The notes beneath the pieces were generated by a model. That model was not told where the DNA came from. It was given only the letters and a program-made list of their open reading frames with translations, and did not search any database. 64,000 nt of DNA, from assembly GCA_951406725.2 (NCBI GenBank), contig OX597816.1, positions 117,924,001 to 117,988,000 of the forward strand. Direction: 5' to 3'. A program made the position numbers and the translations under genes. Below are positions 1 to 64,000 of this stretch, in pieces; position 1 is the stretch's first letter; every line of letters begins with the position of its first letter. Origin of the DNA: Octopus vulgaris (lineage: Eukaryota).

Positions 1-810
1 AATTCACTTTTCTCACATAAAAGGAAAACCTTACATAGAGTAGATACTGAGACATACGAAATGGTGAATGCAACACAAAAGCCGTGTCCAACGGAGCAGG
101 GACGTTTTCGTTCAATAATAGCAGAGTGACGCATACAGAAGTATGTCCAAGGATGAACAATCGCAGATATTTTAGAATTCACGAAAAGTGCAACTTCACA
201 AAGCTAACGAGCTATATAAGACGACTAAGAGAGGAAGTAACGCCGTAGAAAATCAACAGGAAGTTGCTGGAAGGAACTGGACAATACCTGAATGGAAGTA
301 GGCGTTACAAACTTTACTTGGAGGAGAGAAAAGTCGTTCTAAAAGGTCCTCGCGATCCGGATGCTTTCCTGAATTAAAAAAAGTGAGGAATTCATGTGAT
401 GCTTTTATGAGCAGAAATTCATTTTAGCAACGTGGTTGTGCCAGTTTTTGGACTAGGGAATGACATGCACACTCACACAATTGACACACTTCAACCATGT
501 TTGGTATCAATCTTTTTTTCTCGTTAAGTGTTATGATGTTTCAGTTTCGTTCAGGTTCTTTCTAACAACGCCGAGCCAAACAATGTCTATATATACCCCC
601 AATATAAGAGAGGTTATGTGCTTCCCACCACCATGTTCTGCAGAATTGTCAATATTCCCAAGTGCAATAGTTGCCGCGAAACCGATGGTTACATTCTAGC
701 CAGTTATATTGCCACAACTAGTAATATATTGTTCGACAATACATAGAAATATGACTGCTCCATTACACTTATTGAATGTGCTTTTTCTGACTATGGACAG
801 CTAGTTGATA

Positions 811-866
<56 letters not shown>

Positions 867-879
867 CGCACATACATAT

Positions 880-1400
880 CTGCATGCCTTTATATAGCGT
901 TGAAACTAGCACGTTGGTATAAGGCACCTATTTTTACACGAAATGAAACTTAACCTTTGTCATTAATTCGACCTTAGTGAAAAGGCTAGTTATTTTCTTC
1001 GGAGAAACACTTGTTTAACAATGTTGTAGAAGTAATCAAACGGCAAAATTAAACTGGCAAATAAAACTTGAATTATAATCAGGTACACCATGACATGACA
1101 AGAAAGCGGGGGTCTGCTATCATAGGTTACAGAATTGCCAAGAGAAAATTTAGAAGTGTTTTGGACGAAATCAAGATCTGTTCCACTGAAAAGTTACACG
1201 AAGGTGGTGAAAAATTACTAGAATGTCTAATGACTCAACTTCTTATATGTTAGTTCGTAGTAGCTGCATCATCAGCAAGTTGTGTTCATTGAGAAAATGT
1301 ATGCTGCTCTACTTTGCGAAACATCAAAATTGTACAGTAAATAATACTGTCAACATTCCAATAAATTCTGCTCTTGAGAAAATTACTAAAAACATGAACC
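880..1400 (+). mobile_element. Possible highly degraded hAT (Buster/Charlie-like) transposase relic
   Basis: Scattered frameshifted motifs read by eye (GETLV, SAIIGYRIAKRK, TQLLIC*FV) resemble the hAT 'IAKxKKPHTIGExL' and 'QLLxxVRY' segments; no intact ORF. Confidence 0.3.
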
Positions 1401-1949
1401 ACGACCTAATAATCAACAATAACATAGAACAGAACTTCACCTATTACAAGCACATGCAGTAGTTACTGATGAACAAGTAGAAATGAGTGAAGGACACAAA
1501 CAACTCAAAACACAGAGCAAGATTTAAGGAAAACGTCATTATTTTTATCAACAGAATGGAAGGACAATAACACAAGTCGATAGGAAAACTACTGATCAAT
1601 AAAGTTACAAAAAAACAGACAGCAAAAATTGGAGCTTCCAGTCATGCTGTATCGTGTTTCAATTTCCATTTGCCAACAGAAGGGAGAAACTGAAATCGAT
1701 TGAAATTATAACAGACTGCTTAAATGGATCACAGTTCATTGAGAATTACGGGAAGATGTCGGACAGATGGATACTATTATTAGATGTAGAGTGAATAATG
1801 AATTCACCAATCACTGACTATGAATTTAAAATTGTCAATGAAACATTTAAGGAAATTAACGGTTTGAGATACTTGCAGATTAATTAATTGTTCTTGATCA
1901 CGACCTTTGACATCGTAGAATGTTACAATAATGTTGGACTATCTGTAAG

Positions 1950-3065
1950 TTTCCATGAAACTGCAAACTGTACGTTACATCATAAAGAGCCATATCATCA
2001 AGGCAATACAATATGGTTAAACGATCAACGTACTATGTACTATACAAAAATCTCCCCTAAAACATATGACATCAACAATAAAAGCCTCTTGGAGGAACAG
2101 GTTTTGATTAGGATAATTGTTCATATATGGTTGTCAATCGAGAAAAAAAAGTTAAACCACATAAGAAGTAAGGATAATAATAGTTTGTTTGCTTCCCTTA
2201 TCTCCAAAGACGGATGTTACAAATATCACGGAATTAATAAGAATGTTACCTAACAATGGTGCTGAAGAGCTTTAGAAAAAGCTTTAGGAGACTTCGGAAA
2301 GTAGGAAATCAAAGCAGTAATCCTTTAGAGGTGCCAATGCTAGTACTAATATTCGGAAAACTGAATGGACACTTGAAGAGATCTGAGACTTGGATATCAA
2401 GGCGAAGAAAACCGTTACAAATGATAACTTCCACATCAACAATGACATTGATAGGATCTATGTCAGTTGGAAGAATGGATTTGGAGACGTAAGGTCAGTT
2501 CCAGTATGTGTGCCGTATCATATCACTCATACAACACCTGCTGCACAGTAAAGAGAAAATTTAGTATATCACATCTGTACATAACAAAGTAAATAATGAA
2601 AAATCGAGAGTATGTGGGGAGCTCTTGAACAAGTATGTTGATTGTAAAGCTGTTCTATATGACCTACGGTTATCCGGACTTATCCGCTTGAACAGGTATT
2701 GGGAGAAAATACATCATAGCAGAACTTTAAGTATTAATGTACACCCCTCAAGATACAGGCTAACGACAACATTCACAAGAAGAGGAGCCTCCTCTGAACC
2801 TTTGATAAATACATTCCATTTCACCCTGAGAATTTGTCTTCACTATTAAGAAACAGGAGATAATCCATTAGGATTATTGCAAACACCACATTGCAAAAGA
2901 AATCAACACATCAACTGCCCAAGTGGTAACGTCAACATCAACAGTGACACAGAATTTATGCTAGATGGAAGAATGGAGGTCGAGGAGATAAGGTCAGTCC
3001 TAATGTACTACATTCTTGGATCATATCAAAGACATACCAGAACCGGAATATATCTACAATTTTAA
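1950..3065 (+). mobile_element. Degraded R4/Dong-clade non-LTR retrotransposon RT fragment(s)
   Basis: Frameshifted translation near 2335-2495, VPMLVLIFGKLN/WTLEEI*DLDIKAKKTVTNDNFHINNDIDRIYVSWKNGFG, matches the R4 RT C-terminal 'WTxxELxxLDxKTRK...HxxSDVDRLYxxRKxGGRG' motif. A second copy of the same motif lies near 2925-3000. Confidence 0.6.
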
Positions 3066-4249
3066 AAATAAAAAAATGCTGGTGGAAACTTTCAATAAAA
3101 ATAGTAATCCAATACAAACACAATAGATTTTTTTATTCACATATTATTTTATGGCTCAGGGAATAAAAGTAATGTTTCAGTGGTCAATAGCCAAGCCATT
3201 ATGATTGTCTCTTATAAAGTTGTAGGAAAAGAGAACATCTATGGTGATCTAATGCAAAACTTATTGCTCTTGAAATAGATTTATCTATAGATTTTTCCCT
3301 GTGTTTATTGTTGTAGGTGCACTGAGTTTTGTAACAACAGATTTGTACAAAAAGGTTGGAATTCTGGGGGTGGGGAGCAGTCAAGTAAGCAAACTGACTC
3401 GCATCGTCCAAATCCAATCGATTTCTAGTGCAGTGAAGACTTGTAAAACATTCCAATGATCCTCCATTTGAGTACCCTAGAATGAACATATACACACAAA
3501 CACAGTACATGCGTACCTAATAAAAATTAATACGTACATACATACATACATACATACATACATACATACATACATACATACATACATACATACATACATA
3601 CGTACGTACGTACGTACGTACGTACATAATGCAAAACGTTTCTCTAGTTTAAAGTGTGACATTATTTTTCTTATCTACATTTCAATGATGTAGCTTTGTA
3701 TCTTTATTAGAAACCAATACCATGTATATATGCATGCATGCATATATACATGGAGGCTGTCAACTCGTAAACAAGTATGAATATCACTGACAAATTATCC
3801 TATCGTAGAAGTTAAACACAATGTCTGTCAGCAATGTCCTTGTTGAAATTTAAAGTCAGTTACAGCTTGCATAACACCGCTAAGACTCTCACCTACAAAG
3901 TCAAATAGTTCAGAAACAAGCAAGAGCAAGGACTTCAGCTTCACTAAAAGGTGAGTGTTATTCGGAAATTCATTGTCCAAGAGAGAATTCTAAACAAAAT
4001 CTAGGGGTGTCTCACACCTAGCTGTTCGGTGACCGTTGGCTTTGAGTTTATCTGTCCTTTGACAGGTTTTGTTTTTCGTCCCACAGGATGTCTAAGCAGG
4101 ATGTTTCAAGCAAGTTTGGGAAGGTTGCTGGTTTAGTCACCGACGGCCCATTGATGCGACAGGTTGTACTGAGACACATGTTATCACTAGCACTAAGAGA
4201 GGCTTGACATAAGCATACATTCATTCATACATATATGTGCGTATACGCG

Positions 4250-4285
<36 letters not shown>

Positions 4286-4330
4286 GATGTATATGATACA
4301 TATTAATAGATATAAGCATGTATATGTATG

Positions 4331-4383
<53 letters not shown>

Positions 4384-4435
4384 ATGTATATGATACATAT
4401 TACTAGATATAAGCATGTATATGTACGTATGTATG

Positions 4436-4481
<46 letters not shown>

Positions 4482-4484
4482 AAA

Positions 4485-5023
4485 AAAAAAACGAAGAAAA
4501 AGCACAAGAAAAAACAACAACGTGAGTACGCGGTACATGTAAAATATTAGCAAACGCTCAGGCAAGGAAAGAAAGGTAGTTTTACGTTTCGAGCAAAGCT
4601 CTTCTTCAGAAGCAAGAGACAGAGAAAAATCCGAGAGAACAGGAAGTCGAGAAGGAAAAGTATCTTATATATAAATGTAAGATCCAGGGATTGAGGAGTA
4701 AGAAGAAAGTTAGCTTCAAGTAATCCGTAGTAAATATATAAAAAAACAACTTTCAGAGACAATAGTGGTTTATTGAGGCGGAAGGTTGTGGGTTTTTTTC
4801 GTATTGAAGAACGATAAGCTGAAAAAAGTTCTTTTCACATTCCAAGGTAGGCGATCGGGGTTGCAAGGTGTGCGAATAAGAATACGAGAGTTACGGAATG
4901 GAGTAGGTAAGCTCCGGACTACATATGTTTTAATCGCTTGGATTTTTACTACTTTTGAGGTTCCGCCCGACATGAAATATATGTAGCCCGGATCTTACTT
5001 ACTCCATTCTGTAACTCTTGTGT
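4485..5023 (-). mobile_element. Penelope-like element terminal-repeat (pLTR) fragment with short terminal inversion
   Basis: Homologous to 33800-33990; carries a hammerhead motif at 4579-4613; inverted arms at 4882-4930 and 4975-5023. Confidence 0.55.
4579..4613 (-). ncRNA. Minimal type I hammerhead ribozyme motif (PLE-associated)
   Basis: Minus strand GCTT-CTGAAGA-A-GAGC-TTT-GCTC-GAA-ACGT-A-AAAC: intact core, 4-bp stem II, palindromic ACGU stem III, stem I 3 of 4 paired. Confidence 0.6.
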
Positions 5024-5774
5024 ATATATCAGATCTTGCTGGAACTGATTTTGGCTTATACTTTACAGGGAATTGGTAAAGTAAATACTAATGACTTACC
5101 AAATTCAATAGAATAATTTGGCTTTGTTGTCCCAGTGTGAAATCACTACGAGCATACAGTGCTTGATCGTTTTAAGTATGTTTCTATGGGAATGCATGTA
5201 TATGTGTGTGTGTGTGTATGTGTGTGTGCGTGCGTGTTTGTGCGCGCGCGTGTGTTCCAGTACGTGTGTACGTGTGTCTTCGTGTGTGTATGTAAGTGGG
5301 CTCAACGAAAATTCTTTGTAACATAAGTCCCTAGTAGGGGAAAAAAACCAATGGAAGAAAAATGTGACATACCGTAATACATGAAATATGAGTTTATAAC
5401 CTCATAGAGTACTCCAGTGATAATGTATTTGTTTGATGCAAATATCTCTTTGGATTGGATGAACGAACACATTTCTGTCATTTTCGATGAAGAAAGCAGT
5501 CGGTCACATGGTGTTAAATTCAAAATCAACCGATACCGAAAAACAATGAAATGAACAGTTTTGTATCGAATGGACTACGAAGCACCTATCAACGATTGTA
5601 AATAATCACGTAAAGTGCTTGACGAGGGAGAAATTCACAGGAGGTCTATTGTTTGTTTGTTTGTGTGTTTGTTTGTTTGTTTGTTTGTGTGTGTGGTGGG
5701 GGGGGTGATGTAGACCCTCGAGAAGACAACTGAAACTTCAAATGCTAGTACCCAGAGGGAAGAGAGAGAGAGAG

Positions 5775-5830
<56 letters not shown>

Positions 5831-6099
5831 CAGACATACAGTTACTCTTATGAAATCGAAATATCAAATATAAAAAAAATTAAACATTTAAATCGTGTCG
5901 CCGACCTTCTGGTTTGTTCGTTGTAAGGATACTTATGCCATTATGGCTCAGTTTAGCTCACTATAAGCTACTATTATAAAGACTTGAGCCTCTTACAGCA
6001 GTTTTCTGTAACTCTATATGATATCTATCCACAGCTACGTCGCCGAACCCAGTTAGAGAGGTGTCGTTACAATGTCAAATGTGTAACATATGCGAAAAG

Positions 6100-6343
6100 T
6101 ACTATCACTTATGAGATTTGCCAATTTTTCAGACAAATATCCGTCAAAAGTAAATACTGTAAATAATGTACATAATTCCTCATCTCTCAGATATAGCATT
6201 GTATTATATCCTTATGTTTTATGATTTTCTTTATCAGTAGATATATTATATTTTGTTATTAGTTTGATGAATTCGATGCTTTTATACATACATTTTTGTT
6301 AGTGTGACAGGAATTGTGGTGCAATGATCTACGTAACATTTTG
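6100..6343. repeat. 244-bp inverted repeat, left copy (exact reverse complement of 8096-8339)
   Basis: Compared base by base in 10-nt blocks: no mismatch found. Confidence 0.95.
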
Positions 6344-7559
6344 CACAAGACATACGGGAAGTAAAATAGTTTCACTAGAGATTCAAAACTAAATTGTTTG
6401 CTCGTCTTACTTAAATATCATTCTTAATCTGTTATTTTTTCTTGCAGAACCAGTTAGAACCCCAGAACATAAGTAATATTTAGTTTATCGTTACAGCATG
6501 AAATAGGTTCAGATCTCAATAGGGAACAATTTAAAGTTTTAATTGTTGAATACCAACCTACACCATCGGTTACACTGTAACTTACAGTTAAAAAGGAAAA
6601 CATCTCCATAGTGAACCCTCGTTCAATCTGAAATATTTGATTCGAGTTCCTCTGTTCACAAGGAGAAACTTATCTGAAGAAAGAAATAAACATTACCAAG
6701 TGACTCAGTTAATCTTCAACGTGGTGGAGTTCAACAATCAAATGGTGGAACTCTATTGAATGCTAGAAATTTTAAGGGTAAAATTGAAAATTTTGATTTA
6801 TTTACATCGACCGTTTACCAAGTATCATTTGGTGTAACCGTCTTAAGAACATCGTTGGAAATAGATGACAATTGCTGTCTCTGTAAACTATTCTCCAGAT
6901 CAACGAGAAATCCTGACTGTAGTCGCTCGATATGCTAAAAATAGCAACCAGATTTATTCAAATTACATTCTACAGTCATAAAAAAAGGAAGAACGCATTG
7001 AAAATGTAATCTAAGATAAACTATGCTTTAAAAAATTAGATTACCACAGATGGAACACCATTGAGTGCTGTTTGTCCCAGGTCACATCTGATTGAATAGA
7101 CTAGAAGTGACTTGGAGCTCAGCAACATTTTCCAGACAAACAAGCTTTTTAACTCTTCTTCTTCGAGCTTCTATCTCCAGCGACCAAAATAGTTGAACAC
7201 CTTTTTTATGAAAAGTCATGATATTTCTGCTTCGTCTGAGAGCTAAATGGATATAGAAAACTAATGAATATTTCCTACTGCACTATTTTTCTTTACTCTA
7301 TCCCACCAGCAAATGGATTTTAATAGATGAGATTCACTTGTGATCTCTGATGAGGCTTAAGAGAAAATTATAAAAGCCACGTTCTTCAAACGCCTTTAGT
7401 AAAATCGTTAAAGAAGACTTATTTTTCTAAACACTGCTTGACGCTCTTATGCTAAGGATACAAATGAAACGTATTCCCTTGATCACAGTCTTGTAAGATG
7501 TCTGTTTTATATTCGTTGAATTCGAAAATGTTTTATAAAACCACAATCAGAAAACACAA

Positions 7560-7958
7560 CACTTTCATCATAAGACCAATATCATCGTTTTCGTTGATTA
7601 TCCCTTTCACCCAAACTAAATTATTATTAAATTGAACAGTTTTAATTATATTTTTCTCATTTTTCTCTACAAGTGTTGGTGAGAGCTAATGATCTTAATA
7701 CAATGTTTAATCAGATAAAGAAGGACAGAGAGTGACAGATGCCTCATCATTCATAATAAGACCACTTTCATCATAAGACCAATATCATCGTCTTCATTGA
7801 TTATCCCTTTCACCCAAACTAAATTATTATTAAATTGAACAGTTTTAATTATATTTTTCTCATTTTTCTCTACAAGTGTTGGTGAGAGCTAATGATCTTA
7901 ATACAATGCTTTATCAGATAAAGAAGGACAGAGAGTGACAGATGCCTCATCATTCATA
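7560..7958. repeat. Tandem duplication, 203-bp period (7560-7755 and 7763-7958, 7-bp spacer ATAAGAC)
   Basis: Direct comparison; about 4 substitutions between copies. Confidence 0.95.
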
Positions 7959-8095
7959 GAAACCTTTGAGTAATTGATAATAATTATTTCCATCCATTTT
8001 GACTGTCGAAACTTTAAGAGCCTACATTCGTTCAACCAGACACAATTTTTTTTTCCTGTGGTACATTCAAATTCGCTCTTTCAACTTCTAAAACA

Positions 8096-8339
8096 CAAAA
8101 TGTTACGTAGATCATTGCACCACAATTCCTGTCACACTAACAAAAATGTATGTATAAAAGCATCGAATTCATCAAACTAATAACAAAATATAATATATCT
8201 ACTGATAAAGAAAATCATAAAACATAAGGATATAATACAATGCTATATCTGAGAGATGAGGAATTATGTACATTATTTACAGTATTTACTTTTGACGGAT
8301 ATTTGTCTGAAAAATTGGCAAATCTCATAAGTGATAGTA
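8096..8339. repeat. 244-bp inverted repeat, right copy; spans host/PLE junction
   Basis: Exact reverse complement of 6100-6343; ends inside PLE RT-coding sequence (EKLANLISDS). Confidence 0.95.
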
Positions 8340-9954
8340 GCTACAGCAAAGTAAAGAAAGAGGAAGTTGTCACAGATCTTGAACAAGAACAAGGATCACT
8401 TTATACCAATGAAGTATAGACAACTGACTCGACACTGCAGTAAGCTACTACACATGTACGGTCTCCCTAAGATTCATAGTGAGGTGTAGAGGTTCAGCAT
8501 GTCATCCACTGAGCTGCTTCCTTGTGGATATACTCAGTTCATTAGCAGGAAAGTGAACATCGTTCGTGAAGAATTCAACCCACTCCACAGAATTGATCAA
8601 GGATACCCCCATTGGCTCCAACCAGATGGTGAGTCTAGATGTGATAAGTCTGTTCACCAAAGTCCCAACTGGTGAAGCACTATCAATGATTCAAGAAAGA
8701 CACCTGTCTAAGAGAACTCACTAGTATACCAATAGGAAACTTGATGGGAATATTTACTTTTTGTGTAGAAACTATCTACCTCAGAATGATATATATCGAC
8801 ATGTTTAGCTATGGGTTCACCATTATCACCGATAATAGCCAATATATACATAGAATACTTTGAGAATTTGGCTTTAGGATCAACACCACAAAAACCTTTA
8901 TACTCTGGCCCCACCAGGAAGATGACCAAGTACTGTTGGATCATGTGAACACAATAAAGCCATCCATACAGTTCACAATGGAAAAGGAAAAAGACAATCA
9001 GCTAGCATTTCTGGATGTATTAATAACACGCACCAAGTATGGATCCAGGACATCCGTATACCGCAAGCCAACCTTCACTGGACGATACCTCAACTTCAAT
9101 TCTCAGAGTAAAGAGAGGGATTGCCCAATGCCTAAAACATCGAGTAAAGAATGTAAGTAGCGATCCTGATACACATCACGAAGAAATTATTAAGCTAAGT
9201 AACAATCTGTTAAGCAACAACTATCCTAAAAACATACTACCCACTCCAATTATGAAGATAAGAGAGGATGAAACCCATAAACTGACCAGTCTGTCTACCC
9301 TGTGTGAAAGACTTCTCCGAAAAGATACAAAAGATATGCAGTCCCTATGATATCAGGCCAGTATTCAAGAGTAATACAACACTTCGCAAATATCTCATTC
9401 GAGCAAAACCACCAATAGAAGAGAATATGCAGCAGTGGTAGGTTATACAAAGGCGAAACATGCTGCCTTCTTAAAATAAGGGTAGAGGAACATCGCAAAG
9501 CTGTGACACGAGAAGATATTGATAAATCGGGTATAGTTGATCATGTATGGAAAAACGGGGACCACCTCCCCCTGTGGGATGAAGTTAAAATAATAGACAG
9601 AGAACACTACTAGAAAATACGAAAACTAAAAGAGGCAGCACATATGCTAGGACATAATAACCTCCTAAGCAGACCTTGTGCAGATACGAGTAGTATATGG
9701 GAACCGATATTAAGGAAGGGTAGGAAAATATTAGATTTATAAGCCCTAAAATTCACTCCATAATTGCCTCCTGAAATTCACTTCCTAATTGCCTATGATT
9801 CCAGGCAGTGAACTGAATAGTAATAGCATTAAAAAAATGCCTTAGAAATGAGAACACAGGTTCGAAATTCCCCCAGGACACATGATGAAGACTGAAACGT
9901 TGTGTTGACAACAAACAAGATGAGGACAAATATCCGTCAAATGTAAATAATGTA
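8269..9954 (+). mobile_element. Decayed Penelope-like retroelement (RT + GIY-YIG remnant + pLTR) with short inverted 5' pLTR tip
   Basis: RT motifs VSLDVISLFTKVP, MGSPLSPIIANIYIEYFE, FTMEKEKDNQLAFLDVLITR and YRKPTFTGRYLNFNS. The pLTR end GACAAATATCCGTCAAATGTAAATAATGTA (to 9954) is mirrored at 8269-8307. A 14-bp direct repeat ATAAGGATATAATA occurs at 8224-8237 and 9954-9967. Confidence 0.9.
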
Positions 9955-11426
9955 TAAGGATATAATATAATCTCTAAATAAACACTTAAATTTTAGGAAA
10001 TAAAATTCGTTGCACCATTTAAACAAATAATAATAATTTTATTAAAGATGCATCTCACATGTCTCTGTGAGTCACTCAGACAAAGTTTTTGCTATCAATT
10101 ACACAGCTTAGCCGAGCCCATTTCTTTCTAAGTGTCGTGGGATTATAGAAAAAAGTAAATGAGACAGTATAAAAATCATTTCCTTTTCACTCCTTATGAA
10201 TAACTGTTTCGTTCATTTTAACTGTCAGAATTCAATTTCAAAATAATTGAATTTTTAATTAATTTGGATTTCAGAGTTGTCTGCCAAGCCTTTCTCGATT
10301 AGAATTATTCAGTAAAGTTTATGATATTCCTCTTTTATTTGGGTGTTATTTTAATTGATTAAACACTCTTTACCGCGCTACATTAAAATATGTTAACTCT
10401 CGGAAAACTATTAATAAAGTGGCTCATATTTATCGGTAGAAAAATCATGTTGCATATCTAACCACCGAGAATAAAGTATCAAGTAGATGTGAAATAGTCG
10501 GTTCATAAGATAGAGGTAAATTCTCAACGAGTCATATTCTTAACTTAGGTTCATAATATATCTAAAAAATAAATTATTTCATTGGGAGTCAATGAAGTAG
10601 CAATAATGAAAACGAAAAGAAAAAAGAGAGAGAGAGAGGTGCCGTAGGATACAAAAGAAATAATTGAAATGGATTACAACTCGTTCTGATTTCAAATCCA
10701 ACAGAGATCAACAATATTTCTCCACTTACTTGTGGGGTGGATAGAATATGGAGATGTTAAATAAATATATCCATTGTAGGCCTTCTCCGTCCGCAAAAAG
10801 TATCCTTTATCTTATTCATCCGAAACTTTATTTTCGGTTGATGCTAGTTCATTTCAGTCACTATTTCCTTGAGATAACGAATGACTATGAACAAACCAAC
10901 GACGTTATCCTCATCGGATAATTGGCTCGAATAGCACTTAAGGGCTGCGTAGTGACGTCGAATACAGCAACGAATCAAATCTTTCACGTAAGAACAGAGA
11001 TAGCCCCTCTGTTGGGCCTCCACACAGCTTTCGTCTACTAAATTTCATTCACAGGCTTTGGCCGACCAAAACTCATGTTAGAGACTTTTATCATTACATG
11101 ACTTTCGTCAGTTCATATTCTATCGCCTAAAAGCTTTCTACTGACAATTTACGTGTCTTATGTCTGCTTTATCAGTGTTCATCTGGAGTAGATAACAAAA
11201 AAGTACCCATTTCCGCTTCCTTAATCTATGTAAAATAAAATATATCAATAATTTGTGACTGACAAATTTACTAAAAAAAAAACTCTTCTAACTGTTAAAT
11301 CTTCCTCTGCAACATATAAAAAATGGCTAAGGTCACATTGGATAATTTAGTCACATATACACTTAAAGAAACAGGGTGGTCACGCCCGGAATGTCATTAA
11401 TCATGTCTAATAAAACTATTTAGGTA

Positions 11427-11589
11427 ATACATTATTTACATTTGACGGATATTTGTTCTCATCTTGTTTGTTGTTAACACGTTTCGGCTGATATACCCTC
11501 CAGCCTTCATCAAGTGTCTTGGAGAAATTTCGAACCTGGGTTCTCATTCCTAAGGAATGTTAGGAATGAGAACCCAGCTTCGAAATTTC
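11427..11589 (-). mobile_element. PLE pLTR fragment (same family as 9840-9954) ending in a 30-bp fold-back
   Basis: Reverse complement of the 3' end of the 8269-9954 element; arms 11524-11553 and 11560-11589 (29/30 identical); decayed hammerhead at 11476-11518. Confidence 0.75.
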
Positions 11590-12459
11590 GGGGTCGATAA
11601 AATAAGTACCACTTGAACACTGAGGTCGATGTAATCGACTTACTCCCTTCCCCGAAATCGTTGGCATTGTGCCAAAATTTGAAATCAATACTGATGTTAA
11701 CTAGTGGACGATTGAGATATTCGGTCGTCCGCTTTTAGAAGATATCAAGCTAGATGCCACTTCCTTGAAAGAGAAAAGAGACATCAGACACCGATGATGG
11801 TGAGCAGGCTGATATTGAGGACCCAAAGACAGTGTTCATATACTCGTTGCTAGAGCTTTTTTTATATTAAAAATACACATACATCTTAGATATACATACA
11901 ATATAATCAAACTCATTCTCGACTCTCATAAATGTCAATGATGAAAAACTGGAGCCGACACACGCATACGAGTATGTCTTGATAGTATATACCATGCTCT
12001 CGTTAATTGTTTCAGGTGCCTATGTAGTCACAAGCTAACATAGCATATTCTCGATCCTTCCGGGGGAACATCGAGGTTATGACAACTCGATAGGTACACA
12101 TTTCCAGCTGAGTAGGCTGAAGCAATGTGAAATTCACAGTAATGCTTTTGTGATCGGATGGCAATCTATACGCAAGTATGCGTATAGATTTTCAGAAATG
12201 GGGAAAACATAACTTTTGTTGAAATATATTGGTATATGGTATCAGAGAATGTATGTATGTATGTATGTATACACAGATATGCTCACACTTCACACACACA
12301 CACACACACACATGCATGTATGAGTGTATGTGTGTCGGTGTAATTTCAAATAAAATAACGTTTTAGAAATGGCAACAGAAATTGTATTACTCTTTCTAAA
12401 CAAATCAGTATAAATTTTCAAGACCTTTGTAAATGTTAATGACTCAACCAAATGTGTGT

Positions 12460-12522
<63 letters not shown>

Positions 12523-13198
12523 TGCGTGTGTGTGCGTGCGTGTATGTGTGTGCAAGCATGTAGTGAGATTTCTGCTGAATTTTGGACCAGCTCACTCAGA
12601 TTTCAAGTTTAGAACTAATGCTTAACTATATTGCCGTAAAAGGCAAAGACCAGCAACAGGAAATTAACTATTGCCATAAAAGGCATTAATATCTTCGTGC
12701 ATATGGTTCGACCAATCAAGGTGGCTAGTCTATAAATAAATAGCGTAAACACGAAAATAAGTTTCGTGAATTTTCCCACCACAAAGTTCTGCCAGAAGTT
12801 CTAGATATTTTGACTAATGTTATAAAAAATGGGATATTGAACTTCCAATCATGGAACTGTGTCACTCAGTTATATGATATCTGTTCTCACTTTTTCTACT
12901 TATCCTGTCTTTTATGTATAATTTTCAAATAAATAACCAAAATATTTTATGCTATGAAGACATTTATCCGTCAAATCTCTTGTATGTTGTTTTATTCAGA
13001 TAATTGAGGTACATAGGTATATGTAAATGTTCCCAGTAATAACAAAATATGGAAAATTGTAAAAACGTCGTTGTAGTCATTCTCAACCTCGCACGTACAC
13101 TGTGCAATACTGTGTGCTATCGATGACTTAATAACTAAGATCCACTAGAATGATGTCCTACTAGACATATATATACATATATATACATTTGCATATAT

Positions 13199-13238
<40 letters not shown>

Positions 13239-13314
13239 ATACACACAAACACACATACACACACACACACATATATATACAATATTAGATAGGCTGTAAG
13301 TATGTATGTATGTA

Positions 13315-13382
<68 letters not shown>

Positions 13383-13584
13383 CTTGTGTGCGTATATAAA
13401 TTTCTTAGTCATTGCGCGGTGATCGCTATAATCTTTAAGCTTATAAAATACTATTATTATTATTTGCAGAATTGCAAACCTCGACACTGCTTAACAAAAC
13501 CATTCGCGGTGAAAACACATGAAAGTTTGTTTACAAAAACAACTACGAACTAATATAATTCTTAAATTTGAGAGGAAAAAGCAG

Positions 13585-13758
13585 GTTAGTTCGCTGGTGT
13601 AATCAGTAACACGCTTGGTCGCGTAAACGAAGGGATGCGGTTTCGAGTCCCACTCGTACGGGAAAACCTACTTATTTTCTGTCGAGAGCTTATATGCTAT
13701 TTTCCTTAGTTATTGCGCGATGATCGCTTTAAGCTTATAAAATGCTATTATTATTATT
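13585..13758 (+). mobile_element. tRNA-Thr-like-headed SINE with (TTA)n tail
   Basis: A-box TGGTGTAATCAGT, B-box GTTTCGAGTCC, anticodon-like loop CGCGTAA (CGT) and (TTA)n tail; truncated second tail copy at about 13398-13463. Confidence 0.55.
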
Positions 13759-14151
13759 GAGTGAGAGAGCAGTGCATGTCATCAAAGTGACATTGGGGTA
13801 AACTATATTATTATTACTATTATATATGCATTCATGTAACCACTCATTCATCCTGAAAACTTGACGCAAACATAACCATCTGTTAACAATCAAAAACTTA
13901 ATCATCAAAATTTTTGGAAACTAAAGCTGTATACGATAAGAATAATAAAGACATTTTAAAGACTTGATGTTAATAACCATAAAGACAAAGTTTCAATGCA
14001 TATAATCTCGATGGAAATTTAAGTCATAGCATAAAGTGCTGCAACTAAATACTGCACAGCAACTTATCTCACGATCTTCCTAGTCTACATACACGAGTTT
14101 GTACAGATATTGTTTGTTTTGGGTTTTTTTTTAAATATAGGCATAACACAG

Positions 14152-14358
14152 GGTGGCGAACTGGCAGAATCGTTAGCACGCTGGGCATAACAGCGTTTCG
14201 TCCGTCTTCACGTTCTGAGTTCAAATTTCGTTGAGGTCGACTTTGCCTTTCATCTTCTCGGGTTCGATAAAATAAGTACCAGCTGAACTGTTGGGTCAAT
14301 GTAATTGACTTAACCCCTTTCCCGAAATTGCTAAGATTTGAAAGATTTGAAACCAATA
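14152..14358 (+). mobile_element. Octopus tRNA-derived SINE, family A (GGCGAGCTGGCAGAA... head)
   Basis: Aligns by eye with copies at 17532, 21445, 38243, 38966 and 47311; resembles the published octopus OK/OR-type tRNA SINEs (exact family not assigned). Confidence 0.8.
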
Positions 14359-15521
14359 CAGGCTCAACACAAAGCCAAATATTTAGTGGCCGAGGGATTA
14401 ACTAAGGGGAATTATCGATCAAAATGAACTCAATACCTGATTAGTACTTGATGTTGATTTTATTTCCGCCAGAAGGCTGTAAGAAACGAATCTATCTCGG
14501 TATGATTTGAACTCAGAACGTAAAAAAACCTGTAGTAACTTAATTCTTCATGACATAACTTTCCCAAACTCTTTAACGATTATGCCAATCCCAGGCTCTT
14601 TTGTTGATAATAGCAACAATGACGATACAAAACAATAAAGCAAAATACAGAAAATACTTTTAAAAAAAGAAACACCGACGAAAACACAAAATGCCGAAAG
14701 GAAATTGAGAAATATGTGAGGATTCTTCATCGTGCGAGAACCAAAATTGTTTTAAACAAGGAATAAAACGACATACTCTCGTACGTGACTGACACACATG
14801 AATACGTATACGAATGCATGTCTAATGTTTGTCTACCTGCTATATACCTTCTAGATACAAATTTCAGCCAAGGACGACTTTGCCTTTAATTTCTTTTGGG
14901 GATGATAAAATAAGTAGCGGTTCAGCACTTGGGTCGATTTAATTGATTATTCTCTCCCACTAAAATTTCTGGCCTTGTGCCAAAATTTGAAGCCCTTATA
15001 TTTCATATTTCCTTCAGTTAAATGATGAGACCGAAGAAGGTTGAGTTACAATGTTTTCTCCAATATGTGTATGTGAGAGTGTGAGTGTATAAGTGTGTGT
15101 GTATGGGGGAAATGTTTTGCCTTAAGCATAAAGTGCAAAAGCTACTTGTAGATATTGTAAGCTCTTCTAAATTCAGCGCAATATCGGAAACCCTTCACTG
15201 TCATCAGCATATGTATGTTTGTGTGTGTGTATAATCTCGGCTGTAGAGCGATGCTGCGATCACGGCAAAATATAACTACTTAGAGGTTCAATATGAACAG
15301 GGATAGAATTTCCTTACTTCTGTTTTATAGAATATATCAATGAAAATAAAGAACCTGTGATATCTAACACGTGAAACAAAAACAAATAATCTCATGAGCA
15401 GAAGGAACGCATTTTCCAAAAATACACACAGACATGTATAAATAGACGTACGCACATGCACAGACAAAATTTTAGCTGAAGCAGTAGTGTTATACTCCGG
15501 AATTTCTGCAATGTTTACCGC

Positions 15522-15522
<1 letters not shown>

Positions 15523-15606
<84 letters not shown>
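15523..15606. repeat. (AAT)n microsatellite abutting R4/Dong fragment
   Basis: Pure AAT run. Confidence 0.95.
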
Positions 15607-15609
<3 letters not shown>

Positions 15610-16345
15610 GAAACCATTGATCATATTGTCTCCAAGTGCAGTCTTCTTGCGCCTACAGAGTATCACAACAGGCATGATAGGGCTGCACAATATATTCGCT
15701 GGGTAATTTGCAAAAGCCTGGACTTGCCCCATAATAAAAACTGGTGGGATCACAAACCACCTCCAGTGCTTGAAAATGATCCCATGTCACTTCTCTGGAA
15801 CTTCACCATTCAAACTGACAGAAAGATAGATGCGAATAGGCCGGACATCATATTGAAAGACTTCAGACAAAAATCATGCCTCCTCATTGATATGACTGTC
15901 CCAATCGGTATAAACGTATCTGTCAAGACCTACCAAAAACTGAGCAAATATAAAGATCTTCAAATAGAAATTAGCAAAATGTGGAACCTGAAGACTAAAA
16001 TAATACCTGTTGTCATAGGGTCTCTGGGAATGATAGCAAAAGGGGCTGATTGCTACCTAGCTCAGATACCAGGAAACCCCAAAATGGCAGAAATTCAAAA
16101 GATAGAGCTCATGGGGGAACTGCTTATATCCTACGCAAAATACTTTCTATGCAATCTCAAGTTTTAAAATAAACATAGTTTTCTTATGGTTTCTTAAGCA
16201 TTCACTAGTACAACACTAAGTACAAAACTAAATATATGGCACCCTAGGTATAACACCAACATGAACGTCTAACTTGTTGTCTCTTGAGGTCTCTGGGTGA
16301 AACTTGGAGCCAACTTGTACAAATGTAAAGCAAAAGTCAAACATA
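15607..16345 (+). mobile_element. R4/Dong-clade LINE 3' end (CCHC knuckle end + restriction-like endonuclease + 3' UTR)
   Basis: ETIDHIVSKC...EYHNRHD...WNFTIQTDRKIDANRPDII...IDMTVP...KYKDLQIEISKMW...PVVIGSLG; both ends abut (AAT)n. Confidence 0.9.
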
Positions 16346-16355
16346 GAATAATAAT

Positions 16356-16460
<105 letters not shown>

Positions 16461-16632
16461 GATGGCTAGACAGTTTAAAACCAAGAAGGATATAATTCAC
16501 GATCGTTAAAAGTGACCAAGGGTGCAAGGGGTACTTGCATTGCGAGAAATAAGAGTCATAGTTACTTTAGCCACAGAAGCACATGTTCTATTTGAACTTG
16601 ACCGCAAGCAAGATGCATTGTGTGTGTGTATG

Positions 16633-16686
<54 letters not shown>

Positions 16687-16699
16687 CATACATGCACAC

Positions 16700-16782
<83 letters not shown>

Positions 16783-17103
16783 GATAGATAGTTTATCATC
16801 TTATTTTCAATCTCTATTTCTATTTCTGTTAGTGTTTCTCTTTCGTTTTATATCTCTCATATTTTTACATTCTTTTAACTTATATTTGTATTTATATGTT
16901 TATATGTTATGCTTTTATACATATAGATTTGTATTGATCTGTATTAATATGTATTAATATATATGTATTTTTAAAGATACTTTAAAATTTTACGTCTACG
17001 TGTTTTCCGTTTGGGAATTTGCTGATCGGCCTAAATTTTGTTTCTGAGTTTACTTCTTCAATTAACGTTCGTCTCGGACTCATTTCGAGTACTTCTCAGT
17101 TAC

Positions 17104-17473
17104 AGGTATTTAAAAATATTCAAAAATGCTCATATATATAAATACGCGGGCAAAATATAAAGCATCAACATATTATAAAACTTATTGAATTAATAATTCA
17201 CTCGATAATTATTGATTCACACGATAAGATACAATGTAATAAAGATTCACAAGTTACAACACGGAGTCCAGTGGAAAATTTGGAATTATACAACATTAAC
17301 AGGACATACTAATACACGAATATAATGTTCCGTCGTTATATTATCGGACACGTCACCGAAACGGCCCGTCGATGGAACATTATATTTATATTATGTTTAT
17401 ATTATATTGATGTTTTATATTTTGCCTGTGTATTTATATATATGTGAGCATTTTTTAATATTTTTAAATACCT
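17104..17473. repeat. Inverted-repeat module, probably PLE pLTR-derived (arms 17104-17181 and 17395-17473) with inner hairpin 17319-17386
   Basis: Arms about 85% complementary by eye; inner 16-17-bp stem encloses GTCACC-GAA-ACGGCCCGT-C. Confidence 0.6.
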
Positions 17474-17531
17474 ACGAAATTTTATCTTATATCATATCAA
17501 CGTTTTTTATATCTATTTTTTTATATATATA

Positions 17532-17760
17532 TTTCTTTACTACCCACAAGCGGCTAAACACAGAGGGGACAAACGAGGACAGACAAACGGATTAAGTCGA
17601 TTACATCGACCCCAGTGCGTAACTGGTACTTAATTTATCGACCCCGAAAGGATGAAAGACAAAGTCGACCTCGGCGAAATTTGAACTCAGAATGCAGCGG
17701 CGGACGAAATACCGCAAAGCATTTCGCTCGGCGTGCTAATGTTTCTGCCAGCTCACCGCC
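17532..17760 (-). mobile_element. SINE family A, near full length
   Basis: Reverse complement of the 47311-47536 copy. Confidence 0.85.
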
Positions 17761-18077
17761 TATTTTTTTATATATATTTATATATCTATTTATGTATTTA
17801 TGTATATTTAAAATGCCTACGTATTTTTAAATATTTTTAAATATTTGCGTATTTTTAAATGGCGGTGCCCCAGCATGGCCACAGTTCATTAGCTGAAACT
17901 GGAAAAATCAATCAAAATCAAAATCATATGTTTATATACTTGTATGTTTTTAATACTGTATTATCTGGAACTTTATATCGATTTATTAATGTCCATTGAA
18001 AGTACACATATATATTGAATATTCTATTGGATAATAGGTCATGTTCCTCTAGTTTTCCGCTAGTATTGCCTCCATTC

Positions 18078-18114
<37 letters not shown>

Positions 18115-18356
18115 TTTTGGTTTTGTTCAGTTATAATAAAAGCAATTTTTCATTAATCAGAGTACAAATTTATTATCCTTATACAAGAATGTTGTTGGCA
18201 TTGATTTCGAAGTCACAACGTTCTTGAATAAGAATGTGTGTGTGTATATGCGCGCGTGTGTGCGTGCGCGCGCGTTTATGTATGTGTGTACATACATAGA
18301 TAGATACACAAACACACACACATATATACATACATACATACATACATATATATATA

Positions 18357-18409
<53 letters not shown>

Positions 18410-18479
18410 AATCCCTTAGCGATGTCCAGTAACAAGAGCATTTTCATTGTTTGATGAGCTTTGCATAGAATATTACAAG

Positions 18480-19372
18480 GTTTTTACTCGAATCTCCGTT
18501 CCATTTCTGCTCTACCGGTCACTCTTTGCAACACCTGTCTGTGTTCGGATTGTCCTTACACAGGGGCCATCCGGACTCCTATATTCGCCGTGAACAGGGA
18601 TTAATCTTCTCTCTCCGCTTCTTTGTGCCACATGGGCTCAACTCTCCTCCCCTCTTATCTAACCCGCTTCCCCTCACCTCTCTTCCTCTCACCTACTTCC
18701 TCCCACCTACCTCTCTTCTCTCGCTCCGACTCCTACTTCTCTTCACTCCTACACATTTTCTCCCTTCATCGTCACCCCTCCCTCGTAACCTCACCCTTAC
18801 ACAATCCAACCCCGCCTTCCCTATCCATCTCATCCCAACCCAACCCCACCCCTTACACCCACTCCCACATACCCCGCCTATACCCCCCTCAGCCTAACCC
18901 ATACCCCACCCTTGCTTTCCTCACTCTCGCTTCCCCACATCCCAACATCACCACACCACACCACACACTACCACATCACTCACCACCATACCACACAACA
19001 CCACATCACACACCACCACGCACACACTAGCACTGACCCCTTCCCAGCACTCACACCATCATCCACACACCTACACATGCACACACACACACGTCAAGGT
19101 CACCAGCCTTCTTCCACATGCACATACATGCTCTCTTACACAACGCACGCGGACCTTCGTTTTGGGATCACCACTACCTTATTATCTCCCCTTCTTCCTC
19201 ACTCTCCTGTGTGACCCTCTGTCCGGCATTCGCCTTGATAGATCGCTAGCCACTACACATTATTTTGTCTACCTCTTTTTTTCTGTGTACCTTTCTGTGG
19301 AAGAGCGTAGGCTCGAAACGTTAAATACTTTTTCACTTCCCGAGCGTTATCTAATACATCTGTTTGTTATAT
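18480..19372 (+). mobile_element. Penelope-like element 3' part (GIY-YIG C-terminus, pyrimidine/CA-rich UTR, pLTR)
   Basis: HSLQHLSVFGLSLHRG...REQGLIFSLRFFVPHGLN matches the PLE GIY-YIG C-terminal 'RExxxIxxLxTxxPxGLN' motif; hammerhead-like motif at 19291-19326. Confidence 0.7.
19291..19326 (+). ncRNA. Hammerhead-like motif with non-canonical core (CTGTGGA)
   Basis: CTTT-CTGTGGA-A-GAGC-GTAG-GCTC-GAA-ACGT-T-AAAT; A6 replaced by U. Confidence 0.4.
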
Positions 19373-19439
19373 ATATATATATATGTAGAATGTTGAAAAG
19401 TGATACACGAGTTGACATGTATAAGGGAAATAAGACAAA

Positions 19440-20926
19440 GTAGAAAATGCTAAAATAATTTTATCATGAAATACATTTTGTAATGGTTAGTACCGGTTTC
19501 TGTCTTTTCGACTTTTTCAACTAAGAGTAAAACAAAGGTGGATATTAATTAAGAAGAAAAACAATTATGTTGAAGAAAATTAAATGAACTGTTTTGTAAA
19601 TATTTCCATAGTCTTCAAATAGGTAGGACATTTTCCTTTTTTCTGTCTGTCTCTCACTCACTCTCTCTCTTTCTCCCTCTCTCTTTCTCTCTCTTCTCTT
19701 TTTCTTTTGTGAAGGTTCGTACGGTAAGTAGTAGCAGATCTGAAAAATTGTGTTTATGGGTGCAAAGATATATTTGGTTCTGAAGTTTTATGGTTTAAGC
19801 AGCAACAGCCGAAGAAGGAGAGGGTGAAGGAAGAGGAGGGGAAAAGAAGAAGAAGAAGAAGAAGAAGAAGAAGAAGAACAACAACAACAACAACAACAAC
19901 GGCGACGACAACAACAACATCAACAACAATAACAACGAGGAGGAGGAGGAGGAAAAGAAGAGGAAGAAGGAGAAGAAAAGTAAGAAGAAAGGAAAAATAC
20001 GGGAGTGGTATTACCCAGTAGTAAGGGCTGTTCGTGTAATCTGCTTTAATGGTCAAGTGGCCTCACGGTGACCTGTTGTGGTTGTAGTAGCAGTAGCAGT
20101 TGGGTCTATTCTAAATAAACTCGTGGGTAGCGACTCTTCTAAAAATATCTTCCGTTTTTAATATTTCCATGGGCATTGTTCCAAGATCCTTGTAGTAGTG
20201 TTTATCTGTGGTGGATGCATTAAAAAAAAATTATAATTCTTTGCTAATGTGCTAATTATAGGTTGCATTGTCCCTAAATTTATAGGGGCGGGGAAATTCT
20301 AAAGTTGGATTGTTCAAAAGTGACGCAAATGTTGATGTGTTCACTTAATGCTATTTTACTGTATTCCTGTATTTTAATCTGAGATCTATGTGCGGTCATA
20401 CTCTGGCGTAGACTGTTTTTAGTATGACCAATGTATTGCTCTCGACACCCTGAGCAAGATAACACGTATATCAGGTTTTCCGAAGCACATGTGAAGTTGT
20501 GTTTCACTGTAAAACGTTGACCCTGTTTGAAGGAGAACTCCGATCCCTGAATTAGGTTGACGCATAGGTCTTCCGCATTTTTTACTGTCGGTATCGATGT
20601 TGTTAATGAGTGTACTTGGGCTTGTGTTAGAATACTTTTCATTGACTTGGGCTGCTTCGGATCTGCTACTATCTGCCTACCTTGTGAACCTTCACAAAAG
20701 AAAAGCAGAGAGACACACACAAAAAAGGAAAATGTCCCACCCATTTGAAGACTATGGAAATATTTACAAAACATTTCGTTTAATTTTTTTTCTCGAATTT
20801 AATTGTTCTTCTCCTTAATTAATATCCACCTTTGATTTACTCTTAGTTGAAAAGGTCGAAAAGTCGAAACCGGTACTAACTATTACAAAATGTATTTCAT
20901 GATAAAATTATTTTAGCATTTTCTAC
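19440..20926 (-). mobile_element. Penelope-like element fragment: GIY-YIG endonuclease flanked by inverted pLTRs (19440-19744 and 20657-20926)
   Basis: ORF 20280-20774(-) contains FTVKHNFTCASENLIYVLSCSGCREQYIGHTKNSLRQSMTAHRSQI, the PLE GIY-YIG signature; about 270-300-bp inverted arms seen directly. Confidence 0.9.
20843..20879 (+). ncRNA. Hammerhead-like motif with U3-A8 core (mirror copy 19487-19524 on minus strand)
   Basis: TTAG-TTGAAAA-GGTC-GAAAA-GTC-GAA-ACCGGT-A-CTAA; the two-copy consensus gives stem II GGTC/GACC. Confidence 0.5.
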
Positions 20927-21066
20927 CTTATATATATATATATATATATATACATACATAAATACATACATACAGATAGACAGACAAACAAATTGATAGG
21001 TAGATAGATATATGCATGTGTGTATGTCTATATGCATGTGTGTGTGTATGTATGTATGTATGTACG

Positions 21067-21106
<40 letters not shown>

Positions 21107-21286
21107 CACGTAAATGTCGAACAATGAGAATGAGTACCCAACACTGTATTAATGGATGATGGATAAAATTTCTTTGCTTGTGTATTAAGGTTACCCTTGG
21201 TTTCATGTTAAGAAAATATCTTAATATCTTAACAAACTTTTCAAGCCAATATATATATAAATATTTAAAGAGTAATAAAGTTTTCA

Positions 21287-21345
<59 letters not shown>

Positions 21346-21444
21346 GATGTTTTAAATATTTTTTAAGCCAAAACAGTTGCAATTTATAAAAAAAAATTTC
21401 ATAATTCAGGTCGATGGTTTATATTTCAATATTTCAGCGTTAGA

Positions 21445-21664
21445 AGGTGGTGAGATAGCTAAATCGTTAGAACACATGAGAACTGCAGAATGGTGGCGGC
21501 ATTTCGTCCGTCTTCACGTTATGAGTTCAAATTACGCAGATGTCGACTTAGCCTTCCATATTATCGACTTCGATAAGATAAGTAGCGGTTGAATACTTGG
21601 ATTAATGCAATCGAGTAGACCCCCCTCTAAATTTCTGGCTTTGTGCCAAAATTTGAAATCAATA
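21445..21664 (+). mobile_element. SINE family A, diverged
   Basis: Same head and body as other family A copies. Confidence 0.75.
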
Positions 21665-21774
21665 TTTCAGTATCCGGACAGTTTCGTCAGAAAGTTTACG
21701 GAAAAAAGGAGTTGACAGCTGAATATATATAGGAAATTGTTAAGATATTTAAGTTTAAGTTTAAGTTTAAATTA

Positions 21775-21861
<87 letters not shown>

Positions 21862-22242
21862 TACATACCTATATATACATACACACAAACACGCACACAC
21901 ATATATATATATGCATACATATACATATACACAAACGTATATATGTGTATTATCTATATGCATATGTAAATATATATGTGTGTATATATATATATTAATG
22001 TATGTATATGTATGGGTACGTATATATGTATGCATATGTGTGTGTGTAGATTATATTAAGCATTTGTTAGCGGAAACACAAATAATCATTATTGTTTACA
22101 AACTCCTCAATATACGACGAATGTATAATGAAAGGTGTTCGTATTTGATAAAATTGACATTTGCAGTATAGACGTATCATTTTATTAATACTTCTCAGAA
22201 TATGTCAAGTTATTGTGAAACAATTCAGCGAGATAGGCAGAG

Positions 22243-22296
<54 letters not shown>

Positions 22297-22609
22297 TCAG
22301 TTTTAAGGTTATCGCTATAGATTTTCTATATTCGGAATTCGGAAGCCAGCACTGCAAGTTACGACGTTTCGTAGACGAATATGAATACGCCTATGTAGAC
22401 AATGCGATAGAAATTCTAAATCCAAAGAAGTGGAATATAGAAGAAATGGAGTTAAAAATGCGAAGGGAATATAGTAGAATTAATCATAATTTATTTAGAT
22501 TGTAAAACAGAGGTATGCACTTGACCAGTTTCACATATATATTTGTGGAAATCTAATGTAAGACTGGTGAACTGCATACTTCTATTTTAAAATCTAAATA
22601 AATTCTAAT

Positions 22610-23130
22610 TACCGTAAATCCTCGAGTATAATCCGCATTTTTCCCCAAAATTTAAAGGTCAAAATCCCTAGTGCCTACTATATACAAGGTTAAAAATGAA
22701 AATTATTTTCTAAGCAATGTCCGAGTCTCTATTTGCTGTCCGGCAATGTTTATTCAGACGCATTTTGTGATGTCGGGCGCGAAAATACCTTAAGCTAAGC
22801 CTGAAAGCAATGAAGTCATAAAAGAATCATCCATAACTTACAATAAGCAGCATTTATTAAACGTTATTATTGTTATTACTGTTACTTCTTTATTTTCTGC
22901 TAACAAAATGCACAAAAAAGCTACACGTTTGCATTATGTTATATGTACAATGTATAAGGACGTTACCTTATACATTTTTATAAACCAAAGACGTTATATA
23001 GACCTCCTCGACTCAAGTTAGAGAAGGGGTGCGTATTATACACAAGGTTTAGGTTTTTCAGAGGTACATCCTCCTAAAAATCCCCTGCGTATTATACTTA
23101 AGGGCGGACTATACTCGAAGATTTACGGCA
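22610..23130. mobile_element. Tc1/pogo-superfamily MITE (about 520 bp)
   Basis: Terminal inverted repeats TACCGTAAATCCTCGAGTATAATCCGC / GCGGACTATACTCGAAGATTTACGGCA; subterminal GCGTATTATAC repeats; no ORF. Confidence 0.8.
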
Positions 23131-23177
23131 ATTTTAATATATTCTCTTTACATTTTCATCTTCATTTCTTATATATG

Positions 23178-23228
<51 letters not shown>

Positions 23229-23429
23229 GAGCAAAACGCCGCCCCCCCCCCTTCCGATGGACGGTGTTGAGTTGTCAAACATTTAAACCAAATTTTCTCA
23301 AAGCAACTTGTCCGACCGTCCCATAGGCCTCACCTTTGAGAAACACTGATTTAACCTAAATTGAGACTCCAGCGAAAGAAGAAATAAAGATCAGCTCTAA
23401 TGACAATCTTGAAATTATTGGTACGCGTA

Positions 23430-23655
23430 GTATCGATCGCAACAGCAGATGTACTTGCGCGTATAAATGCACGTTCCCACGGTTTTATCTATCGCATTCT
23501 CATCTGAAATCGATTTTTGTAATTTTTTCAAGACTTATACACGCCCTGATACCGTCAGTATCTACATATCAGATTTGAGCGCAATAGGATGGAGGATGCC
23601 CGAGATCCTAGAAGACACACACACAGATAGACAGAACGGATTATATATAATAGAT
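23430..23655 (+). mobile_element. Possible non-autonomous Helitron/Helentron-like (HINE/DINE-type) element 3' part
   Basis: Ends ...ACACACACAGATAGACAGAACGGATTATATATAATAGAT, resembling DINE-1/HINE-type 3' ends; pattern recognition only. Confidence 0.35.
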
Positions 23656-23726
23656 ATATATATAGTGTGAGACAGTGAGAGAGTTTTTGAAGTGATGTAC
23701 AGATATTGTATATTGAAAATAATAAA

Positions 23727-24233
23727 GTAGTCAGAATGTTAGATGATTATATATTTTTTTATTTGCATTTTATTTACACTTTTAGCCCTTTCTTCCGTTA
23801 TTGGATTTATCAAAAAAGTGGTTTATAATAAGTCTGCTTCGCCTTTTTATATAAAATTGAAGCTGGTGATATTTTAGGAAGAGGGAGAGAGGGGAGAAGG
23901 GGAGAGGGGAGAGAGAGGGAGGAGGAAAGAGAGGAACAAATTAGAAAGGAAGGTGCAGGGGTGAGAGAGAAGAAAGTGGGAGATGGTGAAAATAGAGAAG
24001 AGAAAAGAAAGGAGGAATCTTTTGCGACTTTGCGGAGGAAGGGAAAAGAAAGAAGAAAAAAGTTTGAAGGGGAGAGGGAGGTAAAGGAGGCGTGGTTTTG
24101 TATCAGTGTGGTCAAATTTGTTTGATTAGGATTCAATATTTTTTCCTTTTTGGTGATCTTTTGGATGGGGAACGGAAGAAAGCGCTAAAAATGTAAATAA
24201 AAATATATATAAATCATCCAACAATCTGACAAC
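23727..24233. repeat. Fold-back element: about 65-70-bp inverted arms (23727-23799 and 24171-24233) around a purine-rich core
   Basis: Arms complementary apart from a small indel and a few substitutions. Confidence 0.7.
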
Positions 24234-24830
24234 CGTGTCTCCCTTGCCCCCAGAGTAGGAGCTGCCGTATGCGCGGGTTTGATCTGTCATTCTGGTGGGA
24301 TCCTCGACTCCACGGATCTCCATGACCTTTCTTGCCGCCTGAATTCTGGTCGCTTCGCGCGCCATACGGAGTTGAACCTGATACTCAAGAGGAGCTTGGC
24401 CCGAGCAAACATTCCCTCCCTCTTGGAACCATGATATGATGGGAAGAAACCTGACAACCTCGCCCTGTGCCCCTGGTCCCAAGGCAGATGCTTTGTCTGG
24501 GATGTCACAGTTAGTGACTCCTTTGCTTCTTCTCACATCCTGGATGCTGCGGCCAGGGCGAGATCTACAGCTTCTGCGGCCGAGCAGAACAAAGTCCTGA
24601 AATACTGCGATCTGTCGGTCAACTACGGTTTCCATCATGTGGCGTTCGAGACTTTGGTGGGGTCGGACCACTTACTGTGAGATTCCTGTCTTCTCTGGCA
24701 ACTCGCCTTGCAGAGGCAACTGATGAGGCTCGTGAGGGCGCTTGGCTGTTCCAGCGCATCAGCCTCACCATCACCCGCGGCATCGCTGCAAGCGTGCTGG
24801 TGTGTCTCAATAGACATTAGAAAGGTTTCC
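24234..24830 (+). mobile_element. CRE-clade non-LTR retrotransposon 3' end (restriction-like endonuclease)
   Basis: Plus-strand translation LHDLSCRLNSGRFARHTELNLILKRSLARANIPSLLEP*YDGKKPDNLALCPWSQGRCFVWDVTVSD...AEQNKVLKY...VAFETL is the CRE REL signature; stop and frameshift present. The minus-strand ORFs listed here are antisense artefacts. Confidence 0.85.
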
Positions 24831-25156
24831 CAGCGCCCCCAACTTTTCAACCCAAAGTGGGAAATTGTTTTTTTGGTTTTTTTCTTCTTTCTCTCTTTTT
24901 CTTTTTTCTTTTTGGTTTTTTCTTTTTAATTTTCTCATTTGTATTCTCTGTTTTTCCAGTTTTCTAGTTTGATTTTGTAAAACGGTAAGCACTCTTTATA
25001 TATTATATATGAAAATAAAAAGTTTGACTATATGTGTATACACACACATATATATATATATACATATATATATATGCATACACACACACATATACATACA
25101 TACACACATACATATATACATATATACATATATACATATACATATATATATAGATT

Positions 25157-25244
<88 letters not shown>

Positions 25245-25261
25245 CATATACATATATAACA

Positions 25262-25590
25262 AAATGAAAGACAGAAGATGGAATATACGAGAATTTATTA
25301 TTAATCACGACAATTGTTTCGACACATCAAGCATCGATTCCTCTTGTGAGACACTCAACAACAAGTTCAGGAGTATCCTGTGGTGCAGATGTATCTCGTC
25401 TTGTGGTAAATAAATATAAACAATTCGTTAAAATGACTGTTCCACAATGTAACTTTCGGTTTTGTCGAGAAAAACAGCCAGACGGAGGAAAAATCTTCAT
25501 ATATATAGAAGATCAAAAATAAAAATGCAGAAGAAAAAAAGAGAAACGAACATGTAATCCAGCGAGAAAAGTACTGAAAATAACCGTTAA
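25262..25590 (-). mobile_element. Probable PLE pLTR fragment with hammerhead relic (25306-25405)
   Basis: Minus strand cac-AAGACGA-GATACAT...ATGTGTC-GAA-ACAATTGT-C-gtg. Confidence 0.4.
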
Positions 25591-25679
25591 TAGATGTGCG
25601 TATGTGTGTGTGTGTATATATATATATATATACACATACATACATACATACATACATACATACATGTATGTATATATAT

Positions 25680-25741
<62 letters not shown>

Positions 25742-25742
25742 C

Positions 25743-25820
<78 letters not shown>

Positions 25821-26167
25821 GTGGCAAAGCCGAAATTTCATAATTAATTTAGGATCATAATAGGACACATGAGGTGCCGCATTGCTGTGAAATTCAGAGT
25901 CGAAAAGTTCTCTTAAAAAACTACCAGTCGGTTGTGCTTGTTATATTTCCAGGGTATTGTTTTTAGAGGATTTTTCAACTCTGATTTTCACAGTAGTGAT
26001 GGCACCTCGTGTGCCCTATTATAATTATAAATTTGTAAAGTTTTAGGTTTACCATTTATCAACTCTTTGCTTGCTAGCCACATATTATTGTTGCCATTAT
26101 TCATTTTACTAATGATAATAATAAATAATAATATCTATATAAATATTTTCGTATATTTATTCATTCA

Positions 26168-26242
<75 letters not shown>

Positions 26243-26246
26243 TATA

Positions 26247-26464
26247 AAAAAAGGAAATGAAGAAAATGCTGACAAATAATTGAAGTAATTTAAGTAATTT
26301 AATTAGGTGAATGTTCTTTTACCGGTTGCGCATTTGTTATGCTTATCAAAATAAGCATATTTTGATAAGCATAACAAATGCGCAACCGGTAAAAGAACAT
26401 TCACCTAATTAAATTACTTAAATTACTTCAATTATTTGTCAGCATTTTCTTCATTTCCTTTTTT
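26247..26464. repeat. Perfect palindrome: 107-bp arms (26247-26353 and 26358-26464), 4-nt spacer AGCA
   Basis: Compared base by base; no mismatch found. Confidence 0.97.
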
Positions 26465-26502
26465 ATATATCACCACTCGTGTTCGACATCTCCTTTTTTT
26501 AA

Positions 26503-26544
<42 letters not shown>

Positions 26545-26583
26545 TATACATACATGTGTGTATTTATTGATGCATGTATGAAA

Positions 26584-26614
<31 letters not shown>

Positions 26615-26632
26615 TGTATGTATGTATGTATG

Positions 26633-26683
<51 letters not shown>

Positions 26684-26873
26684 ACGTATATATGCATGTG
26701 TTTATGCATGTTTGTATTCATGTATGTATATATGTATGTAGCTAGTTAGGTATGTAGGTAGGTAGGTAAGTAGGTAGGTAGGTAGGTAGGTAGGTAGGTA
26801 GGTAGGTAGGTAGGTAGGTAGGTAGGTACGTAGGTAGGTACGTACGTTCGTACGTAGGTACGTAGGTGGGTTC

Positions 26874-27690
26874 AGGGTGCGACAGCTACTCGAAAACGAA
26901 ATTTTCAAGAGCCATAAGTAACCCAAACTTTAACTTAATACCTTTTTTTTTTAAATCCCATCATGGAAGCTTCGAATCTAACGCAGGCGAGGAAAAGACA
27001 TGCCGTTCACGTCGCCTTTGCCACCAGGTACAGTGATTTTGAGATTGCAACCTTCTTGAATGTCACCAGGTCCTTCGCATTTTAAGGACCGAAAAAGAGC
27101 ACATCGTCTCTGGCGTGAATATGTCTAATGTGACCAAAAGGAAAAATAAAACATTGTCAACAGCGAGACATTGTCAGAAAAGGCAAGTTGCCCAGCAAGT
27201 CCAGGGCATCATCAGTGAGAATCCCGGTAAATTAACTAGTGTCATTACCAATCATCTTTCTATGTCTGAGTCGATGATTAGACGTGTGGTGAACGGAGAC
27301 ATCAGATACAAATCTTATGTTATGGATAGTTCATGTCAGATAAAACCCTAGAGAACCTTGTGATCCGGCCGAAGCGCTTGCTGAACAAACTGAAGCATTC
27401 CTGGGACCCGACATGCGCTGGTTCTTCTCAGATGAGGTAAACTTGGTCCAAGAGCGAAAAGTGAACAGAAAGAATGACAGATGGCTCTGCACCATCCCAA
27501 CAGAAGTTCCCATTGTTATGCATACCAAGTTTCCAAAAGATCTGTTTAGAAAATTCTGCATAAGCTACTCCTGTAGAAGCTGCACCATTAAAATTTGAGT
27601 TTAATAATTTTTCATTAATCTGTGTCAGCTGTTATAGTTTATTGGGTTATAACATTGTGTTGTTCTGAGTAAATCGGTTCACTATCTGTA
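26874..27690 (+). mobile_element. Internally deleted Tc1/mariner (maT/DD37D-like) transposon relic
   Basis: KRHAVHVAFATRYSDFEIATFLNVTRSF and MRWFFSDEVNLVQERKVNRKNDRWLC...VMHTKFP motifs. Confidence 0.75.
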
Positions 27691-27715
27691 AATTAATAGA
27701 AGTTATTAACATTTA

Positions 27716-27765
<50 letters not shown>

Positions 27766-27779
27766 GCACGCACGCACAG

Positions 27780-27847
<68 letters not shown>

Positions 27848-27940
27848 GCACACACTCAAACACAAACATTTCTACAGCCAGACAGTTACAGATACAAACA
27901 TCCCTCTTTCTATAATTATATGCATGAATACACCCAATTT

Positions 27941-28163
27941 GCGTGGCGAAGTGGTTAGGGTGTTGCACTGACGATCGTGAGATCGAGGATTCGATTCCCA
28001 GATCGAGCGGTGTGTTGTGTTCTTGAGCAAAACTCTTCATCTCACCTTCCTCTGAAATCACTTCGTCACACTGTGCACCTGTTCAAGCAATGTTGGTTTG
28101 ATGAAAGGAGTGAGCTAGTAAGAAGCACAACCATTTTATCACTATAAACATTATCTGTGCAAG
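27941..28163 (+). mobile_element. tRNA-headed SINE, family C (related to 56478-56808)
   Basis: A-box GTGGCGAAGTGGTTAG, B-box GATTCGATTCC, body GTGTTGTGTTCTTGAGCAAAAC shared with 56478. Confidence 0.65.
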
Positions 28164-28519
28164 TTATTCTGTGAATATCAATATATGTATACTTTTATAT
28201 ACATATTCATGTATATAAATAAGTATACGTCTTCTACTTCACTAACATCGTTAAGAATTTCACAGATGCCTAATAATCTCTCCAGTCAAATATATGTGAC
28301 ATCCATTGACTATGAAAACAATATATTTGACATACTGCCAGTATACAAATAATTTGCGCACTTTTAGTTTTTTAGTCAAAAAGACAAACAACTATATGCG
28401 TACATACATACATAGATACATACACACATACATACAAGTATGCATGCATACATACATACATACATACATACATACATACATACATACATACATACATACA
28501 TACATACAAACAAATGTAC

Positions 28520-28820
28520 GTACTCAAACCGTTATGGGCTCATGTGTTCTATTGGTTTGAATATCTTCGAAAACATAGAGGATATGTATGGACAAGTGCT
28601 CCGAAACTTTCAGATTCTATATCCAGATTATTAATTTACATTTATACCAATAATAATTGGTGCACTTGGTTTTGTGAGTATTTGCCTAAGTGACAATCCT
28701 GATGAGCTTGAGTTTTCAGAGGAAGTAATCAGTCAGCTAAAGCGCACATTACAAATACATTCTATAAACGGAAAGTAAAAATATGCAAGGCTTTTCTCAA
28801 GTTTAAAATGTGAATTTGTT
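28520..28820 (+). mobile_element. Restriction-like-endonuclease LINE 3' fragment
   Basis: MYGQVLRNFQILYPDY*FTFIPIIIGALG...KICKAFLKFKM* resembles a REL C-terminus. Confidence 0.55.
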
Positions 28821-29019
28821 TTTGTTATCTACATTCCAGCGATGGAGCTTTGTATCTTTGTTAGAAACCAGCTTCTTCCTTCAAATAATTAATCTGTCAG
28901 TGTGTAGGATATAATATATTTTTTATGATACGTATGCGATTTCAGCAAATGATATCTAAATTTTCATAGTTAAATTTTCTTTCGTATTCGTAGCCAGCTT
29001 CATTAATGATATCTGTTTA

Positions 29020-29209
<190 letters not shown>

Positions 29210-29925
29210 AGATACATACATACAAACATACATAAATAAGAAATAGTGGAAAATAATACTATTGTATTGAAAATAATGCTACCGTATTATAATAACATTT
29301 ATAATTTTTCCACACACACAGACACACATATACAGAGAGAAAGAGAGATATAAGTACATACATGCAGACATACATGCATACATACATACATACATACATA
29401 CATACATACATACATACATACATACATACATACATACATACATACTTTAAACATTTCGTAATGCTTCGAAAAATCGAGTGACATATATACGTGAACGCAT
29501 AATTGAAATCCACATCGTTACAGAATTGCAAATATGTCATTGTGGAAAGAATTAAAACTGAGATCTTCTGACATCCCTCTGGTAAACACCTCAACATATG
29601 AAGGCTGGATCCGGTGGGGTTAGCAGGAGAAGCCTTCGTGTTTCAACGGAAGGGAAGGCGGCTGCTGCAACGCATTGTGACGTGCAGAGAACAAGATGAA
29701 GCAAATAAGACAACTTGGCCATCTACTGCATCCGTCCCCAGCTCCTGTCGCCTTGATCTAGCCTTGCCACTGGATCGAAGATGGCCACGGAGGAGAGAGT
29801 GATGACGTCGGTGCGCAACTCTTCTTCACTTTGAACAAAGCCACTGCACAAGTTATCAGTCATCTTAAAGCATGACTGGGTAGTCGTCATCGCTCCGACG
29901 GATGAACATGAATCCATCGTTATGT

Positions 29926-30662
29926 TATAATAATAATAATGAAATTATTGTATACATTGCTCAGGTGCACCACAACTTGTCAAAAGTGCGTATAAAGCAT
30001 ATGCAGTAATGTACAAATGTCTAGAAAGGGAACAGTGTATGAGTCAGATACATGTTTGCGTGTTTATGGAGGGGAGAAAATCAGGTATAGTGTTGGCGAA
30101 TCTCAGGAAGCATGGAAGTTTTGAAGGATGCAGTGCTCCGACAACTAACAGCTGATGCCGGCAGTTTGTTCCATGCTTCAGCAAATCTTAGCGTGAAAAA
30201 ATGTTTCGGAAAGTCATGGGAGCTGTGCTGTTTTCTGACTTTGTAAACATGTCCACGGGTGTTGGACAGATGGAGTTTGAAAAGGTGCACAGAGTTATTG
30301 TTTGTAAGATGGTTAACAATTTTATGGGTGTCTGCCAAGTCAGCTGCCAGACGTCGGAGTTTCAATGTATCCATGCCCAGGGAAGTAAGGCGTTCAGAAT
30401 ACGGCAAATGCCTGATGGATAGTATTCTCTTGGTTGCACGTCGCTGAACGGCTTCCAGACGATTAATATCATGAGCAAGATAGGGGTTCCAGACCGGTGA
30501 TGCAAATTCCCGGTGAAGTCGCACCATAGCTATATTAAGCCGCAGATAGATAGCTGGAGAGCAGCTCACAAAGGACTTGGTGAATGATACCAAGACACCC
30601 TCAATCTTCTTGGCAATTTTAGCAATGTGTTTTGTCCAACGCAAATCGCTGTTGACAATAAT
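29926..30662 (-). mobile_element. CR1-clade LINE 3' end
   Basis: ORF 30081-30644: EFASPVWNPYLAHDINRLEAVQRRATKRI...YSERLTSLG...LRRLAADL...RGH...FFTLR...WNKLP; (TTA)n-type tail at 29926-29940. Confidence 0.9.
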
Positions 30663-31120
30663 GCAGCTTCCAGTTCAAAAGTCTTTCGTAATGATTTCCA
30701 ATAAATCACAACATTACTTATTAAATCAAACAGCCTTATTTTTACTAGTTGCCCAATTGATCTGTCTCCTTACACATGGAAAACTGAACGTTTCTCTGAC
30801 AAGACCTTCACAAATATGGTAACAGCGCAGGTATAGTGACTGCCGAAAACGTTTACCAAAATTATATACACAGAAGATTTCTGGTTGAAGTTGTCTTCTT
30901 TTATATCATTTGATGCTTACATATGTTTTAGCAATTATTATATATTTATTCATTTGTTACCCTACTTCATTTATTTATTTTTTCATGATTAATCATTCAT
31001 TATCACCTACAACAATATCTGCTCCCGAGCAAAGCAAGGGCAGAAACTGACATGCGTGTATATGCGTGTCTATAAGCATATACACATATAGGCTGCAGGT
31101 GCGCGTTTCCTACGCATACA

Positions 31121-31161
<41 letters not shown>

Positions 31162-31170
31162 TTCATTCTA

Positions 31171-31560
31171 GGCGCAGGCGTGGCTGTGTGGTAAGATGTT
31201 TGCTTCTCAACCACATGGTTTTGGGTTCAGTCCCACAGCATGGCACTTTGACCAAGTGTCTTCTGCTATAGCCCTGGACCGACCGAAGACTTGGTGAACG
31301 GAAACTTAAATAAGCCCATCATATGTGTGTGTGTGCGTTATCCATGTGTCTGTGTTTGTGTTTGAACACCCACCAGCGCTTGACAACCGGTCTTGATTCG
31401 TTTGCGCCCCTTGTAACTTAGCGGTTCGGTAAAATGTGTATGATAGAATAAGCAGCAGAGGTTATGAAAAAAAGTACTGGAGTAAATTTGTTTGACTAAA
31501 CCCTTCAAGGTGGAACTCCAGCATGGCTGCGGTCTAATAACAGAAACAAGTAAAAGATAA
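31171..31560 (+). mobile_element. Octopus tRNA-derived SINE, family B (GGCGCAGG.GTGGCTGTGTGGTAAG head)
   Basis: Matches the 46872-47270 copy, including internal microsatellite and TGAAACAAGTAAAAGA tail. Confidence 0.85.
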
Positions 31561-33190
31561 AAGATTATGTATGTATGTATGTATGTATGTATGTATGTAT
31601 GTATGTATGGATGGATGGATGGATGGATGGATGGAAGGATGGATGGATGGATGGATGTGTGCGTGTGTGTGTAAATAGACATAGTATTTTGTTGAAGCTG
31701 AAAATTTTCACAAACAGTTATTCAGTTTCACATCATCAGTTACCGGAAAATCTGAGTAACAGTTTGTAAATGTTTCCAGCTTCAGTAAGGCCCCACGTTT
31801 TACTCTACTTTGGTATTCGAGGGCTAAAATCTTCTCCTTGTTTCGCACATGTTTGCTCCTATGTATGTACACACACACACACACACACACACATGTTGAA
31901 GCACCCCATAGTTTATATTCATTTATATTTTTGCTTTTATCGGCTTCGACAGGGGAGGACAGGACCCATCCATCACAGTTTACAGTGTTTGCGATAGTGG
32001 TGGAAATTAGAAAGTTATCTTCGGACCAGAAACCTATCCTAAACGTTGGTATTAGAGTGAAATCCGCTAAACGTACCTCACAGCCAGGTAAAGTACTTCA
32101 GTTAAGCCTTGTAGAGTATCGGCAGGTGATGGGACTGAAATATTCGGTGCAACTTTAGCGTACGGTCTACTCGGCCATTTACACCTCAGCGTACGACCTA
32201 CCAGCACAGTGTGTAGTCTACCACAGCTACAAGAACTTTATACTGCAGGATGACAAAAAAATAGTTGAATAATGTTGAATAATGATTTATAATTAATGAC
32301 ATAAACTTAATCATACAAATCATAATCCTCAAAATGCTAAATAATATATTTAAAAAAGGTAGGCACAAGTGATAAATTCACACCATGGAAGATCACAAAA
32401 CCAGCTGTGATCTCAGTGGAGAGATCACGTCATTTCAGTGTAAACTTCGGATACTGAGGAAGACTGCACGCTTAAGTAGCACCATTTGTGGCCTTAATTT
32501 AAAATAAGGATGTACTTTCGCCATTTGACAGTGATTAATTTGGATCGATTGTGCGAATGCTCATCATGTTTAGAGATAGTGTAGGACAGTGATAGTGGTG
32601 GTTTCTTAATAATAGGGGTGCTTGAGATATTCTTTCTTTCTATCTTTCTTTTCTTTTCTGTTGTTAAAAAAGACAAGAATGGAATAGCCCGACTAGGTGA
32701 CGCATTCAAAATAAACGTGTACAGAATCAATCCATGCTTGATGTGTTGTGCCTCGGTTGCATGTGGGAAAAGACATTGTTAAGAAGGAATTAAAGAGTAT
32801 TGTTGGATATGGCTCAACTAGATCAGTGTGATATATAGAAGGAACAGAATGGGAAACAGGACTGGACTCTGGGAACACCAAAGTTTACTGAAAGATGGAG
32901 AGAAAGAGCTCAGTCAAATACATGCCCCAATGCGTGTCCGTGTATGTGTATATGTATGGTGTACGTTCGTGTACGCATGTATGTGCACTTTGGAATATGT
33001 CAGCGTCTATGGTTAGCTGAAATGTATCAATATTAACAAATGTCTTATACTCAAACCTTCACGCGGCCTGTTGCATCTATGAAGCTTATACTGTCCCCAC
33101 CTCAACATATATATATATATATATATTGATAGAAATGGTAAGACAACAAAAGAATGGGAAAGACCTCGATATTATGTAAATAGAGGAACT

Positions 33191-33520
<330 letters not shown>

Positions 33521-33522
33521 TT

Positions 33523-33580
<58 letters not shown>

Positions 33581-33733
33581 GGGATAATTACAATCCTAGC
33601 TATCGCCGCACTAGCACAACATGCAGGATCATGGCCAAAATGAAAAGCAGATCCGTATACACACACACACATACATACATACATAAATACATACATACAT
33701 ACGTACACACAAACACGCACGCACACACACACA

Positions 33734-33793
<60 letters not shown>

Positions 33794-33799
33794 GTTAAT

Positions 33800-33990
33800 C
33801 CAAACATGAAAACACAAGGAGAAAACACAACAACGCGAGGACGTGGAACAAGTGTAGTGTTACTGGACGCTCAGGAAAGAAAGAAGGGGGATTAAACGTT
33901 TCGAGTGGAGCTCTTCGTCAGAAACATAGAAAAAGGAAACAATCAAAGAAGGGAAGACGGAGGAAAGAAATCGCCAGCGATACACACACG
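33800..33990 (-). mobile_element. PLE pLTR fragment (family of 4485-4640)
   Basis: Direct similarity to 4500-4640. Confidence 0.6.
33891..33925 (-). ncRNA. Minimal type I hammerhead motif
   Basis: GTTT-CTGACGA-A-GAG-CTCCA-CTC-GAA-ACGT-T-TAAT; core intact, stem I partly mismatched. Confidence 0.5.
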
Positions 33991-33991
33991 G

Positions 33992-34022
<31 letters not shown>

Positions 34023-35000
34023 CTTATTATATACTTATTCCTTATTATATATTGATTATTCATTTTTATACTTTTTGTGATCTAGTAAAATGTTTTATAA
34101 AAATATATTTTATTTTTTATTTATGATTTGGTTTATGTCTATCATTGCTTGAACTGCATAATAGTGGCTTTTTCTCTAATTTATATATATATATATATAT
34201 GTATGTTTGTATGTATGTATGTATGTATGTATGTATGTATATAACATGCGTGTGTATATATGTGTGTGCTTGGGTGTGTGTGTGCAGTATTGGTTCGTCC
34301 ATCGTTGTCGACGATGACCAAGGATATCGCATGGGAGAAGAAAACAGGACATGGTATATCCGGCTTTGACTAGTCATTCCGATGCGGGCTCGGAAGTTTC
34401 GATCACTGGTGGTCTGCTGGGAATGATGGCAAGGCTCTAGACTTGCACAGTTCGCGTATTTTTCATTGTGGTCCCATATATATATATATATACATGTGCA
34501 CATACGCACGTATGCGTGCGTGGTGGTGGTGTAGGGCGTCCCTTGTTCGATGTTGACCAAGCATCTGCAGGCCTGGGCAAGCTTTTCTCAACGCCACCAA
34601 CGTTTCTGCAGGGAAAAGTCTACCATCTTGGGCCCATACAGCTTTTAATAACGTTGCCTGTCGACGCAGTCAGAAAGAAAAGAGACCGAGCAGGTACCAA
34701 ACCTCAAACACATCCGCTAATCCACTGCCCTCGATCAGGACATTCTTTTTTTATTAAATTTTCTTTTTCTTTTGCGATCCCGAAAGGGTGAAAAGAAATA
34801 TTGACCAAGGAGGCACCTAAACTCAGAACACAGAGAGTGCAGCGAGGCACCCGTACATGCATGGGAGCGCGCATGTATGTATGTATGTGTATGTGTGTGC
34901 GCGTGTGAGTGTGTCTCTGTGTGTGTGTGTACAGTATAACCATGAAAACAGCAGAAAGATTGGATATTTTATCCTTATAAGACAGAAAAAGTTGTCAGCA

Positions 35001-35070
35001 AACAGCCACGGGACTTGAACCCGCACCCTTCAGTTACCGGGTGAGTACTCTACCATTAAGCTAAACGGCC
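35001..35070 (-). pseudogene. tRNA-Thr(GGT)-like sequence, probably a SINE head or tRNA pseudogene
   Basis: GGCCGTT-TA-GCTT-AATGGTA-GAGT-A-CTCAC-CCGGTAA-CTGAA-GGGT-GCGGG-TTCAAGT-CCCGT-GGCTGTT. T arm and A/B boxes are good; anticodon stem pairs 3 of 5 and the acceptor stem is mostly G-U. Confidence 0.65.
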
Positions 35071-35075
35071 CGCTG

Positions 35076-35217
<142 letters not shown>

Positions 35218-35280
35218 CAGACAGACAGCTAGACGGAGACACTGAGAGAGAGAAAGAGAGAGAGATTGACAGACTCAGAT

Positions 35281-35742
<462 letters not shown>

Positions 35743-36060
35743 CTGTCAACGCTTCTTTGGTCCATTTATTTGTTTCAGCCAGCACGTCTAACAGATTGCT
35801 GATGCACCATCTGGCTCTCGACCCGCCAGCATTTTTTTTGTTTTTGTTTTGTTCTCTCTCCTAAGAATTTAAGCAGAATAGTGACGGCATCACTTAAGGA
35901 GATAGCATGAGACAAAAAATATTTTTCTGAATCAGGAAACCTAGTCAAAATACAAGGAACTAATAAATAAATCCTGCTACATTTATTCAACACTGATTCT
36001 TTGGTGTGTACGTGTATGTAAATGTGCAGGTGAGTGCGTTTGTGCTTGTGTGTGTATACG

Positions 36061-36262
36061 TGTGTGTTAATGTTTGTTTTCATGCACAATTCCCTCTCTC
36101 CCTCTCTCCCTCTCTCCCCTGTCTTTATACATACATATGTACACACACATAAACACGCGAGCACACACAGACACATATGCACACACACACGCACGCACAC
36201 ACATATACGTACATATCTGTACATATTTATATGTATATATATGTATATATATATGTGTGTGC

Positions 36263-36293
<31 letters not shown>

Positions 36294-36392
36294 CGTGTGT
36301 GTGTGTTTTTATGTGTGTGTACATATGTATGTATAAAGACAGGGGAGAGAAAGGGAGAGGGAATTGTGCATGAAAACAAACATTAACACACA
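36061..36392. repeat. Fold-back: arms 36061-36153 and 36308-36392 around mirrored CA/TG microsatellites
   Basis: Unique sequence TAATGTTTGTTTTCATGCACAATTCCC and CTGTCTTTATACATACATATGTACAC is mirrored. Confidence 0.85.
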
Positions 36393-36543
36393 TTTATTCA
36401 ACATATTCCCATCTCAGACTTACACACTTATTGCAGCGGTCCTTCAGTTTTTCTAAGCCCTCTAAAAGAACTCTGAAGTTTGGGCGTATAACCAGGCCTT
36501 TCATGACACCCTTAAAGCAAGGGACTTTTCAGCATCCACTTGT
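36392..36543. mobile_element. Truncated mariner-type MITE (family of 45573-45794)
   Basis: Aligns with 45641-45794. Confidence 0.75.
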
Positions 36544-36545
36544 AC

Positions 36546-36576
<31 letters not shown>

Positions 36577-36662
36577 TGTATGTATGTATGACAAAATCAA
36601 ATGTTGAAAGACGCAGCACTCAATACATTTCAATAGAGTAACGTATACATTTTAACTTTGGA

Positions 36663-36796
36663 AGGCGCAGTTGGGTGAGGTAGTTTGCTTTGTAACAACG
36701 TGGTTTCGAATCCAGTCCTACTCGTGACACCGTGATAAAGTACCTTCTTGTACAATCCCGGACTGGACAATGCCTTGTGAGTTAATTTGTGGAAGT

Positions 36797-36877
<81 letters not shown>

Positions 36878-37190
36878 GATCGATCGATCTGTCTGTCTGT
36901 CTGTGCATGTGTGTACAGATGTATATATGTATACCTCAGTGTGTGTGTATGTGTGTATTTGGATTTGTATCCCTCGCCACTAGATATCTGATCTTGATTT
37001 ATTTATGTCACCGTAAGCTAGCGGTTTGACATAAGTGACCGATAAAATAAGTGACCAGAGTTAATAAGAAGTACCAAATTTGAAAACAAAATACTGACGT
37101 CGATTTGTTTAATAAAACACCTTTCAAAGCGGTGCACCAGCACAACTGCAGTCCAATGACTAGAACAATTAAAAGAAATGAAAGAATAGA
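36663..37190 (+). mobile_element. SINE family B, diverged, with internal (TATC)n
   Basis: Head, body and tail recognisable. Confidence 0.7.
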
Positions 37191-37489
37191 AGTTTGATAG
37201 TTACTTCGAAACTTCGGCTTAGTTATCTGCATCAAAATTTCGAAGACACTGTCAATTTTTTTCCTACAAATTCATATACACCATACAAGTTTAGTGTGTA
37301 TGTATGTATGTATGCATGTATGCACGTACGTGGGTGTATGCAGTTGAAGTTGCTCAGGAAAACTGAAATAATTTGGTAGTACATGCTCTATTTGTAATCA
37401 AGCGGGATTTGAACTACAGAGCCATGAAATGGTGTATTAGTCATCACATCAACATAAAGATTCGATATTTTAAATGTCTTTTAACATCT

Positions 37490-37634
37490 GGCATGATTGG
37501 TGTGACAAGAAGTGTGTTTCCCAACCACACGGTTCTGGGTTCAGGCCCACATCGTGTTATCTTGAGCAAGTTTCTTTTATTATACTCTTTTGCGAGTGGA
37601 TTTGGTGGATGGAAATTGAAAGAAGTCTGTCGTG

Positions 37635-37666
<32 letters not shown>

Positions 37667-37826
37667 TGTATGTATGTATGTATGTATGTATGTATGTATG
37701 CATGGATGGATGGATGGATGGATGCAAGCATGCATGTATGTATGTCAATAGATAAATAGATAAATAGATAAAGATATGGCCGATATTACTCTCTGGGTAA
37801 TATAACTATCTATCTATCGATCGATC

Positions 37827-37871
<45 letters not shown>

Positions 37872-38225
37872 CACTTATATCTATATATATATACACACAT
37901 ATATATCTGTGTGTGTATGTATGCATGTATGTATGCATGTATGTATGTATGTGTACATGGATGTATGAGTGTATGTATGTATGTTCCTGTATATATCTAT
38001 ATGTGTATGTGTCTGAGTTTGTATTTATTCTTCACTACCGCTTGACAACCGATGTTAGTATGGTCGCTGTGTTTACGTCCCCCGTAAACCAGCAGTTCAT
38101 CAAAAGGGATCCTTAGAGTAAGCACCAACTTTAAAAGATAATAAGTACTGGGGTCGACTCGTTCGACTAAAAAATCCTCAATGCAGTGCCCTAGCCTGGC
38201 CACAGTTCAATAACTTAATAGATAG
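37490..38225 (+). mobile_element. SINE family B split by an expanded internal microsatellite
   Basis: Head 37490-37636, body and tail 37990-38225. Confidence 0.65.
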
Positions 38226-38242
38226 AATAATCTGATGTCATA

Positions 38243-38458
38243 AGGCGGCGAGCTGACAGAAATGTTTGCACGCCAGGCGAAATGCTTAGCAGTATTTCGT
38301 CTGTCGTTACGTTCTGAGCTCAAATTCCGCCGAGGTCGACTTTGCCTTTCATCCTTTCGGAATCGATAAATTAAGTACCAGTTGCGTCCTGGGGTCGATC
38401 TACTCGACAGGTTCCCTCCCTAAAAATTTCGGGCCTTGTACCTATAGTAGATAAGAAT
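38243..38458 (+). mobile_element. SINE family A
   Basis: High similarity to 47311-47536. Confidence 0.85.
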
Positions 38459-38913
38459 AGTCTGCTGTCATGTTTTCTAATGATTCCTCAGATACATCGT
38501 GGGGATGTTAATGGGAACAGGAACACTCGATAATAATGAACCAGTACCTAGCTAGTATTTGTTTTATTAATTCCGTATTAGCGAAAGACAAAGTCAAACT
38601 TGACAAGATTACCTTCAAGGGTTTATCTTCTCTATTTATCGACTTTTCACCCATATGATCGTTTCACATTTAGATAACAAAAAAATATCCATTCAGACAG
38701 TCAAGCAAATACACATACATTTATGTGTTTACATTTACACACATAGACATATAAATGCATATACACGTCAATGTGAATATGCATGCGTTTAGCTACGCCA
38801 AGTATTAGATGCTATAGTGATATTTGTATTTCTGTTGGAGAATATATAACATTATATAGTAATAATATAATGCAATTTAATGTAATATAATATAATATAT
38901 ATTATATAAATAA

Positions 38914-39710
38914 TATAAGGGTGGGCAAAAGTAGGTATACAGTTACTTAATATGACTGGAATGCAGGGTAGCAAGCTAGTAGAATCGTTAGAACGCCGGG
39001 CAAAATACTTCGCGGAATTCCGTCCGTCTTTACGTTCTGAGTTCAAAATTCCACCGAGGTCGACTTAGCCATTCATCGTTTCGGAGTCGATGAAATAAGT
39101 ACCAGTTGAATATCGGGGTCGATGTAACCTCAGCCGAAATTACTGGCCTTGTGCCAGAATTTGAAAATAATATGAGAGGGATGTTCTTTATTTCTGTTTT
39201 TTAGAATAAGAATTCTATGATTCTATGTTGTTTTTTTTTTTGTTACAAATTCTTTCTCTAATAAAATATTTATTCCTAATTTCATATATTCATTACAGGG
39301 CTGGGAATTTGATCAAGGATGAACGAAAACAGATCATCAAGCAGTACTGGAAAACAAGGAAGGCAGAAATGATTAGATATAAATGGACTGAAGAATTTCA
39401 AAGACAATCTCTGACAAGATTAATAGTTTACAGAATACTTGACAAATTTGAGCAGACTGGGTCCATTTGCGATGAACAGAAAAGTGGTCGACCGTTCGGT
39501 ATTACCACTGAAAAAAATGAAATGCTTTTAGTCAAGCATTCAGTCAATGTCCCCAGAAAAAAAAGGTGGGGCTTCCAAATGAACTGGGTATCTTCTGCAG
39601 ATCCCTTTGTCGACTTATGAATAACTCAAGTTTTAAAAAAAGAAATAAATGTTATGAACATCTCTCTCATATTAAGGAACTGTATACCTACTTTTGTCCA
39701 CCTCTGTGTA
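38914..39710 (+). mobile_element. Internally deleted Tc1/mariner element with nested SINE (38966-39170)
   Basis: TIRs AGGGTGGGCAAAAGTAGGTATACAGTT / AACTGTATACCTACTTTTGTCCACCT; N-terminal HTH remnant DERKQIIKQYWKT...TRLIVYRILDKFEQTGSICDEQKSGRP. Confidence 0.8.
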
Positions 39711-39904
39711 TAGTATATTACATGTGTGTGCCTGTGTGTATGTGTGCGTTTAATAACAGCATATATTTATAAATGTTGGTTGGTTGGTTGGTTTATTCCT
39801 TCAGTCACGCAAAATATGGTATAATGAAACGGAGAGAGAATAAATGGAGAGGAAGAGAAGAAGTAAATGACAGAATAATACATATTTTTCTCAATATATT
39901 AGTA

Positions 39905-39910
39905 TTTATT
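39905..39910 (-). promoter_or_regulatory. Candidate AATAAA poly(A) signal for the neuropeptide gene
   Basis: First AATAAA on the minus strand, about 255 nt after the stop; relevant only if the 40169 donor is not used. Confidence 0.35.
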
Positions 39911-40165
39911 TCATCATTTTGTATAAGCACCAAGAAATTTGATAAGAGTTAATTTATAATTATTGTATGTATGTCATTTTCCTGGTATTATTCGTGGTGG
40001 CTAAAGTTTACTTCCAAAGTATGTATGGAAAATGGAAAATCAAACCGTTTATCAGAACAGTTGTAATAATAGACAGATTTTAATATAGATGTATGTATAT
40101 GTGTGTGTGTGAGCGTGCGTATGTATGTTTGTATGAATGTATGTATGAAAATTGGAGAATCCAAC

Positions 40166-40771
40166 TTACTTGTCAGTGTGATGTAAAGTGTTTCTTAAAC
40201 GAGCTGATCTATCATTGAAGTCATTGACGTCGATCGGCAGTACTCCAGATAGGTTGTTGTTGTTGTTGTTGCTGTCGTTCTTATATCTTTTATACTGTTT
40301 CTGCAATAAGTTCTGAAGACGGCTGCCTTCCTTCTGACTTCTTGTGTTGCTGTTGGGGATGCGGATATCACCTGGTAGAAGTTGATCATTGGAGTTCATC
40401 TGTTCTGAGATGGCCCTTCTGAAGAGGGCCTCATCCCTCACTGGATATAACATCTGGTTTCCTGTAGTCGCGTCGTTGTCATCGTAATCGTTTTGCTGTG
40501 CACTCTGTCTTTGTATAGGCAAAGACCCGGATAGGTTTTCAAAATAACTTTGAAACGGATTGTAATTATCGTCTGTGTTAATGGTGCCGAATTCTTGTCG
40601 CTTGTATTGCCCGTCCGATCTTTTGCCAGCGAAGTGGAATGCATTGCAACGACATAAATTGCCCCCTCTACCAACGGCACAACGAGTCTTACAGAATGTC
40701 TTCACGTCAAAAGACTGTACAAATACCACAAAACACATGGCTACAATGAAGAATACTCCTTGTCGACACAT
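40166..40771 (-). CDS. Secreted neuropeptide precursor (HFAamide-like), 201 aa; C-terminal end may be spliced
   Basis: Hydrophobic signal peptide MCRQGVFFIVAMCFVVFVQS, followed directly by FDVKTFCKTRCAVGRGGNLCRCNAFHFA-G-KR (amidation plus dibasic site; Cys spacing C-x3-C-x8-C-x-C). Further KR/RR sites follow; A at -3; non-repetitive, stop-free 606 nt. The family name comes from memory of the annelid/mollusc HFAamide precursors, not from a search. Confidence 0.9.
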   Translation of the reverse strand: MCRQGVFFIVAMCFVVFVQSFDVKTFCKTRCAVGRGGNLCRCNAFHFAGKRSDGQYKRQEFGTINTDDNYNPFQSYFENLSGSLPIQRQSAQQNDYDDNDATTGNQMLYPVRDEALFRRAISEQMNSNDQLLPGDIRIPNSNTRSQKEGSRLQNLLQKQYKRYKNDSNNNNNNLSGVLPIDVNDFNDRSARLRNTLHHTDK

Positions 40772-41040
40772 TTTTGATTTTTCAACACTTTATTATTTGA
40801 AAAATCCCTTTAACTATTGTTCCTGTTGCTTCTACTGCTGTTGCTGTTGTTGCGGCTACAGCTGCTTCTGGAGTATTTTCAATTGCAGTTGTTGCTGTTA
40901 TTGTTGTTGTTGTTGTTGCTTCCCTTGTAGCCCGTCTGTCACTTGCGGTTCTCTCTCTCTCTCTCTCTTTTCTTGGGAAGTAAGGTTGCGTCCGCTTTCT
41001 GTGTTTTTCTTCTTTTTATATCCTGTAGAAAGACAATTTG
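40772..41040 (-). other. 5' UTR part of the coding exon and its splice acceptor (exon starts 41022)
   Basis: Minus strand ...CAAATTGTCTTTCTACAG|GATAT with AG at 41024-41023 and an upstream U-rich tract; UTR rich in CAA/CAG repeats. Confidence 0.6.
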
Positions 41041-41161
41041 ATGAAATAATATAAATTTAAAATAAAATTAATATACACATCAATGCATTACAAAAGAAAA
41101 TATTGTTCTCTTTCAATTTCACTTTCCTTGCACTCTTTCTATGTTTCTCCTCCCACCCGCT

Positions 41162-41197
<36 letters not shown>

Positions 41198-41756
41198 TCT
41201 TTCTCTCTTACTTTCTATGTTCATTGAGATCAAATGTAATGACTGAACTTTTCTAATACTTTACTGTTCTTGTTTTCATTATCGTTTATACTATTTTCTA
41301 ATATATTTCTGTCTGTCCTACTTAGGCAACTGAAATACAATTTCAAATATATACATGTACACCCCGACAAATGCACACATACACAAGCGTTGACAGACAC
41401 AGGTACATTCATACACATGTGTGAGTATATGTATGCTTGCACGCACAAGTAATGTATATTTATATATTTTTATATACTTATGTATGTATGTATGTATGTA
41501 TATATGCGTGTATGTATGTATGTGTATATGTATGTGTGTATGCACGTATTTAGTCTATGTGTGTATGTATGTGTGTATGCACGTATGTGAATGTAGTTAT
41601 TATATGTATGTATAAAGTAAATGAACATGAATATAAATGAAGTCACAACTGACTACATTTCCTGCTTCTCTTCTAACCAGTTTTTCTGTCTGTTTCTGTC
41701 TGCCTGTCTGTCTGTCTGCCTGTCTGCCTGTCTGCCTGTCTGTCTGTCTTTCCCAG

Positions 41757-41794
<38 letters not shown>

Positions 41795-41922
41795 TCTTTT
41801 TTTTCCAACTCTATTCTATCTTGCATGATTTTTTGTTTTTACAAAACTAGTCACCTCTCTCAGTCTGAATAGTTGAAGTCCCTAATTTCAAAATAAAATA
41901 AATACTTAATTTTTCTGTTTAC

Positions 41923-42174
41923 TTTTGTTGGTGCTGTTGTTGCTGCTACTGTTTTTGTTGAAGACTGTTGTTGCTAATTGTCTTCTTCTTCTTCTTCTTC
42001 TTCTTGCTATTATTTTGCAATTAAATATCGTCGTTAGCGTGCGGCTTCAAATTCAATTTTTAACACCGTTCCAAAGATATTTTGATGTTCTCTACACCCT
42101 CAAAATGATGTCCTCTCACTCTTTGCAAAATTGTCGTTTCCAGTAGATTGTTTTTTTGTTTTTGTTTTTTTATA
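41923..42174 (-). promoter_or_regulatory. Candidate TATA box (42174-42168) and non-coding first exon (about 42145-41923)
   Basis: TATAAAA on the minus strand; CAA/CAG/GAA-rich tract like the exon-2 UTR; donor AAA|GTAAAC at 41922. An alternative start further upstream (about 42490) cannot be excluded. Confidence 0.3.
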
Positions 42175-42300
42175 TCGTAACACTTTGTCGCTTTTCTTGT
42201 AAAGTAGTATTATAATTATTTTAAAATACTTATTGCATGTATATCTGTTATACTATGTAATACAACTGTGTTTTCTAGAATAGTTTGGTTTATTGCTTCG

Positions 42301-42387
42301 TTCTTCTTCTTCTTCTTCTTCTTCTTCTTCTTCTTCTTCTTCTTCTTCTTCTTCTTCTTCTTCTTCTTCTTCTTCTTCTTCTTCTTC
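42301..42387. repeat. (TTC)29 microsatellite
   Basis: Pure run. Confidence 0.95.
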
Positions 42388-42457
42388 TTTTCTTTCTTCT
42401 TTAGGTTAACGACACTGATGATGCCGTTTTTAATTGTTTTTTTCCTTCACCCATTCA

Positions 42458-42470
42458 CCAGCAGATGGCG
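42458..42470 (+). promoter_or_regulatory. CTCF-core-like motif containing an E-box (CCAGCAGATGGCG)
   Basis: Matches CCASYAGRKGGCR at all 13 positions; contains CAGATG. Confidence 0.4.
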
Positions 42471-42905
42471 AACGTTTTCAGAAAATCTGACTAGATGCCG
42501 TTGAAGCGCTTGAATAAATACTCAAGGAAGTGTGTTGGCGTGAGAATAGTGTCGACATTAGAATTCTGCCTTTGCGCCAGAATTCGCTAAACTTTTCTTC
42601 AGAAACCATGTGACTTACTTAATTCAATGGGCGTGTCACAGAACTGCCTGCATCTAGCGTACGGCATATACTTTTCTACTTACGATTGTTTACGTATATA
42701 TCCAGACACACACACACAAACAGACACACACATACATACACACACAGAGATTACACGCAAACATACATACACTCATGTATATATATATACATTCATATAT
42801 ATATATACATTCATATATACGTACATACATGTGTGGGTGGGTGTGTATACCTACATAGACACACGTATACATACACAAATACACATATATTAACATTTAT
42901 GTGTG

Positions 42906-42937
<32 letters not shown>

Positions 42938-43126
42938 CATACATTTATACATTATACATATATACATACTTGGATTCATACATAAACACACACACACACG
43001 CATACATACATAGATACATACATACATACATACATACAGACATATATACATACATTCAATAATATATAATAAATCAACCGTTCAGTGTAAATATATATAT
43101 TATATATATATATATGTGTTTATATA

Positions 43127-43172
<46 letters not shown>

Positions 43173-43197
43173 GTGTTTAAATATATATATATGTATG

Positions 43198-43235
<38 letters not shown>

Positions 43236-43266
43236 GTATTTATATGTATATATATGTATGTATGTG

Positions 43267-43331
<65 letters not shown>

Positions 43332-44098
43332 ATATATATTGATTAAATGATTGATTGATTGGTATTTTCATTTGAAATGCAAAGACGAATGACCTCCTCC
43401 ACTTTTCACACGCACGCACACACACACACACACACACACTCACACACACACCACTCCGTAAATAAAATAAATCCTCCTCTATATCCGTCTTTTCCTATAC
43501 ACCCGACAATATCAACAGTTACACCTGTAAGATGTTTATTTTTCTATTTGCCATTTACTAAACCGACAGAATACTCCACTATCGAACGGACGGTGGATTC
43601 TGTACGTGGCGGTCGCCGAAACAACTAGAAATGACAGCCAAATCTCGTCCAAATTACACAACCATCATCTGAGGACACATTGGATAATGCGGTCCCGTAT
43701 TCTCTCCGCAGAGGTAAAAGGCAAGATGGTCACAGTTGGAATATTTTCGACATAGGTCTGGTTGATAAGGGCTAACATCAACTATTATCAACTATCAACA
43801 TCAACTACAAACTATTATAATTCTAAAGCAACACACACACTCGCAAACACACACAAATACACCCACCCCCCCACACACACACACACACACACGCGCGCGC
43901 ATATACGCAAGAAAATAATAGGCGTGTGTGCACAAGAACGCACGCACAAACACGATATATCGATATAAAGATTAAATGGGCTAGCGGACTTCTACAAGGT
44001 TAGTCTACATGCTAGAAACAGCTGTCATACTTACCTTATGTTCGTATCCCATCGTTCGTTGGATATTGGTAACCCTAAGTATCATCATCGTTCGTCCT

Positions 44099-44362
44099 GT
44101 TTCAGTCTCATTGGACTGAGGTCATAATGGACCACCGCTTTGAAGGATTCAACAGAATATGCAGAGTCCAGTATTTATTTTTAAGTCTGGCAGTTATTGA
44201 TTTGGTTCTTCGGCCGCAGTAATAGGTTACAAGGACATAGACAAACCAACATCGGTTGTCAAGTGGTGGTGGGGAGAAAACACAGACAATGACGCACACT
44301 TGTAGACATATATACATGTATATAAATATATATATACTTATAACAATATGTGTGTATGCGTG

Positions 44363-44418
<56 letters not shown>

Positions 44419-44578
44419 CAGATATCCGCGTGCGCTCAAACACGCTGGGCTTCCACTAGTTTCTGTCGTCTACCAAATTCACTCAAAAATACTTATCCAG
44501 CGTAACGCGCATTAGGACTGAACCCGAAACTACGTGGTTGCCAAACCAGCTTCTTAATCACACGACCATGCTTGCGCT
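44099..44578 (-). mobile_element. SINE family B, diverged
   Basis: Tail, body and head recognisable in reverse. Confidence 0.7.
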
Positions 44579-45572
44579 AAACAGAATAAAAGTGGAGAGG
44601 GTTATGGTCACAAAGACTTTGATCATCAGGCTGCTCAGTCAGAACTCTCCAGGGGTTAAACAACAGTAGCATACATCATACATACATACATACATACACA
44701 TCTACTCATACAGATATGCATGTGAAACCAACACTATCAGAAAAGTGCAAATCTATCACGCACTCACATACACGCACACACGCGCGCGCACATGCACGAT
44801 TGCGCGCGCGCTCGCACACATGCATCTTCGTAAGTGCATGTATGCTCCCGTTACACAAAAAATCAATAGAACGCGTACACATGTGCATTTTAGTGTAAGT
44901 AGTTTATAGCAACCGTAATGAAAATGTACGCACTACAGTGATAAATACACACATATATACACATTAACACTAGGCATACACATTTAAACACAATGCCGGC
45001 AGTATATACAAGAGTGTACAACGTGCGCGCGCGTGTATGTTAGTGTGTGTTTATGTGTGTGTGTATGTGTGTGTGTGTGTGATAGACAAGGGATAATTGC
45101 ACACACACACACACACACACATAGTCTATTTGCACCTATGTATAAAAGATGCTCACACACACACACACACACATTCACATACACAAACACACAGACGCAC
45201 ACAAATACGCGCAGACACACTCGTGTGTGTGTGTGTGTGTGTAGTATGTGTGTGTTCGTGTTAGTGTGCGTGTGTGCGTTTGCATTACCTGTGTAAAGTA
45301 TATTGAAGAGGGTTTTAACGAGTGACTCGTGTTTTTTAATCAGCTGTTTAATCCATCATGTTCCATAAATATTCAACACGCATGCAAACTGCCAATCGTA
45401 TAGAAGCGTACACACGCACACACACACATGCACATACTCACATATACGTGCACATGTATACACACACTAACGGACATGCACACATAAATATTTATATGAT
45501 GCGTGTTTGCGTGTGTGAATGATGAGTGTCTAAGTGTGGGTGTGCACATGAACGTTTGTAAATGTATGTGTG

Positions 45573-45794
45573 TACGAGGAGGTGCTAAAAAGTTCCTGGC
45601 TTTGGGTAAAAGAAAATACTGGTGGATCAGTTAATTATGATTTTATTCAACATATTCCCCTCTCAGATTCACACACTTGTTGAAGCTATCCTTCAGTTTT
45701 TCTAAGCCTTATAAACTGAACTCGGAAAGTTGAGAGTCCAACCAGGCTTTTTACGACACCCTTAAAACCAGGAATTTTTCAGCTCCCCCTCGCA
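45573..45794. mobile_element. Mariner-type MITE, about 220 bp
   Basis: TIRs TACGAGGAGGTGCTAAAAAGTTCCTGG / CCAGGAATTTTTCAGCTCCCCCTCGCA. Confidence 0.85.
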
Positions 45795-45809
45795 CATAGC
45801 CATATGCAA

Positions 45810-45859
<50 letters not shown>

Positions 45860-45909
45860 TTATGTATAACAACGAAAGAATAAGACCTCGATATTTGTAG
45901 AAATAGAGC

Positions 45910-45960
<51 letters not shown>

Positions 45961-45961
<1 letters not shown>

Positions 45962-46441
45962 TTCTTTTACTTGTTTCAGTCATTTGATTGCGGCCATGCA
46001 GGATCACCGCCTTTTCTCGAACAAATCGACTCCAGAACTTATTCTTTGTAAGCCTAGTACTTATTCTCTCGGGGTCTTTTGGTGAACAGCTAGGTTACGG
46101 GAACATAAACACATCGACATCGGTTGTCAAGAGACGGTAGGGTGACAAACACAGACACACAGATACATACATATATGCGACGGGATTCTTTCAGTTTCCG
46201 TTTGCCAAATCCACACACAAGGTTTTTGTCATCGAAGTTTGGTTCCCGACCACATGGTTCTGAGTTCTATCCTACTGCGTGTCACCTTGGGCAAGTGTTT
46301 TCTACTATAGTTTCCGGATGACAAAAGCCTTGTGTGTGGATTTGGCAAACGGAAACTGAAAGAATCCCGTCGTATATATGTATATATTTGTGTGTCTGTG
46401 TTTGTCACCCTACCGTCGCTTGACAACCGATGTCGATGTGT
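45961..46441. mobile_element. SINE family B with local inverted duplication (arms 46109-46233 and 46317-46441)
   Basis: Both arms share private variants such as GAATCCCGTCG, GTCACCCTACCGTC and CCGATGTCGATGT. Confidence 0.85.
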
Positions 46442-46495
46442 AAAAGAATAAAAGAGTATACGCTCATACACACACATGTATATACATATATATGC

Positions 46496-46555
<60 letters not shown>

Positions 46556-46807
46556 TCTTTTATTATTTATTTATTTCAGACATGACTGCGGTCATGCTGG
46601 GGCACTGCCTTGAAGAGTTTCAATCGAACAAATCGACTCAAGAATTGTTTTTTAAGCATAGCATTTATTCTATCCGTCCCTTTTGCCAAACGGCTAATTT
46701 ACGAGGACGTAAACAAACCAACACCGCTTGTGAAGCTGTGATTGGGAGAAACTCAGACACACACACACATACACACGCACACGTACACACACACGCGCAT
46801 GTACACA

Positions 46808-46871
<64 letters not shown>

Positions 46872-47270
46872 GGCGCAGGAGTGGCTGTGTGGTAAGTAGC
46901 TTGCTAACCAACCACATGGTTCCGGGTTCAGTCCCACTGCGTGGCATCTTGGGCAAGTGTCTTCTGCTATAGCCCCGGGTCGACCAATGCCTTGTGAGTG
47001 GATTTGGTAGACAGAAACTGAAAGAAGCCTGTCGTATATATATATATATATATATATGTGTATGTGTGTGTTTGTGTGTCTGTGTTTGTCCCCTTAGCAT
47101 TGCTTGACAACCGATGCTGATGTGTTTACGTCCCCGTCATTTAGCGGTTTGGCAAAAAGAGACCGATAGAATAAGTACTGGGCTTACAAAGAATAAGTCC
47201 CGGGGTCGATTTGCTCGACTAAAGGCGGTGCTCCAGCATGGCCGCAGTCAAATGACTGAAACAAGTAAAA
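46872..47270 (+). mobile_element. SINE family B, well preserved
   Basis: Complete head, (TA)/(TG) linker, body and A tail. Confidence 0.9.
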
Positions 47271-47310
47271 AAAAAAAAAAAAAAAAAAAATATATATATA
47301 TACACACACA

Positions 47311-47532
47311 CGGCGAGCTGGCAGAAACGTTAGCACGCCAGGCGAAATGCTTAGCGGTATTTCGTCTGTCGTTACGTTCTGAGTTCAAATTCCGCCGAGG
47401 TCGACTTTGTCGTTCATCCTCTCAGGGTCGATAAATAAAGTACCAGCTTCGCACTGGGGTCGATGTAATCGACTTAATCCCTTTGTCTGTCCTTGTTTGT
47501 CCTCTCTATGTTTAGCCCCTTGTGAGCAATAA

Positions 47533-47536
<4 letters not shown>
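47311..47536 (+). mobile_element. SINE family A, well preserved
   Basis: Complete head and body. Confidence 0.9.
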
Positions 47537-47582
<46 letters not shown>

Positions 47583-47721
47583 GACGGGCTTCTTTCAGTT
47601 TCCGTCTACCAAATCCATTCACAAAACTTTGGCCGGTTCGAGGCTATAGTAGAAGACACCTAAGGTGCCACGCAGTGGGACTGAACCCGGACCCGTGAGG
47701 TTTGGAAGCAATATACACACA

Positions 47722-47801
<80 letters not shown>

Positions 47802-47802
<1 letters not shown>

Positions 47803-48178
47803 GCATGTATGTGTGTGTATGTGTATGTAAGAATGTACATTCATGTATAAAAGTATGAATGCGTGTGTGTTTGTCTGGGAGAGCATATATGTGTGCAGGC
47901 GTGAGAGATGTATGCTAGTGTGGGTGGGGAATAGGCGTTGGACTGAAGTTCAGTGGGGGAGAAGGGAAAAGCGAAGTATACGTAGATAGATGTATGTACA
48001 CACCTACTCCCCAACACCTATTCCCCACCCTTAGCAACGCTGTTGTAACTATACTAGTGTACTTCTGTCACGCCCGCACACATGTATGTTCTTCCAGACA
48101 AACACACACGCATTCATAGGTTTATACACAAATACATGAATGTGCATTCTTACATACACATACATTCCCATACATGCA
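47802..48178. repeat. Fold-back: arms 47802-47941 and 48011-48178
   Basis: About 85% complementary with indels. Confidence 0.8.
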
Positions 48179-48201
48179 CCCCTTCTTTCTCTATATGTAT
48201 G

Positions 48202-48398
<197 letters not shown>

Positions 48399-49117
48399 TG
48401 ATATATGTATATACATACATATATATATAACTACGTATATACACAGATTCACTACACACTCACACAAATACACTGAAAAAAACTTGCTTTACTCTATGTT
48501 ATTATGTAAGGGGAGGCCAATTGTGAATGCAGTGTGGGTTACATGACCGTTCCAGTCCGGGCGGATGAGTACTGCTTTTCTGTGGTGTGTGACTGTAGTG
48601 AGGCGACCACTACACATCCCTGAAAAGAGTATTCTGTAGGGTAAGAGAACCAAAGGGTAAATCTCCCCCAAACCACCGATGTTGTCTAAGTAAAGGCAAC
48701 AAACAGTGTAGTCGCAGACGATAAAAATGACGTTAAGGACAATATCGAACTACCTAAGGGTATCCAGTTTACACCGGAAGCCCCTCTTCTCAGTGTGTGT
48801 CGTCTCAGGGTAACGAGGGTGGGGTTGCATTACATTACTAGTATTACGACGTGGCATGAGGAGTTCGATCCACAGAAAGACGTGTTTCATTGAGTGAGGA
48901 GACTTCTTTAATTTTCTAGACAGCAACAAAATTTCTATGAGACTCTGAGGTTGCAGGAAATCTTGGTTTATGGTTTAGTTAGCATAGAGAACTTGTGATG
49001 CATCCATATGATGAGGAGCATGTTTTTATGTTGTAGGAGATTGACAAAAACCCTTCGAACTATATAGCTGCACTCATTCTCGCATACACATGCACAGAAA
49101 CTACATACACACGCATA

Positions 49118-49148
<31 letters not shown>

Positions 49149-49249
49149 GTGTGTGTGTGTGCGTGTGTGTGTTTGTGTGTGTGTGAGTACAGGCATACAT
49201 ATATATATCTATGCTTGTACAGACAAAGTACATACATACATGATGCATC

Positions 49250-49866
49250 TCTTCACCATGGTGAGAAAGGAGAGACATTAGACTGGCCGCCAAGTTGAAG
49301 TTGTACCAAGTAGTTGTACAGCCTATGTTACTGTACGCCTGCGAGACTTGAGTGGTTTACGAACGCCTCGCCGAAAAGCTAAACCACTTCCACATAAACT
49401 GCTTGAGGAAGCTTTTGAAAATCACTTGGCAAAAAATAGATCTCAGACACTCTCTCGAGTTAATCTGCCAAGCAAGTCGGGTGGTCAGGTCACCACGTTC
49501 GAATGCGTGACGCGCAAATCCCCAAGAGACTGTTTTGCAGCGAACTGGCGGAAGGCAAGCGCGCGCAAGGTGAACAGAAAAAGCGTTTGAAAGAAACACG
49601 CAAAACCTCACTAAAGAGCTTTGAGATCAACGCCGACACCTGTGAAACAGAAGCACAAGACCACTCTACATGGTGAAGTTGCACCATTGGAGGTGCAACC
49701 TCCTATGAACAGAGCAGGATCGCCGGAGCACAATGAAAACGTGAGCTGCGCCAGTCCAGAGCCAACTCCTTGCCTTTAGCCCCAGCAGACCAACAGTGCT
49801 CAATCTGCGGCAGAGACTTTCTAGCACGCACCGGGCTGATTGACCACAGCCGGATACGCCGTGCTT
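49250..49866 (+). mobile_element. RTE (BovB-like) LINE 3' end
   Basis: Frameshifted KLKLYQVVVQPMLLYACET*...NHFHINCLRKLL...WSGHHVRMRDAQIPKRLFCSELAEGKRAQGEQKKRLKE...CSICGRDFLARTGLIDHSR. Confidence 0.9.
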
Positions 49867-49874
49867 GCGTGTGA

Positions 49875-49943
<69 letters not shown>

Positions 49944-50135
49944 TGCATATATATGTATGTGTGTGTGCATAGGTGTAAGTTTTGCGTTTGCATGTCTGCC
50001 TCTCTGTGTGCGCTTATATATATATTTAGCGCATACGTTTATATATTTATATATTTATATATTGTAATGTATTGATACCTGGATATATTTGTTACTTATT
50101 TGCGAATATATATATATGTGTGGGGGGGGTGTATA

Positions 50136-50778
50136 TATTACGTTATCAAGAAAGTTCTTGCGGATTTTTAAATTTTGGTTTTAGATGATGTATTTTCAAA
50201 CTAATTTTCGTTAAATTACTTTGACTTTATATATCATTTTAAAGCCCGTTTTATCTAATCGCGTTTTATCACTCTATCTAACCTTGTTACTCTTTTTCTT
50301 TTTGAATAATTAGGCCAATTTTCCCGGAACATTGAATACAATATATACAAAAAGCAAATTCGCAAAATTTTCTTATTCCAGTTCAAGCTAGGCCGAAAAG
50401 CTGCTGAAACAGCTCGCGATATCAACGATGCATTTGGCCCAGGAACCACTAATTAACGTACAGCACAATGGTAGTTCACGAAATTTCGTAGCGGTGACGA
50501 GAGTCTTGAAGATGATAAGCGTAGTGGTCGGCCATCGGATGTTACAACGATCAACTAAGAGCCTTAGTCGAAGCTAATCCACGACAACTGTTCTAGAGCT
50601 TGCTTCTGAATTAGACGTAACGTTTACGACAATTTCTAACCATTTGAAAGAGATTGGAAAAACAAAAATACTTGAGAAATGGGTGCCGCACGAATTGAAC
50701 GACAACCAAAAAAAAAAAAAAAAAACGTCGTTTTGAAGTGTCGTTTTCCCTTCTTTTACGCGACAAGAACAACCCGTA
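50136..50778 (+). mobile_element. Mariner (Hsmar1/Mos1-like) 5' half, truncated
   Basis: KKQIRKIFLFQFKLGRKAAETARDINDAFGPGT...FTKFRSGDESLEDDKRSGRPS...LEKWVPHELN. Confidence 0.9.
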
Positions 50779-51297
50779 TATGTATATAAATACATATATG
50801 TATGTATATATATATATATATATACATATATACATACATATAAGTATGTATGTATGTATGTATGTATGTATGTATAGCCATATATACATATGTATGCATG
50901 CATGTACTTATTTAAACTTTATCTTGCTATTGATATCCATCTAATGAAAATACACACGCATATATCTGTGGGTCATTCTGTCATGGGTGTCAGCGAGCGT
51001 ATTATCAATATACTTTCTACAGTTATTCAAAATTTCTTTAATAAGTTTCGCAGCTATTCATATTGTTTTTATTATATCCCAAATGCTTAAATTTTCATCT
51101 TTTCTTACACATCTGAGCTCCATCTCTTCCCTCACCTTTTCCTACTACCCCTTATCACCTCTTCTTCCTCCTTCTTGCGTCCTCTGTCAGATATTTACGC
51201 TGTCTTGTCTTCATATTCCGTCATAGTAATATAGTTAATTACGCACGCATCTGTCATACATATTGATAATTATGAGAATATACACGTACAATACATA

Positions 51298-51349
<52 letters not shown>

Positions 51350-51392
51350 ATACACACACATATATATATATACACACATATACATAAACTAT

Positions 51393-51443
<51 letters not shown>

Positions 51444-51613
51444 AACGCATCCATACCACACACGCATATATAATTAAATAAATACCATATACATGTAATA
51501 TAGATTTTTGTGTGTGCCTATGTTTGTGCAAGTGTGCGTGCAACCATGACCGAAATGTCTTGTACAAATACCTATACATACAGTATAGTGGTATGTATGT
51601 ATGTGTATGTGTA

Positions 51614-51670
<57 letters not shown>

Positions 51671-51981
51671 TGACAGATAGATAGACATGCATACGCGCAC
51701 ACATGTACACACACACACACACACACATATACATATATGTTTAGTACTCACGAGTACGCATCTTAAGTTAGCCCCCCAAAAGTGGCATTGTTGCTAAAGT
51801 GCTCGATACATAATTCATATAAATTTAATTAGCGCGATCTATGACAACACCTATTGAAAACGGAAATTAGAGAAACTCCAATAGGCAATACAAAGTAGAT
51901 ATACGATTTAATCAGAATACATATATACATACAAATATTAAATAATATATATATATATATATATACATACACACACACCTA

Positions 51982-52047
<66 letters not shown>

Positions 52048-52242
52048 ACAGACACATTCAGATACAGATACATATATATTTCTATGTATGCACACATAGA
52101 CAAGAATGTATGTATGTATGTATGTATGTATGTATGTATGTATGTATGTATGTATGTATGTATGTATGTATCTATGTATGTATGTATCTATCTATCCATC
52201 TATATCTATCTATCTGTCTATATATGTGTGTGTGTGTGTATG

Positions 52243-52297
<55 letters not shown>

Positions 52298-52354
52298 GTT
52301 TGTATGTATGTATGTGTGTGTGTATGTAAGTATATATATATATATATATAAATA

Positions 52355-52412
<58 letters not shown>

Positions 52413-52760
52413 CACATACGCACGTACACACTCGAGCACACATACACACTCACACACAAACACGCTGAGAGAAAGAAAGGGAGATAGGTTTGTGTGTGGG
52501 TGAGCATCATCGATAGTAACCGCCTTTGGAAATATAATGTGCTACTCTTACACTTCCTTTGCATTCCTCGAGCTTCTTGAAAAGATGTATCACAATTTGT
52601 CGCCCCCTTACCGTTTTAGTCAATTGAACCAACCACCAGGTAATGGACGAGTTTCAAATGAATAAAGCTCTAACAGCTACGCGTGGGCTTAGTATTTCTC
52701 CCAAATATTTACGCACACGCACTTATGTAAATATGTATATTCGTGCTTATATACATTTTA

Positions 52761-52799
<39 letters not shown>

Positions 52800-52915
52800 G
52801 TGTACACTTACACACACTTATTTAGTTATATATATATATATATGTATGCTTGTGTGGGGGTGTATGAATGCATATATATATACATATGTAAACACGCACA
52901 CAGAGACATTATATA

Positions 52916-52996
<81 letters not shown>

Positions 52997-53850
52997 CCTT
53001 GTGTATTTTGTATAAAAAAGTATTCAAGAGCTAAATTGCTAAATATAACTTTGTGATGAAATTGTTTAATGGCTTAGAGTGTGATGAATGTTTTACGTAG
53101 GAGGTAAACAGATAGATTTCATTCAATCGCCACTTCGATTGATTGAAAACCGTACTAGATACCAGCTGTCATCGGAGTTGATTTTTATGACTCTATAGAC
53201 AAATTTTGAATTCGAAATTAGTCCACGAGTCTTATGTTGAGTTGCGAATGATATAGAGTTTCTCTGTTAGACAGGAGATACAACATCGACAAGTTCTTAA
53301 ATACTGGTTGTATAATGCAGTCAGGGCCGGATTTCTAGGTGGGATGATCGAACGGAGTAATTGTTCCAGGTACCCGCTAGACATAGGACCAACTGCTGTA
53401 AAGCGTATGTTGCAATCAGTACAGGAGGCCCTCTTTCAATAAACAAACATACCTTTAAAAATGTAATGGATCCTCTTTTTTTTTTTTTATAAATAACTAC
53501 CGTCAATTAATTCAATTGAAAAACACTTTGCTACCCAGTCCCAAAGCAACTACAATTCACTTGGGAATTAATTGTAGCTGCTTTTGAAACACTGACAGAC
53601 AAAAAGAAAAGAAAACATTCCAAAAAGTGTTTGTATGTATCTGTGAGTGTGTGTGTGTCTGCTTGTGAGTGTTTGTGTGTGTGTGTGAGAGAGAGAAAGA
53701 GAGAGAGAGTATGAATGAATATAAAGATTAATAAAGAGATTGATAGAAAGAAGTTATTGTCTCTAATTCAAATTCTTCTTTCAACGACATGATTGAGCAA
53801 CGACCTTATGTGAACTACTGGCAATTAAAGGTGCATACACACACAGACAC

Positions 53851-53917
<67 letters not shown>

Positions 53918-54149
53918 TACGCACACACATATATCACCATTGTAAGCTTCCTTATTTCAATGAGGCATTGAAAACTGGTCTTATTTTACGAATGAGCAAG
54001 TGAGTAATAAATATTTTCTAAAAATTATATTGTAAATTAGTTTTAATTGTAAAATTGCATCTCTCAGCAGGTTAAAGCATTTTTAATCAGTTTTAGAATA
54101 ATTGCTTTTATGCTGATATGTTTTTCATTAAATCGAATCTTTTTCTTTC

Positions 54150-54830
54150 GTTCTTTGTTCATTATTTTTCAGATATTTGACAGAGGAATGGGACAAAATT
54201 GGTAACTGGGGCAAGTAGTGCATCACCATTTTGCACTCTTGCATCATCCTTGGGAATAAACATTGGCCACCATTGTTGTTGCTGCAGTTGAGGCAGTTTG
54301 AAACAGTCAGGTAACAGGTACTTTATTTTCAAGAATTTTTTCCTCAACTTTGACCCAGTTGTAACTGAGGCTGCTAATAAAATATCTAGATAATTTTTGG
54401 TGTTTCACAATCCAAATTGTTTTTTCTCTGCTGGATTCCGAGTCTCTGCTGGATTTCCCCACACTAATGTCTAATTTGATAATTTTCAATTTCCCAAAAT
54501 CTGATGTACTAACTGGGGCAAAATGAGTAATGACTAATTTCAATAGTCTCTTCTCTTTAACTGCATGGTGCATGAATTTATCACGAAGTGAGCTGTGATT
54601 TAAGGGATACTTAGCTGCTATTTTTAGCACCTGATACCCTCTTTTCTTTTTGGTCACTCTGTTGTATTGATGCTTTCCAATACCTTTCTCCCCATAAACA
54701 CATTTAATGGTCTATTGCTGGGATTTTGAAAAAATTCGAAAAACTTTAAAAACATTTTTCATAGTTGTATGAATCCTCGTGTGTAGAACACAAATTCGCA
54801 AAAATGCTTTAAAAATTCCCAAAAATAAAA
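54150..54830 (-). mobile_element. Possible DNA-transposon relic (pogo-like HTH remnant)
   Basis: AAKYPLNHSSLRD resembles psq-type HTH; AACTGGGGCAA occurs twice; weak. Confidence 0.25.
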
Positions 54831-55079
54831 AGTTATAAGAGGTTATATGGGTTGCTTAAACCAGAATCCTGCCGAGAGCCACTCCAACAGATCTTGAAGA
54901 AGCTATAGAGAATATCTTATGTTGAGTTTTTTTGATTTAGTCAAGTTTCGTTAATTTCATATAGTGTCATTTTTCCATGATTCCCTTTCATTTGACCTAG
55001 ATATTTTAAATTTTGTTCAATTTCTGATCTTTCTGTCTCAGAATGGATATGCATGCGTTTTTTTCAAAGACTCAGCCGC

Positions 55080-55164
55080 GGAAATTTCCATGAAGTCTCA
55101 CAGCCTCGGAACTTTCCAGGAGGTCCTCAGAATTTTCCAGGAAGTGTCAACCGCGGAACTTTCC
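55080..55164. repeat. Four-unit degenerate minisatellite with GGAA(A/C)TTTCC cores
   Basis: Cores at 55080-55089, 55108-55117, 55129-55138 (AGAATTTTCC) and 55155-55164. Confidence 0.8.
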
Positions 55165-55901
55165 AATATAATAAGTACTAGGCTTACTGAGAATAAGTCC
55201 TGGGGTCGATTTCTTCGACCAAAGGCGGTGCTCCAGAATGGTCACAGTCAAATCACTGAAACAAGTAAAAGAATAAAAGAAAAAAGAATATTTATTCATA
55301 TGCATATATATGTATATATATATATATAGTGAAGAAAAATAAGATAAACAAAAGCAAAATAAGATAAGTTCATAATTAATTTTATTAGCTTGATGCTCAG
55401 AGAAATGGAGAGAGGTACTTGAAAGAACGTCACAGACATTTGTTCTTCTGAGAGAGAAAAAAAAATGAGAAAAACAACGGGGTTTGAGTTGAAGAAAAGA
55501 AAAGCATCATAAAGTGTAATCCAGGCAGAAAAGCCGCGTGGAGTTGCTTTAAACGTTGACCGTTGACCGAGCAAAAGTTGGATAATGGGTTAAATGGACT
55601 GTTTTAAGACAGAAGAACAAATGGAAAGACAGGTATATGTCTGTGTGCGTGATAGTGTGTTTGTATGTAAGTGTGTGCGTGTGTGATTGCATGTGTGTGT
55701 AAAAGATGTGGAAAAGTAGTTTCTAAATGTGTATATATATACATGCACACACACACACACATAGACATACACACACACATATGTATATGTATACATATGC
55801 CCGTGTGTGCACTTAAGTGCAGATCAAAGTGGAGAACATAGCACGAATTACCAAAGAAATATGTTTTATTGAAGCTAAAAAAACTTCGCGAACTTCACAG
55901 T

Positions 55902-55988
<87 letters not shown>

Positions 55989-56477
55989 CGTGTGTGTGAA
56001 TGTATGAAATACTTCGAATTCTTGATTAAGTATTTCACTTACCATTTTGGTGTCTCCAGTAACATTTGTCTTTGAAACAAGACCCTATTTCATGATGAAG
56101 TAAATAACTATCTTTGTTTTCTTTTTACAAATTTGTCAACTACTGTAGAATTTCCCTTTCTGCTCTCTCCTTTTTTATAAGATAGATTTATTTTATTCTG
56201 GTTTGTAACTTTTTCAAGCGGGGCTTTTTGCGACTGTCGGCATCCATTTAAATTATCTGAAATCATTTTTTTTTAATCTATTAGGATTTTTCTGATATAT
56301 CAGACATACTTTTATTTTTATTTTGACAGAGTAACATTCATGATTTCATTAAGTGATGAATGTAATTCATCCTCTAATTATATGATAGAAATTATATTTT
56401 TGTGGTATTATATTATTGTAAGCTTCAATCTTCCAATCTGTACTAGATTTAAAGCGTTTAGTTTGTATTATTAACCT

Positions 56478-56808
56478 ATGGCTCGGTGGTTAGAGCGTCT
56501 AATTTACAATCATGAGGCAGTGAGTCCAATTCCAGGTGGCGTGGTGTGTGTTGTGCTTTTGAGCAAGACACTTTCTTTCACGTTGCACCAGTTCACTCAG
56601 CTGTAGAAATCAGTTGCGTCGTTAGTGACAAGCTGTATCGGCCTTTGCCTTTCCCTTGGATAACATCAGTGGCGTGGAGAGGAACAGCTGATATGCATGG
56701 ACAGCTCCTGGTCTTTCATAAACAACCTTGCCTGAACTTGTAGCTTGGAGGGGAACTTTCTAGGTGCAGTCCCATGGTCATTCATGACCGAAGGCAGGGT
56801 CTTTACCA
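56478..56808 (+). mobile_element. SINE family C
   Basis: tRNA-like head; body shared with 27941. Confidence 0.7.
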
Positions 56809-56849
56809 GTTAACGTAAACTACTTCGTGTCAGATATGTTTTATCATCT

Positions 56850-57244
56850 ATCTTTTACTTGCTTCAATTACCCGGTTGCGGCCATACTGGGACACCGCAT
56901 TGGAAGGTTTTTAGTTGAACAAATTGACCTCAGGATTCATTTTTTACAACTAAGTACTTATTCTATCGGTCCCATTTGCCGAGCCCGCTAAGTTACGGGG
57001 ACACACTAACAAGCAGTAATCGGGGACAAACACAGACGCAAAGACATGCACGCGCATACACACACTCACACACGCACACGCACATACGACTGGCTTCATT
57101 CAATTTCCGTTTACCAAATCCACTCATAAGGCTTTGGTCAGTCCGAGGCTATAGTAGAAGAAACTTGCCCAAGGTGCCACGCAGTGGGACTGAACCTGGA
57201 ACCATGTGGTTGGGAAGCAAGCTTCTAACCACACAGCCACGCCT
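56850..57244 (-). mobile_element. SINE family B
   Basis: Reverse complement of 46872-47270. Confidence 0.85.
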
Positions 57245-57850
57245 TCGTCAATGTTTGAATATTTCATTTTAATTGATTTCCAGTAGTCTTGATAAAATTT
57301 GAATGTTCCTTGTCAGTTTTCTTTGAGCTGTTTTTTTTAAAAAATTTTATTGTTATGGTCTGAGAAAACGGTAGTTGTCTCCTTCACATTACGGAAGGGC
57401 TTCTGTTGATTTATGAAACCAAGATCTGGAATATTAGTGCGCCTGGTGAGTAAAATATTATTTGTTCCAGGAATTATGCTTGTCTTTGGTCGTGCAGTGA
57501 GATTCCTAAGAGAATGTGGGCCTCAGACCGTTTTACGTTGTGAAAATTTATTCACAAAATATATTAATACGTTGATCTAGTTTGGATAATAACTTTTTTA
57601 TCTTTCTGACAAAGTATATTAATATATTGCTTTGGATAGTACCTCTCTTGGATCTTTCAACCAGGATTTGAAGCATCCACTAAACGATATGTTGTACACA
57701 TAGTTACAAAGATTTACTATATGTACAACATATCGTTTATTAGTGCGTTACATGACCAACGCCACCATTATTTTATTCTTTCTTGTCAGTAAGAAAGACG
57801 ATACAGTTTGAAATGTGTATTTCTGCATCTGTTATATTTATTACTATGTA

Positions 57851-59077
57851 CACAAACATGCAGGAAATAAATAGACACCTTTAATTTTCAATATCTTTTA
57901 TTTAATATGGGAAGCGAACAATTGAAATGTAATCGATAGGTAGGACTACTTACTTTAGTGTTTAGTTGACATTCCCTTTGCGGATTTTAATTCAGAAACT
58001 CTTTTTGGTATTGAACTGATGAGCTTTGTGATAGTCTCTTGTGGAATTTCTGCCCATTTTTCACGCAACAATCGAAACAATTCATCTTTAGATATGGGTT
58101 TCTGTTGAGTTTTTTTGTATAGCTCTATCTAGTATGCTCCAAAGATTTTCAATTGCGTTCATGTCAGGAGATTGGATTGGCCAAGGAAGCTTTTTGATCC
58201 CATTTTCAGTCAGCCATTCCCTTTCGCTGTGTGGCACGGAGCCCTATCTTCCATGAATAAAAACTCATTTTTCGTTATGTTATAGTGTGAATACATCGAA
58301 AGTAGTCCTTGCTTAAGTTTTTCAATGTATTTTTCAGAGTTTTTAGTTCCAATACATTCGATCAGCTCAGAACGACCAATGCTGGTGACAGCTCCCCATA
58401 CCATTACAGAGATACCGCTATGTTTCACGGTTGGAGTCGTTTCAAATCAAATTCTTGATTGGGAAGCCTCCAAACCCAAACACGTCCAATGTCTGAAAAT
58501 AATGCAAATCTGGATTCATCTGAGAAAATCATTCTATCCCAAAATGAACTGGATTTTTATGACATCTCCTTAGCCCATTTCATTCTTTTCATGATATTAA
58601 TTGGTTGAAGGAGAGGTTTTCTTCTAGCTGCTCGTCCATAATATCCAAGCTTATTCAGATATGTAACATACATTCTTGGATTAACTTCTAGCTGTTTTGC
58701 AATGTCAGAAGCCTTCGAACGAGGTTTGTTTTCCACAATTCTCTTCAAACAGCGAAGCTTCTTTTCTTAGGGCCCAGGTCGGCCGGGATGAGAATCTGTT
58801 GATTCTTTTCCTTGGCTTTTAAATTGCACTATAATTCTATTAACAGTAGCAAGAGGAATTTGAAGATTTTCGGCAATTTTTCGCTTTGAAAATCTGACAA
58901 TTCTGCTGAATTTTTTGTGCGTGGCATGGTTACTTGTTACAAATGTTTAATATAATGGCACCTGGAATGAAAAAGAATAATTACATTGTAAATTCTACAC
59001 CGCTGAAAACATATGAAGACGCTTAGATCAGAAATGTTGAAAATTAGAGGTGTCTATTTACTTCCTGCATGTCTGTG
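57851..59077 (-). mobile_element. Near-complete Tc1 transposon with TA target duplications; transposase pseudogene 58927-57962
   Basis: About 45-bp TIRs (CACAAACATGCAGGAAATAAATAGACACC...); TA at 57849-57850 and 59078-59079; MPRTK...GRP...RRKPLL...VMVWGAV...FMEDRAPCH...WPIQSPDMNAIENLW...KGMSTK* with stops and frameshifts. Confidence 0.92.
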
Positions 59078-60028
59078 TATAATTCTTTAAGTGCAATGCA
59101 TATTAGTTGATCGCATGTAGGTCACTCAAGTAGCGGATCCTGCTGTAGCTAGGTTAGTTGCTGCACTATTTTCTGCGGCCTACTATTTTGAAAAGATTGT
59201 TACTCAGTTGCTACAGTTTATACTGCAGCCTACATACAGCCTTTGGAAAGAGACGACGTATTCCTTTCAGATAGGTCTATACATATCCCTTATGTAGATT
59301 TTTCCTCTTTATTAGTGATGATTTATAAAGAATCGATTTCTTCAGGCATATTTTTCTACAGGTTGGGCCTATCTTGTCTCCCTGTGACATTTGTGTGGAA
59401 TAATTAACCAAGTTAGTATCATTTTCAGGCGGCTTACAGTGAGCATAGTGGCAGTATGTTAATTTTCCCATGCCTACAGGTATCTTTTGAGTGAAACCTT
59501 TAGGTGATTGGACCTTTGACAAATAAAATGACGATGTACGAGCAAAGCTATCTACTGCTAATTTTGATTTGCTTTTCTAAGTATTTTCTTTTTGTGATTT
59601 TCTCTTCACCTATTTAGTTTCTCTTTTATCTTTCAAAAGAAATACAAATAACCGTCCCTGGATAATTTTCCCCAAACATTATTTTAAGCTGTCACATCTA
59701 TGAGTGTTTATTCACTCTTATAATTCTTTATGATTCTCTCAATTAGTAATCAATCGATATAGTATGTTGGAAAACACTTTGGCTAATAGATCATCTTGAG
59801 TAAAGTATATTTTTTCACAATATCATTTCGGATTTTGAATGAATAAAGATACTGAAAAATATCTACTTAAAAAAACTATTCATCAAAACATCAAAACAAA
59901 TTACAAAATTTAGACCAGCTTCATCTAATTAAATGAAATACACCATTATGAAATTCCCACTTACCTTCGTAATTAGATTGCTACTTTCTTCACTCATCGT
60001 AGTCTCTAAAGACAACCACTAACAGCAA

Positions 60029-61086
60029 TCATAGGGTTAGACACCTATCTAAAGAACACCAATGACGGGATGCTTGAACCTGTCTGCAAATATGTAAGTA
60101 GCAAGAAACTTTTTCAATATCAAAAGAAGCAAAGAAATATGTAAAGGAATTAAGGATCAACGAAATTGAGGCACAACTAGCTGAAATAGCAGAACCCACT
60201 GTGATAGCAAAACAGATGAAAGCATAACAAGTCAAATGGATTGTCAGAGCTGCGAAAAGGAAGAAAAAGTAAGGCATTGTATGGTAAATACCCGACAAGA
60301 CCAGCAGTCCTGACGTCGATAAGTATATGGCCCATCAGTGGTTAGCTGCATCTGAACTTAGATCAGAAACAGCGGGCTTCATTATAGCATTTCGGGATCA
60401 GTCTGGCCACCAGAAACTACAAAGCCAATATTCTTAAAGAAGGTGCTGGTCTTATCTTCCACTTGCGTGGTACAACCAGAGAAACAATTAACTACATCAT
60501 CTCTGGGTGCTCAATTGAATATCTTAATGGCCATGCTAGACTTGGTCAGTATTTGCACTGGATCATATGCCGTCAATTTGAACTTCCACATGAGATGACC
60601 TGAAGGGGAAATAAACAGGCCAAAGTTATAGAAAATAAAGACAACACCGTATGTTGAGATTTTAGTGCTCAAACTGATCGTGCTTATTCAGACATTCTGG
60701 TAAATAAAAATCACGTTGACAAAACATGTTTGCTCATTGATATGTCAATCCCAACAGACTGCAACACTTCTGTGAAAACATTTGAAAATTTAAGTAATTA
60801 CACAGACTTTGAAAAAGTGGTGTCGAAAGTAAGGCATCTAAGAATGGCAAGGGTACCTGTGATCATCGGAGTTTTAGCGTAATGCTAAATGGCCCAAATA
60901 CCAGGAAATGCAAAAGTATCAGAACTACAAAAAATTTGTTCTCATGGGTACTGTCCACATCCAAAGAAAAATACTGTCAACCTGAAAATACCTGATTTTC
61001 TTAAAATTCTTTAAAAATCAGAATATTACAAATTTGATAGAATCTCAGTTTCCAGAGTCTGGTCGCCTTTTCCTTTAATATATCAT
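60029..61086 (+). mobile_element. R4/Dong-clade LINE 3' part, degraded
   Basis: IGLDTYLKNTNDGML...HGKY...RSETAGFIIAFRDQ...ETINYIISGC...LLIDMSIP...PVIIGVL; ends at (TAA)n. Confidence 0.85.
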
Positions 61087-61106
61087 TGCTCATTATAACA
61101 CCATTA

Positions 61107-61176
<70 letters not shown>

Positions 61177-61187
61177 TGATGATGATG

Positions 61188-61251
<64 letters not shown>

Positions 61252-61262
61252 TGATGATGATG

Positions 61263-61330
<68 letters not shown>
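61087..61330. repeat. (AAT)n/(GAT)n then (ATT)n: facing tails of R4 and Tx1 elements
   Basis: The repeat flips strand at about 61305. Confidence 0.9.
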
Positions 61331-61333
<3 letters not shown>

Positions 61334-62270
61334 TCGTTTACTGGTCACAAGGGCTTACATAAAATTACATTAAGAGACACACAACAACATAAAAGACAAA
61401 AATATGACAATACAATGGGTTTTACAACGTGTAAACACTATAATAACAATTAAAATTAAACAATTTAAAACTCCCAATAGGGGAGGCGCATTAAGGACCT
61501 CGTGAAAAAACCCACAAAAGTCACGGGTGCCTGAACAACAGGACAAGAACCCTTCTCCTTTTGTTTATAGGTATACGCTCAGAATTGATCCTTTCACACT
61601 GGTCATTCTCCCAAAATTCACCCACCTTTCAACAAACATGCTGCAAGGCAACACTCAACTTCCTTTTCAAGTGAAACTTGAAAACGTTTATGAGAGCTTG
61701 GCCAAAGAGGAAAGTGCCTGACTTGAGCCCTTTCAAACGTGTCCACCATACTACTCTTTTCGCTACAGCCACTAGACAAATAAAAATTGCCTTCCTCTCC
61801 CGGCCAAAAGAGGACGGCGGGGCAATCTTCTCAGTGGATTCAGCTGATAGCCGGATTCGTCCCACGCGCGACAGCAGGTATTCGACATAAACCCACAGGT
61901 CAGCAATACTCGGGCACTGGACTAAGGTGTGCAGAATGGTTTCATCGTTCTGAGCACACCTCGGACAGGCCCGGCTGACGGCACATTCCATGCTTGTAAA
62001 GTTTATCTCGAACAGGCAGCGCCTCTCGGTAGCACTGCCAGACAAGGTATTTCTGGAAGTTGTCCATAGGCCCAAACTCGAAAGTTCTCCAAAACAGACC
62101 GGTTAGTTGATCTTCATCGACGCCCAGAGTTTCCCCGAGAACGTCGTCGCACTTTCCCTCCACTAGCCCTCTATAGAACGCTAGAGTAGAACTACCACCG
62201 ACCGCATTGCCTGCCTGGCGGAGGTTTGTGAGCGCTTAACGGCACTCGAGGTGTCAAGCACCCCTCCTCG
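61306..62270 (-). mobile_element. Tx1/L1-clade LINE 3' end (zf-RVT region)
   Basis: DNFQKYLVWQCYREALPVRDKLYKHG/CPRCAQNDETILHTLVQCP; 3' UTR and (TAA)n tail. Confidence 0.85.
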
Positions 62271-62289
62271 GTCTACGCCTAATCTAGGA

Positions 62290-62701
62290 TTACAACTAAG
62301 TCAAAGAGAACAGCTATGGAAAAGCGTGTCTCCCAAACGGTGACCACACCTGCTCACCATCAAGGAAACGCTGGAGATGATCATATCCCGAACAAATGCC
62401 CTAGACTTGCCCAAAACCATTACAAGTTGTGGCGACACGACCAGGTAGCGAAAGTGCTACATTGGAAACTGCGAAAAGTGGGGGCCAGAGCGAGGCAAGA
62501 CATAGTATGAGCACAAACTGCAGAGAGTGGCAGAGTTGAAGACTAGCAAAATCATCTGGGATTTCCCAGTACAAACAGATCAGGTGCTCGAATATAACAG
62601 ACCGGACCTAGTGGTGGTGGACAAGCTGCACCACGTATGCTACATAGTTGATGTTGCATGCCCCTTTGCCCCACGTATAGTCAAGAAGGAAGGCGAAAAG
62701 G

Positions 62702-62783
<82 letters not shown>

Positions 62784-63069
62784 CAACCCTCTTAAGTACG
62801 AAATAGCCCGGCTATGGAAAGTGAAGGGGAAGATAGTGTCAATTATTGTTGGATCCTTGGGAACTGTATCAGAAGGCATTAAGAGAAATATAAAGGGAAT
62901 TGGAATAGAGAGCCCAGTAGAACTGTTACAAAAGGTTTGCCTCCTTGGCACGGCCAGAATAATCAAGAAAGTATTATATAGCTGAAAAGAACGAATAGCA
63001 TGGTACCGTAGGCTGCGGGTAGTAAGCCTGCTATGAATGCAAGACTCCATGAGCTTCAACAAAACCTGT
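62290..63069 (+). mobile_element. R4/Dong-clade LINE 3' end with internal (TAGA)n expansion
   Basis: RHDQVAKVLHWKL...IWDFPVQTDQVLEYNRPDLVVVDK...DVACP...EKV[DR]YNPLKYEIARLWK...IIVGSLG. Confidence 0.9.
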
Positions 63070-63258
<189 letters not shown>

Positions 63259-63269
63259 TGAATGAATGA

Positions 63270-63700
63270 TCCTAGGATGAACAACCTGAGGGAAGTGTGG
63301 TAACTGTTGCTGCAAAAAAAAAAGTAAAATTAGTGGTAAAGAAAGAAAAGCGCATGAAATGATAGGTAGAAGCAGAAACTGGTGCATGGCAGATATGTGG
63401 CCTTTAATAAACAAGCTGACGTTGATCAGAAGCACAACCATCAGCGGCTACGAAGCTCAGGACTAAAGGCAGAGCGCGAAGGCTTCATTTTAGCTGCCCA
63501 AGATCAAAGCTTATCGACCCGGAACTACCAAGCCAATGTGATGAAGAAATGGAGTGCCGATTCTACAATGATGAGATTGAGACAGTGGACAACTTAATCT
63601 CTAGATGTAAATCAGTAGAGTATAAATCAAGAAATGACAGAATTGGCCAATATCTACCCTGGTTAATTATAAAAATCAAAACTGTTTTGAGAAAAATATT
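63270..63700 (+). mobile_element. R4/Dong-clade LINE fragment
   Basis: MHGRY...HQRLRSSGLKAEREGFILAAQDQSLSTRNYQ. Confidence 0.85.
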
Positions 63701-64000
63701 GTCGCTGTGAGAACTATTACCATACACGCAAGTCATTTTTTACTACATAACTTTATTTAATTTTGTAAATGAACAATCTGGTGTGTTTATTTTAATGGCC
63801 TATCAATGTATACAGTGACTTCTTTGCCCTAGGTATCGGGAAGGCATTCGGTAAGCAATGGAAACAGAATTGAAAGAAAAAGACTAAATAATGATAATAA
63901 TGTCTCCTCTAAGATCTGCCACATGGTTCTCCAGTTTCTTCCATTTTATTTTACTTCTTTACAAGAGATTTGTTTACTTCTTTAAAATAAGGTTATTGAC

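Follow-up and report, generated by a model that had tools for sequence, protein, structure and literature searches.

HFAamide in Octopus: a probable orthologue of the lophotrochozoan four-cysteine proneuropeptide gene

Introduction

HFAamide (HFAa) peptides form a lophotrochozoan family known initially from Platynereis and molluscs (Conzelmann et al. 2013, PMC3890597). Later work added members from nemerteans, brachiopods and phoronids (Thiel et al. 2021, PMC8557429), as well as from the oyster (PMC8398477) and from Conus (PMC13542836). In situ hybridisation of Platynereis HFAamide gave a signal only in 3-day-old larvae, and larval peaks are present in the developmental RNA-seq table (PMC3890597 supplement). 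The Crassostrea gigas precursor, Cragi-HFAamide, is expressed mostly in larvae and in the mantle, with low levels in visceral ganglia (PMC8398477). In Conus, neuropeptide transcripts as a class occur in the nerve ring and not in the venom gland; the HFAamide 'doppelganger' venom peptides of these snails are expressed in the venom gland, and combine a conotoxin O2-superfamily 5'UTR with a diverged toxin region (PMC13542836). An earlier note on the octopus DNA described here stated that no receptor or function is known for HFAamides, which agrees with the papers found, the Conus paper giving 'Unknown' at this point (PMC13542836).

The octopus gene belongs to the same neuropeptide family as the Conus doppelgangers but, unlike these, it has a conserved mature region and a conserved 5' block of its own. 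A close counterpart is the founding member of the family, the Platynereis dumerilii precursor (PMC3890597), which has the same layout, consisting of a signal peptide, a single N-terminal peptide, GKR and a long non-conserved tail. Sixteen of the 28 mature residues are identical in the two species, including the four cysteines, GRGGNLC, CNA and HFA, whereas the differences are found in the first six residues and between the cysteines (FEYNGY/QKM/RW against FDVKTF/KTR/AV), and the C-terminal precursor regions are unrelated. The octopus sequence shares its arrangement of cysteines and a C-terminal HF[A/T]-GKR with the nemertean, brachiopod and phoronid precursors (PMC8557429); phoronid members vary in loop length and end in HFT, and the octopus peptide is nearer to the nemertean and brachiopod form. 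Gastropod proteins from Babylonia, Haliotis, Patella, Physella and Candidula have the full motif in common with the octopus protein, Babylonia having two loci and each octopod one.

The precursor and its family

An open reading frame of 201 codons, encoding 201 aa, was confirmed at 40166-40771 on the minus strand of the window, as we call the whole 64-kb stretch of Octopus DNA that was analysed. The segments that the earlier note had assigned to a signal sequence (40771-40712), a 28-mer (40711-40628) and G-K-R (40627-40619) proved exact. Residues 1-20 are signal-peptide-like and have the usual n/h/c layout, with R3, a hydrophobic run of 13 residues (VFFIVAMCFVVFV, mean Kyte-Doolittle value 3.3) and V-Q-S at -3 to -1. 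The precursor contains one copy of HFAamide, in N-terminal position, followed by a poorly conserved C-terminal region. The predicted 28-residue amide, FDVKTFCKTRCAVGRGGNLCRCNAFHFA-NH2, has a monoisotopic mass of 3115.46 Da, and the 28-mer is cationic, with five K/R against one D and a net charge of about +4 to +5. Further dibasic sites are present at KR57-58, RR118-119 and KR161-162, so that residues 52-162 read in order as SDGQY, KR, a 59-residue acidic and Asn-rich peptide, RR, a 41-residue peptide (AISEQ...QKQY) and KR. Gly-dibasic amidation signals are absent from the C-terminal precursor region. The features of the locus are collected in Table 1.

Table 1 Coordinates and basis of the features assigned in and around the octopus HFAamide gene (positions in the window)
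Feature	Position	Strand	Basis
Putative core promoter, TATA-like (TAGAAAAG in Octopus, TATAAAAG in Argonauta)	42641..42678	-	Argonauta alignment
Putative non-coding exon 1 (5'UTR), start approximate	42451..42640	-	Conserved splice signals
Putative intron 1, about 1.43 kb; GT 42450-42449, AG 41024-41023	41023..42450	-	
5'UTR part of main exon, 251 nt, CAA/CAG-rich	40772..41022	-	~75% identity to Argonauta upstream sequence
Start codon and signal peptide, residues 1-20 (MCRQGVFFIVAMCFVVFVQS)	40712..40771	-	Predicted cleavage S20|F21
Predicted mature HFAamide FDVKTFCKTRCAVGRGGNLCRCNAFHFA, residues 21-48, with Cys27/Cys31/Cys40/Cys42	40628..40711	-	Sequence, family profile
Gly49-Lys50-Arg51, putative amidation donor and dibasic convertase site	40619..40627	-	Amidation deduced from prohormone processing
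Precursor-related region, residues 52-162	40286..40618	-	Dibasic sites kept in Argonauta
C-terminal segment, residues 163-200 and first two bases of codon 201, to exon end	40170..40285	-	
GTAAGT 5' splice donor overlapping TAA stop (40168-40166)	40164..40169	-	CAAGTAAGTT conserved in Argonauta
Alternative 3' coding exon, tail N-HWTAVVLVHRFERCF...SNR* (O. sinensis isoform X1)	37018..37159	-	Exact peptide match
Alternative 3' coding exon, tail N-IKFL* (O. sinensis isoform X2)	32227..32242	-	Exact match
DUF4817 helix-turn-helix, TE-like remnant	39225-39620	+	Pfam
zf-RVT domain, TE-like remnant	61629-62075	-	Pfam
Weak GIY-YIG match	20283-20798	-	

A scan of the ORF against Pfam matched no family. 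Eleven published HFAamide precursors (Thiel et al. 2021 supplement, PMC8557429) served to build a profile HMM, which was run on every open frame of 30 aa or more in the window, 1320 in total, together with 2000 shuffled versions of the ORF. It gave the ORF 54.8 bits (E 2e-15); the highest-scoring of the 2000 shuffles reached 11.2 bits, and the runner-up among the 1320 window frames 8.3 bits. BLASTP comparison with the Platynereis founder gave 45% identity over 49 residues (E 4e-15).

To collect relatives, the octopod alignment was searched with HMMER, exhaustively, against 1.84 billion representatives, and 117 proteins passed a cut-off of E<1e-3. Nearly all of these align at query positions ~2-60, and few reach further into the tail. 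The motif F-x4-[YF]-C-x3-C-x2-G-[RK]-GG-N-[LV]-C-x-C-[NS]-[AG]-x-HF-[AV]-GKR is found in 109 of the 117, and in the 110 motif-matched copies C27, C31, G34, G36, G37, C40, C42, F47 and G49 are invariant. The four-cysteine framework C-x3-C-x8-C-x-C is present in the window ORF as well as in the published members, with Cys27, Cys31, Cys40 and Cys42 being conserved at 90-100% across the full 118-sequence alignment. The loop between the second and third cysteine, GRGGNL in the window ORF, is made up of residues that are common in the family (R35 70%, N38 79%, L39 86% of the 110 copies), and the same applies to the C-terminus NAFHFA-GKR (H 91%, F 100%, A 73%, G 100%, KR 98%). Two copies of the peptide occur only in one relative, P0003. 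In 12 of the 110 a dibasic site is located exactly at the position of octopus S20|F21, six residues before the first cysteine, which lends independent support to F21 as the N-terminus of the mature peptide.

The relatives that carry a species name are all molluscs (Babylonia, Candidula, Patella, Haliotis, Physella), and all are annotated as 'uncharacterized'. Full-text search found no papers naming HFAGKR or the locus and accession numbers, and HFAGKR was not found in the available portions of the mollusc neuropeptide supplements of De Oliveira et al. 2019.

The ORF has every sequence-level defining feature of the HFAamide family. The identification as an HFAamide-type, amidated, four-cysteine proneuropeptide, made in the earlier note, is borne out by the HMM, by the BLASTP match to Platynereis and by the occurrence of the motif in 109 of the 117 relatives. 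In all likelihood, the gene is orthologous to the HFAamide proneuropeptide genes of other lophotrochozoans and encodes a signalling peptide. Within this published family it is an unremarkable and well-conserved member, and the name HFAamide is new for octopods.

Octopod orthologues and selection

Over residues 1-200 the window ORF does not differ from Octopus sinensis LOC118761014 or from O. vulgaris CAI9719846.1; these entries thus represent the same gene, and the window must stem from one of the two species. A word-indexed protein search gave 97% identity to O. bimaculoides LOC106873001, and a hypothetical protein of Argonauta hians is 66-70% identical. The O. sinensis isoforms X1-X3, CAI9719846.1 and a protein of another Octopus species also fall into the cluster at 90% identity. 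The octopod entries all carry the label 'uncharacterized' or 'hypothetical'; the name HFAamide is attached to none of them. Looking up the window ORF and the O. bimaculoides protein as exact matches among assemblies gave no record. The locus is single in each octopod annotation seen, and it occurs once in the window.

Between O. sinensis, O. vulgaris, O. bimaculoides and another Octopus species the mature peptide shows no difference, and in Argonauta it has six conservative changes. Substitution rates were calculated according to Nei-Gojobori for the window CDS and the Argonauta CDS (locus L001). For the whole precursor the dN/dS ratio is 0.14; in the mature peptide region dN is 0.12 and synonymous sites are saturated. 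The remaining parts of the precursor gave values of 0.145 (residues 52-119), 0.13 (residues 120-162) and 0.195 (residues 163-201). These ratios indicate that purifying selection acts on the precursor over its full length in octopods.

The earlier note had described the region behind the peptide as acidic and Asn-rich spacers that are cut at KR and RR. The dibasic sites KR57-58, RR118-119 and KR161-162 are all three kept in the pairwise comparison with Argonauta. The spacers themselves are not free to evolve, since dN/dS for residues 52-201 combined is 0.165; with values of 0.13-0.195 outside the mature peptide, these segments are constrained as well.

Gene structure

Upstream of the coding region, a block at 42678-42451, about 1.7-1.9 kb 5' of the ATG and single-copy in the window, is 73% identical to Argonauta sequence (E 5e-27), where the copy lies 5.4 kb upstream of the ATG. 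We infer from this conservation that the block comprises the promoter and a non-coding exon 1. The putative exon contains a 28-nt stretch, GACACGCCCATTGAATTAAGTAAGTCAC (42637-42610), that is identical in Argonauta, and after which comes an E-box-like CAC(A/G)TG. It would end at the donor GAATGG|GTGAAG, of which the Argonauta counterpart is |GTAAGT. The corresponding acceptor, ttctacAG|GA at 41023|41022, is preceded by a polypyrimidine tract and is kept in Argonauta and in a second Octopus species. The sequence TATAAAAAG at about 41018 was considered as a TATA box, and was rejected in favour of this 3' splice acceptor because the polypyrimidine-CAG|GA is kept in Argonauta whereas the TATA is not, and because a conserved donor is present upstream. 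Two Logan contigs from a further Octopus species (L003 and L004) were considered as transcripts and discarded, since they are collinear with the genome across both the acceptor and the donor and therefore represent genomic DNA.

At the 3' side, the TAA stop of the ORF overlaps with a conserved GTAAGT donor, so that the end of the ORF is the unspliced reading. The spliced models of O. sinensis, O. bimaculoides and O. vulgaris all diverge exactly after ...HHTD, from where they continue as N-HWTAVV..., N-IKFL, N-Y or K-AGRR, the unspliced reading ending in ...TDK*. The two alternative exons that could be mapped are directly preceded by acceptors, ttctag| in the case of the exon at 37159 and tcctgcag| for the one at 32242. 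A search of the window for an exon that encodes the 'AGRR*' tail, as present in the X2 models of O. vulgaris and O. bimaculoides, was negative. With the putative exon 1 and the mapped 3' exons, the gene extends well beyond the 606-bp ORF, over a stretch of at least about 42.64 to 32.23 kb. One large exon would hold essentially the whole CDS, and the alternative 3' exons would alter just the last few residues. These tails are short, show no conservation and lie beyond the last dibasic site, so that HFAamide itself is left unaffected.

Surroundings of the gene

The window has a G+C content of 35.7% and consists for 16% of tandem repeats, with a further share repeated within the window. Most of the long ORFs are microsatellite translations, and Pfam domains point to the TE-like remnants listed in Table 1. 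Several other frames resemble reverse transcriptases or transposases, without Pfam support. An Rfam match to a tRNA was not accepted, as it was unconfirmed by ARAGORN.

An ORF in repeat-rich DNA of this kind, with TE fragments around it and no Pfam model to describe it, may of course arise by chance or be derived from a transposable element. For the present ORF the likelihood of such an origin is vanishingly small, and it can be considered excluded: there are octopod orthologues with a dN/dS of 0.14, the 117 relatives and the match to the HFAamide HMM, and the region of the gene has neither tandem-repeat nor intra-window repeat coverage. The HFAamide gene was proposed in the earlier note to be the only host gene in the 64 kb. 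This is plausible because the other long ORFs are of microsatellite or TE-like nature and because the Argonauta annotation shows no other genes within 10 kb on either side; the Argonauta matches in the window beyond the exon and the upstream block are multi-copy repeats.

Predicted maturation, fold and action

By analogy with prohormone processing, the 201-residue preproprotein would enter the ER, where signal peptidase is predicted to cut after Ser20 and two disulfides would form among Cys27, Cys31, Cys40 and Cys42. A prohormone convertase would then cut after Lys50-Arg51, carboxypeptidase E would trim the K and R, and PAM would turn Gly49 into the amide of Ala48. By homology, the HFAamide thus formed would, once released, serve as a neuronal or endocrine signal to a receptor.

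A model of the precursor was obtained with AlphaFold, using the 118-sequence alignment. It has a pTM of 0.30, and its confident part covers about 30 residues. Helices were predicted at residues 4-19 (pLDDT 88-96) and at 23-32, the latter spanning CxxxC (pLDDT about 90), and are followed in the mature region by a turn at the invariant G-x-GG and by an extended C-terminal segment that bears CxC. In the rest of the precursor, helices were modelled at 114-126, 146-169 (pLDDT about 80; blocks 84 and 78) and 183-196. A sequence search of the PDB with the 31-residue peptide plus GKR found no relative, and a match to the Fe-S motif of CO-dehydrogenase was rejected as a chance hit (E 0.52).

A cystine-stabilised alpha-helix (CSH) consists of a CxxxC on a helix that is cross-linked to CxC by two parallel disulfides. 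The octopus peptide has a CxxxC, a CxC and the modelled helix at 23-32 over CxxxC, and may fall into this group, which is a structural class and not one of homology. The most likely disulfides would then be 27-40 and 31-42, as is typical where a CxxxC helix is fastened to a CxC strand.

The sequence G-R-GG-N-L-C-x-C-N-A-x-H-F-A hardly varies from phylum to phylum, as would fit a ligand that is locked to a conserved receptor. By homology, we infer that the peptide has a role in neurons or as a hormone in cephalopods. This role need not be strictly neuronal, because the oyster homologue is weak in visceral ganglia and is found mainly in larvae and mantle. The same oyster data could also be read in another way, namely that the product is a secreted host-defence or venom-type peptide, an antimicrobial or salivary toxin, that acts directly on microbes or prey. 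The 28-mer is small and cationic and has four cysteines, as might be expected for such a peptide, and cone snails did recruit copies of HFAamide into their venom (PMC13542836). We nevertheless judge a defence or venom function very unlikely: the conservation of the mature peptide across phyla and the purifying selection in octopods are the opposite of the rapid divergence of the toxin region in Conus (PMC13542836), the gene occurs once in the window and as a single locus per octopod annotation seen, and a survey of cephalopod venom glands with an HFAamide model reported mimics of other peptides and no HFAamide mimic.

A second point concerns the number of products. In addition to HFAamide, the 41-residue peptide AISEQ...SRLQNLLQKQY and the LSGVLPIDVNDFNDRSARLRN region could also be bioactive, as cephalopod-specific products of a multi-product prohormone. 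The dN/dS ratio in residues 120-201 (0.13-0.20) is as low as in the remaining precursor, the 19 residues of QKEGSRLQNLLQKQYKRY are the same in Octopus as in Argonauta, all dibasic sites are kept, the helix modelled at 146-169 has a pLDDT of about 80, and a distant relative, P0004, retains the LL-K-Y-RRY and RL motifs. On the other hand, the C-terminal region is unalignable beyond the closest relatives and is devoid of the amidation signals that mark the N-terminal peptide, and its conservation could just as well be due to a function in sorting, or as a chaperone in the folding of that peptide. Additional bioactive products therefore seem rather improbable to us, although the possibility is a good deal better than that of a toxin. 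The same modest chance is given to the more specific proposal that the helical segment 120-160, which ends in QKEGSRLQNLLQKQY, and/or residues 163-200 are bioactive and that the stop codon within the splice donor controls the choice of tail. If either the multi-product reading or the regulation of the tail were true, this would add new signalling molecules to an orphan system.

Concluding remarks

With HFAamide as the preferred identification, an uncharacterized octopod gene gains a name and a precise predicted product, for which sequence, mass, amidation and likely disulfides can be given. The concepts are unchanged by this, as the family, its architecture and its orphan status were already published. 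Cephalopods retain one of the most sequence-constrained spiralian neuropeptides, which is an orphan in every phylum. In view of this receptor-orphan status, and of the brain atlases and the large GPCR repertoire of octopus, the octopus is a reasonable system for the deorphanisation of HFAamide.

Upstream region and upstream ATG

Upstream of the coding exon of the HFAamide gene, which encodes a predicted four-cysteine amidated neuropeptide precursor, lies a conserved non-coding block that occurs only once within the window. It contains a TATA-like element, a stretch of 28 identical nucleotides and a sequence resembling an E-box, together with a 5' splice donor that is likewise conserved. The block probably represents the promoter and non-coding exon 1 of the gene. 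The final codons of this putative exon (GAATGG|) include an upstream ATG that is also present at the orthologous locus of Argonauta hians (Argonauta). Since the open reading frame starting there spans 42 codons in Octopus and only 3 in Argonauta, conservation is limited to the ATG itself, and the peptide is not kept.

Features at and around the HFAamide locus (positions in the window)
Feature	Position	Strand	Match
Conserved non-coding block	42451-42678	-	73% identity with Argonauta, E 5e-27
Upstream ATG	42452-42454	-
Stop codon inside conserved GTAAGT donor	40164-40169	-
Alternative 3' exon	37018-37159	-
Alternative 3' exon	32227-32242	-
ORF with DUF4817 helix-turn-helix	39225-39620	+	E 4e-5
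tRNA match	35000-35070	-	Rfam, 34 bits (gathering 29)
Remnant frame	61629-62075	-
Remnant frame	20283-20798	-
Remnant frame	30084-30674	-
Remnant frame	15487-16167	+
Remnant frame	58213-58446	-

Alternative tails

Without splicing, the HFAamide reading frame ends in K-stop. The RefSeq isoforms carry short C-terminal tails that differ by the alternative 3' exon used; the exon for the AGRR tail of the O. vulgaris model (CAI9719846.1) is absent from the 64-kb window.

Repeats and mobile-element remnants

The DUF4817 frame, located about 550 bp downstream of the HFAamide coding exon on the opposite strand, is a transposase-type fragment within the 3' intron of the gene. The five remnant frames derive from retrotransposons or transposons: the frame at 61629-62075 has a zf-RVT match (E 6e-6), and that at 20283-20798 matches GIY-YIG weakly (E 0.04). 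The others are reverse-transcriptase-tail-like and DDE-transposase-like, without significant Pfam match. The microsatellite load is very high (16% of the window, in 174 arrays found by TRF), and the arrays yield many spurious long ORFs, such as one of 251 aa at 35030-35785. A long (TCTA/TATC)-type array adjoins the tRNA match, which scores slightly above the Rfam threshold; as ARAGORN detected no tRNA at this position, the match probably reflects a pseudogene or a SINE of tRNA origin.

Copy number among relatives

Among the family relatives, a metagenome-derived precursor of 211 aa (P0003) is the only one found with two HFAamide copies, the second preceded by KR. The neogastropod Babylonia areolata possesses two HFAamide loci (P0006/P0034; LOC143276694 and LOC143290139), in line with the discussion of neuropeptide ohnologues in Conus, whereas each octopod shows one.
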